From: an uncultured Chloroflexia bacterium
Lineage (GTDB): Bacteria; Chloroflexota; Anaerolineae; CG2-30-64-16
DNA: 64,000 nt
NCBI GenBank assembly: GCA_963774265.1
Contig: CAVZDU010000003.1
Coordinates: 160,001 to 224,000 of the forward strand
Reading direction: 5' to 3'
The position numbers and the translations under genes are program-made. This document shows, piece after piece, positions 1 through 64,000 of the stretch (position 1 is the first letter of the stretch; each line of letters opens with the position of its first letter). Under the pieces are notes generated by a model, which saw nothing but the letters and a program-made list of their open reading frames with translations, was not told where the DNA came from and ran no database searches.

Positions 1-2715
1 TTCCCCATCTATTTTCCCGTGAATTTCGGCCTCGATCCGGCATTCATGTATGCCGCGGCTGGGATCTTCCGCCTGATCGGAGGGCACTACGTCTGGGGCA
101 TCCGTTTTACGGCGGCCATCTTCGCCATGCTCGGCCTGGCCTTCACGCTCATTCTTGCCCGCCAGTATCTCGGGCGCTGCGCGGCGCTCTTCGCCACTGC
201 ACTGACCGCAGGTTCCTTCTGGTTCCTGTTCGCTGGCCGGCTCGGCCTCGAACCCATCGCACTTCTGCCGGCTGCACTGGCCTGCTTCTATTTCTCGCGC
301 GCACCGAACCACGGCCGTCCTTCTCGGCTTACCTCCTTGCGGGGGTGATGGCGGGCGCCGCCAATTACACCTACCTCGCCGCGCTGGACGCTCTACGCAT
401 TGCCGTTGATCCTGCTCGGCTACGAAATAGCGCTTGTCCTCCTGGCCCGGCTGCGGGGTCGTGCACAGCCGCCGCAGGTGCGGCCGCGCATGGCAGGATT
501 GCTGGGGATGCTCCTCGCGATGCTATTGGTGAGCGGCCCACTGCTGGTCTATCTGTTGACCCATTCCTTTCAGGCCGACGGTCGCATCGGGGAGTTGGCC
601 GGTCCGCTCAACGCGGCCTTTGCGGATGGCAATCTGTTGCCTTTGCTCAACAATTTCATCGACCTTGCGCGCACCCTCCTGTGGGATGGTTCGCCGTGGC
701 TGCCTTTTCACTACGCCGTGCCGGGACGCGCCGTGCTCCAGCCCATATGGGCGGTCTTTTTTGTCGTGGGGCTGGTGATTACGTTGGCTCGTCTAGGCCG
801 GCGTCGCGATTTCTTGCTGCTCGTGGCGTTGCTGCTGGGCCTCGGGCTGACCCTGTTGACCAGCACGGACGCGATCCACATGCGCAGCATCTACGCGCTG
901 CCTATCCTGTTTATCATCGCGGTGCGCGGCGCCTTGGCCGTAGCGGCGTTCGGCCAACGTCAGCTCGGGAGGTTGCGCCCTGCTCGGGGCGCCAGGCATC
1001 GTCCGCTGCCAGCCTGGTTGTCGGCTGCTGTGCTGGTGGGGCTGCTTTCCTGGCACTTCGTCGACAACGCCATCGCTTACTTTCATGATTGGTCCACGGC
1101 AGAGCCCGCGCAGCGTATCTACAACGCCGATTTCCGCTTGGCCGCACGCTACCTGGATCAAAACGCCGGGCAGGACGCGATCTTCATCGGCACGGATCGG
1201 CTCATCGACCTGGATAGCGAAACATATGCCCTCTATGAGCCGTCGCGGAAGGATGTCAACTGGTTTCGCCTGCCGGGCAACCCACCCTTGCCTGCACGCG
1301 GTGGGGCAATCTACCTCGGTCCCACCACCGCAGACATCCCGCCGATGCTCCAATTGCTGCTCGACGCCGGTGCGCAACAGGACTACCTGCGTGATGCCCA
1401 GGGGAGGGCGCTCGTGTGGGCGATTCGGGCGGCGCCCGACGTCCTGCAGCGGGCCGCGGCCAATACGAATCTGCGACCGCTTGATCTGCCCGTGACTTAT
1501 GAATCCGCTCTGCGCCTCGACGCCGTAGGGTGGCAGGATCACGGCTCCGAAGCAATGCTGGCAACGCAGTGGACCGCGCTGGGCCCCTGGCCGCACTCCG
1601 CGGATCCCGGTAATCCGCTGCTCCAACCGAAGGTCGGCCTATCTATCACCGATCGCTCGGGCTATCGCTGGCTCACCGTGGATGCGCCCCTGATGCTGCC
1701 GGTGCACAATGTTCGCACGGGCCTGCCCATGCTGGAGACGATAAGCCTCTCGCTCCCATCTGACATGCCGGCCGGATCGTATCAGTTGTACCTGGTGCTC
1801 TACGACGACAAGGCGGGTCCGCTTGCGATGGCACGGGGAACCGGCCCGCTCAAATCCACACCCATCTCTGTCGCGACGCTCGACGTGGCTATGCGGCCCC
1901 TCGCCGACGCCCCAACCCCGCCCTACGACGCGGGTGACGCCCCAGCCGGTGCGCTGTTGCGTGCGACCGGCAGGTGGGAGCCCTGGGAGAAACTGGTCGC
2001 CGGCGTATCGACGAACCTGCACGTCTCCTGGCAAGCCCAACAGCAGCTGGAAACCGAGGGCCTGGCTTTCCGCATCAGCGCTTATGACGAGAATCTAGCT
2101 TTGCTTTGGCAGCAGGTCGCGACCCCACAGATCGCCTTGCCGCGCGTGTGGGAGGCCGGTCGAACCCTTCGATTATCCCATACGGTGAAGCCCCAGGAGG
2201 GTGCACGGGGAGCAACCAGGGTCCGCCTGACGGTGTGCGCCGAGCAGGCGGCCGGTACCCTGGGTTGTGCGATGGCGGATGGGGTTCAGGTTATCAGCCA
2301 ACCGCCCGTTATGGCGCTTGCGCAGCCCCCCCAGCATGCTGTCGGTGCGCGTTGGGGCGATTCACTCACCCTGGTTGGCTACGATCTGAGTCAGGACGGC
2401 GCGGATCTGGCATTGACCCTCTACTGGAAAGCCGGCGCGGCGTCCACCGGCCCGCTCAAGCGTTTCGTCCACCTGCTCGGCGCAGATGGTCGCATCCTGG
2501 CCCAATCGGACGAGCCCCTGGAAAACAACGGCATACCGGTCACGTACTGGCGGAACGGGGAATACGTGGTAGATCACCCCCGATACGCATCGCAGCAGGT
2601 CCCAGGTGTGCAGGCAGTATGCGTGGGGCTCTATGACGCGGCAACCGAGGAGCGCCTCGCGGTGGTCACGGCATCGGGCGAGGCGGTGCCCGATGCACGG
2701 CTTTGCTTCCGCTAA
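1..2715 (+). CDS. Large polytopic membrane glycosyltransferase (GT-C / ArnT-PMT-like) with C-terminal extracellular beta domains; 5' end lies outside the window, apparent frameshift(s) near 300-400
   Basis: ORF 19..348 (hydrophobic, 'IRFTAAIFAMLGL...AALFATALTAGSFWFLFAGRLG') continues as ORF 400..2715 with many TM segments, then repeated 'L.G(Y/W)...LTLYW...FVHLL...YWR.GE.V.D' domains. Confidence 0.7.
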
Positions 2716-2722
2716 AGAAGCT

Positions 2723-3931
2723 TCAGATCGGGATCCCCAACCCGCGATATGCCAACAGATGCCCCTGTGCGATCGTTTCCCACTCGAACTGGCGGGACAG
2801 CACTGCGGCTTTTGCGGCGAGCCGCGATCGCAACGCGGGACCGGTCATCAGGCGGATCACCGCCTCGGCCATGCGGGCTGGATCCTCTGGCGGGGTGAGC
2901 AAGGCGCTCTCGCCATCCTCGAGCATGGGGAACTTCTTCATGGCCTCAGCGGTCATGCCCGTCAGCGCGGTGCTGACGATGGGCACCCCGTGCGCCAGCG
3001 CAGCCATGAGGCTCCCGTGCCGCAATGATGCACCCTCGCGATACGGCAGCACCGCACAATCCACCGCAAGCAGGTTCGCCGACACTTCTTCGGAAGACGT
3101 GAAACCGGTCCACTGAACCCGGTCGGCCACGTGCAAATCGTCGATGAGCCGTTCCACCTTTGCCAGGTAGGCCGTGTTCGTTGGGTCGCTGGAACCCACT
3201 TTGCCGCCCACCATGAGGAGGCGCGCGGGCGCGTTGCGCCGAACGAGCTCAGCCAGGCAGCGCACCAGCGTCTCGCCGCCTTTGTTGGCGTTCAGGAATC
3301 CGAAGTAGGCCAGCAGCCACGTGTCGGGCCCCGCACCCCACTTCGCGCGCTGTCTTGACCGATCATATCCCTTGGGCGTCTCGCAGCGGATGTTGCTGCC
3401 GATGGGGATGGGCCTGAGCTTTTCGCCCAGCCCGGCCCGATTGAGGCGCAGCCAGTCCGTGGGATTAGTGACCACCGACGCGTCGCTCCCGCGCGCCAGC
3501 GCCAGTACGGCCTGCCAGCGGAGCGGTCCAGCCTTGGGGAACAAGTACGGGAATTTGAGATCGTGAAACGTGGTGAGCACCAGCGGCCGCCTGCGCAGCA
3601 AATGCAACCGTTTGGGCAGCAAGTTCACGGCCGGGTGCAGCCCATAGGCCGCCGATTGGTATTGGATCTGCACCACCTGGGGTTGCACTTCCTGGATCGC
3701 GGCCAATACGTGCCCCCACAGGTTCCAGCCGTGTTGTCTTAGCACGGGATACACAGTGGGTTCGTAGGGTGTGGCAGGTGTGCGCAGGTGATCGCCGCCG
3801 GCATCGACATGGGTGAGCACGTGTACATCCGCGCCCAGTTCGCCGAGCGCTTCACTGAGTCGCCGGGTGTAGTCGCCCACACCACCCTGCATCGACGGAT
3901 ATTCCCCGGTCACAAACAGAATCCGCATCAA
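2723..3931 (-). CDS. Glycosyltransferase family 4 (GT-B)
   Basis: 'RILFVTGEYPSMQGGVGDYT', 'FGFLNANKG', 'GSLMAALAHGVPIVST'. Confidence 0.9.
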   Translation of the reverse strand: MMRILFVTGEYPSMQGGVGDYTRRLSEALGELGADVHVLTHVDAGGDHLRTPATPYEPTVYPVLRQHGWNLWGHVLAAIQEVQPQVVQIQYQSAAYGLHPAVNLLPKRLHLLRRRPLVLTTFHDLKFPYLFPKAGPLRWQAVLALARGSDASVVTNPTDWLRLNRAGLGEKLRPIPIGSNIRCETPKGYDRSRQRAKWGAGPDTWLLAYFGFLNANKGGETLVRCLAELVRRNAPARLLMVGGKVGSSDPTNTAYLAKVERLIDDLHVADRVQWTGFTSSEEVSANLLAVDCAVLPYREGASLRHGSLMAALAHGVPIVSTALTGMTAEAMKKFPMLEDGESALLTPPEDPARMAEAVIRLMTGPALRSRLAAKAAVLSRQFEWETIAQGHLLAYRGLGIPI

Positions 3932-4851
3932 GTTAACCCCGATTTCAGCAACTGACCATACGCCTGCATCCGCTCTGCGCGTAATGGGCGGCTAGAACCA
4001 AGCGCGTATTTGGCCGCCTCAATGACCCATTCTATGGCGAACATGACCAGCAGGGCAAGCCGCAACGTCTGGGCCTGGACCGGCCCGTGATGTTTGCGAA
4101 AATAGCGCACTTTGCTTGTGTTGAAGCGGATGTGCCGCGCGGCAGTCACCTGCTCCGATGACCTGCCCTCGTAATGCGTGATCACCGCCTCAGGCAGGTA
4201 GACGATTTTCCATCCTGCATCCTTAACCCGCTTCTGCCAGTCGAGTTCCTCCGAGTACATGAAGTACCCTTCGTCGAACCCGCCGACCTTGTCTAGCACC
4301 GCGCGCCGGGTGAGGAGCGCTGCGCCGACCAGCCAGTCGACCTCCTGCTCCACATCACCAGGCCGATCCGCCAGGTGATAGCGTCGCGCCCACCGATTTC
4401 GCTCGGGAGGCCAATGCCAGGCCAGGGGGGTGCTTTCGAGCAGGGCTGTGGCCAGGGTGGGGAAGCGTCGCCGCGACGATTGGGGCGAGCCGTCGCCGTA
4501 GCGCAATTGCGGTCCGACGACGCCGGCCGCCGGATGGCTCTCCAGGTATTCCACCAGGGTCGCCAAGGCGTCGCCCTGTACGAGGGTATCCGGGTTGAGC
4601 AGGAGGATGTACTGCCCATGCGCCAGCGCCAGCCCCTGGTTGTTCCCGCCTGTGAACCCGCGGTTCTCGCTATTGGCCACCAGCTTGACGGCCGGAAACT
4701 CTGCGGACACCATCGCTGCGCTGCCGTCCGACGACGCATTATCGACGACGATCACCTCTGCATCACACGGCAGTGCCGCGAGGCACGTACGCAGCAGATC
4801 ACGTACATTCCAGCTCACGATGATAATCGACAGATCAGCTAAGTTAGCCAT
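3928..4851 (-). CDS. Glycosyltransferase family 2 (WbbL/rhamnosyltransferase-like)
   Basis: 'LSIIIVSWN', 'VVDNASSDGS', 'LLLNPDT', 'GFDEGYFMYSEELD'. Confidence 0.9.
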   Translation of the reverse strand: MANLADLSIIIVSWNVRDLLRTCLAALPCDAEVIVVDNASSDGSAAMVSAEFPAVKLVANSENRGFTGGNNQGLALAHGQYILLLNPDTLVQGDALATLVEYLESHPAAGVVGPQLRYGDGSPQSSRRRFPTLATALLESTPLAWHWPPERNRWARRYHLADRPGDVEQEVDWLVGAALLTRRAVLDKVGGFDEGYFMYSEELDWQKRVKDAGWKIVYLPEAVITHYEGRSSEQVTAARHIRFNTSKVRYFRKHHGPVQAQTLRLALLVMFAIEWVIEAAKYALGSSRPLRAERMQAYGQLLKSGLT

Positions 4852-4866
4852 GCGAGGGAAATTCAG

Positions 4867-5853
4867 CTAAACATGGCGTGACACTACAAAATCGGCCAGA
4901 TCTTCCAGCGCCTGCCGGTACGACCCCTGGGGGAAGCATGCGAGGCGAGCCTTTGCGCTGGCCGCGAACTCCGCCGCCTTGGCCGCTGCCAGCTTTATCG
5001 CATCCGAGTGGCGCACCTGGCTGATGATCGCGCCGATCACGTCGCCATCGCCGTGGTCGTCGCCGTCGTTCAACGCGGCGATCACCTGCTCCGGATGAGG
5101 ATGACCCTGCAGAAAATAGAAGAATGGCAGCGTCACGATGCCCTGCCGCAGATCACCGCCGACCGGCTTGCCCAGCGCCGCTTCTTCACCGCTGTAGTCC
5201 AGAATATCATCCACGATCTGGAACGCCATGCCCAGGTCTTTGCCATAGTTGAACAGCGCTTGCTCTTGTTCCGCGGTCGCGCCGCCCAGGATCGCGCCGC
5301 TCTTCGTGGCTGCTGCAAATAGCGACGCCGTCTTGGCAAAGATGCGGGGATAGTAGGCCTCCTGCGGCTGGTCCCACTGCCTGCTGGAGAAGAGCTGGAC
5401 TAACTCGCCCTCGACGATGATCCGCAGGGTATCGGCGAAGAGCTGGACCACCGGCACGTTTTCGGTCTCGGCAGCAAAGCTGGCGGCGCGCGCAAAGAGG
5501 TAATCGCCTGCCAGCACGGTCGCACCCTTAGTCCACTGCGCGTTGAGGGTGATGATGCCCCGCCGCACCAGCGCGTTATCGATAAGGTCGTCGTGCACGA
5601 GGGTCGCGTTGTGCAACATCTCGATGGCGGCAGCCACTGCTACGGCCTTGTCGGACGCTGGCTCGCGAAACAGATTGAACGCCGCCAGCGCCAACGCGGG
5701 ACGCAGCCGTTTCCCGCCACTGCCCAGGAGCTGCAGAAAGGCCTCTGCCAGCGGCGAGTATGCGCCGGACGCGATGCCGCGCATTTTTGCTTCGACCCTT
5801 TGGAGGTCGGCCTGCACCAAACTAAGTAATGCGACGTCTTTAATCATAATCAT
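4867..5853 (-). CDS. Polyprenyl diphosphate synthase (HepT/IspB-like)
   Basis: 'GGKRLRP', first Asp-rich motif 'LVHDDLID', second 'FQIVDDILD'. Confidence 0.92.
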   Translation of the reverse strand: MIMIKDVALLSLVQADLQRVEAKMRGIASGAYSPLAEAFLQLLGSGGKRLRPALALAAFNLFREPASDKAVAVAAAIEMLHNATLVHDDLIDNALVRRGIITLNAQWTKGATVLAGDYLFARAASFAAETENVPVVQLFADTLRIIVEGELVQLFSSRQWDQPQEAYYPRIFAKTASLFAAATKSGAILGGATAEQEQALFNYGKDLGMAFQIVDDILDYSGEEAALGKPVGGDLRQGIVTLPFFYFLQGHPHPEQVIAALNDGDDHGDGDVIGAIISQVRHSDAIKLAAAKAAEFAASAKARLACFPQGSYRQALEDLADFVVSRHV

Positions 5854-6710
5854 TCCAACGTAAAACAGCGCCGGGCAGTCACCGTTGTTTGCGCTGCGAT
5901 TTGCTTTGCCGTCATCCCATTCAATTCGGCCAGGGCGCCCGCGACCAGCGGCAGATATGCCGGCTCGTTGCGTTGTCCCCGATAGGGGTGTGGCGCGAGA
6001 TACGGGGCGTCGGTCTCAAGAAGCAGCCGATCGGCCCGCAACCGGGGCGCCAGGCTGTGAAGCCGACGGGCGTTCTGAAACGTCACCGGTCCACCCATCC
6101 CCAAAACTAACCCAAGCTCATACGCGCGAAAAGCATGGTCCAGCGTCCCGCTGAACGCATGCCACACCCCAAAGATAGCATCCTCGCCCCGCGATGTCCG
6201 TATCTCAGGCCACCATCGTGCTATTTCGCACAGAAGATCCTCGATACAACGCTCGTTTCCGTCCCTGGCGTTTCTCGTGTGCAGGATCACGGGCAAGCCC
6301 AATTCGCTTGCCAGCGCCAACTCCGCGGTCAGCGCAGCCTTCTGTTGGTCGTGATCCACCTTCTCCCAGTAATAGTCCAGCCCAATCTCGCCGATGGCGA
6401 CCACCTTTGGGTGCTGCGCCAGGTCGCGTAACGCTGCCATCGTTTCGCTGCCAAAATCAGCGCAGTCGTTCGGGTGGACCCCCACGGCGCCATAGATGGC
6501 CGCATAGCGGTCTGCCAGGGCCAGCACCCGATGGCACGAGTCCACGTCGATCGCCGGATTGACGAAGTTGTTGACCCCCGCGGCCGTTGCCCGCTCGATG
6601 ACCTGCTCCCGGTCCCCGTCGAACTGCCGCAGGTCCAGGTGGCAGTGCGTGTCAATGCACAGGGCGCCTTCGACGGTCAACGAGGATTGGGTCTCGGCGA
6701 TCTCAGCCAA
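5850..6710 (-). CDS. tatD: TatD family hydrolase/DNase
   Basis: 'IDTHCHL', 'GVHP', 'AIGEIGLDY', '[11 protein letters not shown]'. Confidence 0.92.
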
Positions 6711-8137
6711 GCCCTGCGGCTTTCAGACCGTCCGCCAGGATGGCCTGCATCTTGTCGCCGTGCATGGTCTCGCCGTAGACCCGGATCAACGGCTCCGTCC
6801 CCGAGAATCGCACGAGCAGCCAGCCACCATCTTCCAGGTTGAATTTGTACCCGTCGGTCGTGTCCTTGCCGGTTACCTTGAGTCCACCAATGGTCTCGGG
6901 CATCGGCCCATCCAGCCGGGCCTGTGCGGCCTTCTTCATGTCATTATCGCGCAACCGGGTGTCGATGCGATCGTAGTAATGCGGCCCCCCCACCAGGTCG
7001 AACAGCCGGGTCAGCAACTCCGTCGGCTTCTTGCCGGTCCTGCACATCATGTCCAGAAGGTACAGGTTGGCCAGGATGCCATCGCGCTCCGGCACGTGGC
7101 CTCGGAAGGCAAAGCCTCCGCTCTCCTCGCCACCGATCAGCCCGTTGTGCTTCATCATGGCCGGCGCGACGTACTTGAACCCGACGCCTGTGTTGATCAC
7201 CGGCACGCCGAATCTTTGGCCGAGCTTCTCCAGCATCGACGTCGTGCTCAGAGTCTTGATGATCGCGCCACGCTCCCCGCGGATATCGAGCAGATACATG
7301 GCCAGCAGGCCGTACACGCGTAATTGGTTGACGAACTGCCCGTTCTCATCGCCCAGCCCGCAGCGGTCTGCGTCACCGTCCATGATACACACGACGTCTG
7401 CACCCAACTCGCGCGCCTTGGCCAGCCCCGCGTCCACGTTCGGCGGGATCGGCTCTGGCCGCTTCATTTCGGGGAATATGGGGTTGCGGTCCGCGTGATA
7501 CTCGATGACCCGCGTTTTGCCGCCCGCGATGTAGCGCGAGAGGTACCCGGACCCGTTGCCCCACATGTTGTCGACCAATACCTTGAAACCGGCGTCTTTG
7601 ATGCGCTCGACGTCAACCAGTGACCGGATGCGGGCATCATACGCCGGCAGAGGATCGTAACGCATGATCAGGCCGGCCGTTTCCGCATCATCGAACCGCA
7701 TCCGCTTGACGCCGCTCATGGTCGGGGGAATTTTGGACTCGATGGCTTTCAGCCCCGCCGGATCGATGGCTCCGCCGTTGGGATCGCGGACCTTGAAACC
7801 ATTGTCTCCGGGCGGGTTATGGCTGGCCGTGATGTTGATCGCACCTAATGCCTTCGCATGGGTCACGCCAAAGGAGATGATCGGGGTTGGCACGCCGCCG
7901 CCGCAGAAATGGACGGGCACGCCGTTTGCTGCCAGCACCTCGGCCGCAGCCGCAGCGAAATTCTCGGACAGGAACCGTTTATCTCCGCCGATCACCACGC
8001 CTCGGCTCACCTCGCCGGGATAAGTTTCGCGGATGTACTCCGCAAACCCCTGGCTGCAGCGCCGGACGTTGTCAAACGTATAGTCTTCCGCGATGCCCAC
8101 CGCGCCACCCATCGGTTCCAAAGACGATATCGCTCAT
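6703..8137 (-). CDS. manB: Phosphoglucomutase/phosphomannomutase; true start probably ATG at 8137 with a frameshift near 8100
   Basis: 'ITASHNP', 'DGDADR', 'GEESG', 'RFSGTEP'; the conserved N-terminus '[13 protein letters not shown]' is read from 8137 in another frame. Confidence 0.88.
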
Positions 8138-8162
8138 GCGTCCCCCATCTTGAATCTTCAAT

Positions 8163-9158
<996 letters not shown>

Positions 9159-9182
9159 TCACTCACCTATTTTTGAGATGGC

Positions 9183-10130
9183 CTAAACCCGTGTGCGCCA
9201 ATAGTCGAGCACTTCGGTCAGCGTCTGTTCGAACGGGATGAGCGCCTGCCATCCGGTCCGGCGGCGCAGTTTTGAGCAATCGGCTACGATCACCGGCGCA
9301 TCCACCGGTCGCAGCCGTTCCGGGTCTTGCCGGACTTCGATCGGTGTGGACACGCGTGCTAACAGGGCGCCGAGCAACTCACGCACGGTGTACGCCTTGC
9401 ATGCGCCCAGGTTATACACCTCTCCCGGCACACCCTGCAGCAAGGCCAGCACATAGCCCCGGACGATGTCGCGCACGTCAGAAAAGTCGCGTGCCACATC
9501 GAGATTCCCCACGGTCATCAGGGGCGGCCGCAACCCTGCTTCGATCTCCGCGATCTGGCTGGCAAAGTCCGGCGCGACAAATCCGCGACGCTGCCGCGGC
9601 CCGATGTGATTGAACGGCCTGACGCGCACGGTCCGCAGGCCATGGCTCAGATGATACTGCAACCCCAGGAAGTCCTGGGCGATTTTGCTCACCCCGTAAG
9701 GTGACGTCGGTCGCAGCGGCACGTCCTCGCGCAGCGGCAGGTCTGCCGCTGCCACCTGGCCATACTCTTCGCTTGTCCCTACCACCAGTACGGCCGCTCT
9801 CGGTGCAATCTGGCTGACGGCCTCGAGGACGTTCACTTGCAGCCGGATATTGTTTTCAAGGGTGAACCACGGGTCGATGCGGCTGAGCGATGGGATCGGC
9901 TGCGCGGCCAGATGGAAGATGGCATCGGGGCGGCTGTCCTCGATGATGTTGCGTACCGTTTGGAGCTCGGACAACTCCGCTTCATAGAGCGTCAGGCGTT
10001 CACGGAGATGCGCGATATTTTCATTTCCGCCGTAGACCGTGCCTGCAACAGTCCACGCACCCAAATCCAGCAGATGCTCGGCCAGGTGACTGCCCACAAA
10101 ACCGGAAATCCCTGTGATCAACGCGCGCAA
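9183..10130 (-). CDS. rmd: GDP-4-keto-6-deoxy-D-mannose reductase (Rmd)-like extended SDR
   Basis: 'ALITGISGFVGSHL', 'SPYGVSK', 'RPFNHIGPRQ..FVAPDFASQIA', 'GNLDVARDFSDVRD'; adjacent to gmd. Confidence 0.75.
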   Translation of the reverse strand: MRALITGISGFVGSHLAEHLLDLGAWTVAGTVYGGNENIAHLRERLTLYEAELSELQTVRNIIEDSRPDAIFHLAAQPIPSLSRIDPWFTLENNIRLQVNVLEAVSQIAPRAAVLVVGTSEEYGQVAAADLPLREDVPLRPTSPYGVSKIAQDFLGLQYHLSHGLRTVRVRPFNHIGPRQRRGFVAPDFASQIAEIEAGLRPPLMTVGNLDVARDFSDVRDIVRGYVLALLQGVPGEVYNLGACKAYTVRELLGALLARVSTPIEVRQDPERLRPVDAPVIVADCSKLRRRTGWQALIPFEQTLTEVLDYWRTRV

Positions 10131-10239
10131 AAGCAGCCCCCTCCAGTCCGGCGACGTTTGTTACGGTCTCAGCGATTATACCGCATCACAGGGTGAAACA
10201 AAAGAAACCGGCTTCCCTTAGCTGATCAGATGACTTGTT

Positions 10240-11778
10240 TCACACCCGCGGGCCGATCATGTTGATCGAGAACTCCGCATGGCCCCAATGCTCAGTTGCA
10301 GTCACCTTGCCCGAGGCCACGGCGATCACCTCGGCGAAGATGCGTTCTCCCACGCCGGCAAGGGTTTCCCCCTCGGAGATGATCGTGCCTGCATTCAGGT
10401 CCATATCGTCTCCCATCCGGCGGGCCATGGCGGTGTTAGTCGCCAGCTTGATGACGGGCGCGATGGGACAGCCCACCGGGGTGCCGCGCCCGGTAGTGAA
10501 GGCCACCACCTGTGCGCCCCCGGCAACCATGCCCGTGATCGATTCGGGATCATTCCCCGGCGTATCCATGAGCACCAGGCCAGGTCTTGAGGGGCGGCAG
10601 GCGTAACCCACCATCTCTTGTACGGGAAAGTGTCCTCCCTTGGTGATCGCGCCGAGCGACTTCTCTTCGATGGTGGTCAGCCCGCCCGCGATGTTGCCCG
10701 GGGACGGCTGCGCGCCCCGCATGTCCACCCCCATCCGTCGCGCGGCGTCCTCTGCTCGATAGACGGCCGCCAGGATGGCCTCTGCCTGGACCGGCTGGGC
10801 GCGACCCGCAAGCAGGTGCTCTGCGCCGATGAACTCCGAGGTCTCCGACAGGATCACGCTGCCCCCTGCGGCCACGAGCAGGTCGCTGGCGATCCCCAGC
10901 GCCGGGTTGGCGGTGACTCCCGACCAGGCATCGGACCCGCCGCACTCCAGCCCCAAAATCAGTTCAGCAATCGGGATCGGCGTGCGCTGCGCATGCTGGG
11001 CATCTGTCAGCAACTCGGCCGCGATCGCTGCGCCGCGCTGTGCAGTTGCGGCCGCGCCGCCCTCATCCTGGATGTTGAGCAGCCGCACTGTCACGCCAGC
11101 CGCCGCGAGGCGCTCCGCCAGTCCCGCCGCATCCAGCGACTCACAGCCCAGCCCGATCAGGAGCACGGCCGCCACGTTCGGATGGGAAGCGAAGCCTTCG
11201 AGGGTGCGCGTCGTCTGCGCCAGGTCTGCACCGAGCTGGCTGCAGCCATAGACATGGGGCAGCGGGACGACGCCCGGGACAAGCTGGCCGATGCGCCGCA
11301 CTGCGCCGTTCGCACACTGCACCGAGGGGAGGATCAGCACGTGATTGCGGGTCCCGGCGCGGCCATCCGCGCGGCGGTAGCCCAGAAAGGTCAGATCGCT
11401 CGCAGCGACCGCTGCTTCTGCATGAACGGGTAAGGGGCGGTCGGTCGTCGTCCCGCTTCCTCGCAGAATCGGCAGGGGCGCGTCCAGGTCACCCCGTCCG
11501 CGCAAGCTTTCGATATTGTGGACGTGAACGTGTTCCCCTGGCGCGATGGCCGCGGTTGCCCGGCCGATTGGCTGTCCGTATTTCACAAGGATCTCGCCAG
11601 CGGGGATGGCCTGTCGCGCCAGCTTGTGACCGGATGGAATCGGGGCGGGGAGCGTGATCGGCTTGCCACCTGCGAAGGTGATATGTCCGGCCGGCAGGTC
11701 GGTGACGGCGAGCAACGCATTGTCATCGGGGTGCATCAACAGGGCGTCGGTGGCTGGGTTGATCAGATCGGCGGGCAT
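10240..11778 (-). CDS. UxaA/GarD family sugar-acid dehydratase (SAF domain plus catalytic domain)
   Basis: 'GHKLA..I..GE..VKYG.PIG', 'HVHVHN', 'LECGGSD..SG.TANPALG', 'TIEEKSLG', 'FTTGRG'. Confidence 0.9.
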   Translation of the reverse strand: MPADLINPATDALLMHPDDNALLAVTDLPAGHITFAGGKPITLPAPIPSGHKLARQAIPAGEILVKYGQPIGRATAAIAPGEHVHVHNIESLRGRGDLDAPLPILRGSGTTTDRPLPVHAEAAVAASDLTFLGYRRADGRAGTRNHVLILPSVQCANGAVRRIGQLVPGVVPLPHVYGCSQLGADLAQTTRTLEGFASHPNVAAVLLIGLGCESLDAAGLAERLAAAGVTVRLLNIQDEGGAAATAQRGAAIAAELLTDAQHAQRTPIPIAELILGLECGGSDAWSGVTANPALGIASDLLVAAGGSVILSETSEFIGAEHLLAGRAQPVQAEAILAAVYRAEDAARRMGVDMRGAQPSPGNIAGGLTTIEEKSLGAITKGGHFPVQEMVGYACRPSRPGLVLMDTPGNDPESITGMVAGGAQVVAFTTGRGTPVGCPIAPVIKLATNTAMARRMGDDMDLNAGTIISEGETLAGVGERIFAEVIAVASGKVTATEHWGHAEFSINMIGPRV

Positions 11779-11928
11779 GGGCTCCCTTTCGTTCGCTCAG
11801 GTTGGGGTGCAGTATAGCGGGACGCTTCCCATGGGGCAGCCCGGCGGCGCGGTGGCAAGTGAGGGGCGGATGGACGATTTCACCCGCCCTTTCTTTTGCT
11901 GCGTTCTTCTCTTGGACTTTGGGCATTA

Positions 11929-12013
11929 GTGGGGGGATGAACACAAACACCTTCCCGCAGTTGGAACCGTTTCGGTTGGCAGTGTACCACAGTTTCGACC
12001 GCCGTGCGGATGC
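11929..12013 (-). repeat. 85-bp repeat, left copy (inverted relative to 15984..16068)
   Basis: Reverse complement matches 15984..16068 at 79/85 positions by manual alignment. Confidence 0.95.
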
Positions 12014-12192
12014 TCGACGACGAGATGGGTCAAGAAGGCTTCCAGCTCGGGCTTGCCCATGTCGAGCGGATGGCGCGTGTCGTGAAAGAGGATGTAGCGC
12101 CTGGCCCAACTGATGTAGGTCTTCTCCGTCTCGTAGGAGTAGTTTCGCAGACGGGGTTTATCGCGCATCTGGCTATTTCGGAGATAACTCAC
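12014..12192 (-). pseudogene. intI: Integron integrase N-terminal (SAM-like) fragment, truncated by the 85-bp repeat
   Basis: 'MRDKPRLRNYSYETEKTYISWARRYILFHDTRHPLDMGKPELEAFLTHLVVE' is the typical IntI N-terminus; divergent from an attI-like site and cassettes. Confidence 0.88.
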
Positions 12193-12238
12193 GCGCTATG
12201 CGGGATATGTATCTGGATTCGTCTACTTCTCCTACAAC

Positions 12239-12267
12239 TTGCATATCTTTATGCCTCATGATATGCT
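12239..12267 (+). promoter_or_regulatory. Putative cassette (Pc-like) sigma70 promoter
   Basis: TTGCAT (12239-12244), 17-nt spacer, TG-n-TATGCT (12262-12267), just upstream of the attI core. Confidence 0.5.
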
Positions 12268-12295
12268 TAATGTGCAAGTAGCGGGAGAATGAGTT

Positions 12296-12304
12296 GTTAG
12301 CCAG
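12296..12304 (+). other. attI/first-cassette recombination core (GTTAGCC)
   Basis: GTTAGCCAG is the exact reverse complement of CTGGCTAAC (12927-12935) at the far end of the first cassette. Confidence 0.85.
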
Positions 12305-12379
12305 ACGCACGAATAAGCCCACGCTGGTCGCCACTCGAACGAACGCCAAGCGCCGCCGGACCGCACAAGGAGCTAACCG

Positions 12380-12911
12380 ATGGCATCCAACGATGATCTG
12401 AACAGCGGCGGGGTGGTCGCCAACCCAGGCCCGTTCGTCGTGTCCCATCCGTGTCCCGCGTGCCACGGGCGGGGTGACATCAACGGGCAGGCTTGTCCCA
12501 CGTGCCATGGCGTCGGTGTGGAGCGGTTCTACCACGGCACGACGGCCGACCTGAACACGGGCGATTTGATCGCAGCCTGGTCATGCTGCCAACTACGGCA
12601 AACTGGACCGGACCACGACCTACGTCTACCTGACCGGCACGTTGGATGCAGCCACCTGGGGGGCGGAATTGGCGCTCGGCGAGGGGCGCGGCAGGATCTA
12701 CCTAGTGGAACCGACCGGCGCAATCGAGGATGACCCGAATCTGACGGACAAGAAGTTCCCAGGCAATCCGACAAAGTCGTTTCGCTCTCGGGAGCCCCTG
12801 CGGGTCATAGGCGAGGTCGTGGGCTGGCAGGGGCACTCCCCCGAGCGGCTCAAGATCATGAAGGATGGCCTCGAGAGGCTCAGGGAACAGGGTGTTGAGC
12901 CAATCGACTGA
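12380..12911 (+). CDS. arr: Rifampin ADP-ribosyltransferase (Arr) with an N-terminal CxxCxGxG zinc-finger extension; apparent +1 frameshift near 12575
   Basis: 'FYHGTTADL..GDLI', 'YVYLTGTLDAATWGAELA.GEGRGRIY.VEPTG..EDDPNLTDKKFPGNPTKSFRSREPLRV.GEV..WQGH'. Confidence 0.9.
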
Positions 12912-12928
12912 CCGCTAGTAGACATGCT

Positions 12929-13026
12929 GGCTAACAAGCGCATCCAGCAGAAAGCGCGCCCCGTCAGGTATGCGCGGTAGGATAGCGCGACAGGGCGCGC
13001 TTCAGCTGATGCGCAACACGTTCGAC
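12929..13026 (+). other. attC site of the arr cassette
   Basis: R'' GGCTAAC to R' GTTCGAC; inner arms GCGCATCCAGCAGAAAGCGCGCCCCGTC / GACAGGGCGCGCTTCAGCTGATGCGC pair with two unpaired bases. Confidence 0.9.
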
Positions 13027-13062
13027 CGGCACCTTCACCGTCAAACACAGAAAGGAGACAGT

Positions 13063-13470
13063 ATGGTTACCCTGGATCGTACAAAAGAGAATCCATGGAG
13101 ACTCAAGACACCTCCCGGTACAGCCGAGTATACGATGCACATGGATGAGAAAGATGGGAAGGCCGTATTGGTCTGTACGGTTGGTTCTACAGTCCTTCTC
13201 TATGATGCGCGGTGTATCGAAGACCTTCATACTATGCTCAAGGCAGCGGGAAACTGGGTGGAACTTGGCGGCACCGATGAGCAGAAGCCGGCAAAGGAGG
13301 GAACGGTGGAAGCCTGGGGCCGTTCACCAGACAACCCAGTCGGCGGCTGGTATGGTTTGAAGAAGGGCCTCCGCGGTAGATTCGGCGTGTACCTTCCTCC
13401 GCTTATGGAAGAGTTGGGCCTGTGCGAGTTGGAGCACAACCCAAGGAACAATCATATGCGGGCAAAGTGA
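13063..13470 (+). CDS. Conserved hypothetical cassette protein (resembles DUF6855 family)
   Basis: AGGAG RBS then ATG 13063; 'PWRLKTPPGT.EY', 'TVEAWGRSPDNPVGGWYGLKKGLRGRFG.Y.PPLME.LGL.ELEHNPRNN'; family name from recall. Confidence 0.65.
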   Translation: MVTLDRTKENPWRLKTPPGTAEYTMHMDEKDGKAVLVCTVGSTVLLYDARCIEDLHTMLKAAGNWVELGGTDEQKPAKEGTVEAWGRSPDNPVGGWYGLKKGLRGRFGVYLPPLMEELGLCELEHNPRNNHMRAK

Positions 13471-13487
13471 CGCCTCTACCTCTGGCC

Positions 13488-13600
13488 CTGACACCAGAAA
13501 CCCTTGTCATCACACCAGAAGTGTTAACCCTGGCCGATGCCTATCAAGCGCAATGGCATTCTGACGCCCAAGTTCTACGCTGATAGGATGCACGTCAAGG
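13488..13600 (+). pseudogene. Probable PIN-domain (VapC-like) gene fragment
   Basis: Reads 'ETLVITPEVLTLADAY / RNGILTPKFYADRMHV' across a frameshift, like the 'LA.AY...GI...K...DA.H' segment of PIN toxins; no start or end. Confidence 0.4.
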
Positions 13601-13681
13601 GGCAGCACGGTTCGCCGTTGTGGGTGGTGCTCGCGTGGGGCGGGGCTGGTCATCGGGGCGGGGCCTAACCTTCGGTTCCAA

Positions 13682-15467
13682 GATTCTGCTGGCAAACACT
13701 AAGCCGCTAACTGTATGGCAGCCAGACAAGCCAGGCTGGGCGGCCGCGTGGTACCAGGGCGATAGCCCATGAGCCACAGGGCCGCGCGTCTGACGTTGAC
13801 GGCGATGGCAATCAGCAGGTTTTGGACGTGTGTTTTGGTGGCGCCCTTGTAGCGCGAGCGGCGAGCGCCATGGGCGCGGATCAGGGCGGAGATGGTGCCT
13901 TCGACGCCCGCCCGCAGGGTGTACTCGGCGTGAAAGTCAGCGGTCTGCTGATGCTGGCGACCGGTCTGCAGGGTCTCGTAGTAGGCCTTGAGTTTGAGTG
14001 TGCGACCCCCCGTCTCACTCCGCGTGCAGCGCTCCCGCACAGGACAGGCGCGGCAGGTGGCTTGTGGAAACTCGATCTGGATTTCGCGCGGCTCAGCGCG
14101 GGCACTGGCCCGCCAGCGATAGGATGTTTGGCCTTGCGGACAGATGGCGTGTTGCTGCTGGTGATCGATGTGGAACTGATCCAGGGTGATGCCACCCTGC
14201 GTATGGGCTTGCCAACTGACATCGGCGGGCAGGGGGCCGATCAGGCGCACCCCGTAGTCGGCGGCGCTGTCAACGACGTTGCGTCCCGAGGTGTAACCGC
14301 CATCGACCCAATGGGCGCTGGGCAGCAGAGCGCGTCGCTGCAGGTCGGCATGAATCTTGGGGAGCAGTTCGACATCGCGCTCGGCGGTGGAGGTCGTTGC
14401 CACATGGGTGATCAGGTGCGGCTGGTCGTGGTCGCAGGTCTCGGTCCAATGCACGGCGTAGCCGGTCCACGCCTGGGCATCATGCGCCGTGAAACGCGCC
14501 TCTGGATCATGCGGAGTGACAATGACCTGCCCAGCTGGAGGCTTATCAGCCTTGGCGCGCCAGCGCGGCCCATCCGCAGGGCGTTCGAATTGCTGCGTCC
14601 AGACCTCGGCCAAGACAACCACCGCCGGCAAGGTCGCCGCCTGGCTGGGCACGTCCGCTCGCTGCAGGGCGTCCAGCAGATGATAACCGTCCCGCCCGAT
14701 GTCCAGGGCCAGCGCCGCCTGCTTCTCCTTGGTGCGCGGCAGCCGAAAGCCGGTCAGCACCAGACCATAGCGCGCGGACCAATGTGGCAGGGCAATCGTC
14801 CGCAACCAGGCCGGCCGGTACTCGGACAGCGCTTCCAGCGCCAGCCGGACCGTCTCGGCCACCAACTGCAGCCGGTTCAGCAACTGCGTCGCCGCCAGCA
14901 CGGCCGCCGAATCGGTGCGTTGCCGGCCCCCCTTCTTGAGCAGGTTCAAAGCCACCAAGCGCTTCAGCACGTGTTCAAACATATCTTGGGCGCGCTCGTG
15001 TGCGGCCAGTCGTTGCCGAAACTCGCTCAGCACCGAGCTATCGAAGCCCGTGTCCTCCAAGGCCAGATGCAGAGCATATTTCCAGTCAATGCGCGAGCGC
15101 ACGGCGTCAGCCGCTTCGCTATCGGGCAGGTTCTCCATGAACTGGAAGATCGTGACCAAAGCCAGCAGATTGGGCGACAGTGCCGGCGCACCGTCGGCGG
15201 CGTACAGGGCTGCAAAATCCAGGCCCTCGAAGAGGTTGCCCAGATGGTCGCCAATCGTCACGTAGATGTTGCCCTTACGTCTGAATGCCGCCTTCGCAAC
15301 ACGCGCGGTCGCCTCCGGCAGGATGGGAAATGATGCGGCGGGTAGTGACATGCAGAACCTCCGGCTGAACATAGGCTTGCTAGCGTGCGGCCCACACTAC
15401 CCGCCCCGCTCTGTTTTGTCAACGCCGTCGCACGCCACTTCAGCCCTAGCTGTTTGCCAGCAGAATC
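13682..15467 (-). mobile_element. IS1182-family insertion sequence
   Basis: Terminal IRs GATTCTGCTGGCAAACA / TGTTTGCCAGCAGAATC; flanking TTCCAA duplication (13676-13681, 15468-15473; or TCCA if the IR is 1 nt longer). Confidence 0.9.
13699..15351 (-). CDS. IS1182-family DDE transposase
   Basis: 'LVTIFQFMENLPD.EAADAVRSRIDWKYAL', 'FD.SVLSEFR.RL', 'RTDS', 'VDGGY', 'CPQG', 'C..CP....C', 'Y.LRAGVEGTIS'. Confidence 0.9.
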   Translation of the reverse strand: MSLPAASFPILPEATARVAKAAFRRKGNIYVTIGDHLGNLFEGLDFAALYAADGAPALSPNLLALVTIFQFMENLPDSEAADAVRSRIDWKYALHLALEDTGFDSSVLSEFRQRLAAHERAQDMFEHVLKRLVALNLLKKGGRQRTDSAAVLAATQLLNRLQLVAETVRLALEALSEYRPAWLRTIALPHWSARYGLVLTGFRLPRTKEKQAALALDIGRDGYHLLDALQRADVPSQAATLPAVVVLAEVWTQQFERPADGPRWRAKADKPPAGQVIVTPHDPEARFTAHDAQAWTGYAVHWTETCDHDQPHLITHVATTSTAERDVELLPKIHADLQRRALLPSAHWVDGGYTSGRNVVDSAADYGVRLIGPLPADVSWQAHTQGGITLDQFHIDHQQQHAICPQGQTSYRWRASARAEPREIQIEFPQATCRACPVRERCTRSETGGRTLKLKAYYETLQTGRQHQQTADFHAEYTLRAGVEGTISALIRAHGARRSRYKGATKTHVQNLLIAIAVNVRRAALWLMGYRPGTTRPPSLACLAAIQLAA

Positions 15468-15479
15468 TTCCAACTGACG

Positions 15480-15723
15480 GCTGGCCGAAGAAGGGCAACT
15501 GGCTGAGGCGGAAGCGGTCGCGTCAAAGCGAGTGCTGGCGTTTCAGATCGCCAAGCTGATGGCAGAACAGCAGTTGACGAAGGCGGAGATGGCGCGCCGC
15601 ATGAACACAAGCCGTGCGGCGGTAGATGGGTTGCTGGATTCTGACACTGAATCGGCCACGCTGGCAACTCTGGAAAAGGCAGCGGCCGCGCTTGGACGCA
15701 GGCTGCACATTGCTTTGGTGTAG
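15480..15723 (+). pseudogene. XRE/HigA-like HTH antitoxin, 5'-truncated
   Basis: 'LAEEGQLAEAEAVASKRVLAFQIAKLMAEQQLTKAEMARRMNTSRAAVDGLLD....ATLATLEKAAAALGRRLHIALV'; no start codon or RBS for the conserved N-terminus. Confidence 0.7.
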
Positions 15724-15882
15724 TGGTTGGGTTCGAGGCCACGGGCCTAACGGCCACCGCTCCAGCCGCCGCCAAAGCCACGATAACTGTTCAAATACCG
15801 GGCAAGGGCGATCAAGAGGAATCACGCGGACCTGATTTCGAGGAGCAAAGAACGGGGCAGAAAAATAAGCAGAAGAAGACTA

Positions 15883-15983
15883 TTGCATCAGACGTTTGGG
15901 TTGACGCTAATTGTGTTATTGCTAGCTGGGTGCGGCGGAGCGCCAGCCGAGCCGACTGCTACGCCGCCCCCCATTCCATCGTC
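15883..15983 (+). pseudogene. Lipoprotein N-terminal fragment truncated by the right 85-bp repeat
   Basis: Lipobox 'LLLAGC' then 'GGAPAEPTATPPP', after which the frame enters the repeat. Confidence 0.55.
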
Positions 15984-16068
15984 GCATCCGCACGGTGTTC
16001 AAAATTGTGGTACACTGCCAACTGAAACTGTTCCAACTGCGGGAAGGTGTTTGTGTTCATCCCCCCAC
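15984..16068 (+). repeat. 85-bp repeat, right copy
   Basis: GCATCCGCACGG...TGTGGTACACT...GGGAAGGTGTTTGTGTTCATCCCCCCAC; inverted copy at 11929..12013. Confidence 0.95.
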
Positions 16069-16161
16069 CGTGGAGCAGTTTCGTGAATCACGTCAATTCT
16101 GGCGATGCACCCGTCACAGCAACGATTGTCCAAAGTCCAGTCTTCTCCCACGTGGCTCGTT

Positions 16162-16189
16162 TTGTATTTCACAAGGCCGGTGTTACACT
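16162..16189 (+). promoter_or_regulatory. Putative sigma70 promoter of the selenium-related operon
   Basis: TTGTAT (16162-16167), 16-nt spacer, extended -10 TG-t-TACACT (16181-16189). Confidence 0.55.
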
Positions 16190-16253
16190 CATTGCATCGG
16201 ACCTTCCGGGTTCTGTGGCCCGATTTCCGCACCAAACCATCAGGAGCGCAGTC

Positions 16254-16358
16254 GTGTCCTTGCATCACCGCCAAACCTGACCCACCACCCGGATCGCCGG
16301 CCGGCGATCACGGGGTGATCCACATACGTGGGCCGGCGGCGGTGACGCCCCGCCCTGA
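16254..16358 (+). CDS. Putative leader peptide MSLHHRQT-UGA (possible Sec readthrough to the next UGA at 16356)
   Basis: AGGAG at 16242-16246, GTG at 16254, TGA at 16278-16280 followed by hairpin GATCGCC-GGCC-GGCGATC. Confidence 0.6.
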
Positions 16359-16382
16359 TCTGGCCTGGCATCTCCCGCCTGA

Positions 16383-16416
16383 GCCGTCGCCCGCGTATGT
16401 GAGCGACGGTTTTTTG
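16383..16416 (+). terminator. Intrinsic terminator in the leader (attenuator)
   Basis: GCCGTCGC-c-CGC gtat GTG-a-GCGACGGT then a T run, about 20 nt before the RBS/ATG of the desulfurase gene. Confidence 0.85.
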
Positions 16417-16437
16417 TTGTCCACTTCAGGAGCGGGA

Positions 16438-17634
16438 ATGATCTACTTCGACAACGCAGCCACGTCCTGGCCCAAGCCGCCCTGCGTGGCCGAGGCGATG
16501 ACACACTACCTGGCCGAAATCGGCGCCAACCCGGGCCGGTCCGGCCACCGCCTGGCTGTCGATGCGGCACGCGTGATTTACAGCGCACGCGAGGCCGTGG
16601 CCGAATTGTTCGGCGCGCCCGACCCCCTGCGGGTGGTCTTTGGCGCGAACGCGACTGAGGCGCTCAACCTGGCGCTGAACGGGCTCCTGACGCCGGGCGA
16701 CCATGTGATCACGGCCAGCATGGAGCACAACTCCGTGATGCGGCCACTGCGCAACCTGGAGCGCCAGGGCGTGGCGCTGACAGTGGTGCGCTGCTCGCCC
16801 CAGGGTGAGCTCAATCCGGAGGAGCTTGAGGCGGCTATCCGGCCGGACACCCGGCTGATCGTCCTCAACCACGCATCCAACGTCACCGGCACGCTCCTGC
16901 CGGTGGCGGAGGTGGGGCATATCGCTCGATCCCGTGGGATCCCACGATCTCGTGGGATCCCACGATCCCACGGCATCCTGCTGCTGGTCGACGCGGCGCA
17001 GACCGCGGGCGCTTACCCCATCGACGTGCAGGCCGACGCCATCGACCTGCTCGCGTTCAGCGGCCACAAGTCGCTGTACGGGCCGATGGGCACGGGTGGA
17101 CTGGTCATCGGCGAGCGGGTTGATGAGTCGCAGCTTGCGCCACTGAAGCGCGGGGGCACGGGCAGCCGCTCGGAGTACGAAGAGCAGCCCGAGTTTCTGC
17201 CCGACCTGTGCGAGAGCGGGACGCCCAACGCGGTCGGGCTGGCCGGCCTGGCCGCCGGCACGCGCTGGGTCCTGGCGCAGGGGATGGACCACATCCGATC
17301 GCACGAGGTGGCCCTGACCGGGCGGTTGCTGGCCGGGCTCGATGCCATCCCCGGCGTCACTGTCTATGGCACGGGCGATGCTCAGCGCCAGACCGCCACG
17401 GTGTCCTTCAACATCGCCGGCATCGAACCGTCTGAGGTCGGGTTGCGCCTGGACGATGAGTACGGGATCATGTGCCGCGTTGGGCTGCACTGTTCGCCGG
17501 CCGCGCACCGCACCTTGGGCACCTTCCCCTCTGGGACGGTGCGCTTCGGGCTGGGTGTGTTCAACACGGCTGAGGAAGTGGGGGCCGCGCTGGACGCAGT
17601 GGCCTCCCTGGCGCAGGAGGCGCGCTTCGCGTGA
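16438..17634 (+). CDS. Cysteine desulfurase/selenocysteine lyase family (class V PLP enzyme, selenium-operon type)
   Basis: 'IYFDNAATSWPKP', 'NHASNVTG', 'DAAQTAG', 'SGHKSLYGP.GTG', 'CRVGLHC'; AGGAG RBS before ATG 16438. Confidence 0.92.
   Translation: MIYFDNAATSWPKPPCVAEAMTHYLAEIGANPGRSGHRLAVDAARVIYSAREAVAELFGAPDPLRVVFGANATEALNLALNGLLTPGDHVITASMEHNSVMRPLRNLERQGVALTVVRCSPQGELNPEELEAAIRPDTRLIVLNHASNVTGTLLPVAEVGHIARSRGIPRSRGIPRSHGILLLVDAAQTAGAYPIDVQADAIDLLAFSGHKSLYGPMGTGGLVIGERVDESQLAPLKRGGTGSRSEYEEQPEFLPDLCESGTPNAVGLAGLAAGTRWVLAQGMDHIRSHEVALTGRLLAGLDAIPGVTVYGTGDAQRQTATVSFNIAGIEPSEVGLRLDDEYGIMCRVGLHCSPAAHRTLGTFPSGTVRFGLGVFNTAEEVGAALDAVASLAQEARFA
16927..16978 (+). repeat. In-frame 18-bp tandem triplication (SRGIPR)
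   Basis: cgatcccgtgggatccca / cgatctcgtgggatccca / cgatcccacggcatcc. Confidence 0.9.
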
Positions 17635-17858
17635 GCGGGGAAGGCTACGCAGTCATCCTGGTTTATTCCACCAGCCATGCCATGCGCATCGAAAAGCTGC
17701 TGGCGGAGCGGGGGATCACCTGCAAGATGATCCCCGTCCCGCGGCGGATCAGTTCCGATTGCGGGGTCTGCGTCCGCATCCTGCGCTCTCAGGTCGAGGC
17801 TGCCCGCATGACCGTACAGGATGCCAGGATCGAAATCCAGGACATCGTCGATGTTTGA
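17631..17858 (+). CDS. DUF3343 small putative Se/S carrier protein
   Basis: 'STSHAMR.EK.L', 'IPVPRRISSDCG'; start overlaps the upstream stop (GTGA). Confidence 0.85.
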   Translation: MSGEGYAVILVYSTSHAMRIEKLLAERGITCKMIPVPRRISSDCGVCVRILRSQVEAARMTVQDARIEIQDIVDV

Positions 17859-17876
17859 ACATAACGGAGGTGAACA

Positions 17877-18275
17877 GTGAAGTCTGACGCGCAAGTTCAG
17901 CAGGCGGCTGGCCATGCTGTCGATATCGGGTCTGCCGGCGGATCGTCGGTGCTGCTCGTCGCCAGCGAAATCGTTGGCCGCGGCGATGAAGAACTGGGGC
18001 ATATCCTGGTTCGGAGTTTCTTCCATGCCCTGGGTGAAGTGCAGCCGCTGCCCGACACGATTATCTTTCTCAACAGCGGAGTCAAGCTCGTCGCGGCCGG
18101 TTCGCCTGTGGTGGCTGACCTTTCTGGCCTGAGCGATCGAGGGGTCGCCATTCTCGCGTGCGGCACCTGCCTGGGTTACTATGAGTTGAAGGACAAGGTC
18201 GCGGTCGGGGAGATCTCCAACATGTACGCGATTGCTGAGACCTTGCTGAGCGCCAGGAAAGTGATCAGCCTGTGA
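17877..18275 (+). CDS. yedF: YedF-like selenium metabolism protein (DsrE-fold domain)
   Basis: 'GRGDEELG.IL..SF', 'IIFLNSGVKL', 'ACGTCL.YY', 'VGEISNMY.I'. Confidence 0.8.
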   Translation: MKSDAQVQQAAGHAVDIGSAGGSSVLLVASEIVGRGDEELGHILVRSFFHALGEVQPLPDTIIFLNSGVKLVAAGSPVVADLSGLSDRGVAILACGTCLGYYELKDKVAVGEISNMYAIAETLLSARKVISL

Positions 18276-18345
18276 CCAAGGGGTGAGTCTGCATTGCCCT
18301 TGCGCCCTGGGCCGAGCGCCCTATAATGGGTCGTGAGGAGCGTAC

Positions 18346-19245
18346 ATGACCTTCGTCCGCGAGATCGAGGCCAGGACTTTGCTGAGCGCCGCGAAGACGC
18401 CGGACCCCTGGTTCGGCATCAAGTACACGATGAACCTCTACCGCGGCTGCCAGCATCGCTGCATCTATTGTGACAGCCGCAGCGAGTGTTACGGGATCGC
18501 GGATTTCGATGGCGAGCTGCTGGTCAAGACCAACGCGCTGGACCTGCTGGGCAAGGAGCTCAAGCGCAAGCGCGTGAAGGGCTACGTGGGTACGGGCTCG
18601 ATGAACGACCCCTACATGCCTGCGGAGTGCGAGTTGCGGCTCACGCGCGGCGCACTGGAGATCCTTGCCGAGCACGCCTTCCCGGTTCATGTGCTGACCA
18701 AGAGCGACCTGGTGCTGCGAGATGCGGATCTGCTGGCTGAGCTGGAACGCCGCGCCGCGTCCCCCGAGTCTCCCGGTGCAGTGATCAGCTTCACGATCAC
18801 CACGGCGGACGACGACCTTGCACGCCAGTTGGAGCCGGGTGCACCCTCGCCCTCGCGCCGGTTTGCGGCGCTGGAAGCGCTATCGAAACGGGGACTGTGC
18901 ACCGGTGTCATGCTCATGCCGGTGTTGCCCTTTCTGGAGGATGCGCCGGAGAGCGTGGCGGAGGTTGTGCGGCGGGCTGCCGGGTGCGGCGCGCACCATG
19001 TCGTGCCCGCCTTCGGAGTCACCTTGCGCGACCGCCAGCGCGACCACTTTTACCGGGAGTTGGAGGCCCGATTCCCCGGCGTTCGTGAACGCTACGAGCG
19101 GAGCTTCGGAACCCGTTATCAGGCCTCTGCGCGCAATACCGCGAGGCTGGAGGCCGTCTTCGCCGAGCTGGCCGCGCGTCATGGCCTGGCCCGCCGCGTC
19201 GCCCCGTGGGTCCCACCGGGTCCGGAGCAGCTGGCGCTGCTCTAG
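18346..19245 (+). CDS. Radical SAM protein (SplB/Rv2578c-like)
   Basis: 'NLYRGCQHRCIYCD' CxxxCxxC, 'GSMNDPY.P.E', 'LTKSDLVLRD'. Confidence 0.88.
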   Translation: MTFVREIEARTLLSAAKTPDPWFGIKYTMNLYRGCQHRCIYCDSRSECYGIADFDGELLVKTNALDLLGKELKRKRVKGYVGTGSMNDPYMPAECELRLTRGALEILAEHAFPVHVLTKSDLVLRDADLLAELERRAASPESPGAVISFTITTADDDLARQLEPGAPSPSRRFAALEALSKRGLCTGVMLMPVLPFLEDAPESVAEVVRRAAGCGAHHVVPAFGVTLRDRQRDHFYRELEARFPGVRERYERSFGTRYQASARNTARLEAVFAELAARHGLARRVAPWVPPGPEQLALL

Positions 19246-19247
19246 GA

Positions 19248-19295
19248 AGGTGCCCGGCACCGCGATCCTGCGGATCGTTGAAGTGCCGGGCACCT
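19248..19295. repeat. 13-bp inverted repeat between convergent genes (REP-like or bidirectional terminator)
   Basis: AGGTGCCCGGCAC ... GTGCCGGGCACCT. Confidence 0.75.
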
Positions 19296-19301
19296 CCTTA
19301 A

Positions 19302-20515
19302 CTACAGCCCCGCAGCCTTCTTCAGCGCGGCCACCTTGTCCAGCTTCTCCCACGGCGCGTCGATGTCGGTGCGGCCGAAGTGGCCGTACGCCGCAGTCGC
19401 CTGGTAGATCGGCCGGCGCAGGTCCAGGTCGCGGATGATCGCGGCCGGGCGCAGGTCAAAGTTGATCGTGGATCAGCTGGACGATGCACTCGTCGCTGAC
19501 CTTGCCGGTCCCGAACGTTTCGACGGCGATGCTCACGGGGCGGGCCACGCCGATCGCGTAGCTGACCTGGATCTCCAGGCGGTCGGCGACGCCCGCGGCG
19601 ACCAGGTTCTTGGCGACGTAGCGCATCATATAGGATGCGGAGCGGTCAACCTTCGTCGGGTCCTTGCCCGAGAAGCAGCCGCCACCGTGGCGGGCTACGC
19701 CGCCGTAGGTGTCCACGATGATCTTGCGACCGGTCAGGCCGGTGTCGCCGGCAGGACCACCGATCACGAATCGGCCGGTCGGGTTGATGTAGATCTTGGT
19801 GTGCCTTATCGAGATAGCCGTTGGGCACGACGTACTTGATCACCCGGTCGTACATGTCCTTCTCGATCTTGGCATGGTCGACGTCGGGGCTGTGCTGCGT
19901 CGAGATGACGATCGTGTCCACGCGGACCGGCTTGCCGTTGTGGTACTCGACCGTGACCTGGCTCTTGCCGTCGGGCCGCAGGTACGGCAGGGTGCCGTCC
20001 TTGCGCACGGCTGCGAGGCGCCGGCAGAGCTTGTGCGCGAGGTCGATCGACAGCGGCATGTAGCTCTCGGTCTCGTTGCACGCAAACCCGAACATCATGC
20101 CCTGGTCGCCCGCGCCGGTCGCCTCGATCAGCGCATCGGCCGCCTCGCCGTGCTTGGTCTCCCAGTTCTGGTCCACGCCGAGCGCGATGTCGGGGCTCTG
20201 CTCTTTGATGCTCACCATCACGCCGCAGGTGTCGGCATCGAAACCGTACTTGGCGCGGGTGTAGCCGATCTCGCGCACGGTGTCGCGTACGACGGCCGGG
20301 ATGTCCACGTATGTCTTGGTCGTGATCTCGCCCATCACGACGACCATGCCGGTCGTCGCGAAGGTCTCGCACGCCACGCGGGCGTTCGGGTCGTCTTTGA
20401 TGATCGAATCCAGGACGGCATCCGAGATCTGGTCGCACATCTTGTCCGGGTGACCCTCGGTCACCGATTCCGAGGTGAAGAAGAACTTCGGCGAACTTGC
20501 GAAGGTGGTTGTCAT
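19302..20515 (-). CDS. metK: S-adenosylmethionine synthetase (apparent frameshifts)
   Basis: '[13 protein letters not shown]', 'GAGDQG', '[21 protein letters not shown]', '[16 protein letters not shown]' spread over several frames. Confidence 0.95.
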
Positions 20516-20621
20516 GGACTAGCTCCTCTTGGAGATGTATTGCACGATCGAAGATTGAAGATCGACGAAGTACTGGAAGGTGAGCGGCAAATCTTCCATC
20601 TTCCATCTGTTCTTCTTCAAC

Positions 20622-22944
<2,323 letters not shown>

Positions 22945-23860
22945 GTTACTCCCCAGGCTGTTCGTCTGCAGAAGCCTCTGCTCCGCCAATCGACAATACT
23001 CTTCCGACACGTCATACCCCACATATCGCCGCCCGGTCATCACCGCGGCCACCGCCGTCGACCCCGAACCCATGAACGGGTCCAGCACGACGTCGCCCGG
23101 CTTCGTGTAGAGCAGCATCAGCCGGCGGGGCAGCTCCTCAGGGAAGGGCGCAGGATGCTCCACGCTCGTTTCCGTGGTCATCTCCCAGACGGTCTCGCCC
23201 TGCTCCGGCAGACTGGCCCCACACCGACCGGGCGATGGATTCGGCAATCCAGGCGTCATCCTTGTCGCGGCGCCGGGCATCGGCCAGCTTGGCAAGGATC
23301 TTGCGCTCCAGTTCCTTGAGCTTCTCCTCTGGCCGCCAGATGCTGCGTGTCCACGCCACAAACTCGTTGCCCGTGATGCCGGTGAGTCCGCGGCTATCCA
23401 GCCGGAGTTGATCCTTACTCCAAATCGTGATGTATTCGTGAACGTCGCGCAGAGTGGGGTTGCTCGACTGCCGGAAGCTACCCCAGGCTGTGCTGATCCC
23501 CGCGGAGGCCCCTTTGTGCCAGATGATGTGCCCCCGGTGCAGCCATGTGCACTCGCTCGTGCGCAACTGCTCGTCGATCAGGCTCACCAGCGACAGGTAC
23601 GGCTTGCGGTCCGTGTTCGCGACGTTGACGCACAGCCGCCCGCCCGGCGCCAGCACCCGATGGCATTCCCGCCACACCGCATCGAGCATAGCCAGGTACT
23701 CGTCCAGGCTCAGGCTGTCGTTGTGGTCGGTGTAGTCCTTGGCGACATTGTACGGCGGCGAAGTAACCACAAGTTGCACGGCGCGGTCGGGCACGGCACG
23801 CATGTCACGTGCATCCGCACAGAAAATCCGATCCAACCAGGGCTGCTCTTCCGAATTCAC
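22945..23860 (-). CDS. Beta-class amino (probably N4-cytosine) DNA methyltransferase, orphan; frameshift near 23205, 3' end uncertain
   Basis: Motif IV 'VTSPPYN' precedes '[12 protein letters not shown]' and motif I '[11 protein letters not shown]'. Confidence 0.88.
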
Positions 23861-23878
23861 GTGTTCTCCGACAAGACC

Positions 23879-24971
23879 CTAAACCCCCGAGGTCTCAGAG
23901 ACCTCGGAGATTTGTGTGCGCCGCCGCGCTTCGGCCGCCTCAACTGCCCGTCGCAAACTCATCTCAAATGGCGGGTAGCAGACGCCCTCTTCCGTGATGA
24001 TCCCGGTGAGATAGCGGTGGGGCGTCACGTCGAAGGCCGGGTTGTAGACCGGCACGTTGTCCGGTGCGATCTGCTCGCTGCCCACCTTCGCCACTTCCTC
24101 CCAGCCCCGCTCCTCGATGGGGATCAGGTCGCCGTGCGCCAGGCTGAGGTCGATCGTCGGCGTGGGCACGACGGAGTAGCATGGGATGCCGTTCTCCTTC
24201 GCCAAGACCGCCAACTTGTACGAGCCGATCTTATTTGCCACGTCGCCGTTGGCCGCTACCCGGTCCGCGCCGTACAGCACCACCTGCACCCGGCCCAACC
24301 GCATCAACATGCCCGCGGCATTGTCTGCAATCAGGGTTATGGGGATGTTGTCCTGCATGAGCTCCCACGCGGTCAGCCGCGCGCCTTGCAGCCGGGGCCG
24401 CGTCTCGTCGGCCCACACGTGTATGTTTTTGCCCTGGGCGTGGGCCGACCGCACCACGCCGAGCGTCGTGCCATAGTCTACGGTTGCCAGCGAGCCTGCG
24501 TTGCAGTGGGTGAGGATATTCGCCGCCCTGCGGGATGATCTCCGCACCGAACGCGCCCATGCGCCGGTTGATCTCCACATCCTCGTCCGCGATGCGCTGC
24601 GCCTCGGCCACGATGGCGGAGCGGATGTCGTCGACGTTGGGCAGCACGAGATGGCCCGCATAGTCCATGACCCGGCTCGTCGCCCAGCTCAGGTTCACCG
24701 CGGTCGGCCGAGCCGCGTCAAGCGCCTGCTTCGCGTGCCTCAGGTCGCTGAGCAATCCGTCGCGGTCCATCGCCGGGCTGCGGAGGGCTGCCAGCGCCAT
24801 CCCGAAACCGCCGGCTGCGCCGATCGCCGGCGCGCCGCGCACGACCATGTCGGTGATGGCGGCAGCCACATCACGGTGGTCGTCGTAGGTCAGGATTTTG
24901 TATTCCAGCGGCAGGATCCGCTGGTCGATCATCTTGAGCTGATTATCTTCCCACCACAGGGTGCGAGGCAT
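23879..24971 (-). CDS. mtnA: S-methyl-5-thioribose-1-phosphate isomerase (frameshift near 24525)
   Basis: 'IDQR.LP', 'VRGAPAIG', 'RPTAVNL', '[11 protein letters not shown]', 'ETRPRLQG', 'NPAFDVTP'. Confidence 0.95.
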
Positions 24972-24987
24972 AAGGCGCGCTCTCCGG

Positions 24988-25017
24988 AAAATAAAAATGC
25001 CCTCCGAGAGGAGGGCA
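24988..25017 (-). terminator. Expression-platform terminator of the SAM riboswitch
   Basis: Minus strand TGCCCTCC-tctc-GGAGGGCA then TTTTTATTTT. Confidence 0.85.
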
Positions 25018-25046
25018 CATAAGCATGGCAGAGCTGAGGCCGACCT

Positions 25047-25245
25047 CTCATCTTCCAGACGCTTCACGGCGGTCGCAGACCGGCGGAATACGCTGACGGA
25101 ATTGGCACCTGCCGGGACGTCCCGACCGAGGCTCCGCCGCCCTCACACAGCTTTCGCTGTGCGCGTGCGTCGCAACCGGTCTCCGGGGCTCCAGGTGGTT
25201 GCCGGGGGTTCACAGGGCCGATCCCTCCCCCCCTCTGGATGAGTT
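25047..25245 (-). ncRNA. SAM-I (S-box) riboswitch
   Basis: Minus strand CTCATCCAGAG..GAGGGATCGGCCCTGTGAA..CGGCAACC...GGTGCCAATTCC..CAG...CTGGAAGATGAG, upstream of mtnA-ahcY-metK. Confidence 0.95.
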
Positions 25246-25295
25246 GTCCAGGTTTAGTTTGTCAAATGGACCACTAGCGGGTCACACGAAATGCA

Positions 25296-25324
25296 ACTTT
25301 AGCACAGAAGGGGCGGAGTGTCAA
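25296..25324 (-). promoter_or_regulatory. Sigma70 promoter for the SAM-riboswitch operon
   Basis: Minus strand TTGACA-17 nt-TAAAGT with TG extension. Confidence 0.7.
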
Positions 25325-25473
25325 AGTTGCCGGGTAGATTTCTTGTCACGGTCATCGTGCCGCTTAGATAAGTTGACGAATTGTGATTGTGCGTACATGG
25401 TGACTTGTAATACTTCATGAAATGCCTATTCGCAGTATGTTGGTTCCACGTTAATCTTCAAGGAGGTATTCCT

Positions 25474-26085
25474 GTGGCTGACATGAGTCGCGTTCAACAA
25501 CGAAACCGCGCGCAGTTCGATGACCCACCATTTGCGAAGGCACTTTTCAACGACACGAGATGGTCCTGGCTCTGGTTGCTCTTGCGCCTGTACCTGGGCT
25601 ACACCTGGCTGACCTCGGGCCTGGGCAAACTGCGCAATCCGGCCTGGGTGCAGACCGGCGACGCGCTGAAGGGATTCTGGACAAATGCTGTGGCCGTTCC
25701 AGCGCCGCCCGCGTGGCCTGCGATCGTTTTTGAATGGTACCGGTCCTTCCTTCAGGCGCTGCTCAACGGCGGCACCTACATGTGGTTCGCCAAATTGGTG
25801 ACCGCGGCAGAGCTCTTGATCGGTGTTGCACTGATCCTGGGTATTTTCACGGGCATTGCGGCTTTCTTCGGAGGCTTCATGAACTGGAACTTTATGCTGG
25901 CCGGCTCAGCCAGCACCAATCCACTGTTGTTCCTCTTCGCGGTGTTGCTCATTCTGGCTTGGAAGACGGCTGGATGGTGGGGCCTGGATCGCTGGGTGCT
26001 GCCTCTGGTGGGCACCCCCTGGAGTCCAGGCACGATCTTCGATCGGGAGTCGGCGGCAGAGGCTCACCAACGGGTCTCCAGCTAG
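25474..26085 (+). CDS. DoxX/DoxD-family membrane protein (TQO small subunit-like)
   Basis: AAGGAGG RBS and GTG; 'RLYLGY.WL.SG..K', 'ELLIG.ALILG', 'FMNWNFMLAGSASTNP', 'AGWWGLDRW'. Confidence 0.85.
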   Translation: MADMSRVQQRNRAQFDDPPFAKALFNDTRWSWLWLLLRLYLGYTWLTSGLGKLRNPAWVQTGDALKGFWTNAVAVPAPPAWPAIVFEWYRSFLQALLNGGTYMWFAKLVTAAELLIGVALILGIFTGIAAFFGGFMNWNFMLAGSASTNPLLFLFAVLLILAWKTAGWWGLDRWVLPLVGTPWSPGTIFDRESAAEAHQRVSS

Positions 26086-26519
26086 CCGCTACAGGTTCCA
26101 GCATCGTAGAGGAGCTGTCTGGCTAACCAGGCAGCTCCTCCCGCGTCAACCTCTTCCGGGACGTCGTTTGCCGTCCAGCTCCTCTTTCGTATACCGACAG
26201 AATCAAATCTCATAGACTAAGTCGACATTATCTTACAGTTCTTTTGGATATGGTCAGTATACTATGTCTTGACATTTCCTCGAAATGGTGATAACATGTA
26301 CTAACATGCCTTGAAGTAGAAACTGCACTTGCGACTGTCGAAAGGGCCTGGAACGACCTCGAACGGCCCGGCGCCCGGCAAAGCGAAGATGGCTGGCTCG
26401 AGTTCGTGTTGGCGGTAGGCCGACACTGGCAGAAAGGAGGTGACGCCGAAAACGGAATTCCTGAAGCTTGGCGTTGAAGTTGTCCCCTATTCGCCTGGCA
26501 TTCCGAAGGAGGAACCACC

Positions 26520-27691
26520 ATGCGCAGACGAAGCATCCTCGCACTGGCGCTCACGGCGGCAGCTGTCTTGCTGTTGATTGTCGCGGGCGCTTCCGCTCAA
26601 GGCGGCCTGACTGACCAGGAAAGGTTGGGCGAGGCCCTGTTCTTCGACGAGAACCTATCCCTCAACGGCAACCAATCGTGCGCCACCTGTCACGCGCCGG
26701 AGGTGGGCTGGACCGGCCCCCATGCCGACATCAACGCTCATGGGGCGGTCTACGAAGGCTCCATCCCGGGCGCCTTCGGCAACCGCAAGCCGCCTGCTTC
26801 CGCCTATGCCGGCGACAGCCCGGTGCTTCATCAAGACGCTGACGGGCTTTGGGTGGGCGGCATGTTCTGGGACGGCCGGGCCACAGGCTGGACTCTCGGC
26901 GATCCGCTGGCCGAACAGGCCCAGGGCCCCTTCCTGAATCCGAAGGAGCAAGCGCTTTCGGGCCGCCGCAAGCCGTGATCGAGATCGCCAAGGCATCGGA
27001 CGTGTATGCGGATCTGTTTGACGCTCAGTGCGACCCCGAGGACACAGCCACCACCGAAGCAATCTACAACTGCATCGGCTACTCAATCGCCGCCTACGAG
27101 CGCTCTTCCGAGGTCAGCCCGTTCACGTCCAAGTACGACTACTGGCTGAAGGGCCAGGCCAAGCTGACTGACCAGGAGTTGTGGGGCCTCGAGCTGTTCA
27201 ACGGCAAGGCCATGTGCTCCGCCTGCCACCTCAGCGAGGGCCCGCGCCCGCTGTTCACCGACTTCACCTACGACAACCTGGGCATCCCGAAGAACCCGGA
27301 GAACCCAGCCACCATCGCAAACCCACTCTGGGCGGATCCGGGACTGGGAGGTTTTCTCAAGAGCCTGAACGACTCGGAGATAGATTGGGAGGCAGAGTTG
27401 GGCAAGCACAAGGTGCCGACTCTGCGCAACGTGGATCTGCGCCCCTACAAGAAGTTTGTGAAGGCGTACGGTCACAACGGCTACTTCAAGAGCCTGTTGG
27501 AGATCGTCCACTTCTACAACACGAGGGATGTTCCCCGTGAGGGCTGGCCGGCTCCCGAAGTGCCGCAGACCATTAATACCGATGAGCTTGGCAACCTGGG
27601 CCTCACCCGCGGCGAGGAGAACGCCATCGTGGCGTTCATGAAGACCCTCTCCGACGGCTACATGCCTCCGGGCAGGTGGGGCCAGAAGTAA
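26520..27691 (+). CDS. Di-haem cytochrome c peroxidase (bCcP/MauG family), secreted; frameshift near 26960
   Basis: Signal peptide, 'LG..LFFD.NLS', CATCH, 'FWDGRA', CSACH, 'KVPTLRNV', 'YGHNG'. Confidence 0.9.
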
Positions 27692-27959
27692 AATGGCGAT
27701 CCACTGACGGGTTTCGGTGGCCGCGCCTCAGGGAACGAGGCGCTGCCACCCTAACCGCTAAGTTGGGCAGCCTCCAAAAGTAGAGGCCCGGTTTCCGCAA
27801 GGGAATCGGACCTCTCGTCGTGTGTCTCGGCGCCGTCAGTAGTCAGTATTCTGCCTACTCCTTATCAGCGGCGTGTAACCGGGATTTAACGATGGGGGTG
27901 AAAAGCAGCTAACGCCCCGAAGTCGAAATGTGCGCACCCGGCGACGACTTGGGCTTAAG

Positions 27960-29262
27960 CAGGGTGATTTCATAGTGCGGGTGCGCCGAATAAATGCAGG
28001 GCGCGTTGCGGATGGGCTGCGTAGCAACGGGTGGCGGCTGCGAGATTGCTCCAGCCGTGAAAGCGCAATGTGGACACGACGGCGTTACGGATGGCCGCCA
28101 GGGCTTGGGCTGCGGCGCCGGAATGCACTTGACAGCGGTCTTCACCGAACGTTTCGTCGCGGACATAGTGTAAGCGATTCTCGATGGTCCAGTGGCCCCG
28201 CCAGATCTGCTCCAACTGAGGCGGGCCCGCCAAAGTGGCCGGCAAACTGGTCAACCCATAAGTGACCTCGGTTTCGTATTTGCCGGTGCGCTCGTGAATG
28301 CGCCGGCACGTGCGCCGCATCACTTGTGCCACGCCAGGCCACGTGAGGTATTCATTCAGGGCCGTGGTCGTGACCAGTGTCCGCCGTTCCCAGCGCCCAT
28401 GCGCCTTGTCGGTCGTACGGTTGGACGCACGCTCACCCGGCTGGCGTGGTAGGGGTGGTTCGTCGAAGACCAACTGGGCGGCCCAGTAGAGCGTCGGCTG
28501 ATTCTTCTTGAGGATCATCAGGTAGTGGCCCCCCTGATCCAGGATTTGTTGGGCGAGGTGGCGCTGCGTCAGCAGGGCATCCATCGTGGTGATGGTGCCG
28601 GTCAGATCGCGACCGGCCAACAAGATCGGAACGGCCGTGATCTCATTGGTTTTGACATCCACGGCCGCTTGGCCCAGGACATAGGCGCTCTCATGGCGCA
28701 CGAGACTGACCAGAAAGGTATGCTGCCCGTGGGCGCTGGCCCCGCGCGACATCCTTGCCGTCGACCGCCTGGGCGCGCAGCACCTGACCCTGGCGTAGCC
28801 GAATGGCGCCGCAGGAGACATCCGCCTGATCGAGCGCCTGATGGTACGCCGCCACTTGCTGCTCCAGGGTGCGCATGTCGATGTAGGCCACCAACCGCCG
28901 CCAGGTCGCCGCACTGGGAATGCGGGGACAGGCCGGCTGCAGGGTGGTCAGCAGCTCGCTGCGATGGTCGTGCGCCCAACAAACCATCGCCAGCACGCTC
29001 GTTTGGCCGGCGGCCACTGCCGCCGCCAGCAACGCCAACAGATACGCCCAGGCAAAGCGGCGGCCGCGGGTACCGCGAAAGTCCGGAACTTGGCTCAGGT
29101 AGGCCAGCAAGGTAGACTGCAGTGGATCCATCGGGACGAACCTCCTTGTGATTGCTGTCACTGAGATTCTAACCGCTGGATCCTTGCCTGGCCCACGTGT
29201 GGATGCCGAATTGCCACAAGCGCTGCTACCTGCCGCCTCGGCCGCAACATGACTTCGCCCTG
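27960..29262 (-). mobile_element. ISAs1-family insertion sequence
   Basis: IRs CAGGGTGATTTCAT / ATGACTTCGCCCTG; 9-bp target duplication GGGCTTAAG at 27951-27959 and 29263-29271. Confidence 0.9.
27970..29131 (-). CDS. ISAs1-family transposase (frameshift near 28745)
   Basis: 'VPDFR..RGRR', 'AVDGK', 'KTNEI', 'TMDALLTQ', 'LKKNQ', 'HGR.E.R', 'RGHWTIENRLHYVRD.TF.ED'. Confidence 0.9.
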
Positions 29263-29390
29263 GGGCTTAAGTGCGACCCATTGACGCCTCCCTCCACCGG
29301 CGCGATAATGTGCGCACCTGATCCACCCGCCGCATATCGCTGCCGGCATCGTCTCCCTCGCGGCCACGTTCATCCCGAAGGAGGCGCTCC

Positions 29391-31592
29391 ATGGGACGCA
29401 AGTGCACCTTCATCGTGTTGATGGTTCTGGTGCTGACCGCTGCCGTCATGCTCAGCGGAGCAGGCGCCAGCGCACCTTTCCGAGCCGACCCGGCCGGACC
29501 GGTGCAGGACTATGTTTCCGCACTATCGGCAGGTGATCCTCAACTTCTCGACCTGGATTTCGGCGACGCTCCCGACTCGCCGGCGAGTCCCCGCTACCCC
29601 ACGCTAAACGCCAACATCGGCGCGCGTCACGGGATCGTTCAAGGCTTTATGCTGGGCGCGGCGATCGATGCGGATCCCGACGGCCAGCCGGATGCCAACG
29701 CGGCGGGGGACGATAGCGACCTGGAAGGCGACGACGAGGACGGCGTGACGATCCTCAACCTGCTCATGCCGGGCCAGCAGGCGTGCGTGGATGTCTACCT
29801 CACCAACACGACCTCGCCACCGCTCACCGCGCTTCTCTATGCCTGGGTCGACTTCGACAACGACGGCGCCTGGGATGATTCGACGACCTCTGCGGAACGG
29901 ATCTTCAGCGGCAACGTTCTGAGCGCGGGCAGCAACAACCTCTGCTTCGCGGTGTCCACAGCCGCCACACCAGGCCCCACCTACGCCCGCTTCCGCCTGG
30001 GCAGCTCGGGCGGTATTCCGCCCCAGGGTTGGTTGGGCGACGGCGAGGTCGAGGACTATGAGGTGCGCATCGAGGCGGTCAAGTGGGCGCAGCCGCCAGT
30101 CCTGAACCCCGAGTCTCAACATCCTGGCTGCTACTGGGGCTGGGACGAGCAGTCGGTCTACGGCGTCAAGCCGATCGTCGCGGACGACTGGCCGTGCACG
30201 GACGACCGGCCCGTGACCGACATTCACTGGTGGGGCTCGTATATCGGGTGGGAAAAAGGAATCCCGCCGTCGGACCAGGCGCCTGACAAGTTCCACATCG
30301 GCATCTGGACCGACCAGCCGGTGGACGAGCAACACCCCTTCAGCCACCCCTTGGCAATGGTCTGGCAATACGTTGTCACGCGCGCGGAGCTGGGCGAGCG
30401 CCTGGCCGGGTGTGACTATCACCCGGGGATGATGCAGGAGCCCGACAGCTGCTTCGAGTATCACCTGAGCCTGCCCCAGGAAGCGTGGTTCCACCAGAAG
30501 CCGGGCGAGAACAAGGCCTATTGGCTCAGCATTGCGGCTCAGTACCCCCAGGGGATGCAGCCGGAGAACCCTTGGGGCTGGAAGACACGGCCGCATTACT
30601 TCAACGACGATGCGGTCCGCATCGTCGCGCCGCTCAGGCCGGAGCCCGGCTCAACATGGGAGGATGGCGGGCCGATCACGCTCGACCTGGTGAGTTGGGA
30701 CCTGGCGTTCGTGCTGACGACCGAGCCATACGATTTCGGCGACGCGCCGGATCCGAGTTACCCCACGCTGCTGGCCAGCAACGGCGCGCGCCACGTCCGG
30801 ACAGCGGGCGGGCCGTTTATGGGTCGCTTTGTCGACGCGGAGCCGGACGGCCAGCCCGACGCGGCAGCGACCGGCGACGACAGCAACGGGCTTCCCGACG
30901 AGGATGGCGTGTTCTTCTACTCGCGGCTCGTGCCCGGCCAGGATGCGAACATTGCAGTTTCCCTGGCGCACTCACCCGTCGGCTGCTACTTGACTGCCTG
31001 GATTGACTATAACCGCGACGGTGGCTGGGACAACTCGGCCACATCCGTGGAGCGGATCGTCACCGATGTCCCCGTCAGCGCCGGTCCCGCTCCCCAGATA
31101 TTGCCGACCTTCAAGGTTCCCCCTTATCCGACCAGCGCGATTGGGCTGAGCACCGCCCGCTTCCGCTGCAGCAGTGTAAAGGGCCTGGGCCCGGTCGGCC
31201 CCGCGCCCGACGGCGAGGTGGAGGATTACCGCGTGCAGATCATGGCGCCGCCCGCGGGGCCCGACGTGTCGATCGCCATCGTGAATACCGATGATATCCG
31301 GTTGTCCTGGCCTCAGGTGACAGACATTTACGGAACGAGCATCATCGTGAAGCGCTATTGGATCTACCGCGCAACCCACCCCTACGACGTCGCTCTGCCG
31401 TCCGTGGATGAAATATCGTGGCCGGCCGGCGACGTCACCTGGGATGACGCGAACAAGGTGGGGAATCCGGCGGAAAACTACTTCTACACGGTGGATGCGA
31501 CGCAAGCTGATCTGAATGGTTTCGAGATCTACTCCGCGCGGTCGAACGAGGTGGGGGAGTTCGACTTTGCGTTGGTGCCGGGTGGGTCGTAG
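29391..31592 (+). CDS. Secreted acidic protein with two GEVED-type domains
   Basis: Signal peptide; two 'DFGDAP..YPTL...GARH...D.E.DG' units ending 'RFR...DGEVEDY'; promoter TTGACG-17-GATAAT at 29281-29309. Confidence 0.85.
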   Translation: MGRKCTFIVLMVLVLTAAVMLSGAGASAPFRADPAGPVQDYVSALSAGDPQLLDLDFGDAPDSPASPRYPTLNANIGARHGIVQGFMLGAAIDADPDGQPDANAAGDDSDLEGDDEDGVTILNLLMPGQQACVDVYLTNTTSPPLTALLYAWVDFDNDGAWDDSTTSAERIFSGNVLSAGSNNLCFAVSTAATPGPTYARFRLGSSGGIPPQGWLGDGEVEDYEVRIEAVKWAQPPVLNPESQHPGCYWGWDEQSVYGVKPIVADDWPCTDDRPVTDIHWWGSYIGWEKGIPPSDQAPDKFHIGIWTDQPVDEQHPFSHPLAMVWQYVVTRAELGERLAGCDYHPGMMQEPDSCFEYHLSLPQEAWFHQKPGENKAYWLSIAAQYPQGMQPENPWGWKTRPHYFNDDAVRIVAPLRPEPGSTWEDGGPITLDLVSWDLAFVLTTEPYDFGDAPDPSYPTLLASNGARHVRTAGGPFMGRFVDAEPDGQPDAAATGDDSNGLPDEDGVFFYSRLVPGQDANIAVSLAHSPVGCYLTAWIDYNRDGGWDNSATSVERIVTDVPVSAGPAPQILPTFKVPPYPTSAIGLSTARFRCSSVKGLGPVGPAPDGEVEDYRVQIMAPPAGPDVSIAIVNTDDIRLSWPQVTDIYGTSIIVKRYWIYRATHPYDVALPSVDEISWPAGDVTWDDANKVGNPAENYFYTVDATQADLNGFEIYSARSNEVGEFDFALVPGGS

Positions 31593-31726
31593 ACAGGGAG
31601 TAGTCACGCAGGGGAGCACGACGAAAGCTCCTCCTCCGTGTTCTTTTCGGGTGCGTTTCAGTTTGCCCCACACTGAGACGCACCCGCCGCGGTTGACACC
31701 GCGAAGATCGCGGAGGTCAGGGACGA

Positions 31727-32533
31727 TTATCCCGAGTTGATCCGCAGCCAGGCGTACATCAGCACGCCGCCCGCCACCGACACATTCAACGACTCAGCCT
31801 TGCCTCGCATCGGCAGGCTGACCCACCGCGCGATGTGCGGCGTGACGTCGTCGGATAGCCCGCGCGCCTCGTTGCCCAACACCAGCGCACACGGCCCGCG
31901 CAACGCGGTCTCGCCCCACGGCTCGGGGGCGTGTTCGCTCGCGCCGACGAGCGCCAGCCCCTGGCCGGCCAGGTGGCGCAGCGCGACAGGGAGGTCCGCC
32001 GCGAGGACCACCGGCAAGTTGAACAGCGATCCCATGCTGGCGCGGATCGTCTTCGGGTCAAAGGGGTCCACGGCCGGTTCCAGGATCACCACCCCCGCCG
32101 CGCCCACCGCGTCCGCGGTTCGGATCAGCCCGCCGAGGTTTCCGGGATCCTGGGGTCGGTCCAGCACCAAGACCAGGCGGTTTCCCGTTTGCGGGAGCGC
32201 AGACAAGGACGTGTTAAAGGTTTGGAATGTTGCCACAATCCCCTGCGGCCCGTCGCGATCCGACAGCGCAGCCATCACCCCCGCGGTGACCTGGTGCAGA
32301 TGCGCGCCTGCCGCCATGAACCGCTCGATGAGCGCCGGCGCCTGGGGTCCGCCGAACTGCTCGGGACAAAAGAAAACCGGCCCCGCGCTGAGGCCGGCGT
32401 CCAGGGCCATGTGCAGCAACTGCAGCCCCTCGATCAGGAACAGCCCCTGCTCCTCCCGGTGCTTCCGCTGCCGCAGCTTCCGCGCCTCGACGATGTGGCG
32501 GTTGGCCGTTGTGGTGATGGCGGGTGTGGTCAT
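31727..32533 (-). CDS. TrmH/SpoU family RNA methyltransferase
   Basis: 'QDPGNLG..IRTADA', 'RASMGS', 'LGNEARG', 'ESLNVSVA'. Confidence 0.93.
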   Translation of the reverse strand: MTTPAITTTANRHIVEARKLRQRKHREEQGLFLIEGLQLLHMALDAGLSAGPVFFCPEQFGGPQAPALIERFMAAGAHLHQVTAGVMAALSDRDGPQGIVATFQTFNTSLSALPQTGNRLVLVLDRPQDPGNLGGLIRTADAVGAAGVVILEPAVDPFDPKTIRASMGSLFNLPVVLAADLPVALRHLAGQGLALVGASEHAPEPWGETALRGPCALVLGNEARGLSDDVTPHIARWVSLPMRGKAESLNVSVAGGVLMYAWLRINSG

Positions 32534-32568
32534 TTGGGATTCCAGGATTTCTGTCGTGCCCGCGATAG

Positions 32569-32674
32569 GTAGAGACGTTGCATGCAACGTCTCTACGGAC
32601 TGCCGCGCTGCAACGTCTCTACGGACTGCCGCGCTGCAACGTCTCTACGGACCGCCGCGCTGCAACATCTCTAC
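32569..32674. repeat. GTAG-type REP palindrome with tandem 26-bp amplification of its right arm
   Basis: GTAGAGACGTTGCATGCAACGTCTCTAC (32569-32596) plus about 3.5 copies of tgcaacgtctctacggactgccgcgc. Confidence 0.9.
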
Positions 32675-32681
32675 AATATGC

Positions 32682-33257
32682 CTACGATCCGAACGACGAG
32701 AGCGCGCGGCGCAGCCGTTCCTCCACATCGGTCAGATCCCGCGGCAGCCCCTGCACGGCGCGCTGTGCCTCGACGATGCTGTAGCCCAGCGCGGTGAGCG
32801 CGTCGATCACCGCCGCGTCCGCCTCGGTCAGCGCGGCCAGCCCCTCGGCGATCTCCACCTCGCCCATCTTGTCCTTCAGCTCCAGCACGATCTTCTGCGC
32901 GGTCTTCTTGCCGATGCCGGGCACGCGCGCCAGGACCTCCGGCTGCTCCTGGCCGATCGCGAGGCGCAGCGCATCGGGGGCCATGTTGGAAAGGAGCGCA
33001 GCGCCAGCTTCGGCCCCACGCCCGGCACCGTGATGAACTTCTGGAAGAGGTCGAGCTCGTCCTCAGTCGCAAAGCCGATGAGGCTGAGCTCATCCTCGCG
33101 CACGACCAGGTGGGTGTGCAGAAGGATCGGTTCGCCCGGCCGGCCGCGGCCAGCAGCGGGCTGCGGTCACGAGCACCCGCAACCCCACGCCGCCGACCAT
33201 CACGATCAAGCTGTCGTTCGATTTGGCGTATATGACGCCTTCAAGGATAGAAATCAT
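32682..33257 (-). CDS. ruvA: Holliday junction branch migration protein RuvA (apparent frameshifts)
   Basis: 'VGGVG', 'VREDEL.L.GF', 'VPGVGPKLAL', 'VPGIGKKTAQKIVLELKDK', 'AL.ALGY'. Confidence 0.93.
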
Positions 33258-33765
33258 CAGGTCAGGGCTCCGCCGCGTTCATCAGTCGTCTCAGCCGCTG
33301 CGCTGTGCAGGTGGCAGATGGCAATGGCCACGGCATCCGCCGCATCGTCGGGCCGGGGGATGTGGTCCAGGTCGAGCAGCATGCGCACCATCTCCTGCAT
33401 CTGCCGCTTGTCAGCGCCGCCGTAACCCGACCAACGCCTGCTTGACCTCGGCGGGCTTGTATTCGTAGACCGCCAACCCCGCCTGCGCCGCGGCCAGCAA
33501 CACCACTCCCCGCGCCTGTCCAACCGTGAGCGCGGTCGTGACGTTGCGGCCGAAGAAGAGCTCCTCCACCGCCACCGCTTCCGGGCGATACTCGGCCATC
33601 AGCGCGCTCATCGCGGTGTAGAGCACATGCAGCCGCTCGGGCATCGGCTCCCCGGCTTCGGTCTCGATCACGCCATACGCACCAGGCGCACCTCGCCGCG
33701 CTCGTCCTCCGCCACCAGCCCATAGCCGGTCGTGGCGTGCCCGGATCAATCCCCAGGACGATCAC
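33257..33765 (-). CDS. ruvC: Holliday junction resolvase RuvC (apparent frameshifts)
   Basis: 'VLGIDPG', '[10 protein letters not shown]', 'QARGV', 'ADKRQ', 'PDDAADA.AIA'. Confidence 0.93.
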
Positions 33766-33766
33766 T

Positions 33767-34519
33767 CTACCTCGATCTGCTCCAGCGCTTCGTCGCGTGA
33801 TCTCCAGGTTCGAGTAGACCTTCGCCACGTCGTCCAGCTCTTCGAGCGCCTCGACCAGGTTCATCACCTGGAGCGTGTCGGCCGGCTTGAGCGAGACCTA
33901 GCGTCTTGGGCACCATGGCGACCTCGGCGTCCTCGATCTTGATACTTCGCATCCAGGAACGCCTGGCGCACGGTCTGCAGATCGCTCGGCAGGGTGTAGA
34001 TTTCGGCCACCTCTTCGCCGAACTGCACATCCTCTGCGCCCGCATCCAGCGCCAACTCGAAGACCTTGTCCTGGTCCTTCAGGCCCTCATCGCGACGGTG
34101 ATATAGCCCTTCTGGTCGAACAGCCAGCCACGCTGCCCGACTCGCCCAGGTTGCCGCCCCCGCGGGTCAGCGCGCGGCGGATTTCGGACACGGTGCGATT
34201 CTTGTTGTCGGTGACCACCTGGATGAAGATCGCCACGCCGTGCGGGCCGTAGCCCTCGTAGGTGACCTCTTCGAGCTGCCGCGCCATCGCTGTCCAGCCC
34301 GGCCCCGCGCTTGATGGCCCGCTCGATGTTGTCCTTGGGCATGTTCTCGGCCTTGGCCTTGTCGACGATCAGGCGCAGCCGGAAGTTGAAGTTGGGATCG
34401 CCGCCCTCGCGCGCCGCCAACTGGATTTCACGCGCCAGCTTGGTGAACATCTGCCCGCGCTTGGCATCGCGCGCGCCCTTCTTGCGCTTGATCGTGGCCC
34501 ATTTTGAATGTCCAGACAT
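33767..34519 (-). CDS. yebC: YebC/PmpR family protein (apparent frameshifts)
   Basis: '[14 protein letters not shown]', '[11 protein letters not shown]', 'YEGYGP.G', 'TDN.NRT', 'LEELDDV..VY.N'. Confidence 0.93.
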
Positions 34520-34601
34520 GAATGTATACCCCCTTGGTATGCGTCTGTTCCCATAGAGGCGCCTCTCGTGGACGCCCCGGGCGGTGCGCAATCGCCCGCC
34601 C

Positions 34602-36352
<1,751 letters not shown>

Positions 36353-36509
36353 GGATGTGTTCCTTGGAAGCTGAATCGGGCGCAGTATACCACGCCTGCG
36401 ATCAAAGTCATAACTCAGGCGCATCGAAGTCTCTTTGCCCGACCTTCAGTTCTGTGGTAGAGTCGTGTCGGAGCCGGTGGAACCCGACCCCTAGATTGGA
36501 GACCTCCCT

Positions 36510-39509
36510 TTGCCGCGCACCTACGTCGCGCTGGACCTTGAAACCACCGGACTTAATCCCGAAAAGGATGCCATTATCGAGGTCGGCGTCGTCAAATATC
36601 GAGATGGCCAACCGGTCGAAGAATTCGACACGCTCATCAACCCGGGCCGCCCGATCCCTTACGAGATCACCCTTATCACAGGCATTCGCAACGAGGACGT
36701 GCTCGGCAAGCCCTCGTTCGAGCGGATCGCCGTCGCATTGGAGCGGTTCGTCGGGTCCGCGGTCATCGTCGGTCACAACATCAGCTTCGACCTGGGGTTC
36801 CTGCGCGCGAAGGGGCTGTTCATCGAGAACCAGGGGTTGGACACCTGGGAGCTCGCTTCGGTCCTGATCCCTGCGCGTCCCTCCTACAGCCTCGGCAGCC
36901 TGGCCGTCCATTTCGGCATCCCTTCGCCCAGCCAGCACCGGGCGCTCAACGACGCGGAGGTCAGCGGCAGGCTCTTCGAGATCCTCTGTGAGCATGCCGG
37001 TCTGCTGCCCAAGGGAGTCCTGGCGGAGATTGTCCGGCTGGTGCATCGGAGCAACTGGCCCCTGGCCGAGGTCTTCATGGATGCAGCGCGGGCCGCGGGG
37101 CTGAATCGCGTTGCTGCTTCAGCTCCGCCCCTGGAACAAGTCGTCCCCTCGTGCAGCTTGTTTGACGCCTGGCAGTGCGCCGAGCCGATGACCCTCAACG
37201 ATCAATCCACGCCGGTCGATGTCGAGGAGCTGGCCGCCATGCTCCAGCCGGGCGGCGTATTTGCAGATCTCTTCCCGACCTACGAGCACCGTCCCCAGCA
37301 GGTGCAGATGCTCGAGGCCGTGGCCGAGGCCTTCAATATCGGGCATCATCTCATGGTCGAGGCCGGCACCGGCACCGGTAAGTCGGTCGCCTATCTCCTG
37401 CCAGCCATCGCTCACGCGGCCCAAAACAATGACCGGGTAGTCATCAGCACCAACACCATCAACCTGCAGGACCAGCTCTTTCGTAAGGATCTGCCCGACC
37501 TGCAGCGCGTGCTCGAACGCGCATGGGCGCGGAGCGAGCCGTTCCGGGCCACCCTGCTGAAGGGCCGCAGCAACTACCTGTGCACCGAGCGCTTCGAGTC
37601 GTTGCGCAGCCAGACCTCTCTGACGAACGACGAGCTGCGCGGTATGGTGCGCATCCTCTGTTGGTTGACCCAGACGCAGACGGGCGACCAGGCGGAGCTC
37701 TCCCTGCCCTTGCAGAGCGACCGCACGGTGTGGGGACAGGTGTCCGCTGCCAGTGAGGGGTGCTCGCTGGACCGGTGTGAGCGGGAGGTGCACGGCCGCT
37801 GTTACTTCTACCGCGCACGCAAGGCGGCTGAGGCGGCTCACGTGATCGTGGTCAACCACGCGCTGCTCATGGCCGATGCCGCGACCCAAAACCGGGTGCT
37901 CCCCGAATATCATCGGCTGATCGTCGATGAGGCGCACCACCTCGAGAACGCGGTCACGGAGCAGCTGTCGTTCCGCGCAGACAGGCTCTCGCTGGGCACC
38001 TGGCTGAGTGCGCTGTTTTCCCCGGGGAGCGGTGTGGGAGCCGGGAACGCCACGAGACGTCCTTCGACTGGGCCCGCCGGCTCTGCTCAGGATGCCTTGT
38101 GGGGCCAGGGCGCCGACACGACTGCGCCTGCCGGCTTCACTCAGGATGCTCATGTTGGGGTCCGCACCGGGTTGCTCGGCGACATCTCTGAGGCGCTCCG
38201 CCCCCACCTGCCGCCGCACATCTTCGAGCCCATCCAGAACGCTATTATTCAGACGCAGGCCGATGTGGCGGCCGCGCGCTCCCGGTTGGATTTCTTCTGG
38301 CAGGTGATCGAGGAATTCGTGCTAGATGCTGCGCCGCGCGGCGAGCGTGACGAGTACGACACGCGACTGCGCATCAACTCCGCTGTGCGCGCCCAGCCCG
38401 TTTGGGTCGATGTTGAGATCGCGTGGGACAACCTGGGCGCCGCGTGGCAGTTGCTGACGGATGACCTGGACGCGGTCAAGGTCGCGCTGCAGGATGTGCT
38501 GGTCGCCATGCCCGAGACCCGGCAGCTGGAACGGCTCACCGGCGAGCTGGTGGGAATCATGGCCCGGCTGGCCGAGACGGCCGCCGCGTTGGAAACCTGG
38601 GTGATGAGGCCAGACGGCAACCAGGTCTGTTGGGTGGAAGTGAACAACGGCGAGCGACAGCGCCGGCCGGTTTTGCGCATGGCGCCGGTGCATGTCGGCA
38701 ACCTCGTGCAGGACAACATCCTCTTTCGAAACGACACCGTCATCCTGACCTCAGCCACGCTGCGCACGGCCGGCTCATTCGACTACGTGCGAGACCGGCT
38801 GGCCGCGGTGGACGCAGACGTGACGTTCGTCGGCTCGCCCTTCGATTATAAGGAGAGCACGCTGCTCTACCTGCCCACCGATCTGCCTGAGCCCAACATG
38901 CCGGCCTTCCAGAACGTGGTCGAGAACGCGCTGGTCGCGCTGGCCAAGGCGTTGGAGGGTCGGACGCTGGCCCTGTTCACCAGCTACGCGCAGCTCAAGC
39001 GAACGGCCAGCGCGATCGGCCCGGCGCTGACCCAGGCGGGGATCACCGTCCTGGCGCAAGGCGCGGGCAGCTCACGCCACCAGTTGCTGGAGACGTTCAA
39101 GACGTCGAACAAGATGGTGCTGCTGGGCACGCGGAGCTTCTGGGAGGGGGTGGATGTGGTGGGACCGGCGCTCAGTGCGTTGGTGCTCGTGCGGCTGCCT
39201 TTCGCCGTGCCGAGCGACCCCATCGTGGCTGCGCGGTCGGAGACATTTGACGACCCGTTCCACCACTACCAGGTGCCCGACGCGATCCTGCGCTTCCGTC
39301 AGGGCTTCGGCCGGTTGATTCGCAGCAAGACCGACCGCGGCGTCGTTGTGGTCATGGACAAGCGTGTCACATCGAAGGGCTACGGGAAACTGTTCCTGGA
39401 GAGCCTGCCTGAGTGCACGGTCCAGCAGGCGCCGCTGATGAACCTGCCCCAGGTCGCGAAGGCGTGGGTGGATGCATCGGATGCCTCTTCAGGGCATCCG
39501 ATGCCGTAA
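36510..39509 (+). CDS. dinG: DinG-family helicase with N-terminal DEDDh (DnaQ-like) exonuclease
   Basis: 'ALDLETTG', 'GHNISFD', 'HRALND', 'EAGTGTGKS', 'KGRSNYLC', 'DEAHH', 'SFWEGVD', 'QGFGRLIR'. Confidence 0.95.
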   Translation: MPRTYVALDLETTGLNPEKDAIIEVGVVKYRDGQPVEEFDTLINPGRPIPYEITLITGIRNEDVLGKPSFERIAVALERFVGSAVIVGHNISFDLGFLRAKGLFIENQGLDTWELASVLIPARPSYSLGSLAVHFGIPSPSQHRALNDAEVSGRLFEILCEHAGLLPKGVLAEIVRLVHRSNWPLAEVFMDAARAAGLNRVAASAPPLEQVVPSCSLFDAWQCAEPMTLNDQSTPVDVEELAAMLQPGGVFADLFPTYEHRPQQVQMLEAVAEAFNIGHHLMVEAGTGTGKSVAYLLPAIAHAAQNNDRVVISTNTINLQDQLFRKDLPDLQRVLERAWARSEPFRATLLKGRSNYLCTERFESLRSQTSLTNDELRGMVRILCWLTQTQTGDQAELSLPLQSDRTVWGQVSAASEGCSLDRCEREVHGRCYFYRARKAAEAAHVIVVNHALLMADAATQNRVLPEYHRLIVDEAHHLENAVTEQLSFRADRLSLGTWLSALFSPGSGVGAGNATRRPSTGPAGSAQDALWGQGADTTAPAGFTQDAHVGVRTGLLGDISEALRPHLPPHIFEPIQNAIIQTQADVAAARSRLDFFWQVIEEFVLDAAPRGERDEYDTRLRINSAVRAQPVWVDVEIAWDNLGAAWQLLTDDLDAVKVALQDVLVAMPETRQLERLTGELVGIMARLAETAAALETWVMRPDGNQVCWVEVNNGERQRRPVLRMAPVHVGNLVQDNILFRNDTVILTSATLRTAGSFDYVRDRLAAVDADVTFVGSPFDYKESTLLYLPTDLPEPNMPAFQNVVENALVALAKALEGRTLALFTSYAQLKRTASAIGPALTQAGITVLAQGAGSSRHQLLETFKTSNKMVLLGTRSFWEGVDVVGPALSALVLVRLPFAVPSDPIVAARSETFDDPFHHYQVPDAILRFRQGFGRLIRSKTDRGVVVVMDKRVTSKGYGKLFLESLPECTVQQAPLMNLPQVAKAWVDASDASSGHPMP

Positions 39510-39512
39510 GCC

Positions 39513-40775
39513 CTACGCTCGCGCGCCCATCTCCACCGCCACTACATCATAATAAGTCCCCGCGCCAAACCCGTCGAACAGCACATGGTCGCCCGTGCGC
39601 AGTTCGCGCAGCTTGCGGAGGAAGGCGATCATCGCTGAGGCCGCGCTGACGTTGCCGAAGTCGCTCAGCAGCCACGGCATGGGGAAGGAGATGCCCTCCT
39701 TCTGCAACTGCTTCGCCTTCAACAGGTTGATCTTGTAGTTCGCGTGGTGGACGATGGCCACGGCAATGTCCTTGCCGGGAGTCCCCTGGCGGCCCATGCG
39801 GTCACGGTACGCGCCGTAGGTCGAACGCACCGCGCTGACGCCGCTGCGCACGAACAGCTTGACCATGCCCATCGGGCCGGCCATCACCACCGGACCCGCG
39901 CCAACTGCCGGTTCGTGTTGCAGCCCGGCAAAGCGCAGCGAGTGCGCGCCCGTCTCCTGCACTTCGAGCAGGGACGCCCGGGAGTGCGGGTAGGTCATCC
40001 GGACCTGGAGCAGCCCCTCCGTGTCGTAGACCTCCTGGCTGCCGCCCGCGATGAACTCCATAGTCTGGCCGGGAATCAGGCCGAACATGCCCGCGCCATT
40101 GCCGAAGAGTTGGAGCGCTTGCGCGTCCTGCGTTTGGCGCATGACCCGGCTCAGCCCCTCGATGCCGCCCACCAGCACCTTCTTGCCCCGCAGCGCCTGG
40201 GCCAGGTTATGGCCCAAACCGGCCTCCGGGTTCAGCGCCAGGTTGAGCGCGGCCACTGAGCCATCACACGCCTTGTGGACGCTGACCTTCAAGCTGCGCT
40301 CGGGCACGCCTGCCTTGGCGGCGATGCGCTCGACATAATCCTGGCAGACCGGCGTCGTGATGCCGACTAGCAGCGCGTCTACTTCGGCCGGCTCCCACCC
40401 CGCGGCGTGGCTGGCCTCGGTGATGAAGCGCGCCCCGACCTCGATCTCGAGGTCCAGGTGTTCCTGGGCAGACAAGGCCGGCACGTGGTGCCGGTACAGG
40501 AAGCCTAGCTCGCCTACGTTCAACGGTCCATTGTCGCCGATGGAGTGGCCCAGGATGCTCTCCACCGTCGCGGTCAGTTCTGCGTTCGGGCAGCAGGCGC
40601 CCCACGTACCATACGCGCCGCCAAGGCCCACGGCGGGATTTGCCGCTTGCTCGATACCCAGGGGCACGCCCGGCCCCACGTCGATTGTTTCCACGTGTAC
40701 GCCCGGTCGCTCGAAGAATGAAGTGGCCGCCGTCGTCTCGCCTGTCTGCGCTGTGCTCTCGTTCATCTGCTCCAT
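39513..40775 (-). CDS. Divergent FabH/KAS III-like condensing enzyme (thiolase fold)
   Basis: 'KACDG' (Cys), 'LFGNGA', 'HHAN', 'FGNVSAAS', 'GFGAG'. Confidence 0.75.
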   Translation of the reverse strand: MEQMNESTAQTGETTAATSFFERPGVHVETIDVGPGVPLGIEQAANPAVGLGGAYGTWGACCPNAELTATVESILGHSIGDNGPLNVGELGFLYRHHVPALSAQEHLDLEIEVGARFITEASHAAGWEPAEVDALLVGITTPVCQDYVERIAAKAGVPERSLKVSVHKACDGSVAALNLALNPEAGLGHNLAQALRGKKVLVGGIEGLSRVMRQTQDAQALQLFGNGAGMFGLIPGQTMEFIAGGSQEVYDTEGLLQVRMTYPHSRASLLEVQETGAHSLRFAGLQHEPAVGAGPVVMAGPMGMVKLFVRSGVSAVRSTYGAYRDRMGRQGTPGKDIAVAIVHHANYKINLLKAKQLQKEGISFPMPWLLSDFGNVSAASAMIAFLRKLRELRTGDHVLFDGFGAGTYYDVVAVEMGARA

Positions 40776-40826
40776 CCCATATCTACGATAGGCCGCTTTG
40801 GTCCGGTCCTATATCGGTATAACACC

Positions 40827-43103
40827 TTAACCTAAACATAGTAGCGCAGAAAGGTCGTACGAGCTAATTTCGACGGGCCTCTGACGGGCTATGCGTGCGA
40901 AGGCGTGCTGAACAGGACCAGGCTGCGTGCCTTCCAGTTTGTACTTCGTGCCTCCCTTGGCCGAATGGCGCCGGGTCGGAGGCAGCGCCTCCCGCGTGTC
41001 CAGCAGCACCTCCCACCGGTTCCCGCCTGACTGAACGGGCAGGACGAACGAGACGGCCTTCCAGGTGGGGTTGAGCAGGATCAGCAGCGTATCGTCGACG
41101 ACAGGACTGCCCCGTCGGTCGACCTCATCGATCGCATCGCCGGCCAGGCGGAGGCCGAGCGCGGCGGCCGTCTTTGGCTTGCCAGTCTGCGTCGACCATC
41201 TCTTGACCGTCGGGCCGGAACCAGGTCAGGTCCTTGACCTCGGAGCCGAGAATCTGGCCGGCCCTGGAAGAACGTGCGGCGGCGCAGGCCGGGATGCTGC
41301 TGGTTCAGGCGAACCAGGTATCGGGTGAACTCCAGCAGCTCTTCTCCGGGCGGTCGATGTTCCAATCGATCCAGGAGGTCTCGTTGTCCTGGCAGTAGGC
41401 ATTGTTGTTGCCGCGCTGGGTGCGGGCAATCTCGTCGCCGGCCTGGAGCATGGCGACGCCCTGGGACAACATCAGCGTGGCCAGGAAGTTGCGCATCTGG
41501 CGGCCGCGCAGCGCCAGGATGGCCGGATCGTCTGTCGGGCCTTCGACGCCGCAGTTCCAGCTTTCGTTGTCGTTCGTCCCGTCGCGGTTGCCCTCGCCGT
41601 TGGCGTCGTTGTGCTTCTCATTGTAGCTAACCAGGTCGGCCAGGGTGAAGCCATCGTGCGCGGTGACGAAGTTGATGCTGGCATAAGGGTGGCGGCCGCC
41701 CTTCTCATAGAGGTCCGGGCTGCCTGTCAGGCGATAGGCCATGCTTCCCACCTGCCCGGCATCGCCCTTCCAGAACCTACGGACCGTGTCCCGGTAGATG
41801 CCGTTCCACTCCGCCCACAGCACAGGGAAGTTGCCTACCTGGTAGCCCCCGGGGCCGGTGTCCCATGGCTCCGCAATCAGCTTCACCTGGGACAGCACGG
41901 GGTCCTGGTGGATGATGTCGAAGAAGGCGCCCAGCCGGTCGACTTCATGCAGCCCGCGCGCCAGCGCCGAGGCCAGGTCGAAGCGGAAGCCATCCACGTG
42001 CATCTCCAGGGCCCAATACCGCAGGCTGTCCATGATGAGCTGTAAGGTGCGCGGATTGACCGCGTTCAGCGTGTTGCCTGTGCCCGTATAATCGAAATAA
42101 TAGCGCGGATTGTCGCCGACCAGCCGGTAGTATGCCGCGTTGTCGATGCCCTTGAAGCAGACGGTGGGACCCAGGTGGTTGCCCTCGCCGGTGTGATTGT
42201 AGACGACGTCCAGGATCACCTCGATCCCCTCTCGGTGCAGCGTCCTCACCAGGGTCTTGAACTCAGTAACCTGTTGGCCCAACATGCCGCTGCTGCTGAA
42301 GCGGCTGTCCGGTGCGAAGAAACCGACGGAGTTGTAGCCCCAGTAGTTGGTGAGTCCTTTGTCGAGCAAGGACTTGTCGATCAGGCACTGGTGCACCGGC
42401 ATCAACTCGACGGCGGTCACGTCCAGTTTCAGCAGGTGTTCGAGGATCGCCGGGTGGGTGAGCCCGGCATACGTTCCGCGCAGCTCTGGAGGGACGGACG
42501 GATGGCGCGATCGGTGAAACCCTTGACGTGCATCTCATAGATCAGGGTCCTGTGCCAGGGCGTGTGCGGGGGCGAGTCGTTGCCCCAGCTGAACGCGGGA
42601 TCCACCACCATCGATCTGGGCATGTTTGGCCCGCTATCGCGTTCATCGAACGAGAGATCACCCTTAGGATCTCCGATTATGTAGCTAAACAGGGTATTGT
42701 CCCATTTCACGTGGCCCGAGATCGCTTTGGCGTAGGGGTCCATCAGGAGTTTGTTGGGGTTGAAGCGCTGACCGATCTCGGGCGTGTAGGGGCCGTGGAC
42801 CCGATAGCCGTACAACTGACCCGGCCGGATCGAGGGCAGGTAGGCATGCCAGACGTGGTCGGTGTACTCGGGCATGCGGATGCGTTCGAACTCCTGGCTC
42901 GCCTTCGGGGCCATCGAACAGGCAGAGGTCCACGGCGGTCGCGTTCTGAGAGAACAACGCGAAGTTGACGCCGGCACCATCCCATGTGGCGCCAAGCGGA
43001 TAAGGCCTGCCCGGCCAGATGGGCGTGCGGCGCTGGCCTGGGGCGACCGTGTTGTCGGGCGCCGGCTGGGGAATCGGTTGAGCTGGTAACATCTCCCCTC
43101 CAT
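40827..43103 (-). CDS. glgX: Glycogen debranching enzyme GlgX (apparent frameshifts; ends approximate)
   Basis: '[19 protein letters not shown]', 'FNP.KLL.DPY', 'IYE.HVKGFT', 'NYWGY', 'DGFRFDLA', 'AEPWD', '[10 protein letters not shown]'. Confidence 0.95.
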
Positions 43104-43160
43104 TGATCCATAGTCGCGGTTCGGGTCCTGCGGGGCCTCGAAGGTCCACTCCCGAGATGA

Positions 43161-43817
43161 TCAGGGAACTATCGCGATCTCCGCCAACCCTGCCAGCGTG
43201 AGGATGTCCTCGGTGTAGGCTGCCACCCGCATTGTTGAATCCATATAGGCATAGCTGTTGAGCCGGCCTGCCCATGTCACCGAATCCCCGATGCGGCGAT
43301 AGGGATACCCGTCGACCCCCTCTAGTTGGGCGCCCTCGTCTGACTTCCCGCGGAACACGATCGTGGTCCCGGGGATCCGGTCACCCTTGCGCACGGTGTA
43401 GCCCGTGGCGACCTTATAGGTGTACTGCGCTCCGGCAGGCACGGCTGCGGGCTGTGGGTTCGCGCCGCTGATCGTCACGTGGACCGTACCCACCGTCTGC
43501 AAACGCGAAGCGTCTGCCAGGATGATGCGCAGCGGCATGGAGACATCAACACCGGGCGCAAGCGTCGCCTTCCAATCCAGCGAGTCCCCCTGCTTCTTGA
43601 CCGCGGCCTGGTCATTGATCAAAACCTCGGCCCCCAGGTCCGAGTAGCCGACAAAGCGGATGTTGGAGCCCGGGATGCTCTCGCCCATGCCGATGGTCTG
43701 CTCGGTCGCGCCGTCGAACTTCAGCACGCTGCCGCCCCCGCCGCCGGGGATGAATGAACAGCCGGCGACGATCATGGCCAACAGCAGGGCCGCCGGAATA
43801 GACAAACGTCGAATCAT
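43161..43817 (-). CDS. Lipoprotein with an internal duplicated domain, function unknown
   Basis: Lipobox 'IVAGC'; two similar halves 'G..IPG..I.F.G.SD.GA......GDS..W'. Confidence 0.7.
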
Positions 43818-43830
43818 GTCGCTGCTCCTT

Positions 43831-45084
43831 CTAGGCATCGGTTTCAACCGATGCCGCCTCAACCGGTGGTGGCGCCATCTCTACAAGCCGCCCCGGCAAA
43901 GCCGCCAAGGACACCAGGCTGCCCACCAACGCGGCCCCCAATAGGGCGACGAACACAACAGCCGGCAAGTTCCCCCCCATGGCAGTTGCATTCGGCGGCC
44001 GGCTGCTCACCCCGAGACCCAGCCACGCGACGGTCACCGCACCGCCGTTCCATATCCCGTGCAAAAGAATCGAGACACCAAAAAGCGCGAGCGCCTTGCC
44101 CCAGCGCCTCTGCACCAGGCCGGTCTGCCACCCCAGCCCAGCCAGCGCGGAGGCCAGCACGTGGATCACCGCGACCCCGCTGCGAGCGGCCATCGCAATT
44201 GCCCAGCCCGATGGCTGAATCAGCGCCATCGCGCCGTTAGTGATGCCCTCGATCAGGGTGAATCCGGCGCCCGCGGCCGCGCCCAGCAAAAACGCGTCCA
44301 GTCGGGTCAGCGTGCGGCCCGACGCGTATACCAGGGGGACGGCCAGCGACTTGACGAATTCCTCGATCGCTGGGATGAGGACGGCCACCAGGAGCAGCCC
44401 GCCGGCCAGGACCACTGGCGATTTGAGGAGCGGCGCCAGGGCATCGAGCGTTTCCCCTCCGGCGCCGCCCGCGCCCTGGAAAACCCGGGCCGCGTCCTCG
44501 ACCCAGGTCGGGTTGATCGCATTGAGGACGAGAATGGCGGCAATCACGATCCCGGCCACCAGAATGACCTCGATGATCCCGGCCAGCCCCACGCCGCCCA
44601 ACGCGCCCCACGCCAGGCTCCCTACCCCGGCGCGGCGGCTGATCGCCCATCCCCGCCGTCGAGCGGCCCCTACGGGGATGGCGAGCATCAGCAGGCTGGC
44701 CAGGATGGCGGTGAGGATGTGGCTGAGCGCGACCGCCGGTTCGGCGCCGAGGTTAAACAGGGCTTGCCCGCCCGCCAGGACCACGACCAGCGCCAGGAGA
44801 AGCCAGCCCCACGCGGGCAGGCGGAAGGGCGCGGCGGGCCTGTCCGCCAGGCCGCGACCAGCGTGCCACGCCGCCAGCAGACCCAGCGCCGGCGCGACGC
44901 TGGCCAGCGACAGAGCCAGGACGCCCAGCATCAAGCCCTGACCATTCAGCACGCCGCGGCCCAGGATCATGAGCGCGGCCAGGACCACAGCCATGATCAG
45001 CGAGCCGGCCGCCGCGACGATGCCGCCGATCAAGGTCAGGCTAAGCAGTGTACGTCTCATCCGTTGATCCGTTTCGCGCCTCAT
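43831..45084 (-). CDS. PrsW-family intramembrane metalloprotease
   Basis: 'P.IEEFVK', 'GAGF.L.E', 'H.LAS', 'LHGIWN'; multiple TM segments. Confidence 0.85.
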   Translation of the reverse strand: MRRETDQRMRRTLLSLTLIGGIVAAAGSLIMAVVLAALMILGRGVLNGQGLMLGVLALSLASVAPALGLLAAWHAGRGLADRPAAPFRLPAWGWLLLALVVVLAGGQALFNLGAEPAVALSHILTAILASLLMLAIPVGAARRRGWAISRRAGVGSLAWGALGGVGLAGIIEVILVAGIVIAAILVLNAINPTWVEDAARVFQGAGGAGGETLDALAPLLKSPVVLAGGLLLVAVLIPAIEEFVKSLAVPLVYASGRTLTRLDAFLLGAAAGAGFTLIEGITNGAMALIQPSGWAIAMAARSGVAVIHVLASALAGLGWQTGLVQRRWGKALALFGVSILLHGIWNGGAVTVAWLGLGVSSRPPNATAMGGNLPAVVFVALLGAALVGSLVSLAALPGRLVEMAPPPVEAASVETDA

Positions 45085-47570
45085 CCCTTGCGTCCCCCCA
45101 GCAGGGTGCTCAGAATCACGCGGCCGGCCCCTTTGTCCAGGGGCTGGTTAAAGTTGCCACACTTAGGGCTTTGCACGCAACTCGGGCACCCTCCACTGCA
45201 CGGACAGGCCGTGATCACGTCCAGCGTCGCGCGCCACAGCTCGGGCAGCAGGTCGAATCCCTTCTCTGCGATGCCTACGCCGCCGGGGAACCCATCGTAG
45301 ATGAAGATCTGCGCAGTGTCGGTGTCCGGGTGACGGGGCGTGGAGAGCCCGCCGATGTCCCACCGGTCGCACATTGCGAACAGCGGCAGGATGCCGATTG
45401 CGGCGTGCTCGACCGCGTGGATGCCGCCCAGGAAGTCCATGCCCCGCGCTGCAAGCTGCGCGGGCAGCTCGGGGGACAGGTCCCACCACATCGCCACGGT
45501 CTCGTACTCGGTCATGGGCATGTCCAGCGGCTCCTCACCCAGCACAGTCTCGCTGAAATGCTGGATGCGGCGGTAACCGATCACCCGCGAACGCACCCGC
45601 ACCCGGCCCAGGTAGGCGAGGCCGGCCGGCGTCTCCCGGTGCTTGAGCGAGCGGACGATCCGCACGTCGTTAAGCTCACGAGCCTGGGTGTAATAGTCGA
45701 CCGGCGTCTGCTGCACGACCGCGTGGCGCAGGTCGTAGTTGAACTCGGTCACCAGGTACGAATCTCCCTGGTGCAGGTAGACCGCGCCAGGGTGGACGCG
45801 CTGCGGCGCGGTGGTGGCGCTCAGCTCCTCGATCATCTTGTAGGTGTTGTCCGCATCGAGCACTGCGAAGCGGTCGCCCTCCGCGTCTCGTAAATTGACA
45901 TCCTGCGCCGGGTAGTCGCCCGCGGTGTAGACCCACTTCTCACCGGTGTAGCGGAGCGTCTCGCTCTGTTCAAGTTGCACCATGGCGTCGACAAAGCCGG
46001 AGCCGAACAGCGCCTCGTCGTCCTGCCCGCCTTCGTCTGCGCGCAGCGGCGATTCGTGCGCGGCGCACGGCAGATGGCGCTGAAGGATATAGACGTTGTC
46101 AGGGTCAAGCAGCGCGTTCTCGCTCGGCTTGCCCAGCAGGACATCCGGGTGGCGCATGTAATACTGGTCCAGCGGGTTGTCCAGGGCGATGAGCATCGAG
46201 AGCGCCGCATCGGAGCCGCGTCCTGCGCGGCCCGCTTGCTGCCACATCGACGCGATCGTGCCCGGATATCCGACCAGCAGCGACGCATCCAGCCCGCCCA
46301 CGTCGATGCCCAGCTCCAACGCGGTCGTCGCGGTCACCCCCACCAGCCGGCCCCCGAACAGTTCGCGTTCGATACGCCGGCGGTCCTCCGCCATGTAGCC
46401 GGCACGATACGCCGCGATCCGCTCGGCCAGTTCGGGCCGCGTCTTGCTGAGTTGCTGCCGCGAATAGCGCAGGAGCAGCTCCGCGACCACGCGCGCTCGG
46501 GCGAAGGCGATCGTGCGCACTCCGCCGGAGACCAACTGCGTGAAGAGGTCCGCGGCCTCGTGGTTGGCGCTGCGCCGGCTGGTGCGCGCCTTGTCGATGA
46601 ACGGAGGGTTCCACAGTGCGAAGGTGCGGGGGCCGTGCGGCGATCCGTCGTCCGTGACCACCGTGACCGGCAGTCCCGTGAGCAGGGTGAAATGCTCGCC
46701 CGGGTTGGCGATCGTCGCGGAGGTCGCGATGAACTGGGGCGACACCGCAACGGATGCGCCTCCGGCGCGAAGCGGGTCGACGGATTCATGGCGACTTTCC
46801 ATGGACGATCTGTTGATCCGTTCAGCCCGAAGGGCATCCGTTGCGGCGAACTTTCTTCGCGTGCCCGTGGACCTCAGGATCGATGCGCGCGTGCGACGGG
46901 ATGGGTCCCCGTTCTGGTAGATGGCGCAAACGCGGCGCAAGCGGCGGAGCACGCACGCGACCTGCGAGCCGAAGACCCCCCGGTAGGTGTGCGCCTCGTC
47001 GATGACGACATAACGGAGGTGGCGGAAGAATTCGGCCCACAGCGGGTGGTTGGGGAGGATGCCCGCGTGGAGCATGTCGGGGTTGGTCAGCAGCACGCGT
47101 GCGTTCTTGCGGAGTCGCGGCCGGGCGCCTTGGGGCGTGTCGCCATCGTACGTTGCGGCCAGCGGATTGACGATCCCCTCGCCCGCGGCCTTGATCAGGA
47201 CGTGCCACTTGCCGAGCTGGTCCTGGGCCAGCGCCTTGGTGGGGTAGAGGTAGAGCGCTCGGGCGAGGGGATCGCGCGCCAGCGCCTCCAGCACGGGCAC
47301 GTTGAAGGCCAGCGTCTTGCCCGAAGCGGTCGATGTGGCAACCACTACGTTTTGGCCGGCCAGCACGAGGTTGATCGCCTCAGCCTGGTGCGTGTAGAGG
47401 CGGTCCGAGCCGGTGGCCCCGAGCGCGCGTTGAACCGGCGGGCTCAGTCGTCCGTGCAGATCTGCGTAGCGCGGCGAGCGCGCCGGAAAGGTCTGCGCGT
47501 GGACGATCTGCCCCGCGTAGCCTTTGGTGTGCCGCAGCGTGTTGAGAAAGGCGATCGGGTCGAATGGCAT
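45081..47570 (-). CDS. DEAH-box helicase with DUF1998/MZB zinc domain (MrfA/YprA/Hrq1 family)
   Basis: 'TSTASGKT', 'PTKALAQDQ', 'DEAH', 'ALELGID', 'QQAGRAGR', 'CPC..GCPSC'. Confidence 0.93.
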   Translation of the reverse strand: MPFDPIAFLNTLRHTKGYAGQIVHAQTFPARSPRYADLHGRLSPPVQRALGATGSDRLYTHQAEAINLVLAGQNVVVATSTASGKTLAFNVPVLEALARDPLARALYLYPTKALAQDQLGKWHVLIKAAGEGIVNPLAATYDGDTPQGARPRLRKNARVLLTNPDMLHAGILPNHPLWAEFFRHLRYVVIDEAHTYRGVFGSQVACVLRRLRRVCAIYQNGDPSRRTRASILRSTGTRRKFAATDALRAERINRSSMESRHESVDPLRAGGASVAVSPQFIATSATIANPGEHFTLLTGLPVTVVTDDGSPHGPRTFALWNPPFIDKARTSRRSANHEAADLFTQLVSGGVRTIAFARARVVAELLLRYSRQQLSKTRPELAERIAAYRAGYMAEDRRRIERELFGGRLVGVTATTALELGIDVGGLDASLLVGYPGTIASMWQQAGRAGRGSDAALSMLIALDNPLDQYYMRHPDVLLGKPSENALLDPDNVYILQRHLPCAAHESPLRADEGGQDDEALFGSGFVDAMVQLEQSETLRYTGEKWVYTAGDYPAQDVNLRDAEGDRFAVLDADNTYKMIEELSATTAPQRVHPGAVYLHQGDSYLVTEFNYDLRHAVVQQTPVDYYTQARELNDVRIVRSLKHRETPAGLAYLGRVRVRSRVIGYRRIQHFSETVLGEEPLDMPMTEYETVAMWWDLSPELPAQLAARGMDFLGGIHAVEHAAIGILPLFAMCDRWDIGGLSTPRHPDTDTAQIFIYDGFPGGVGIAEKGFDLLPELWRATLDVITACPCSGGCPSCVQSPKCGNFNQPLDKGAGRVILSTLLGGRKG

Positions 47571-47700
47571 GATAGGCCGTATGAATAGTTCAGGGGTATT
47601 ATATCACGACGCGCAGGATGTCCGCGCCGGGTTCGGGCGCAGGTCTGCGCCCGTGCTATAATCGTGCCCTATCTGCCCATCGAGTAGATCGAGGTCAACC

Positions 47701-49320
47701 ATGAGTTCGCTTCCGACTGTGCAAATGCTGGTTGTCTTCGCCATCCTCGCCCTCGGTTCGTGGCTCGGCAGCCTCTCGTGGCGCGGCGTGTCCCTCGGCA
47801 ACTCCGCAGTCTTCTTCGTTGGCCTGGCGTTCGGCCATTTCGGGATGACCATCCCGAAGCCCGTGATGGATCTGGGCCTCCTGCTCTTCGTCTATGCGGT
47901 CGGACTGCAGGCCGGGCCGCGCTTCTTCCGCACGTTTCGGAGGCAGGGCCGTCAGTTTGTAAGTGTGGCCGCAGTCGCACTGGTGGTTGCGGGGATTGTC
48001 ACCCTCCTGCTCACGCGGCTGCTGAACCTGCCCTACGCCCTGGCTGCCGGGTTGTTCACCGGCGCGTTGACAAGTACGCCCTCGCTGGCCAGCGCGGTTG
48101 ACGCCGTCAGCCGGCTGGACCCGAGCCAGGCCGCTACGGTCTCGGTCGGTTACGGCATTGCGTTTCCGGTCAGCCTTGTGGGCGTGTCCCTCCTGATTCA
48201 GTTCCTGCCGAAGCTGCTGCGGCAGACGATCAGGCAGGCTGATGAGCTCTGGCTGTCGAGCCAGGCCGGCGAGCAGCCTCAACTGGCGAAGAAGCAGTTC
48301 AAGGTGGCGAACGTCAACCTGGACGGGAAGCGACTCGGTGATCTGGAGACGCACCGAGTGAGCCAGGTGAACGTCTCTCGCGTGCTGCAGAAGGGGCAGG
48401 TGGTCGCCGGCACGCCGGACGTAGTGCTCCACATGGGCGACGTTGTGCTGGCAGTGGGCGCGCCGGTGGAGCTGGAGAAGCTGCGGCTGCTCATCGGCGA
48501 AGAGGTGCAGGTCCCCATGCAGGTAAGCGGTCACGCCTCGAGCCGGGAGTTGCAAGTGACGGAGGCCAAGCTGGCCGGCAAGCGCCTGATGGACCTGCAC
48601 GTGTGGGACAGGTACGGGGTGATCATCACGCGCATCCGTCGCGCAGGCGTCGAAATCACCCCGGTGGGCGCCAGCACGCTGGAACTCGGAGATACCCTGC
48701 GCGTCGTGGGCGACGAGCCCGCGCTCGTCCAGTTCAGCCAGCTGGTCGGCCGGGACACGCGCAAGATCGATGAGACCAACATGGTGCCGTTCCTCATCGG
48801 CATCTTCCTCGGCATCGGCGTAGGGCTGATCTCGATCCCGCTCGCCAACGGTATGTCGATCAAACTGGGCGCCGCGGGCGGCGCGCTGCTGGTGAGCTTG
48901 TTGCTGGGGCACTTTGGCCACATCGGTCCGTTCCGCATGTACGTTCCGGTTGCGGCGAGGAACATCTCGCGCGAGTTAGGGCTGATGCTCTTTCTGGGCG
49001 GAGCCGGCGCGAATGCCGGGACGCAGTTGGTGAAGGTGATCAGTGAGGGGAGCGGCGCCTTATTCCTGGCGGGCGCGGCGATCACGCTCACCGCGTTCGC
49101 GGCGACAGTCATCCTCACGCGCCTGGTCTTCCGCATGAACCTGCTGTCGGTCCTGGGCCTGACTGCTGGCGTGATGACCAATGCATCCAGCCTGGCCTCC
49201 GCGGTCAGGCAGTCGGGCACCGATGTGCCTGCGGTGACCTACGCATCGATCTACCCGGTGGTGCTGATCTTCAAGATCCTGTTGGCGCAGATCCTGGTGC
49301 AGGTATTGCGGTTGCTGTAG
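47701..49320 (+). CDS. AspT/YidE/YbjL family transporter with TrkA-C domains (copy 1)
   Basis: 'GLLLFVYAVGLQAGPRFF', 'GALTSTP.L', 'RELGL.LFL', central RCK_C repeats. Confidence 0.9.
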   Translation: MSSLPTVQMLVVFAILALGSWLGSLSWRGVSLGNSAVFFVGLAFGHFGMTIPKPVMDLGLLLFVYAVGLQAGPRFFRTFRRQGRQFVSVAAVALVVAGIVTLLLTRLLNLPYALAAGLFTGALTSTPSLASAVDAVSRLDPSQAATVSVGYGIAFPVSLVGVSLLIQFLPKLLRQTIRQADELWLSSQAGEQPQLAKKQFKVANVNLDGKRLGDLETHRVSQVNVSRVLQKGQVVAGTPDVVLHMGDVVLAVGAPVELEKLRLLIGEEVQVPMQVSGHASSRELQVTEAKLAGKRLMDLHVWDRYGVIITRIRRAGVEITPVGASTLELGDTLRVVGDEPALVQFSQLVGRDTRKIDETNMVPFLIGIFLGIGVGLISIPLANGMSIKLGAAGGALLVSLLLGHFGHIGPFRMYVPVAARNISRELGLMLFLGGAGANAGTQLVKVISEGSGALFLAGAAITLTAFAATVILTRLVFRMNLLSVLGLTAGVMTNASSLASAVRQSGTDVPAVTYASIYPVVLIFKILLAQILVQVLRLL

Positions 49321-49461
49321 GCGCGGTTCGGTGCCGCCCGTACGTTCGAAAATAGCATATATCATTAATTTGGGGGCTTGTATTTTAGAAAAAAATAGTC
49401 TATAATTGCACAGATCATATATTCGGCAGGCCTTTCTAGTTTATGGAGGGGGTGTATCACT

Positions 49462-50178
49462 ATGAAATCGCCGCGTTACGTCGTTGTCTTGAAGTTGACA
49501 GTCGTCCTGCTTCTGCTCGGCGCCATATTGGCGCCGGCCGCATCTGCCGCAGGGGCGGCGGGGACAGGATGTCCTCCTGTCTACTACCGGATCCAGCGAG
49601 GTGACATTCTCGCACGCATCGCTTCGCGCTACGGGGTGTCGATGTGGCAGTTGCAGGAGTGGAACGGGATCCGCAATATCGATCGGATCTATGCTGGCAA
49701 CGTGCTGACCATCTACCCGGCCAGATGCGCCAAGCCCGCGCCCAAACCCGCGCCCTGGCCCGCGCACAAGCCTGCGCCCGCGCCTGCACCGATGATTTCA
49801 CTCCCGTCTGCACCCGTGATCTGGCACCCCTCTGGGCCTGTGACCTGGCCCGGCGGGTGCTGCGCCACACCGCACGCCGAACCGCGCTCGATGATCACAT
49901 CACCCGGTCCGAACGCGCACGTCTGGGGCGCGGTGACGATCACAGGCAGCGCGACGCATGCCAATTTCGCGTATTACAAGCTGGAGGTTGGTGCGGGCTC
50001 CAACCCCAACACCTGGTCCTGGTTTGCGGGTGGTCAGTCGCAGGTCTCATACGGCACCCTGGGAGTGCTCAACACCGGGATCCTGCCGTGTGGTGGCACC
50101 TATACTATCCGCCTGGTCGTTGTCGACACGACCGGCAATTACCCGACGCCGAGCCAGGTGACGATCGTCGTCCGCTGA
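49462..50178 (+). CDS. Secreted LysM protein with Pro-rich linker and C-terminal Ig-like domain
   Basis: 'YRIQRGDIL.RIASRYGVS...LQEWNGI.N.DRIY.G..L.I'; PAP linker; 'ITSP......V.G.V.I.GSA'. Confidence 0.88.
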   Translation: MKSPRYVVVLKLTVVLLLLGAILAPAASAAGAAGTGCPPVYYRIQRGDILARIASRYGVSMWQLQEWNGIRNIDRIYAGNVLTIYPARCAKPAPKPAPWPAHKPAPAPAPMISLPSAPVIWHPSGPVTWPGGCCATPHAEPRSMITSPGPNAHVWGAVTITGSATHANFAYYKLEVGAGSNPNTWSWFAGGQSQVSYGTLGVLNTGILPCGGTYTIRLVVVDTTGNYPTPSQVTIVVR

Positions 50179-50238
50179 CGGGTACTCTATCACTATACGT
50201 ATACCACGAGTATAGTCGATAGCGTGGACTCATTACTA

Positions 50239-50290
50239 TCTACTCTCTCTCCTCTCACCCCCCTTTAGGGGTGAGAGGAGAGAGAGTAGA
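50239..50290. repeat. Perfect 23-bp-stem inverted repeat between convergent genes
   Basis: tctactctctctcctctcacccc-ccttta-ggggtgagaggagagagagtaga. Confidence 0.85.
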
Positions 50291-50462
50291 GTAGAGACGC
50301 CCTGATAACACAACAACAGCGAATGCCGTTGGATGGCTTCCTCCCCGCGGAGCTGTTGACCCGGGCCGGGCTGCGATGGCGGCGACTTCGTCCTGCAGGG
50401 TGCGCTTCCGCTGCCCTTCTCGCCGCTGCCCGGCAAGCGGCAGTTTTTCCCCGGCTAGCCCG

Positions 50463-52601
50463 CTAGCCCGGTTGCCCCGGCTGGGCAGGCCCGATGCGAT
50501 ACGGCCGCATCATCTCGTTATCCTCGTGCTCGACGATGTGGCAGTGCCAGACAAACTGGCCGGGCTGCTTGAACTGCACGCGGACGCGGGTGACCTCGCC
50601 CGGATAGGCAATGACCGTATCCTTGTAGCCGTTCTCCCACGGCTCGGGCGCCCTTGGCGCTGACCCGGAAACCAGCTCCACCATCCTGTCCGCCTCGTTC
50701 ACAAAGATCGTCTGTCGGTCCACAACCTCAAAAAGCACCTCGTGGATGTGCATAGGATGGGCATCGGCGGTGGCGTTGTAAAGCTCCCACACCTCAATCG
50801 CGCCGACAGCAGGATTCTCGGTGATCGGATCCGCCCACATATGCATCATCCATGCACTAGGGTCGGCGGCCGGATTGCCCATGACCGTGCCTAGCATCGC
50901 CGCTGCTGGCGCATCCGCGAAGTACATCGACATCTCTTCGATCAGCGCCAGCCGTCGCACTACCCCGCCGGTCAGAGGCACGATTGGCGGAAGTTGCAGG
51001 AATTGCGGTGGCGTGGTCGGATCTGGGGCCACTGCCGCGACGACCCTGAACTGCAACACCTGCCCGGTGGTGTCCAGGTCGGACACCGGGAAGCCCACAC
51101 CTGGGACGCCCCCGCCGTAGGGCTCGTCCGGGCCGATATTGCCCAGGATATGGTTGCCTGGCAGCACATTGGTGAAATCCACGATGACGTCCGCGCGTTC
51201 GGCCGGGCTCATGAGCAGCTTGCCCCCATTGAGGGCGGTCATGTTGACGGGTGCGGCCAGAAAACCACCCTCGTTGCCGATCTGCCACACCTCCACGCCC
51301 GGGATGCTGCTGAAGTCCAGGATCAGGAAGCGCGCGTCGCAGCCATTGAGGAAGCGGAAGCGATACCGCCGCTGCTCGACGGTCTGAAACGGCCAGGTGT
51401 TGCCGTTGACCATGATCGTGTTGCCGAAGAATTCCGGGTTCCAGATTGGCGAGATATCGGTTTGTGGGATGTACGGCCCGTCGATACCGTCAAAGAAGGC
51501 GCGGCTGTCCGGGTAGAAGAGTGAACCGTCGGCGTTAAACGAACGGTCCTGCACCGCGATGGGGATCTCGTAGTACGTCTTGTTCGACGGGAATTTGTCC
51601 CCCTCCTTAGGTGCGGGACCGGGCAGCACGGCCGCGGCGCCGGTGCGGGTGTCGAGAACCGCACCATCGCCTGCAGGACCGCCGCGGATCAAAAAGAACC
51701 CGGCGGGACCGGCATAGACATTGACGCGCGTCATGCCCAAGGTGTGGTCGTGATACCAGACAGTCGAGGCGCGCTGGCTGTTCGGGTATTGGAACACTGC
51801 AGTGCCCGGTGCCCACGCCGACTCGCCAGGCGCCACATAACCCTTTGAAGTCGCCTTGCCCTTGAAGAAATCGTACCAGGTCCCCTCGGGGGCATAGCCC
51901 GCCGGGATATTGTTGGCGGCCGGCAGGTACCACGCCTCGGCGTATCCATCGCTCTCGTCGCCGACACCGGCTGCACCATGGACATGCGTCACCATCGGGA
52001 CGGGACCGGTGTAAGGGCCGGGCGTAGAGGCAAATTCCGGTCGTGTGTCACGATCTGCGACGCCTCCCGGCGGGTTGGCCCAGTGCAGGGTCGGATCCAC
52101 CGGCAGCAGGTGGTAAAGAAAGTTGCCGCTGGAGTCAACCAGTTCGTTGATCCATTTGACGCGCACCGGCGTATTCCACTTTGCTTCGATGGTGAGCGAC
52201 GGTGCATTGTGCACCAGCAGCCCCTTCTTGCTGGCCGCCCTGACCGCGCCGTACCCCCAAACGGTCGTCACCGGCATTCCCTGGGGAAGAATCTGCTGAT
52301 CAAATTGCCTGACCGAAATCTCATAGTAGTCGACGTTCTTGCCGCCCCTCTGCTTGATCGTGCCGGCCTTCGGCATGACCGGTGGGATCAGGAGCGGCGT
52401 CATGAATTTCGGGATGTCTAGGGGTACCAGCGAGCCGCCCGGGATCTGGGCCAGGGCGCGTTTGGAGGCGCGGCGGGCCCGCCGCCGCACTTGCCCCGCT
52501 GCCGGGCCGGCGAGTGCACGTTCGAGGTCAATCCTGCCGACCAGGAACAAGCCTGCGCCGGCGGCCAGGGAGTACTTGATAAAGTTTCGTCTGCTCGTCA
52601 T
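50463..52601 (-). CDS. Tat-exported multicopper oxidase (CotA/bilirubin oxidase-like)
   Basis: 'SRRNFIK' Tat motif; 'HVHG', 'WYHDH', 'HPMHIH', 'WHCHIVEHEDNEMM'. Confidence 0.93.
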   Translation of the reverse strand: MTSRRNFIKYSLAAGAGLFLVGRIDLERALAGPAAGQVRRRARRASKRALAQIPGGSLVPLDIPKFMTPLLIPPVMPKAGTIKQRGGKNVDYYEISVRQFDQQILPQGMPVTTVWGYGAVRAASKKGLLVHNAPSLTIEAKWNTPVRVKWINELVDSSGNFLYHLLPVDPTLHWANPPGGVADRDTRPEFASTPGPYTGPVPMVTHVHGAAGVGDESDGYAEAWYLPAANNIPAGYAPEGTWYDFFKGKATSKGYVAPGESAWAPGTAVFQYPNSQRASTVWYHDHTLGMTRVNVYAGPAGFFLIRGGPAGDGAVLDTRTGAAAVLPGPAPKEGDKFPSNKTYYEIPIAVQDRSFNADGSLFYPDSRAFFDGIDGPYIPQTDISPIWNPEFFGNTIMVNGNTWPFQTVEQRRYRFRFLNGCDARFLILDFSSIPGVEVWQIGNEGGFLAAPVNMTALNGGKLLMSPAERADVIVDFTNVLPGNHILGNIGPDEPYGGGVPGVGFPVSDLDTTGQVLQFRVVAAVAPDPTTPPQFLQLPPIVPLTGGVVRRLALIEEMSMYFADAPAAAMLGTVMGNPAADPSAWMMHMWADPITENPAVGAIEVWELYNATADAHPMHIHEVLFEVVDRQTIFVNEADRMVELVSGSAPRAPEPWENGYKDTVIAYPGEVTRVRVQFKQPGQFVWHCHIVEHEDNEMMRPYRIGPAQPGQPG

Positions 52602-52839
52602 GGTGGGTCCTCCATCTTCGGGTCGGCGAATCAATCTGACAATAGTACAACTTACATAGTACAAATATCTAACAAGTGACAACGTAATATTGACTACAAT
52701 AGATTCCCTTGAGAAAGTTGTGCAAGTAATGCACAATTGGACCGCGGCCGGGTCTTTGTAGTGCTGGTTCACACGCCCCATGCTATAATTCAATCTGTCC
52801 TGTAGACCCATTGAATTTGTGTTTCACACAGAGGCAGAT

Positions 52840-54453
52840 ATGAGCTCACTCTTCGCCGAGCAGATGCTCGTCCTCTTCGCGATCCTTGCCATCGGCTCGT
52901 GGCTCGGAGGTCTAACCTGGCGCGGCGTGTCCCTTGGCACAGCCGCTGTGTTTTTTGTCGGTTTGGCGTTCGGCCACTTCGGGCTGACCATTCCCAAGCC
53001 GGTGATGGACCTGGGCCTGCTGCTCTTCGTCTATGCGGTTGGCCTGCAGGCCGGCCCGCGCTTCTTCCGTACTTTCAAGAAGCAGGGCCGCGAGTTCGTG
53101 ATTGTGTCCCTGGCCGCGCTCCTGGCCGCGGGCATTGTAACCGTGCTGCTGGCGCGGCTGCTGGGCTATTCCTATGCGCTGGCCGCGGGCATGTTCACCG
53201 GCGCGGTGACGAACACCCCCGCGCTGGCCGGCGCGATCGACGCCGTCGGCCGACTGGATTCGGAGCAGGCCGCCACGGTCTCGGTCGGCTACGGCATCGC
53301 GTACCCGTTCAGTATTGTGGGCGTGACAATTCTGGTCTCGTTCCTGCCCAAGATACTGCGCCGGCCGGTGAAACAGGCCGAGGAAGACTGGCTGGCGAGC
53401 CAGGCAGGCGAGCAACCTCTGCTGGTCAAGAAGCAGTTCAAGATCACGAACGACAACCTGGAGGGCAAGCGGCTGGGTAATTTAGACACCCACCGGGTCA
53501 GCCAGGTGAACGTCTCGCGCATCCAGCAGAAGGGGAAGGTGGTGACAGGCACGCCGGACGTCGTGCTCCATGTGGGCGACATCTTACTGGCGGTGGGTAC
53601 GGAGACAGAGCTGGAGAAGCTGCGGCTGCTCATCGGCGATGAGGTGCAAGTCCAGATGGAGCCCAGCACGCAGACCGTCACCCGCGAGATGCACGTCACC
53701 GAGTCGAAGCTGGCCGGCAAGCGCCTGATGGACCTGCGCGTGTGGGATAACTACGCGGTTGTTATCACGCGCATCCGCCGCGCGGGCGTCGAGCTTGCGC
53801 CGGTGGGCACCAGCACGCTGGAGTTCGGCGATACTCTGCGGGTCGTCGGTGACGCGACGGTGGTTGATGAGTTCGCCCGCCTGGTCAGCGGGGACGCGCG
53901 CAAGATCGATGAGACCAACATGGTGCCGTTCCTTATCGGCATCCTGCTCGGCATCCTCGTAGGGCAGATTGCGATTCCGCTGGTGAATGGGATGTCGATC
54001 AAACTGGGCACCGTGGGCGGCGCGCTCATCGTGAGCCTGCTGCTGGGCCACTTTGGCCGGGTCGGTCCGTTCCGCATGTACGTCCCTGTCGCGGCCAGGA
54101 ACATTTCGCGCGAGCTAGGGCTGATGCTCTTCTTGGGCGGTGCGGGCGCAAATGCCGGCACGCAATTGGCCAAGGTGGTTCAGGCGCAGGGCGCCGGTGT
54201 CTTCCTGGCAGGAGCCGCGATCACCCTCACCGCCACGTGCGTCACCATCATTGTGACGCACCTGATCTTCAGGATGAACCTGCTTTCGGTGATCGGCCTG
54301 ACCGCTGGTGTGATGACGAATCCCCCGGCCCTGGCCGCCGCCGAAAACCAGACGACGACCGGTGTGCCCGCGGTGACCTACGCCAGCGCATTTCCGGTCG
54401 TGTTGATTTTCAAGATCGTGCTCGCGCAGATCCTCGTGCAGCTGCTGCGGTGA
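52840..54453 (+). CDS. AspT/YidE/YbjL family transporter with TrkA-C domains (copy 2)
   Basis: Same motifs as, and closely paralogous to, 47701..49320. Confidence 0.9.
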   Translation: MSSLFAEQMLVLFAILAIGSWLGGLTWRGVSLGTAAVFFVGLAFGHFGLTIPKPVMDLGLLLFVYAVGLQAGPRFFRTFKKQGREFVIVSLAALLAAGIVTVLLARLLGYSYALAAGMFTGAVTNTPALAGAIDAVGRLDSEQAATVSVGYGIAYPFSIVGVTILVSFLPKILRRPVKQAEEDWLASQAGEQPLLVKKQFKITNDNLEGKRLGNLDTHRVSQVNVSRIQQKGKVVTGTPDVVLHVGDILLAVGTETELEKLRLLIGDEVQVQMEPSTQTVTREMHVTESKLAGKRLMDLRVWDNYAVVITRIRRAGVELAPVGTSTLEFGDTLRVVGDATVVDEFARLVSGDARKIDETNMVPFLIGILLGILVGQIAIPLVNGMSIKLGTVGGALIVSLLLGHFGRVGPFRMYVPVAARNISRELGLMLFLGGAGANAGTQLAKVVQAQGAGVFLAGAAITLTATCVTIIVTHLIFRMNLLSVIGLTAGVMTNPPALAAAENQTTTGVPAVTYASAFPVVLIFKIVLAQILVQLLR

Positions 54454-54500
54454 CTGTGACTCCGAAAACGGGGGAATCTGTTGCCTAAGATTTGGACCCC

Positions 54501-55759
54501 TCAGCCCTCCTGGCTGTCGACCTCCCGGATCAACTCACCAGCATATTGAAGCAGGAGCTGGCCGCGTGCGGGGGCGACGCTGCGCGTTTCCAGATAACGC
54601 TCGAGCATTTGGGCGGGGGTGAGCGCCTCGACGGAGATGCCGCCGAGCGGGTCGCGCGACCGGCGCCGGACGTCGCGTTGGATCGCAGCGATGTCGTACG
54701 CGTCCCTCAAGGCAAGCTTGATCTCCCGGTCGACCAGCCGTGCCTCCTGTGCTTCGTCGAGCACAATTCGCAGCCGCACGACCGTCTGCGAAAGATCGCC
54801 GGCCGCCGCGATGCGCTCGGCAACCAACGCGGTGGGATCCTGGGAGTCGCGCACGTCGACCTCGATCGTGCGGAACGGCCGGGCTGGTCGACGATGCTTT
54901 TCCTGGAAATGCCAGATCGTCTGCACCTCGCCGATAGTCGCGACGACCCACCCTTTAGGTTCTTGTTCCTCGCCGAAGTCGATGCGTTCGATGCTGCCGC
55001 TGTAGATGATGGGCGGCTGCTGGTCGCGGTTCAGGCTTTGGTGCTTGTGGATGTGGCCCAGCGCGACGTAACGCCAGACCGGGTCGGCCAGGCTGCGCCC
55101 CGATCGACCGCCACATCGCGGCCCATCATGATGTTGTGTTCCGACCCGTGGCTGGCCTCGTTGACGCTGAAATGACCCACGAGGATGGCCGGCGTCTCCT
55201 TATCCAGCCGCGCCTGGTCAGCCAGGGCCATGATGCGGCTGGTCAGCCGTTCGCTCAGCAGCCGGTCCAGCTCGTCCAGGCTCTTGCCCTCGCCCTCCTC
55301 CCGCGGAATGTGGTCCTGGCGCAGCGGGTACGGCGCAGTCGCGACTTGCAGGCGCTGGCCGCGGCGGCAGGTGATGGTCCGCAGCGCGTAGTCGGCCCCG
55401 ACGTAGACGTTGGGCACGCTCAGCGTATCGAAAATGCTGATCGATGTGGCGCGCCGTTGCACCGGCGGCAAATCGTGGTTGCCCACGAGCAGCACTACAG
55501 GCATGCCCGCGTCCGCAAGGCGCTTGATGCGTCGCGCGAACTCCCGCTGGAAGGTCGGATTGGGATCGCGCGTCTTGTACACGTCGCCCGCGAAGACGAA
55601 CAGATCGACGTCCTGCTCGATGGCATAGTCGATCATATCGGTGAGCCGCCGCAGGAAGTCCATCACCCGACCATTGATGCCCGTTTCAGGGTCCATCCGG
55701 CCGTAATTTTCCATGCCGATGTGGAGGTCGGCGGTGTGGAGGAGCTTGATGGGTTGCAT
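54501..55759 (-). CDS. sbcD: SbcD/Mre11 nuclease (apparent frameshifts)
   Basis: 'LHTADLHIG', 'FAGD', 'GNHD', 'ALGHIH', 'YSGSIERIDFGE'. Confidence 0.92.
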
Positions 55760-55768
55760 GTCTCTCTC

Positions 55769-57559
55769 TTAGTCGAACCCGGTAAAGTCCGGGATGCGAC
55801 CAGTCCGTTTATCGAGTGCCTGCAGATCTTCGGCGCGTTCGTCCGCCTCTCGGAAGCCCATCGCCTTGTAGAACTCCATGTCGTAGCGCCGCGTCTGGAC
55901 GACGACCGGCATCGGCACGGCGTGGCCCAGGATGAGCGCCTGCTCCTGGGTGTCCAGCCGGGCCAGCACCTCGCGCAGCCCTCGCCGTCCGCTGACGCCC
56001 GACAGCACGGCCTTGATGTCCTCCGGGTTGTCCAGCAGCATCGTCACCCGCGTGCCGATCTGCGACATCACCTCCGGGTCGATGCCGCTGGGCCGCTGGT
56101 CGACGATGAAGAGCGTCACGTTGTACTTGCGCAGCTCGCGGGCGATGGTGCCGAAGATCGTGTTGCCGCGCGATGGTCGGGTCGAGGAACTTGTGCGCCT
56201 CCTCGATGGTGATCACCAGCGGGATGCGGCTCTTTGCCGGCCTCGCCGAACGACTCCTCTTTCCTCTCGACGTACTGCCGGTGGATGCGCCGGGTGAGGA
56301 AGTTCGCCACCAGGATGTATGCGCCGAGGTCCGAGCCGTAGCGGCCGAACTCCAGCACGACGTTGCGTGCCTGCCTCGATGTACTTCATGATCCGGCCCG
56401 ACCGAGTCGTCGAGCGCCTTCGGCTTGAGGAAGCAGTAGTTGCGCATCCGCTCGAAGCGGCGGCGCAGCGCGGCCAGGGTGTTCTGGCCCTGGCCGAGTG
56501 TCCTCGGCCAGCGCCTTCAGGCCTCTCGACTTCCTTGCCGGTGTCGGGGTCGAAGCCGCCGTAGGCGTCCACCCAGCCGTCGTCCAGGAAGTTGGTCAGC
56601 CAGTCGTGCCCGAACTTGCGGAAGAGCGCATAGACCGCGCCCACCTGCGGCTCGGAGAGGTTCAGGATGCCTGCCAGCATCTCCAGGTCCTCCGGCTCGA
56701 TCTGGTCGTAGCCGATGTTGACGGTGTAGTCGGGGTTGGAGCCGCGGCGCCGCGACGATTCATCGTCCAGGGTGAAGATGCTGACCTGGCCGGGGAAGAT
56801 CTGCTTGAGCCCCTTGACCCGGCTGATCTGCTCCGAGCTGCCCTCCCAGCCGTACTCGTTGTGCATGTCGAAGATCAGGTTGACCGCCACGCGCTCGCTG
56901 GATCACGCCTGCCAGCAGCAGCCGCGCGAGGAAGGTCTTGCCCGTGCCCGACTTGCCGAAGACGCCGCTCGAGCGCTCGACCAGCCGCTCCAGGTTCAGC
57001 GTGATCTTGACGCTCTCCATGTCCAGCGGCGCGCCGATGTGGAAGAAGTGCGCGTCCTTCGCGCCGACCTTGCGCTCACCCTCCTCGCCGAAGACCTGAT
57101 CGACCTCGGCCTGGCTGGCGGTGGAGACGGGCGTGAAGTGCTCCGGCACGGTCTTCACCGGCTTGGGCTCGTCCTTGCCCTCTTCTCCAGGATCAGCAGC
57201 GGGCTGAGGTGCACCGTGCCGAAGGTGGTCGTGCCCTGGTAGATGTCCGCCAGGAACGGGTCGGATAGTCGGGCGGCTGCTTGGCGATCATCGGGTTGGT
57301 GCTGTCGAGCGCCACATCGGTGATCATGCAGAAGAAGCGCGCGCTGCGCCCGCGCGCGACGACGTAGCGGCCCACGGCCAGCTCTTCGAGGGAGACTGCC
57401 GCGGTCGAGCTTGACCTCCAGCCCTTCGGACAGCGACCCGCCGATGACCACCCCAAGCTGCTCCCGCGCGCCGGCATTCGCCTTGAGTGCGGCCACTTCT
57501 TCGGCCCGCGACTTGAGATCGTCGAATGAGATGTCGGTATCGAGTGCGTTGTTCATCAT
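55769..57559 (-). CDS. herA: HerA-family ATPase/helicase with HAS barrel (apparent frameshifts)
   Basis: 'GVFGKSGTGKT', 'IFDMHNEYG', 'IEEAHKF', 'IARELRKY', 'VDQRPS'. Confidence 0.88.
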
Positions 57560-57584
57560 GCTTACGTCCGGGCGGTCTGTGCGA

Positions 57585-59087
57585 CTACAGCGTTTCGTAT
57601 TTCGTCGTCAGATAGTTGATATACGGCTCAATCGTCATCTCCCGCCCCGTCACGCGCGGGACGAGCTCTGCCGCGGTGAACTTCGCGCCGTGGCGATAGA
57701 TGTTTTCGCGCAGCCACCCGAGCAACACATCGAAGCGGCCCGCGCGTATCTCTGCCGGGATCTCCCCATGCGCTGCGAGCGCGGCATCGTAGAACATGCC
57801 GCTTAAGATGTTGCCCAGCGTGTAGCCCTGGAATGCGCCGCCGATGAACCCGCTGTACCAGTGAACGTCCTGCATGCAGCCATTCCTGTCGTTCGGCGGC
57901 TCGATGCCCAGGTCGCTGTGATATCGCGCGTTCCACGCGTCCGGCAAATCCTTGATGGACAGCTTGTCCTCGAGCATATCCAGCTCAAGGTCGAAGCGGA
58001 TCATCACATGGAGGTTATAGGTCAACTCATCGGCCTCGGTGCGGATGAGCGAGCGCTGGACCCTGTTGACCGCCTTGTGGAACGTGCTGAGCGATACATC
58101 GGCCAGTTGCGCGGGGAAGGTGGCCTGCGCCTTCGGGTAGGAGAGCTCCCAAAAACCAATGCTGCGGCCGACGATGTTCTCCCACAACCGCGATTGGCTT
58201 TCATGCACGCCTGAAGACGTGCCCTGGCCCAGCGGCCCCGCTTCGAAGGCAGGGCCGATGCCTTGCTCGTACATCGCGTGCCCCGCTTCGTGGATCGTGC
58301 TGAACAGCGAATAGCTGAGATCATGCTCGTCGATGCGTGTGGTGATGCGGATGTCGCCGGCACCCAGGCCGGTGGTGTACGGGTGCGCGCTCTTGTCCAG
58401 CCGGCCGCGGCCGAAGTCGTAACCGATCTGCCGGGCGATGTCCAGGTTGAACTGCCACTGCTCGGCCTCCGGGTAATGCTGCCGCAGGCAAGCATCGTCC
58501 GCCGGGGCCCGGGCGGTGACCCGGTCCACCAGGGGCGCGAGGCGCGCGCGCAGCTCCGCAAAGAGCGGGCGGATCACCGCAACGGTCATACCGTAGTCGG
58601 CCTCGTCGATCAGAGGATCCGCGACATGGGCGAAAGGCGCGAAATACTCGGCGTAGCGGCGGCTCAGTTCCACCGTCTTTTCGAGCAAGGGGCGCACCTT
58701 GCCAAAGTCATTCTCCGGACGGGCGTGCTCCCAGGTCACGTAGGACTGATTCTGGTGGCTGTACAACTCGGCGATGAACTGGGACGGGACTTTGACCGAG
58801 CGCTCGTACTCGCGCCGCGCCACGCGGAGATACGCCGCGTCGTCATGGTCGGGGGGCAGCGAGTTCGCGTAGGGCTGGAGCTCATCGAGCAGCCGGCCGT
58901 TCACCGGGTCGATGAATCGCTCGTGCGCCAGTTGGCCCAGCAATGCCAGCTGGCGGCCTCGCCCCTCCGCTCCGCCCGGGGGCATGTACGTGGTCTGATC
59001 CCAATACAGGACGCCGCCAGCGTTGCGCAGGTCGTAGACGTCGGTCAAACGTTTCTTGAGTTCCTGCAGTTTCTTTTCGGTCATCAT
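57585..59087 (-). CDS. Carboxypeptidase family M32 (Taq-like)
   Basis: 'WDQ.T.MP', 'HEAGHA.YEQ', 'HESQS', 'IRTEADE', 'QDVHW', 'YTLG'. Confidence 0.95.
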   Translation of the reverse strand: MMTEKKLQELKKRLTDVYDLRNAGGVLYWDQTTYMPPGGAEGRGRQLALLGQLAHERFIDPVNGRLLDELQPYANSLPPDHDDAAYLRVARREYERSVKVPSQFIAELYSHQNQSYVTWEHARPENDFGKVRPLLEKTVELSRRYAEYFAPFAHVADPLIDEADYGMTVAVIRPLFAELRARLAPLVDRVTARAPADDACLRQHYPEAEQWQFNLDIARQIGYDFGRGRLDKSAHPYTTGLGAGDIRITTRIDEHDLSYSLFSTIHEAGHAMYEQGIGPAFEAGPLGQGTSSGVHESQSRLWENIVGRSIGFWELSYPKAQATFPAQLADVSLSTFHKAVNRVQRSLIRTEADELTYNLHVMIRFDLELDMLEDKLSIKDLPDAWNARYHSDLGIEPPNDRNGCMQDVHWYSGFIGGAFQGYTLGNILSGMFYDAALAAHGEIPAEIRAGRFDVLLGWLRENIYRHGAKFTAAELVPRVTGREMTIEPYINYLTTKYETL

Positions 59088-59869
59088 TCTGTCTTCCGAT
59101 GCGCCTGGGTGGCCGTGGCCTGGGCCGACGCCAGGATGAGAATATCCTGGATGTTGACGTGTGGCGGTCGCGTGACTGCCCAGACGATCGCGTCCGCAAT
59201 GTCTTCGGGCGATAGGGGCTGCAAGCCCTGGTACACCTTCCTGGCGCGCTGCTCGTCGCCGTGGAAGCGTACGATGCTGAACTCCGTCTCCACCATGCCG
59301 GGCTCCACATTCGTGACGCGCACGCCGCTACCCAATAGATCGATCTTCAGAGCGCGGCTAAGCATACCAACCGCCGCCTTGGTCGCGCAATAAACGGTCC
59401 CGCCTGCATACGGATCGCGACCGGCCACCGACCCGATATTGACCACATGGCCGTGGCCCCGCTCGACCATGCCGGGGAGAATGGCGCGTGAGACATAGAG
59501 CAGGCCCTTGATGTTCGTGTCGACCATCTCGTCCCAGTCCTGGATGCTGCCCGCATGCAGCGGATTGAGGCCGCGCGAGAGACCCGCGTTGTTAACGAGC
59601 ACCGCGACCGCCTGCCACTCGGCAGGCAGATTGCCGAACGCGGCAGCCACGGCCTCCTGATCCCGCACATCGAGCGGGATGCACAACGATTCCGTGCCGT
59701 GCGCCGCTTTGAGCTCGCCCGCGAGTTCCTCCAGCCGTTCGATCCGCCGCGCAGCCAGGATCAAGCGCATGCCTTCTGTAGCCAACGCGCTGGCGCTGGC
59801 CATGCCGATGCCCGAGCTCGCGCCTGTGACGAGTGCTATCTGGCCGTTGAGTGAGGTCTTTGGTGACAT
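59084..59869 (-). CDS. SDR oxidoreductase (YdfG-like NADP-dependent 3-hydroxy acid dehydrogenase)
   Basis: 'TGASSGIG', 'NNAG', 'YCATK', 'EPGMVETEFS.VRF.GD'. Confidence 0.9.
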   Translation of the reverse strand: MSPKTSLNGQIALVTGASSGIGMASASALATEGMRLILAARRIERLEELAGELKAAHGTESLCIPLDVRDQEAVAAAFGNLPAEWQAVAVLVNNAGLSRGLNPLHAGSIQDWDEMVDTNIKGLLYVSRAILPGMVERGHGHVVNIGSVAGRDPYAGGTVYCATKAAVGMLSRALKIDLLGSGVRVTNVEPGMVETEFSIVRFHGDEQRARKVYQGLQPLSPEDIADAIVWAVTRPPHVNIQDILILASAQATATQAHRKTE

Positions 59870-59898
59870 GAATGGTGCTCCTCGATTGAATTCAGCTT

Positions 59899-60501
59899 TC
59901 AACGCAATTGCTTCAGTATACCGTCCAGGCGGGTTAGGTCCAATGCCAACAGCCGAGCCAACTCCCGGCCCGCGCTGATCAGGTACTGCTCGCGTTCCAT
60001 GAGTGACGGTCGCGCCTCACTCGCCATCCGCAACGCCGCGACGATGATCTGGTCGACGGGCGCATCGAGCGCCGGCAGAAGCAGCCTGATCCAGTCATGG
60101 CGCTCGGTGAAGCGCACCCATTCCGCGTTGTTGCAGGTGTAGATCTCGTCCAGCGTGCGGGGTGGCTGCGGCGGCAGGCGGTGATAGACAGCGTTTGCCT
60201 CGCCGTGGCCCACGATGATGACGTCCACGATGATGGGCACCTGGCGTTTTTGGCGCTGGTCTTCGATGATTTCCGCACTCTCCACACCCGCCGCGACCAA
60301 TTGGCGCACAAATGCGTCATCCTCGATGGTGACGTTGCAGGTCATGCCGTAGACGACGCGGCCGCTGCGGCCGGTCGCCTTTAGCAGCGCGCCGAGCTTC
60401 GGGGTCATTACGTCCTGTTCGGCGATGAGTTGGCGGCAGCCCACCGTGAAATTGGCCGTACTGGCGCGCAAGACGCGTCCGACCTGGATTTCTCCGTCCA
60501 T
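59899..60501 (-). CDS. NurA/HerA-associated HAS-barrel-like protein
   Basis: 'P.LG.L.K', 'RLPPQPP.TLD.I..C'; sits between nurA and herA. Confidence 0.6.
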   Translation of the reverse strand: MDGEIQVGRVLRASTANFTVGCRQLIAEQDVMTPKLGALLKATGRSGRVVYGMTCNVTIEDDAFVRQLVAAGVESAEIIEDQRQKRQVPIIVDVIIVGHGEANAVYHRLPPQPPRTLDEIYTCNNAEWVRFTERHDWIRLLLPALDAPVDQIIVAALRMASEARPSLMEREQYLISAGRELARLLALDLTRLDGILKQLR

Positions 60502-60502
60502 T

Positions 60503-61717
60503 TCATCTCCCTGGGGTGCGGCCGGTCATGAGCTTGTTGCTGGCCTTGACCGAAATCTCGGGCATGAGTCCGTTGCGCAGCATGACCTGCGTCAGGAGCG
60601 AATCGAGCTCCCCCTTGTCGCCTTGTGTGACCACTGCTAACTCGTGGGCGCGCGCGAGGACGTACGGGTAGGCCGTGGGCTCGCAATTGGCGTAGATGGC
60701 TGCCTGGGCCACGTCGAGCCAGTCGGGGCGGGCCGCGACCCAACCGGGCATCTCGATGCGGGCGACGGCTGAGCGCTCAGCCCGCGCTGGGTGTGCGAGA
60801 TTGAGATAGGCGAAGGCGACGCGATCGCCGTCAGACCTCGCCTGGTAGCGGTCGTTGGCATTCGTATAAGGCGTAAAGAGTCCAGTGCGCTCATTCGGAG
60901 CGAGGTCGCCGAAGAGAACCCGGTCCGTCAAGCCGATGAAACCTCCCCGGCGCAGAGCCTCGCGGGTGATCTTCTCGATGGGCAGGTTCAGCAGCTCGAG
61001 AATGCGCAGGACGAAAGCGCTGCCGGGCCGATCGACATAACCGATCGGGATGGCGTGGGCCTTACGCAGCCGGGCCAGTTGAGCGATCACGAAGTCGATC
61101 TCTTCGTTGATCCTGTCCGATCGCTGAGGATCGGGCCGCAACCAGGGGAGGAGCGGTCCGTCGACCAGCGCGACGATGGGCGTTGAAAGGTCGCCGCCCA
61201 GGGCCGCCCGTTCCAGTTCGGCCAATCTTGCCAGCGCCTCAATTTCGCGGCGGCTGCGGATCAGGCTGATGTCCTCGTTGCTGACGAGTTGACCTTCGTC
61301 GTCATAGACATCGTCGTCTTCGAAATGGATTTCGGGCGTACTATCGGTGGCAGGTGCAAGCCCGGAACCTTTGCGCAGAACGATAGTTCCCGTGTTAACA
61401 AGAAAATACGTCGTGATCGCATGGCGGTCCGGGAAGATCTGGCTTCCGTCCGCAGCGATGAGGATGACGTCAGCCGTTTCCATCGCAACGCGGCGGCGTT
61501 CGTCCAGCCGCTCGCCAAGCGGCTTGGCGCCGCGCCGCCATTCATCGATCTCGCGGGCCTTTTCGATCTTGCGATGCAGTTCTTCGGTCACGTGCGGGTT
61601 CGCGGCGAGTAGTCCCAGGGCTTCTGCGCCGCGCTTCTGAGCATCGTCCCGGCGCTGCGCTATTTTCTCGCCCATGGCATCCACCTGGCCGGTCAAGCGG
61701 TTCAATTCCAGGGTCAA
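60503..61717 (-). CDS. nurA: NurA nuclease
   Basis: 'AADGSQI.PDRH', 'LVDGPL', 'GYV', 'R.E.P.W', 'YPY.L.RAHE.AVV'. Confidence 0.9.
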   Translation of the reverse strand: MTLELNRLTGQVDAMGEKIAQRRDDAQKRGAEALGLLAANPHVTEELHRKIEKAREIDEWRRGAKPLGERLDERRRVAMETADVILIAADGSQIFPDRHAITTYFLVNTGTIVLRKGSGLAPATDSTPEIHFEDDDVYDDEGQLVSNEDISLIRSRREIEALARLAELERAALGGDLSTPIVALVDGPLLPWLRPDPQRSDRINEEIDFVIAQLARLRKAHAIPIGYVDRPGSAFVLRILELLNLPIEKITREALRRGGFIGLTDRVLFGDLAPNERTGLFTPYTNANDRYQARSDGDRVAFAYLNLAHPARAERSAVARIEMPGWVAARPDWLDVAQAAIYANCEPTAYPYVLARAHELAVVTQGDKGELDSLLTQVMLRNGLMPEISVKASNKLMTGRTPGR

Positions 61718-61733
61718 CGACTCCTCCGTTAGC

Positions 61734-61747
61734 CGAACAGATATTCG
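61734..61747. promoter_or_regulatory. Putative LexA (SOS) box, GAAC-N4-GTTC type
   Basis: CGAACAGATATTCG lies between a minus-strand TATAAT (61753-61758) and the nurA RBS. Confidence 0.6.
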
Positions 61748-61856
61748 TCGGCATTATAACGTGAGGTTGCGCTGCACGCAAGCGATTGACAAATCGCGGC
61801 CACTGGCTTAGAATTCATATATAGGCTTTTTTTGCTTTAGACTAAGGAGCATCCTC

Positions 61857-64000
61857 ATGGCCGAACCTCTCCGCTCTTCAGTGGGGCAGTTCAGCAGCTC
61901 GGGCGGGCGTTGGCAGCCGCGCGGCCAGAACCTGCGCGCGGTTGAACCGGCGCTCGATCATCCGCGGGCGGAACGGGGCAGCCTGTACATTCTCATCGAG
62001 GTGACCGGCGCTGGCGGCGGTCACGCGGCCCTGTATCGACAACTTCTGACCGCAGCCCAGACGGCTTTCTATGAAGTAGGCGACACCGTGGAGGTCGCGT
62101 TGCGACAGGCGGTCCGCGAGGTGCAGGCCGTTCTACGGCGCGCCAACGAGGCGCTGCCCGAGGCGCAATGGCGCGCGGGGCTGAGCATGGTGGTGCGCTA
62201 CGGTCCTCACCTGGTCATTGGCCAGGCTGGGCCTGCGCTGCTGTTGGTCAGTCACCCCAAGACCGTAGACGTGTTCCCCGCCAAGCAGGGCGAGTCTGGC
62301 CCTGCGCTGGGTGGTCTGGAGCGTCCCGAGATGGTCGTCTACGACGGCAACGTCGAGCCGGGCAGCATGGTGCTGATGGCGCAGAGCGACTGGACAGAGC
62401 AGGCCAAACTGGAGGCGCTGGCTGTAGCCGCGGCTGCTCCGAGCGTGAGTCAGGCGACGCAATACCTGGGCCAACTGGCCGGCCGCGCCGACCTGAGCGC
62501 GTTACTCATCGCGTTCGATTATGACATCCCTTCTGTAAAGGCAGGTGCGGACGGCCTCAGACCCCTTGAGGGTGGCGCAACCGGCGTTATGGCAGAGGCT
62601 GAACAGCCCCCGGCTGAACCTGTCAGGCCGCAGGGCAAGGGATTGTTCGGCGGGTTGTTTGGCAGGGGTCGGCCGGCAGAGCGCGTTGAGCCGGAAACAG
62701 CCGAGGAGGCGCGGCTCGACACGGAGAGGGAGCTGGAATCCGAACCTGAGCTTGAAGTCATCATTCCGTCTGCGGTGAAGCCAACGATCACACCGTCATC
62801 CCCTGCCGTCATATCCGAGCCAGCCCCATCGCTCGAGGAGAGACGCGCTGCCGCGGCAGCTGAGGAACGCCAGCGAACGGCGTGGGAGCAGAGAGTCGCA
62901 GTGGAGTCCGAGGCGCCCGACGCGGCGGAGTCCGCACCCCTCGAATCGGAGCCGCTGGAGCTGTCCGCACCTCCGCGCCGCAGCGCGTGGCCGCTTGTGC
63001 TGGCTTTGATCTTTATCCCCCTGTTGATCGTGGCTGTCGTGGTGGGCATGTTGTTCGCCCGCACACGTGCCGCGGATGCCCAGTTTGCCGAAGTGCTGGC
63101 GGGAGCAAACAACGTCATCAGCCAGGCCGAGCAATCCGCCGACGATGCCATCGCAGCCCAGCGGCTCGCAGGGGCCAAGGAGTTCCTGGATCAGGCCAAG
63201 GCGCTGCGACCGAACGATGCCCAGTTGACCGAGATGGTTACCCGCTACGAAAACCTGGTCATGCGAGTGGAGAAGATTACTCCTTTGTATGGGATCGTGC
63301 CGCTGTGGCCGTTCAAGGCGGAGGCAGGCCATCAACTCGACCGCGTGATGGTGACCGGCGAATCGGTGTTTGTCCTGGACAGGGCGACTAACCAGGTCAA
63401 TCGCTTCACCCGCTCGACATTGGGTGACAGCGTCAAACCCGCGGGCGACAGACCAGTGGTGCAAAAGGGCGACCCGGTGGGTGATAAGACTCTTGGCGAC
63501 CTGATCGACATGACGTGGATCGACGCGGCAACCGCGAACCAGCGGAGCATGTTGCACGTGCTAGACGCGACCGGTGAGCTGGTGGGCTATGATGAAGTGT
63601 ACGGGCAGAAGCGGCTCATCATCAACCGGGCGAAGTGGGTCACGGCGCAGCTCATCTCGGGGTACAACGGCAACCTGTACGTGGCCGATCCTGGTGCGGA
63701 TCAAGTCTGGCGTTATGCTCCGACTGCGAACGGCTACGAAGGCGAACCCACCGCCTGGTTTGAGGATGCCAAAAAGCCTGATATGGCGGGCCTGGTTGGT
63801 ATGGCCATCGATGGACACATCTGGTTGCTGCACTCGGACGGCCGGCTGCTAAAATTCTTGAGCGGCGAACAACGTTCATTTGTGTTGGATCAGCTACCGA
63901 CCCCGCTCAACGGCCCAACTGCGTTGGCACTGTCGCAGGAAGGGGACCGGTTGTATGTGGCTGACCCCGGCAATAGCCGCATCATCGAGGCGACCAAGGA
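61857..64000 (+). CDS. Large membrane-anchored protein: degenerate PP2C-like N-terminal domain, acidic/Pro linker, TM helix, beta-propeller-like (NHL) C-terminus; runs off the window
   Basis: AAGGAG RBS and ATG 61857 (absent from the ORF track because it has no stop in the window); 'LVIGQAGPA', TM 'WPLVLALIFIPLLIVAVVVGMLF', 'LYVAD', 'IDGHIW', 'LYVADPGNSRI'. Confidence 0.75.
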   Translation, partial: MAEPLRSSVGQFSSSGGRWQPRGQNLRAVEPALDHPRAERGSLYILIEVTGAGGGHAALYRQLLTAAQTAFYEVGDTVEVALRQAVREVQAVLRRANEALPEAQWRAGLSMVVRYGPHLVIGQAGPALLLVSHPKTVDVFPAKQGESGPALGGLERPEMVVYDGNVEPGSMVLMAQSDWTEQAKLEALAVAAAAPSVSQATQYLGQLAGRADLSALLIAFDYDIPSVKAGADGLRPLEGGATGVMAEAEQPPAEPVRPQGKGLFGGLFGRGRPAERVEPETAEEARLDTERELESEPELEVIIPSAVKPTITPSSPAVISEPAPSLEERRAAAAAEERQRTAWEQRVAVESEAPDAAESAPLESEPLELSAPPRRSAWPLVLALIFIPLLIVAVVVGMLFARTRAADAQFAEVLAGANNVISQAEQSADDAIAAQRLAGAKEFLDQAKALRPNDAQLTEMVTRYENLVMRVEKITPLYGIVPLWPFKAEAGHQLDRVMVTGESVFVLDRATNQVNRFTRSTLGDSVKPAGDRPVVQKGDPVGDKTLGDLIDMTWIDAATANQRSMLHVLDATGELVGYDEVYGQKRLIINRAKWVTAQLISGYNGNLYVADPGADQVWRYAPTANGYEGEPTAWFEDAKKPDMAGLVGMAIDGHIWLLHSDGRLLKFLSGEQRSFVLDQLPTPLNGPTALALSQEGDRLYVADPGNSRIIEATK

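What the first reader, a model, noticed from the sequence alone, without database searches (positions are those of the whole stretch)
16162..16437. Candidate selenocysteine-sensing ribosomal attenuator in front of a selenium-mobilisation operon
Seen in sequence, in this order: promoter (16162-16189); AGGAG plus GTG leader ORF MSLHHRQT ending in TGA (16278-16280); a hairpin with a 7-bp upper stem GATCGCC/GGCGATC and a G-initiated loop GGCC 18 nt after the UGA; segment 16321-16340 (CACATACGTGGG-C-CGGCGGC), which pairs with 16383-16401 (GCCGTCG-CCCGCGTATGTG) as a 19-bp helix (2 G-U pairs, 1 bulge) that sequesters the 5' arm and loop of an intrinsic terminator (16383-16416); then cysteine desulfurase, DUF3343 and YedF-like genes. 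Established knowledge: bacterial SECIS elements are hairpins just 3' of the UGA with a G early in the apical loop; these three families commonly cluster with selD; trp/his-type attenuators use leader peptides. Inference: with Sec-tRNA and SelB available, the ribosome reads through the UGA, runs over the antiterminator arm to the UGA at 16356, and the terminator forms (OFF). Without selenium it stops at 16278, the antiterminator forms and the operon is transcribed (ON). I know of no described UGA/SECIS leader-peptide transcription attenuator, but cannot search the literature.
Basis: partly seen in the sequence, partly recalled or inferred. Interest (0 to 1): 0.92.

Follow-up and report, generated by a model that had tools for sequence, protein, structure and literature searches.

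The report
Selenocysteine-codon leader attenuator for selenium genes
A short upstream mini-gene that ends in a selenocysteine-type UGA codon, followed by competing RNA hairpins, appears to let the cell switch its selenium uptake and activation genes according to how well that codon is read, a kind of switch I could not find described in the papers searched.

Summary

**In the window (16162-16437):** a promoter-like site, a ribosome-binding site, the GTG leader MSLHHRQT-UGA, a 7-bp hairpin 11 nt after the UGA, an antiterminator/terminator pair, and an in-frame second stop.

**Elsewhere:** covariance models find the element in 7 of 37 family genomes and 14 credible of 151 class (Anaerolineae) genomes. 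Diverged versions lie before yedE in at least 11 of 20 further genomes, and in 2 genomes of another Chloroflexota class.

**Constant features:**
- The first stop is always UGA.
- The second stop varies (UGA/UAG/UAA) but, in all 24 aligned full-length leaders, falls between the antiterminator arm and the terminator.
- The hairpin, antiterminator and terminator show compensatory changes.
- A newly found anti-antiterminator pairs the stretch a ribosome at the UGA would cover.

**Genes behind it are selenium genes:** mostly yedE, Sec-containing selD, a double-cubane reductase, and here SclA-like desulfurase–DUF3343–YedF, with yedE deleted.

No Rfam match, and nothing similar in eight literature searches.

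**Best reading:** a trp-type attenuator with Sec-UGA as the hungry codon. Sec insertion and polarity (ON when Sec-tRNA is scarce) remain inferred.

The parts
16162..16189 (+). Promoter-like site: -35-like TTGTAT (16162-16167), 16-nt spacer holding a conserved ATTTCACAA block, -10-like TACACT (16184-16189).
   Evidence: Sequence. Conserved in 6 of 7 aligned relatives as GTTTG..ATTTCACAA..GATGCTATACT. Not called by the consensus scan. The transcription start is not shown.
16242..16280 (+). Shine-Dalgarno AGGAG (16242-16246) and leader ORF GTG 16254 ... TGA 16278-16280, encoding MSLHHRQT followed by UGA.
   Evidence: All 29 real model matches have SD plus start plus a short ORF ending [HY]-[HD]-R-[QR]-[TA]-TGA. 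Synonymous codon changes occur (CAT/CAC, CGC/CGT/CGA, ACC/ACA/ACG, CAA/CAG), and there is a 3-nt indel after the start.
16278..16280 (+). UGA, candidate selenocysteine codon (the 'hungry' codon).
   Evidence: Invariant TGA in 24 of 24 aligned leaders and in the diverged leaders. Ordinary stop usage in 33 long ORFs of the window is TGA 18, TAG 11, TAA 4.
16264..16286 (+). 5' strand of the anti-antiterminator (P1): leader codons HHR, the UGA, and the CCCAC after it. This is the stretch a ribosome with the UGA in its A site would cover.
   Evidence: MFE of the leader. RNAduplex of -15..+12 around the UGA against the 2a/2b region beats at least 97.5% of 200 dinucleotide shuffles in 22 of 24 sequences, mean z -3.1.
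16288..16314 (+). SECIS-like hairpin: lower stem CCCG/CGGG, upper stem GATCGCC/GGCGATC, loop GGCC. The upper stem starts 11 nt after the UGA.
   Evidence: 92% of cells paired on 23 sequences. The 7 upper pairs are paired in all 23, and 5 of 11 pairs have compensatory changes. Spacing is 11 nt in 22 of 24. There is a G in the first two loop positions in 24 of 24. It resembles the genome's own SECIS elements.
16281..16358 (+). Read-through frame (25 codons) and second stop TGA 16356-16358.
   Evidence: The frame is open for 60-123 nt in 24 of 24. The aligned stop motif is in frame in 20 of 24 (TGA 17, TAG 1, TAA 2). The other 4 have another in-frame stop within -16..+5 nt. Frames +1 and +2 carry stops over the same stretch in 10 and 11 of 24.
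16321..16346 (+). Segment 2. 2a (16321-16340) is the 5' arm of the antiterminator. 16327-16346 is the 3' strand of P1. The two uses overlap and exclude each other.
16383..16401 (+). Segment 3: 3' arm of the antiterminator, which is also the 5' arm plus loop of the terminator.
   Evidence: the antiterminator core of 11 pairs is 90% paired, 7 pairs have compensatory changes, and slid controls give 15-54%.
16384..16415 (+). Intrinsic terminator: CCGTCGC/GCGACGG stem with an inner CGC/GTG extension, then T6.
   Evidence: 94% paired, 5 of 11 pairs with compensatory changes. A T-rich tail is present in all 24 rows.
16438..18275 (+). Regulated genes in this genome: SclA-like cysteine desulfurase (16438-17634), DUF3343/Se_S_carrier (17631-17858) and YedF-like (17877-18275). 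The yedE that follows the leader in relatives is missing.

Best explanation
This is a ribosome-dependent (trp-type) transcription attenuator. Its regulatory codon is a UGA read as selenocysteine with the help of a SECIS-like hairpin.

**Default state (no ribosome).** With no ribosome on the leader, the stretch around the UGA (16264-16286) pairs with 16327-16346 to form helix P1. The terminator (16384-16415) then forms and the operon is OFF.

**Sec-tRNA scarce.** A ribosome held with the UGA in its A site covers the 5' strand of P1. Segment 2a (16321-16340) is then free to pair with 16383-16401, the terminator cannot form, and transcription runs into the selenium genes (ON).

**Sec-tRNA available.** When Sec-tRNA(Sec)-SelB is available, the UGA is decoded and the ribosome translates over segment 2 to the second stop (16356). 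It then sits between 2a and segment 3, so the terminator forms (OFF).

**Result.** This gives negative feedback of the Sec-tRNA pool on yedE (uptake), selD (activation), the SclA-like desulfurase/DUF3343/YedF genes and a double-cubane reductase.

**Shown here:** the anatomy, its conservation, the covariation of the hairpin, antiterminator and terminator, the stronger-than-shuffled P1 pairing, the invariance of the UGA, the placement of the second stop, and the selenium gene content.

**Inferred:** Sec insertion at this UGA, SelB binding to the hairpin, long residence of the ribosome at the UGA when Sec-tRNA is scarce, and therefore the polarity.
For: 1. **Distribution.** Model R1 finds the element in 7 of 37 family genomes. 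It finds it in 15 of 151 class genomes, of which 14 are credible and G048 is spurious. It is also in 6 of 46 metagenome loci and 1 of 80 genome-contig loci.
2. **Leader ORF.** All 29 real matches, 27 of them distinct, have SD, a start codon and a short ORF ending in TGA.
3. **Diverged leaders.** Leaders ending [HY]-R-[RQK]-[TVS]-TGA plus a hairpin lie before yedE in at least 11 of 20 further genomes that R1 missed. They also lie before a double-cubane reductase in 2 genomes of another class. Arg at -3 uses CGC/CGT/CGA and Thr at -1 uses ACC/ACA/ACG.
4. **Stops.** The first stop is always TGA. The second is TGA, TAG or TAA and always lies between segments 2b and 3. Length variants of +15, +9, +24, +48 and -3 nt keep the frame. 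The three lineages with other lengths have a substitute in-frame stop nearby.
5. **Tandem UGAs.** Two lineages have two in-frame TGAs one codon apart (L225/L229; G074/G116). This resembles the tandem regulatory codons of classical attenuators.
6. **Covariation.** Hairpin, antiterminator, terminator and P1.
7. **The hairpin resembles the genome's own SECIS elements.** The FDH-like gene has TGA, 12 nt, then GUCACC-GGUCU-GGUGAC. A Prx-like gene has a GGCGC-AGUU-GCGCC hairpin. selD has GCGCA-GGUCC-UGCGC.
8. **Genes behind the leader.**
   - TIGR04112 yedE: 5 of 5 scanned with NCBIfam and 10 of 10 scanned with Pfam.
   - In all 10 R1-positive yedE genomes the leader is directly 5' of yedE.
   - selD with Sec in 3.
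   - NF040772 in 3.
9. **Machinery and Rfam.** Sec machinery is present. There is no Rfam match.
10. **Precedent for polarity.** yedE mRNA rises by +5.28 log2 on selenium depletion in Methanococcus maripaludis (PMC11097638, Table 1 as seen in a passage).
Against: - **No experiment.** Sec insertion at this UGA is not shown.
- **Release factor 2.** Without Sec-tRNA, release factor 2 should terminate and free the ribosome, which would restore P1 and give OFF. The model needs a long residence at the UGA that nothing here demonstrates.
- **Folding with masks was inconclusive.** The script stopped with an error after 13 sequences. In 9 of those 13 the terminator was missing from the MFE both with and without a ribosome mask. 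With the ribosome masked at the second stop, where the model predicts OFF, the terminator was missing in 11 of 13. P1 plus terminator and the antiterminator are nearly equal in energy.
- **The window's own loop.** GGCC lacks the GU dinucleotide that I recall as essential in E. coli fdhF. No bulged U is evident.
- **Alternative reason for TGA invariance.** The UGA and the HHR codons lie inside P1, so part of their conservation may be structural.
- **Extra TGA.** L225/L229 and G074/G116 have an additional in-frame TGA. If it were a plain stop, it would end the leader earlier.
- **Frame exceptions.** 4 of 24 leaders are out of frame with the conserved stop motif.
- **Non-selenium neighbour.** L237 sits before a nucleotidyltransferase gene.
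- **Co-occurrence is uninformative.** selB is found in 130 of 151 class genomes.
- **Different output.** In g14 and G074/G116 the output looks translational (anti-SD helix) rather than a terminator.
Confidence: 0.65

Rival explanations
1. Same element, opposite polarity. Slow SelB-dependent decoding makes the ribosome pause at the UGA only when Sec-tRNA-SelB sits on the hairpin, so the antiterminator forms and the genes are induced by selenium. Without selenium, release factor 2 quickly frees the ribosome, P1 and the terminator form, and the operon is OFF.
For: - The footprint of a ribosome at the UGA coincides with the 5' strand of P1, whichever state holds it there longer.
- Three of the regulated selD genes themselves need Sec for their translation, so their mRNA is of little use without selenium.
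- In G106 the read-through frame ends in ATGA on the yedE start, which could couple translation.
- Slow, inefficient Sec insertion in E. coli is recalled from the literature, not read here.
Against: - The second stop is kept between segment 2b and segment 3 in 24 of 24 leaders. This has a clear role only if the read-through ribosome must block the antiterminator.
- Uptake genes of a toxic trace element are expected to be repressed by sufficiency.
- yedE mRNA rises on selenium depletion in M. maripaludis (PMC11097638 passage).
Confidence: 0.12
2. The UGA is an ordinary stop. The conserved nascent peptide H-R-[RQK]-T is an arrest peptide that blocks release factor 2 at UGA in response to some ligand, as TnaC does with tryptophan. 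The stalled ribosome opens P1. The hairpin serves as an RNA polymerase pause site or a structural element, not as a SECIS.
For: - The peptide is conserved at amino-acid level across very different nucleotide contexts.
- An RF2-specific arrest would also explain why the stop is always UGA.
- The window's loop GGCC lacks GU.
- No Rfam SECIS-type match.
Against: - It does not explain the open read-through frame in 24 of 24 leaders, the conserved second stop of variable identity, or the in-frame length variants.
- It does not explain the fixed 11-nt spacing and G-rich loop shared with the genome's own SECIS elements.
- It does not explain the recurring second in-frame TGA.
Confidence: 0.12
3. A protein-dependent RNA switch without a role for translation. 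SelB-GTP-Sec-tRNA binds the hairpin, as it binds the SECIS-like element in the E. coli selAB 5' UTR. This stabilises P1 and hence the terminator. The short ORF is incidental.
For: - The hairpin sits at the tip of P1.
- The precedent is the selAB operator (Thanbichler and Bock 2002, seen only as a passage and citation in PMC13449736).
Against: - SD, start codon, reading frame (3-nt indels), synonymous codon changes and the in-frame second stop are all conserved.
- The UGA keeps an 11-nt distance from the hairpin in 22 of 24.
Confidence: 0.05
4. A real small selenoprotein gene of about 34 residues whose product acts in selenium handling, followed by an ordinary terminator. The alternative pairings are fortuitous.
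For: The frame with the UGA is open and ends at a conserved stop.
Against: - The part after the UGA is not conserved as protein. It changes with the compensatory changes of the RNA helices.
- The antiterminator and P1 covary or are stronger than shuffles.
- The regulated genes follow within 20-75 nt, each with its own SD.
Confidence: 0.03

Closest known systems
Leader-peptide transcription attenuators of amino-acid operons (E. coli trp, his, leu, thr, pheA)
   Same: SD and short leader ORF. Regulatory codon(s) in segment 1. Mutually exclusive 1:2, 2:3 and 3:4 pairings. An intrinsic terminator before the structural genes. A leader stop placed so that a ribosome that has read through prevents the antiterminator. 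Regulated genes that supply the sensed aminoacyl-tRNA. Basis: established knowledge, and the introduction of PMC3892789 (passage).
   Different: The regulatory codon is a stop codon that must be recoded by SelB and a SECIS-like hairpin. That hairpin is inserted between segments 1 and 2. Failure to decode means competition with release factor 2 rather than simple waiting. The regulated genes are for a trace element (uptake, selenophosphate synthesis, Se mobilisation). No Rfam leader family matches.
SECIS-like element in the 5' UTR of E. coli selAB (Thanbichler and Bock 2002, EMBO J 21:6925; seen only as a passage and reference in PMC13449736)
   Same: A SECIS-type hairpin reports the amount of SelB-GTP-Sec-tRNA back to genes of the Sec pathway.
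   Different: There is no UGA and no leader ORF. The hairpin lies 3 nt from the selA SD and represses translation initiation. Here the hairpin lies inside a translated leader, about 120 nt before the regulated gene, and is coupled to a terminator/antiterminator.
Selenium-dependent transcription of fdhF(Sec) in Treponema primitia by translational coupling at the Sec codon (PMC3892789; abstract and passages read)
   Same: Decoding or non-decoding of a Sec UGA decides how far RNA polymerase proceeds.
   Different: It acts inside the selenoprotein gene itself. More selenium gives more transcript. There is no dedicated leader and there are no alternative helices. [quoted passage not shown]
TnaC / tna operon (recalled, not read here)
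   Same: A short leader ending in UGA, where a conserved nascent peptide keeps the ribosome at the stop codon and thereby controls transcription downstream.
   Different: TnaC senses free tryptophan and acts through Rho, with no SECIS-like hairpin and no read-through frame. It is relevant only as a model for what the conserved H-R-[RQK]-T might do.

Membership tests
Ribosome-mediated leader-peptide transcription attenuator | Short leader ORF with ribosome-binding site and start codon | tested here: met
   29 of 29 real matches. There are 3-nt indels and synonymous changes.
Ribosome-mediated leader-peptide transcription attenuator | Mutually exclusive anti-antiterminator, antiterminator and terminator helices | tested here: met
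   Antiterminator: 90% paired, 7 of 11 pairs compensatory. Terminator: 94% paired, 5 of 11 compensatory. P1 is stronger than shuffles in 22 of 24. The helices share nucleotides.
Ribosome-mediated leader-peptide transcription attenuator | Intrinsic terminator with U tract before the structural genes | tested here: met
   T6 at 16410-16415, and T-rich tails in 24 of 24 rows. Not met in the diverged g14 and G074/G116 versions, which show an anti-SD helix instead.
Ribosome-mediated leader-peptide transcription attenuator | Regulatory codons for the amino acid whose supply the operon serves | tested here: inconclusive
   An invariant UGA sits before selenium genes. That it is read as Sec is not shown.
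Ribosome-mediated leader-peptide transcription attenuator | Termination responds to charged-tRNA supply and to translation of the leader | not testable with these tools
   No run holds more than 0.13 of the sampled words of the stretch. No reads were laid.
Bacterial SECIS element | In-frame UGA with a hairpin a fixed short distance downstream (about 11 nt to the upper stem in E. coli fdhF, recalled) | tested here: met
   11 nt in 22 of 24, 9 and 10 nt in the other two. 12-15 nt in diverged versions.
Bacterial SECIS element | Apical loop with conserved G (GU) on a stable upper stem | tested here: inconclusive
   There is a G in the first two loop positions in 24 of 24, and GU in most (GGUU, AGUU, GUUC, GGUC). 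The window's own loop is GGCC and L224's is GGGG. It is similar to the genome's own FDH, Prx and selD SECIS loops. bSECISearch could not be run.
Bacterial SECIS element | Sec machinery in the genome | tested here: met
   selD 382 bits with 1 TGA, selB 293 bits, tRNA-Sec 73 bits, selA 506 bits.
Bacterial SECIS element | Binding by SelB and insertion of Sec | not testable with these tools
   Needs binding assays, 75Se labelling or mass spectrometry.
selAB-type SECIS-like translational operator | Hairpin without a decoded UGA, directly next to the SD of the regulated gene | tested here: not met
   The hairpin lies 11 nt after an in-frame UGA of a conserved ORF and about 120 nt before the next SD.
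Known riboswitch or cis-regulatory RNA family (Rfam 15) | Match to a curated covariance model | tested here: not met
   There are 5 matches at E <= 10 in 15500-17000. All lie at 16628-16966 inside the desulfurase gene, and none lies over 16162-16437.

The most novel reading that the evidence does not exclude
A natural attenuator that uses a recoding event as its sensor. The speed of SelB/SECIS-dependent decoding of one UGA (two in some lineages), in a leader whose conserved nascent peptide H-R-[RQK]-T holds off release factor 2, reports the Sec-tRNA(Sec) pool. It sets transcription, and in some lineages translation, of a selenium regulon. That regulon is yedE, selD, SclA-like desulfurase/DUF3343/YedF and the double-cubane reductase NF040772, whose physiological role is unknown. 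The sensor module is shared by different output platforms, as in riboswitch classes.
Probability: 0.45. Interest if true: 0.95.

Novelty: new variant of a known kind. Interest (0 to 1): 0.88.

Why it matters
**A new kind of sensor.** If true, this is the first natural case in which translational recoding of a stop codon is itself the sensor of a genetic switch. A paper of 2013 (PMC3892789, passage) notes that an attenuator based on a rare amino acid had only been engineered.

**A missing regulator.** It would fill a gap in selenium biology. Only a putative LysR-type regulator has been proposed for bacterial selenium genes (PMC5322559, passages). A 2026 review of prokaryotic selenoproteomes contains none of the words leader, attenuat- or riboswitch (PMC13188914, find).

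**Gene function.**
- The element marks a selenium regulon.
- It gives independent support to YedE as a selenium uptake protein.
- It supports the selenium link of double-cubane reductases, which was reported from co-occurrence alone (bioRxiv 10.1101/2022.07.06.499078, passages).

**Annotation and use.**
- It predicts short UGA-containing ORFs that gene callers miss.
- It offers a compact selenium-responsive part for reporters.

Tried and rejected
**Things that led nowhere**

- **Too-loose genome scan.** The pattern scan of genome contigs used a 15-letter motif that was too loose. Only 1 of the 80 loci listed was real. A partial match in L106 (E 0.0073) was not examined.
- **Metagenome scan.** Of the 46 metagenome loci from a 21-letter terminator-region pattern, 40 were chance matches.
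- **Folding with a masked ribosome footprint.** It did not separate the states and ended in a script error after 13 sequences. I did not repeat it and put no weight on it.
- **selB co-occurrence.** selB is found in 15 of 15 leader genomes but also in 130 of 151 overall, so it is uninformative.
- **Model R2 in the class of G236.**
  - It gave 9 of 151 genomes at E <= 0.01.
  - I inspected the G236 and G248 loci plus 7 loci from 6 other genomes.
  - Only G236 and G248 are credible.
  - L248 (G390) was not inspected.
- **Sequencing runs.** The look-up of sequencing runs found no run with more than 0.13 of the sampled words. No reads were laid, and no habitat or expression claim is made.

**Readings considered and dropped**

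- **An antisense or overlapping protein gene.** ORFs 16002-16274(-) and 15883-16083(+) have no Pfam match, and the conservation pattern is that of RNA helices.
- **A His/Arg-sensing attenuator because of the HHRR codons.** The genes served are selenium genes.

**Not done or not available**

- bSECISearch and R-scape are not available.
- Supplementary files were not opened. The supplementary tables of PMC5322559 and of the 2022 bioRxiv preprint may hold distributions that bear on the yedE and double-cubane claims.
- Thirteen of the 33 R1-negative yedE genomes were not examined.
Full report
**1. The observation**

- A promoter-like TTGTAT, a 16-nt spacer, then TACACT (16162-16189).
- AGGAG (16242-16246).
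- A GTG-initiated ORF MSLHHRQT that ends in TGA at 16278-16280.
- A hairpin GATCGCC-GGCC-GGCGATC whose upper stem starts 11 nt after the TGA.
- A stretch 16321-16340 complementary to 16383-16401.
- A terminator hairpin 16384-16409 with T6.
- An in-frame TGA at 16356-16358.

The genes behind it are as follows.
- A cysteine desulfurase of family TIGR01977, which also scores 393 bits on the selenocysteine lyase SclA model, below that model's cut-off of 525.
- A PF11823 Se/S carrier (DUF3343).
- The C-terminal part of TIGR03527 YedF.

The leader folds better than its shuffles (z = -3.2). No Rfam family matches it at E <= 10. The genome has selD (itself with an in-frame TGA), selB, tRNA-Sec and selA.

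**2. Relatives and the missing gene**

A DNA search of 61 related genomes found the leader in six besides the window's own. In all six, about 1.5 kb separate the leader from the desulfurase start. In the two scanned, the gene in between is a PF04143/TIGR04112 YedE-family putative selenium transporter.
- In the nearest relative, the yedE stop overlaps the desulfurase start (ATGA).
- In the window, the post-terminator sequence is fused to AGGAGCGGGA-ATG of the desulfurase.
- No TIGR04112 gene is found anywhere in this 84%-complete genome.

So the window shows a derived state in which yedE was deleted. A DDE transposase lies just upstream. Upstream synteny with the nearest relative (G002, the one compared) is lost except for 64 nt at the promoter.

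**3. How widespread the element is**

| Search | Result |
|---|---|
| Model R1 (from 7 sequences), family | 7 of 37 genomes |
| R1, even sample of the class | 15 of 151 genomes; one weak hit (G048) is spurious |
| R1, metagenome loci from a terminator-region pattern | 6 of 46 |
| R1, genome-contig loci | 1 of 80; its record title names an Anaerolineae bacterium |
| Model R2 (5' half), phylum sample | 2 of 151, both in another class |
| R2, sample of that other class | the same 2 credible genomes among 151 |

- yedE itself occurs in 43 of the 151 class genomes.
- Ten of these are R1-positive. In all ten the leader lies directly 5' of yedE.
- I fetched the upstream regions of 20 of the 33 R1-negative yedE genomes.
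- At least 11 of the 20 carry a diverged version: a short ORF ending [HY]-R-[RQK]-[TVS]-TGA, followed 12-14 nt later by a hairpin with a G-rich loop.
- Three more are doubtful.
- In the remaining six, yedE is preceded by another gene of the cluster, by an operator-type promoter, or by nothing I recognised.

**4. Evidence that the leader is translated and that the UGA is special**

- All 29 real model matches (27 distinct) have SD, a start and a short ORF ending in TGA.
- The ORF tolerates a 3-nt indel after the start.
- It shows synonymous changes: CAT/CAC, TAT/TAC, CAA/CAG, TTG/CTG, CGC/CGT/CGA, ACC/ACA/ACG.
- The peptide motif H-R-[RQK]-T persists in the two genomes of the other class (MSRTPFHRRT-TGA). 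It also persists in the diverged leaders, where the surrounding nucleotides differ.
- The first stop is TGA in every case.
- Among 33 long ORFs of the window, ordinary stops are TGA 18, TAG 11, TAA 4.
- After the TGA the frame stays open for 60-123 nt in 24 of 24 aligned leaders. Frames +1 and +2 carry stops over the same stretch in 10 and 11 of 24.
- The frame then closes at a conserved position just 3' of segment 2b. The aligned codon is in frame in 20 of 24 and is TGA (17), TAG (1) or TAA (2).
- The four exceptions have another in-frame stop within -16 to +5 nt.
- Length variants of +15, +9, +24, +48 and -3 nt keep the frame.
- Two separate lineages carry two in-frame TGAs one codon apart.

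**5. The RNA helices**

| Helix | Alignment | Cells paired | Pairs with compensatory changes | Control |
|---|---|---|---|---|
| Hairpin after the UGA | 23 sequences | 92% (7 upper pairs in all 23) | 5 of 11 | — |
| Antiterminator core | MAFFT, 24 of the 27 distinct leaders | 90% | 7 of 11 | slid partners 15-54% |
| Terminator | same | 94% | 5 of 11 | — |

The 24-sequence alignment leaves out L067, L069 and L233, which are near-identical to rows kept.

- Its duplex energy beats at least 97.5% of 200 dinucleotide shuffles in 22 of 24 sequences (mean z -3.1).
- Its 5' strand changes together with its 3' strand, for example in L232, L230, L234 and L238. I read this by eye from the alignment. It was not counted.
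- Its 5' strand is the stretch that a ribosome with the UGA in its A site would cover.
- Its 3' strand overlaps the antiterminator arm.

**6. Is the hairpin a SECIS?**

- The upper stem starts 11 nt after the UGA in 22 of 24.
- The loops are GGUU, AGUU, GGCC, GUUC, GGUC, GGUG and the like, with a G in the first two positions in 24 of 24.
- The genome's own selenoprotein genes show comparable elements:
  - An FDH-like gene has TGA, 12 nt, then GUCACC-GGUCU-GGUGAC.
  - A Prx-like gene has GGCGC-AGUU-GCGCC.
  - selD has GCGCA-GGUCC-UGCGC, 27 nt after its TGA.
- Against this: the window's own loop GGCC lacks the GU that I recall as essential in E. coli, and no curated model matched.
- SelB binding cannot be tested here.

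**7. The genes controlled**

- TIGR04112 yedE in most cases: 480-493 bits in 5 of 5 scanned with NCBIfam, and PF04143 in 10 of 10 scanned with Pfam.
- selD with an in-frame TGA in three genomes that lack yedE (340-380 bits). In one it directly follows the leader. In one it follows a desulfurase remnant. In one it follows a YedF-like ORF.
- NF040772 double-cubane-cluster reductase in three genomes of two classes.
- One odd case: a nucleotidyltransferase (L237).
- The other loci were judged only by ORF size, SD and an aligned N-terminus.

What the literature says about these families:
- YedE, YedF, DUF3343 and Sec lyase were proposed as selenium genes from co-occurrence with SelD (PMC5322559, passages).
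- 955 of 970 high-scoring double-cubane proteins lie in SelD-containing assemblies (bioRxiv 10.1101/2022.07.06.499078, passages).

**8. Mechanism**

The anatomy maps one-to-one onto the trp attenuator.
- Segment 1 is the 5' strand of P1 around the hungry codon.
- Segment 2 is 2a/2b.
- Segments 3 and 4 are the terminator.

*Without a ribosome:* P1 forms first and the terminator follows (OFF).

*With a ribosome held at the UGA:* P1 cannot form, and 2a pairs with segment 3 (ON).

*With a ribosome that decodes the UGA:* it runs over segment 2 to the second stop.
- There its footprint (about 16341-16368) lies between 2a and segment 3.
- The antiterminator therefore cannot close, and the terminator forms (OFF).

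*Polarity.* It is inferred from three things.
- The conserved placement of the second stop.
- The logic of repressing uptake of a toxic trace element.
- The rise of yedE mRNA on selenium depletion in M. maripaludis (PMC11097638, passage).

*The weak point: release factor 2.*
- Without Sec-tRNA, release factor 2 should free the ribosome.
- The amino-acid-level conservation of H-R-[RQK]-T suggests that the nascent peptide delays release.
- This is a guess by analogy with TnaC, which I recall and did not read here.

*Folding.* Thermodynamic folding with masked footprints did not decide between the states.

*Output platform.* In the g14 and G074/G116 versions there is no U tract. Instead a helix covers the yedE SD. 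So the same sensor seems joined to a translational output there.

**9. Comparison with what is known, and novelty**

The closest systems are:
- the leader-peptide attenuators, which share the logic but use a different kind of codon;
- the SECIS-like operator of E. coli selAB, which shares the signal but has no UGA and no leader and acts on translation (passage in PMC13449736);
- the selenium-dependent transcription of fdhF(Sec) in Treponema primitia, which acts inside the gene and with the opposite polarity (PMC3892789, abstract and passages).

That last paper states that an attenuator based on a rare amino acid had been engineered but not reported in nature.

Eight full-text searches found no description of a UGA/SECIS leader attenuator. 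These searches cover open-access papers and bioRxiv only. A 2026 review of prokaryotic selenoproteomes contains none of the words leader, attenuat- or riboswitch. Subscription journals and supplements were not seen.

I file the element as a new variant of a known kind. Membership in the attenuator class is met on anatomy. The defining response to charged tRNA is untested.

**10. Verdict**

- The finding is real, conserved and unusual.
- Confidence that it is a ribosome-dependent regulatory leader of selenium genes is high.
- Confidence in the full model, with Sec decoding as the sensed step and ON under scarcity, is 0.65.

Noticed in passing
window 16419-16440, compared with L021 and L047: The yedE gene that follows the leader in relatives is deleted here. 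The terminator tail is fused to AGGAGCGGGA-ATG of the desulfurase. No TIGR04112 gene is found in this 84%-complete genome.
   Followed up: yes
window 13702-15372 (-): A DDE transposase (PF13751, PF05598, PF01609) lies just upstream of the leader region. Upstream synteny with the closest relative is lost except for 64 nt at the promoter.
   Followed up: partly
L230, L240 and L241 (genes behind the leader): In three genomes of two classes, a double-cubane-cluster anaerobic reductase (NF040772, 462-500 bits) sits behind the UGA leader. This is independent support for the reported, unexplained link of this family to SelD.
   Followed up: partly
L268, L278, L281 (G034, G029, G020) and L265, L267 (G074, G116): Diverged leaders have no U-tract terminator. 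Instead a helix (CCUCGUUGC...GCAACGGAGG, or UCCUGUUG...CAACAGGAG) covers the yedE ribosome-binding site. The same sensor seems joined to a translational output.
   Followed up: partly
L225, L229, L265, L267: Two in-frame TGAs one codon apart (TGA ATT TGA; TGA TTR TGA) occur in two separate lineages of leaders.
   Followed up: partly
L021, about 560-1275: In the closest relative the gene upstream of the leader is a peroxiredoxin with TGA at the peroxidatic position (FTFV-U-PTE). Part of that locus reads as masked N.
   Followed up: no
window 16932-16965: Two tandem copies of an 18-nt unit, each holding the 12-nt palindrome GTGGGATCCCAC, lie inside the desulfurase ORF, which stays intact. This produced chance microRNA-model hits in the Rfam scan.
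   Followed up: no
window 16167-16175 and alignment A2: A conserved block ATTTCACAA lies between the -35-like and -10-like hexamers of the leader promoter. It may be a protein binding site.
   Followed up: no
G078 contig C76 (L237, L226): One contig carries, in order: a second selB copy, a leader followed by a nucleotidyltransferase gene, and a second leader followed by yedE. G173 also has two leaders, one before yedE and one before the double-cubane reductase.
   Followed up: partly
G000:C1:1423592-1424922: selA matches in two adjoining frames (positions 2-388 and 387-453 of the model). This is either a frameshift or an assembly error near its 3' end.
   Followed up: no
window 18346-19245: An Rv2578c-like radical SAM gene follows YedF after a 70-nt gap. 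Whether it belongs to the operon is unknown.
   Followed up: no
G000:C3:234465-236391 (L251): An FDH-alpha-like gene has a Sec-type TGA (CARL-U-HSAT) with a classical GGUCU-loop SECIS. It also has a TAA and frame changes further on, so it may be broken or misassembled.
   Followed up: no
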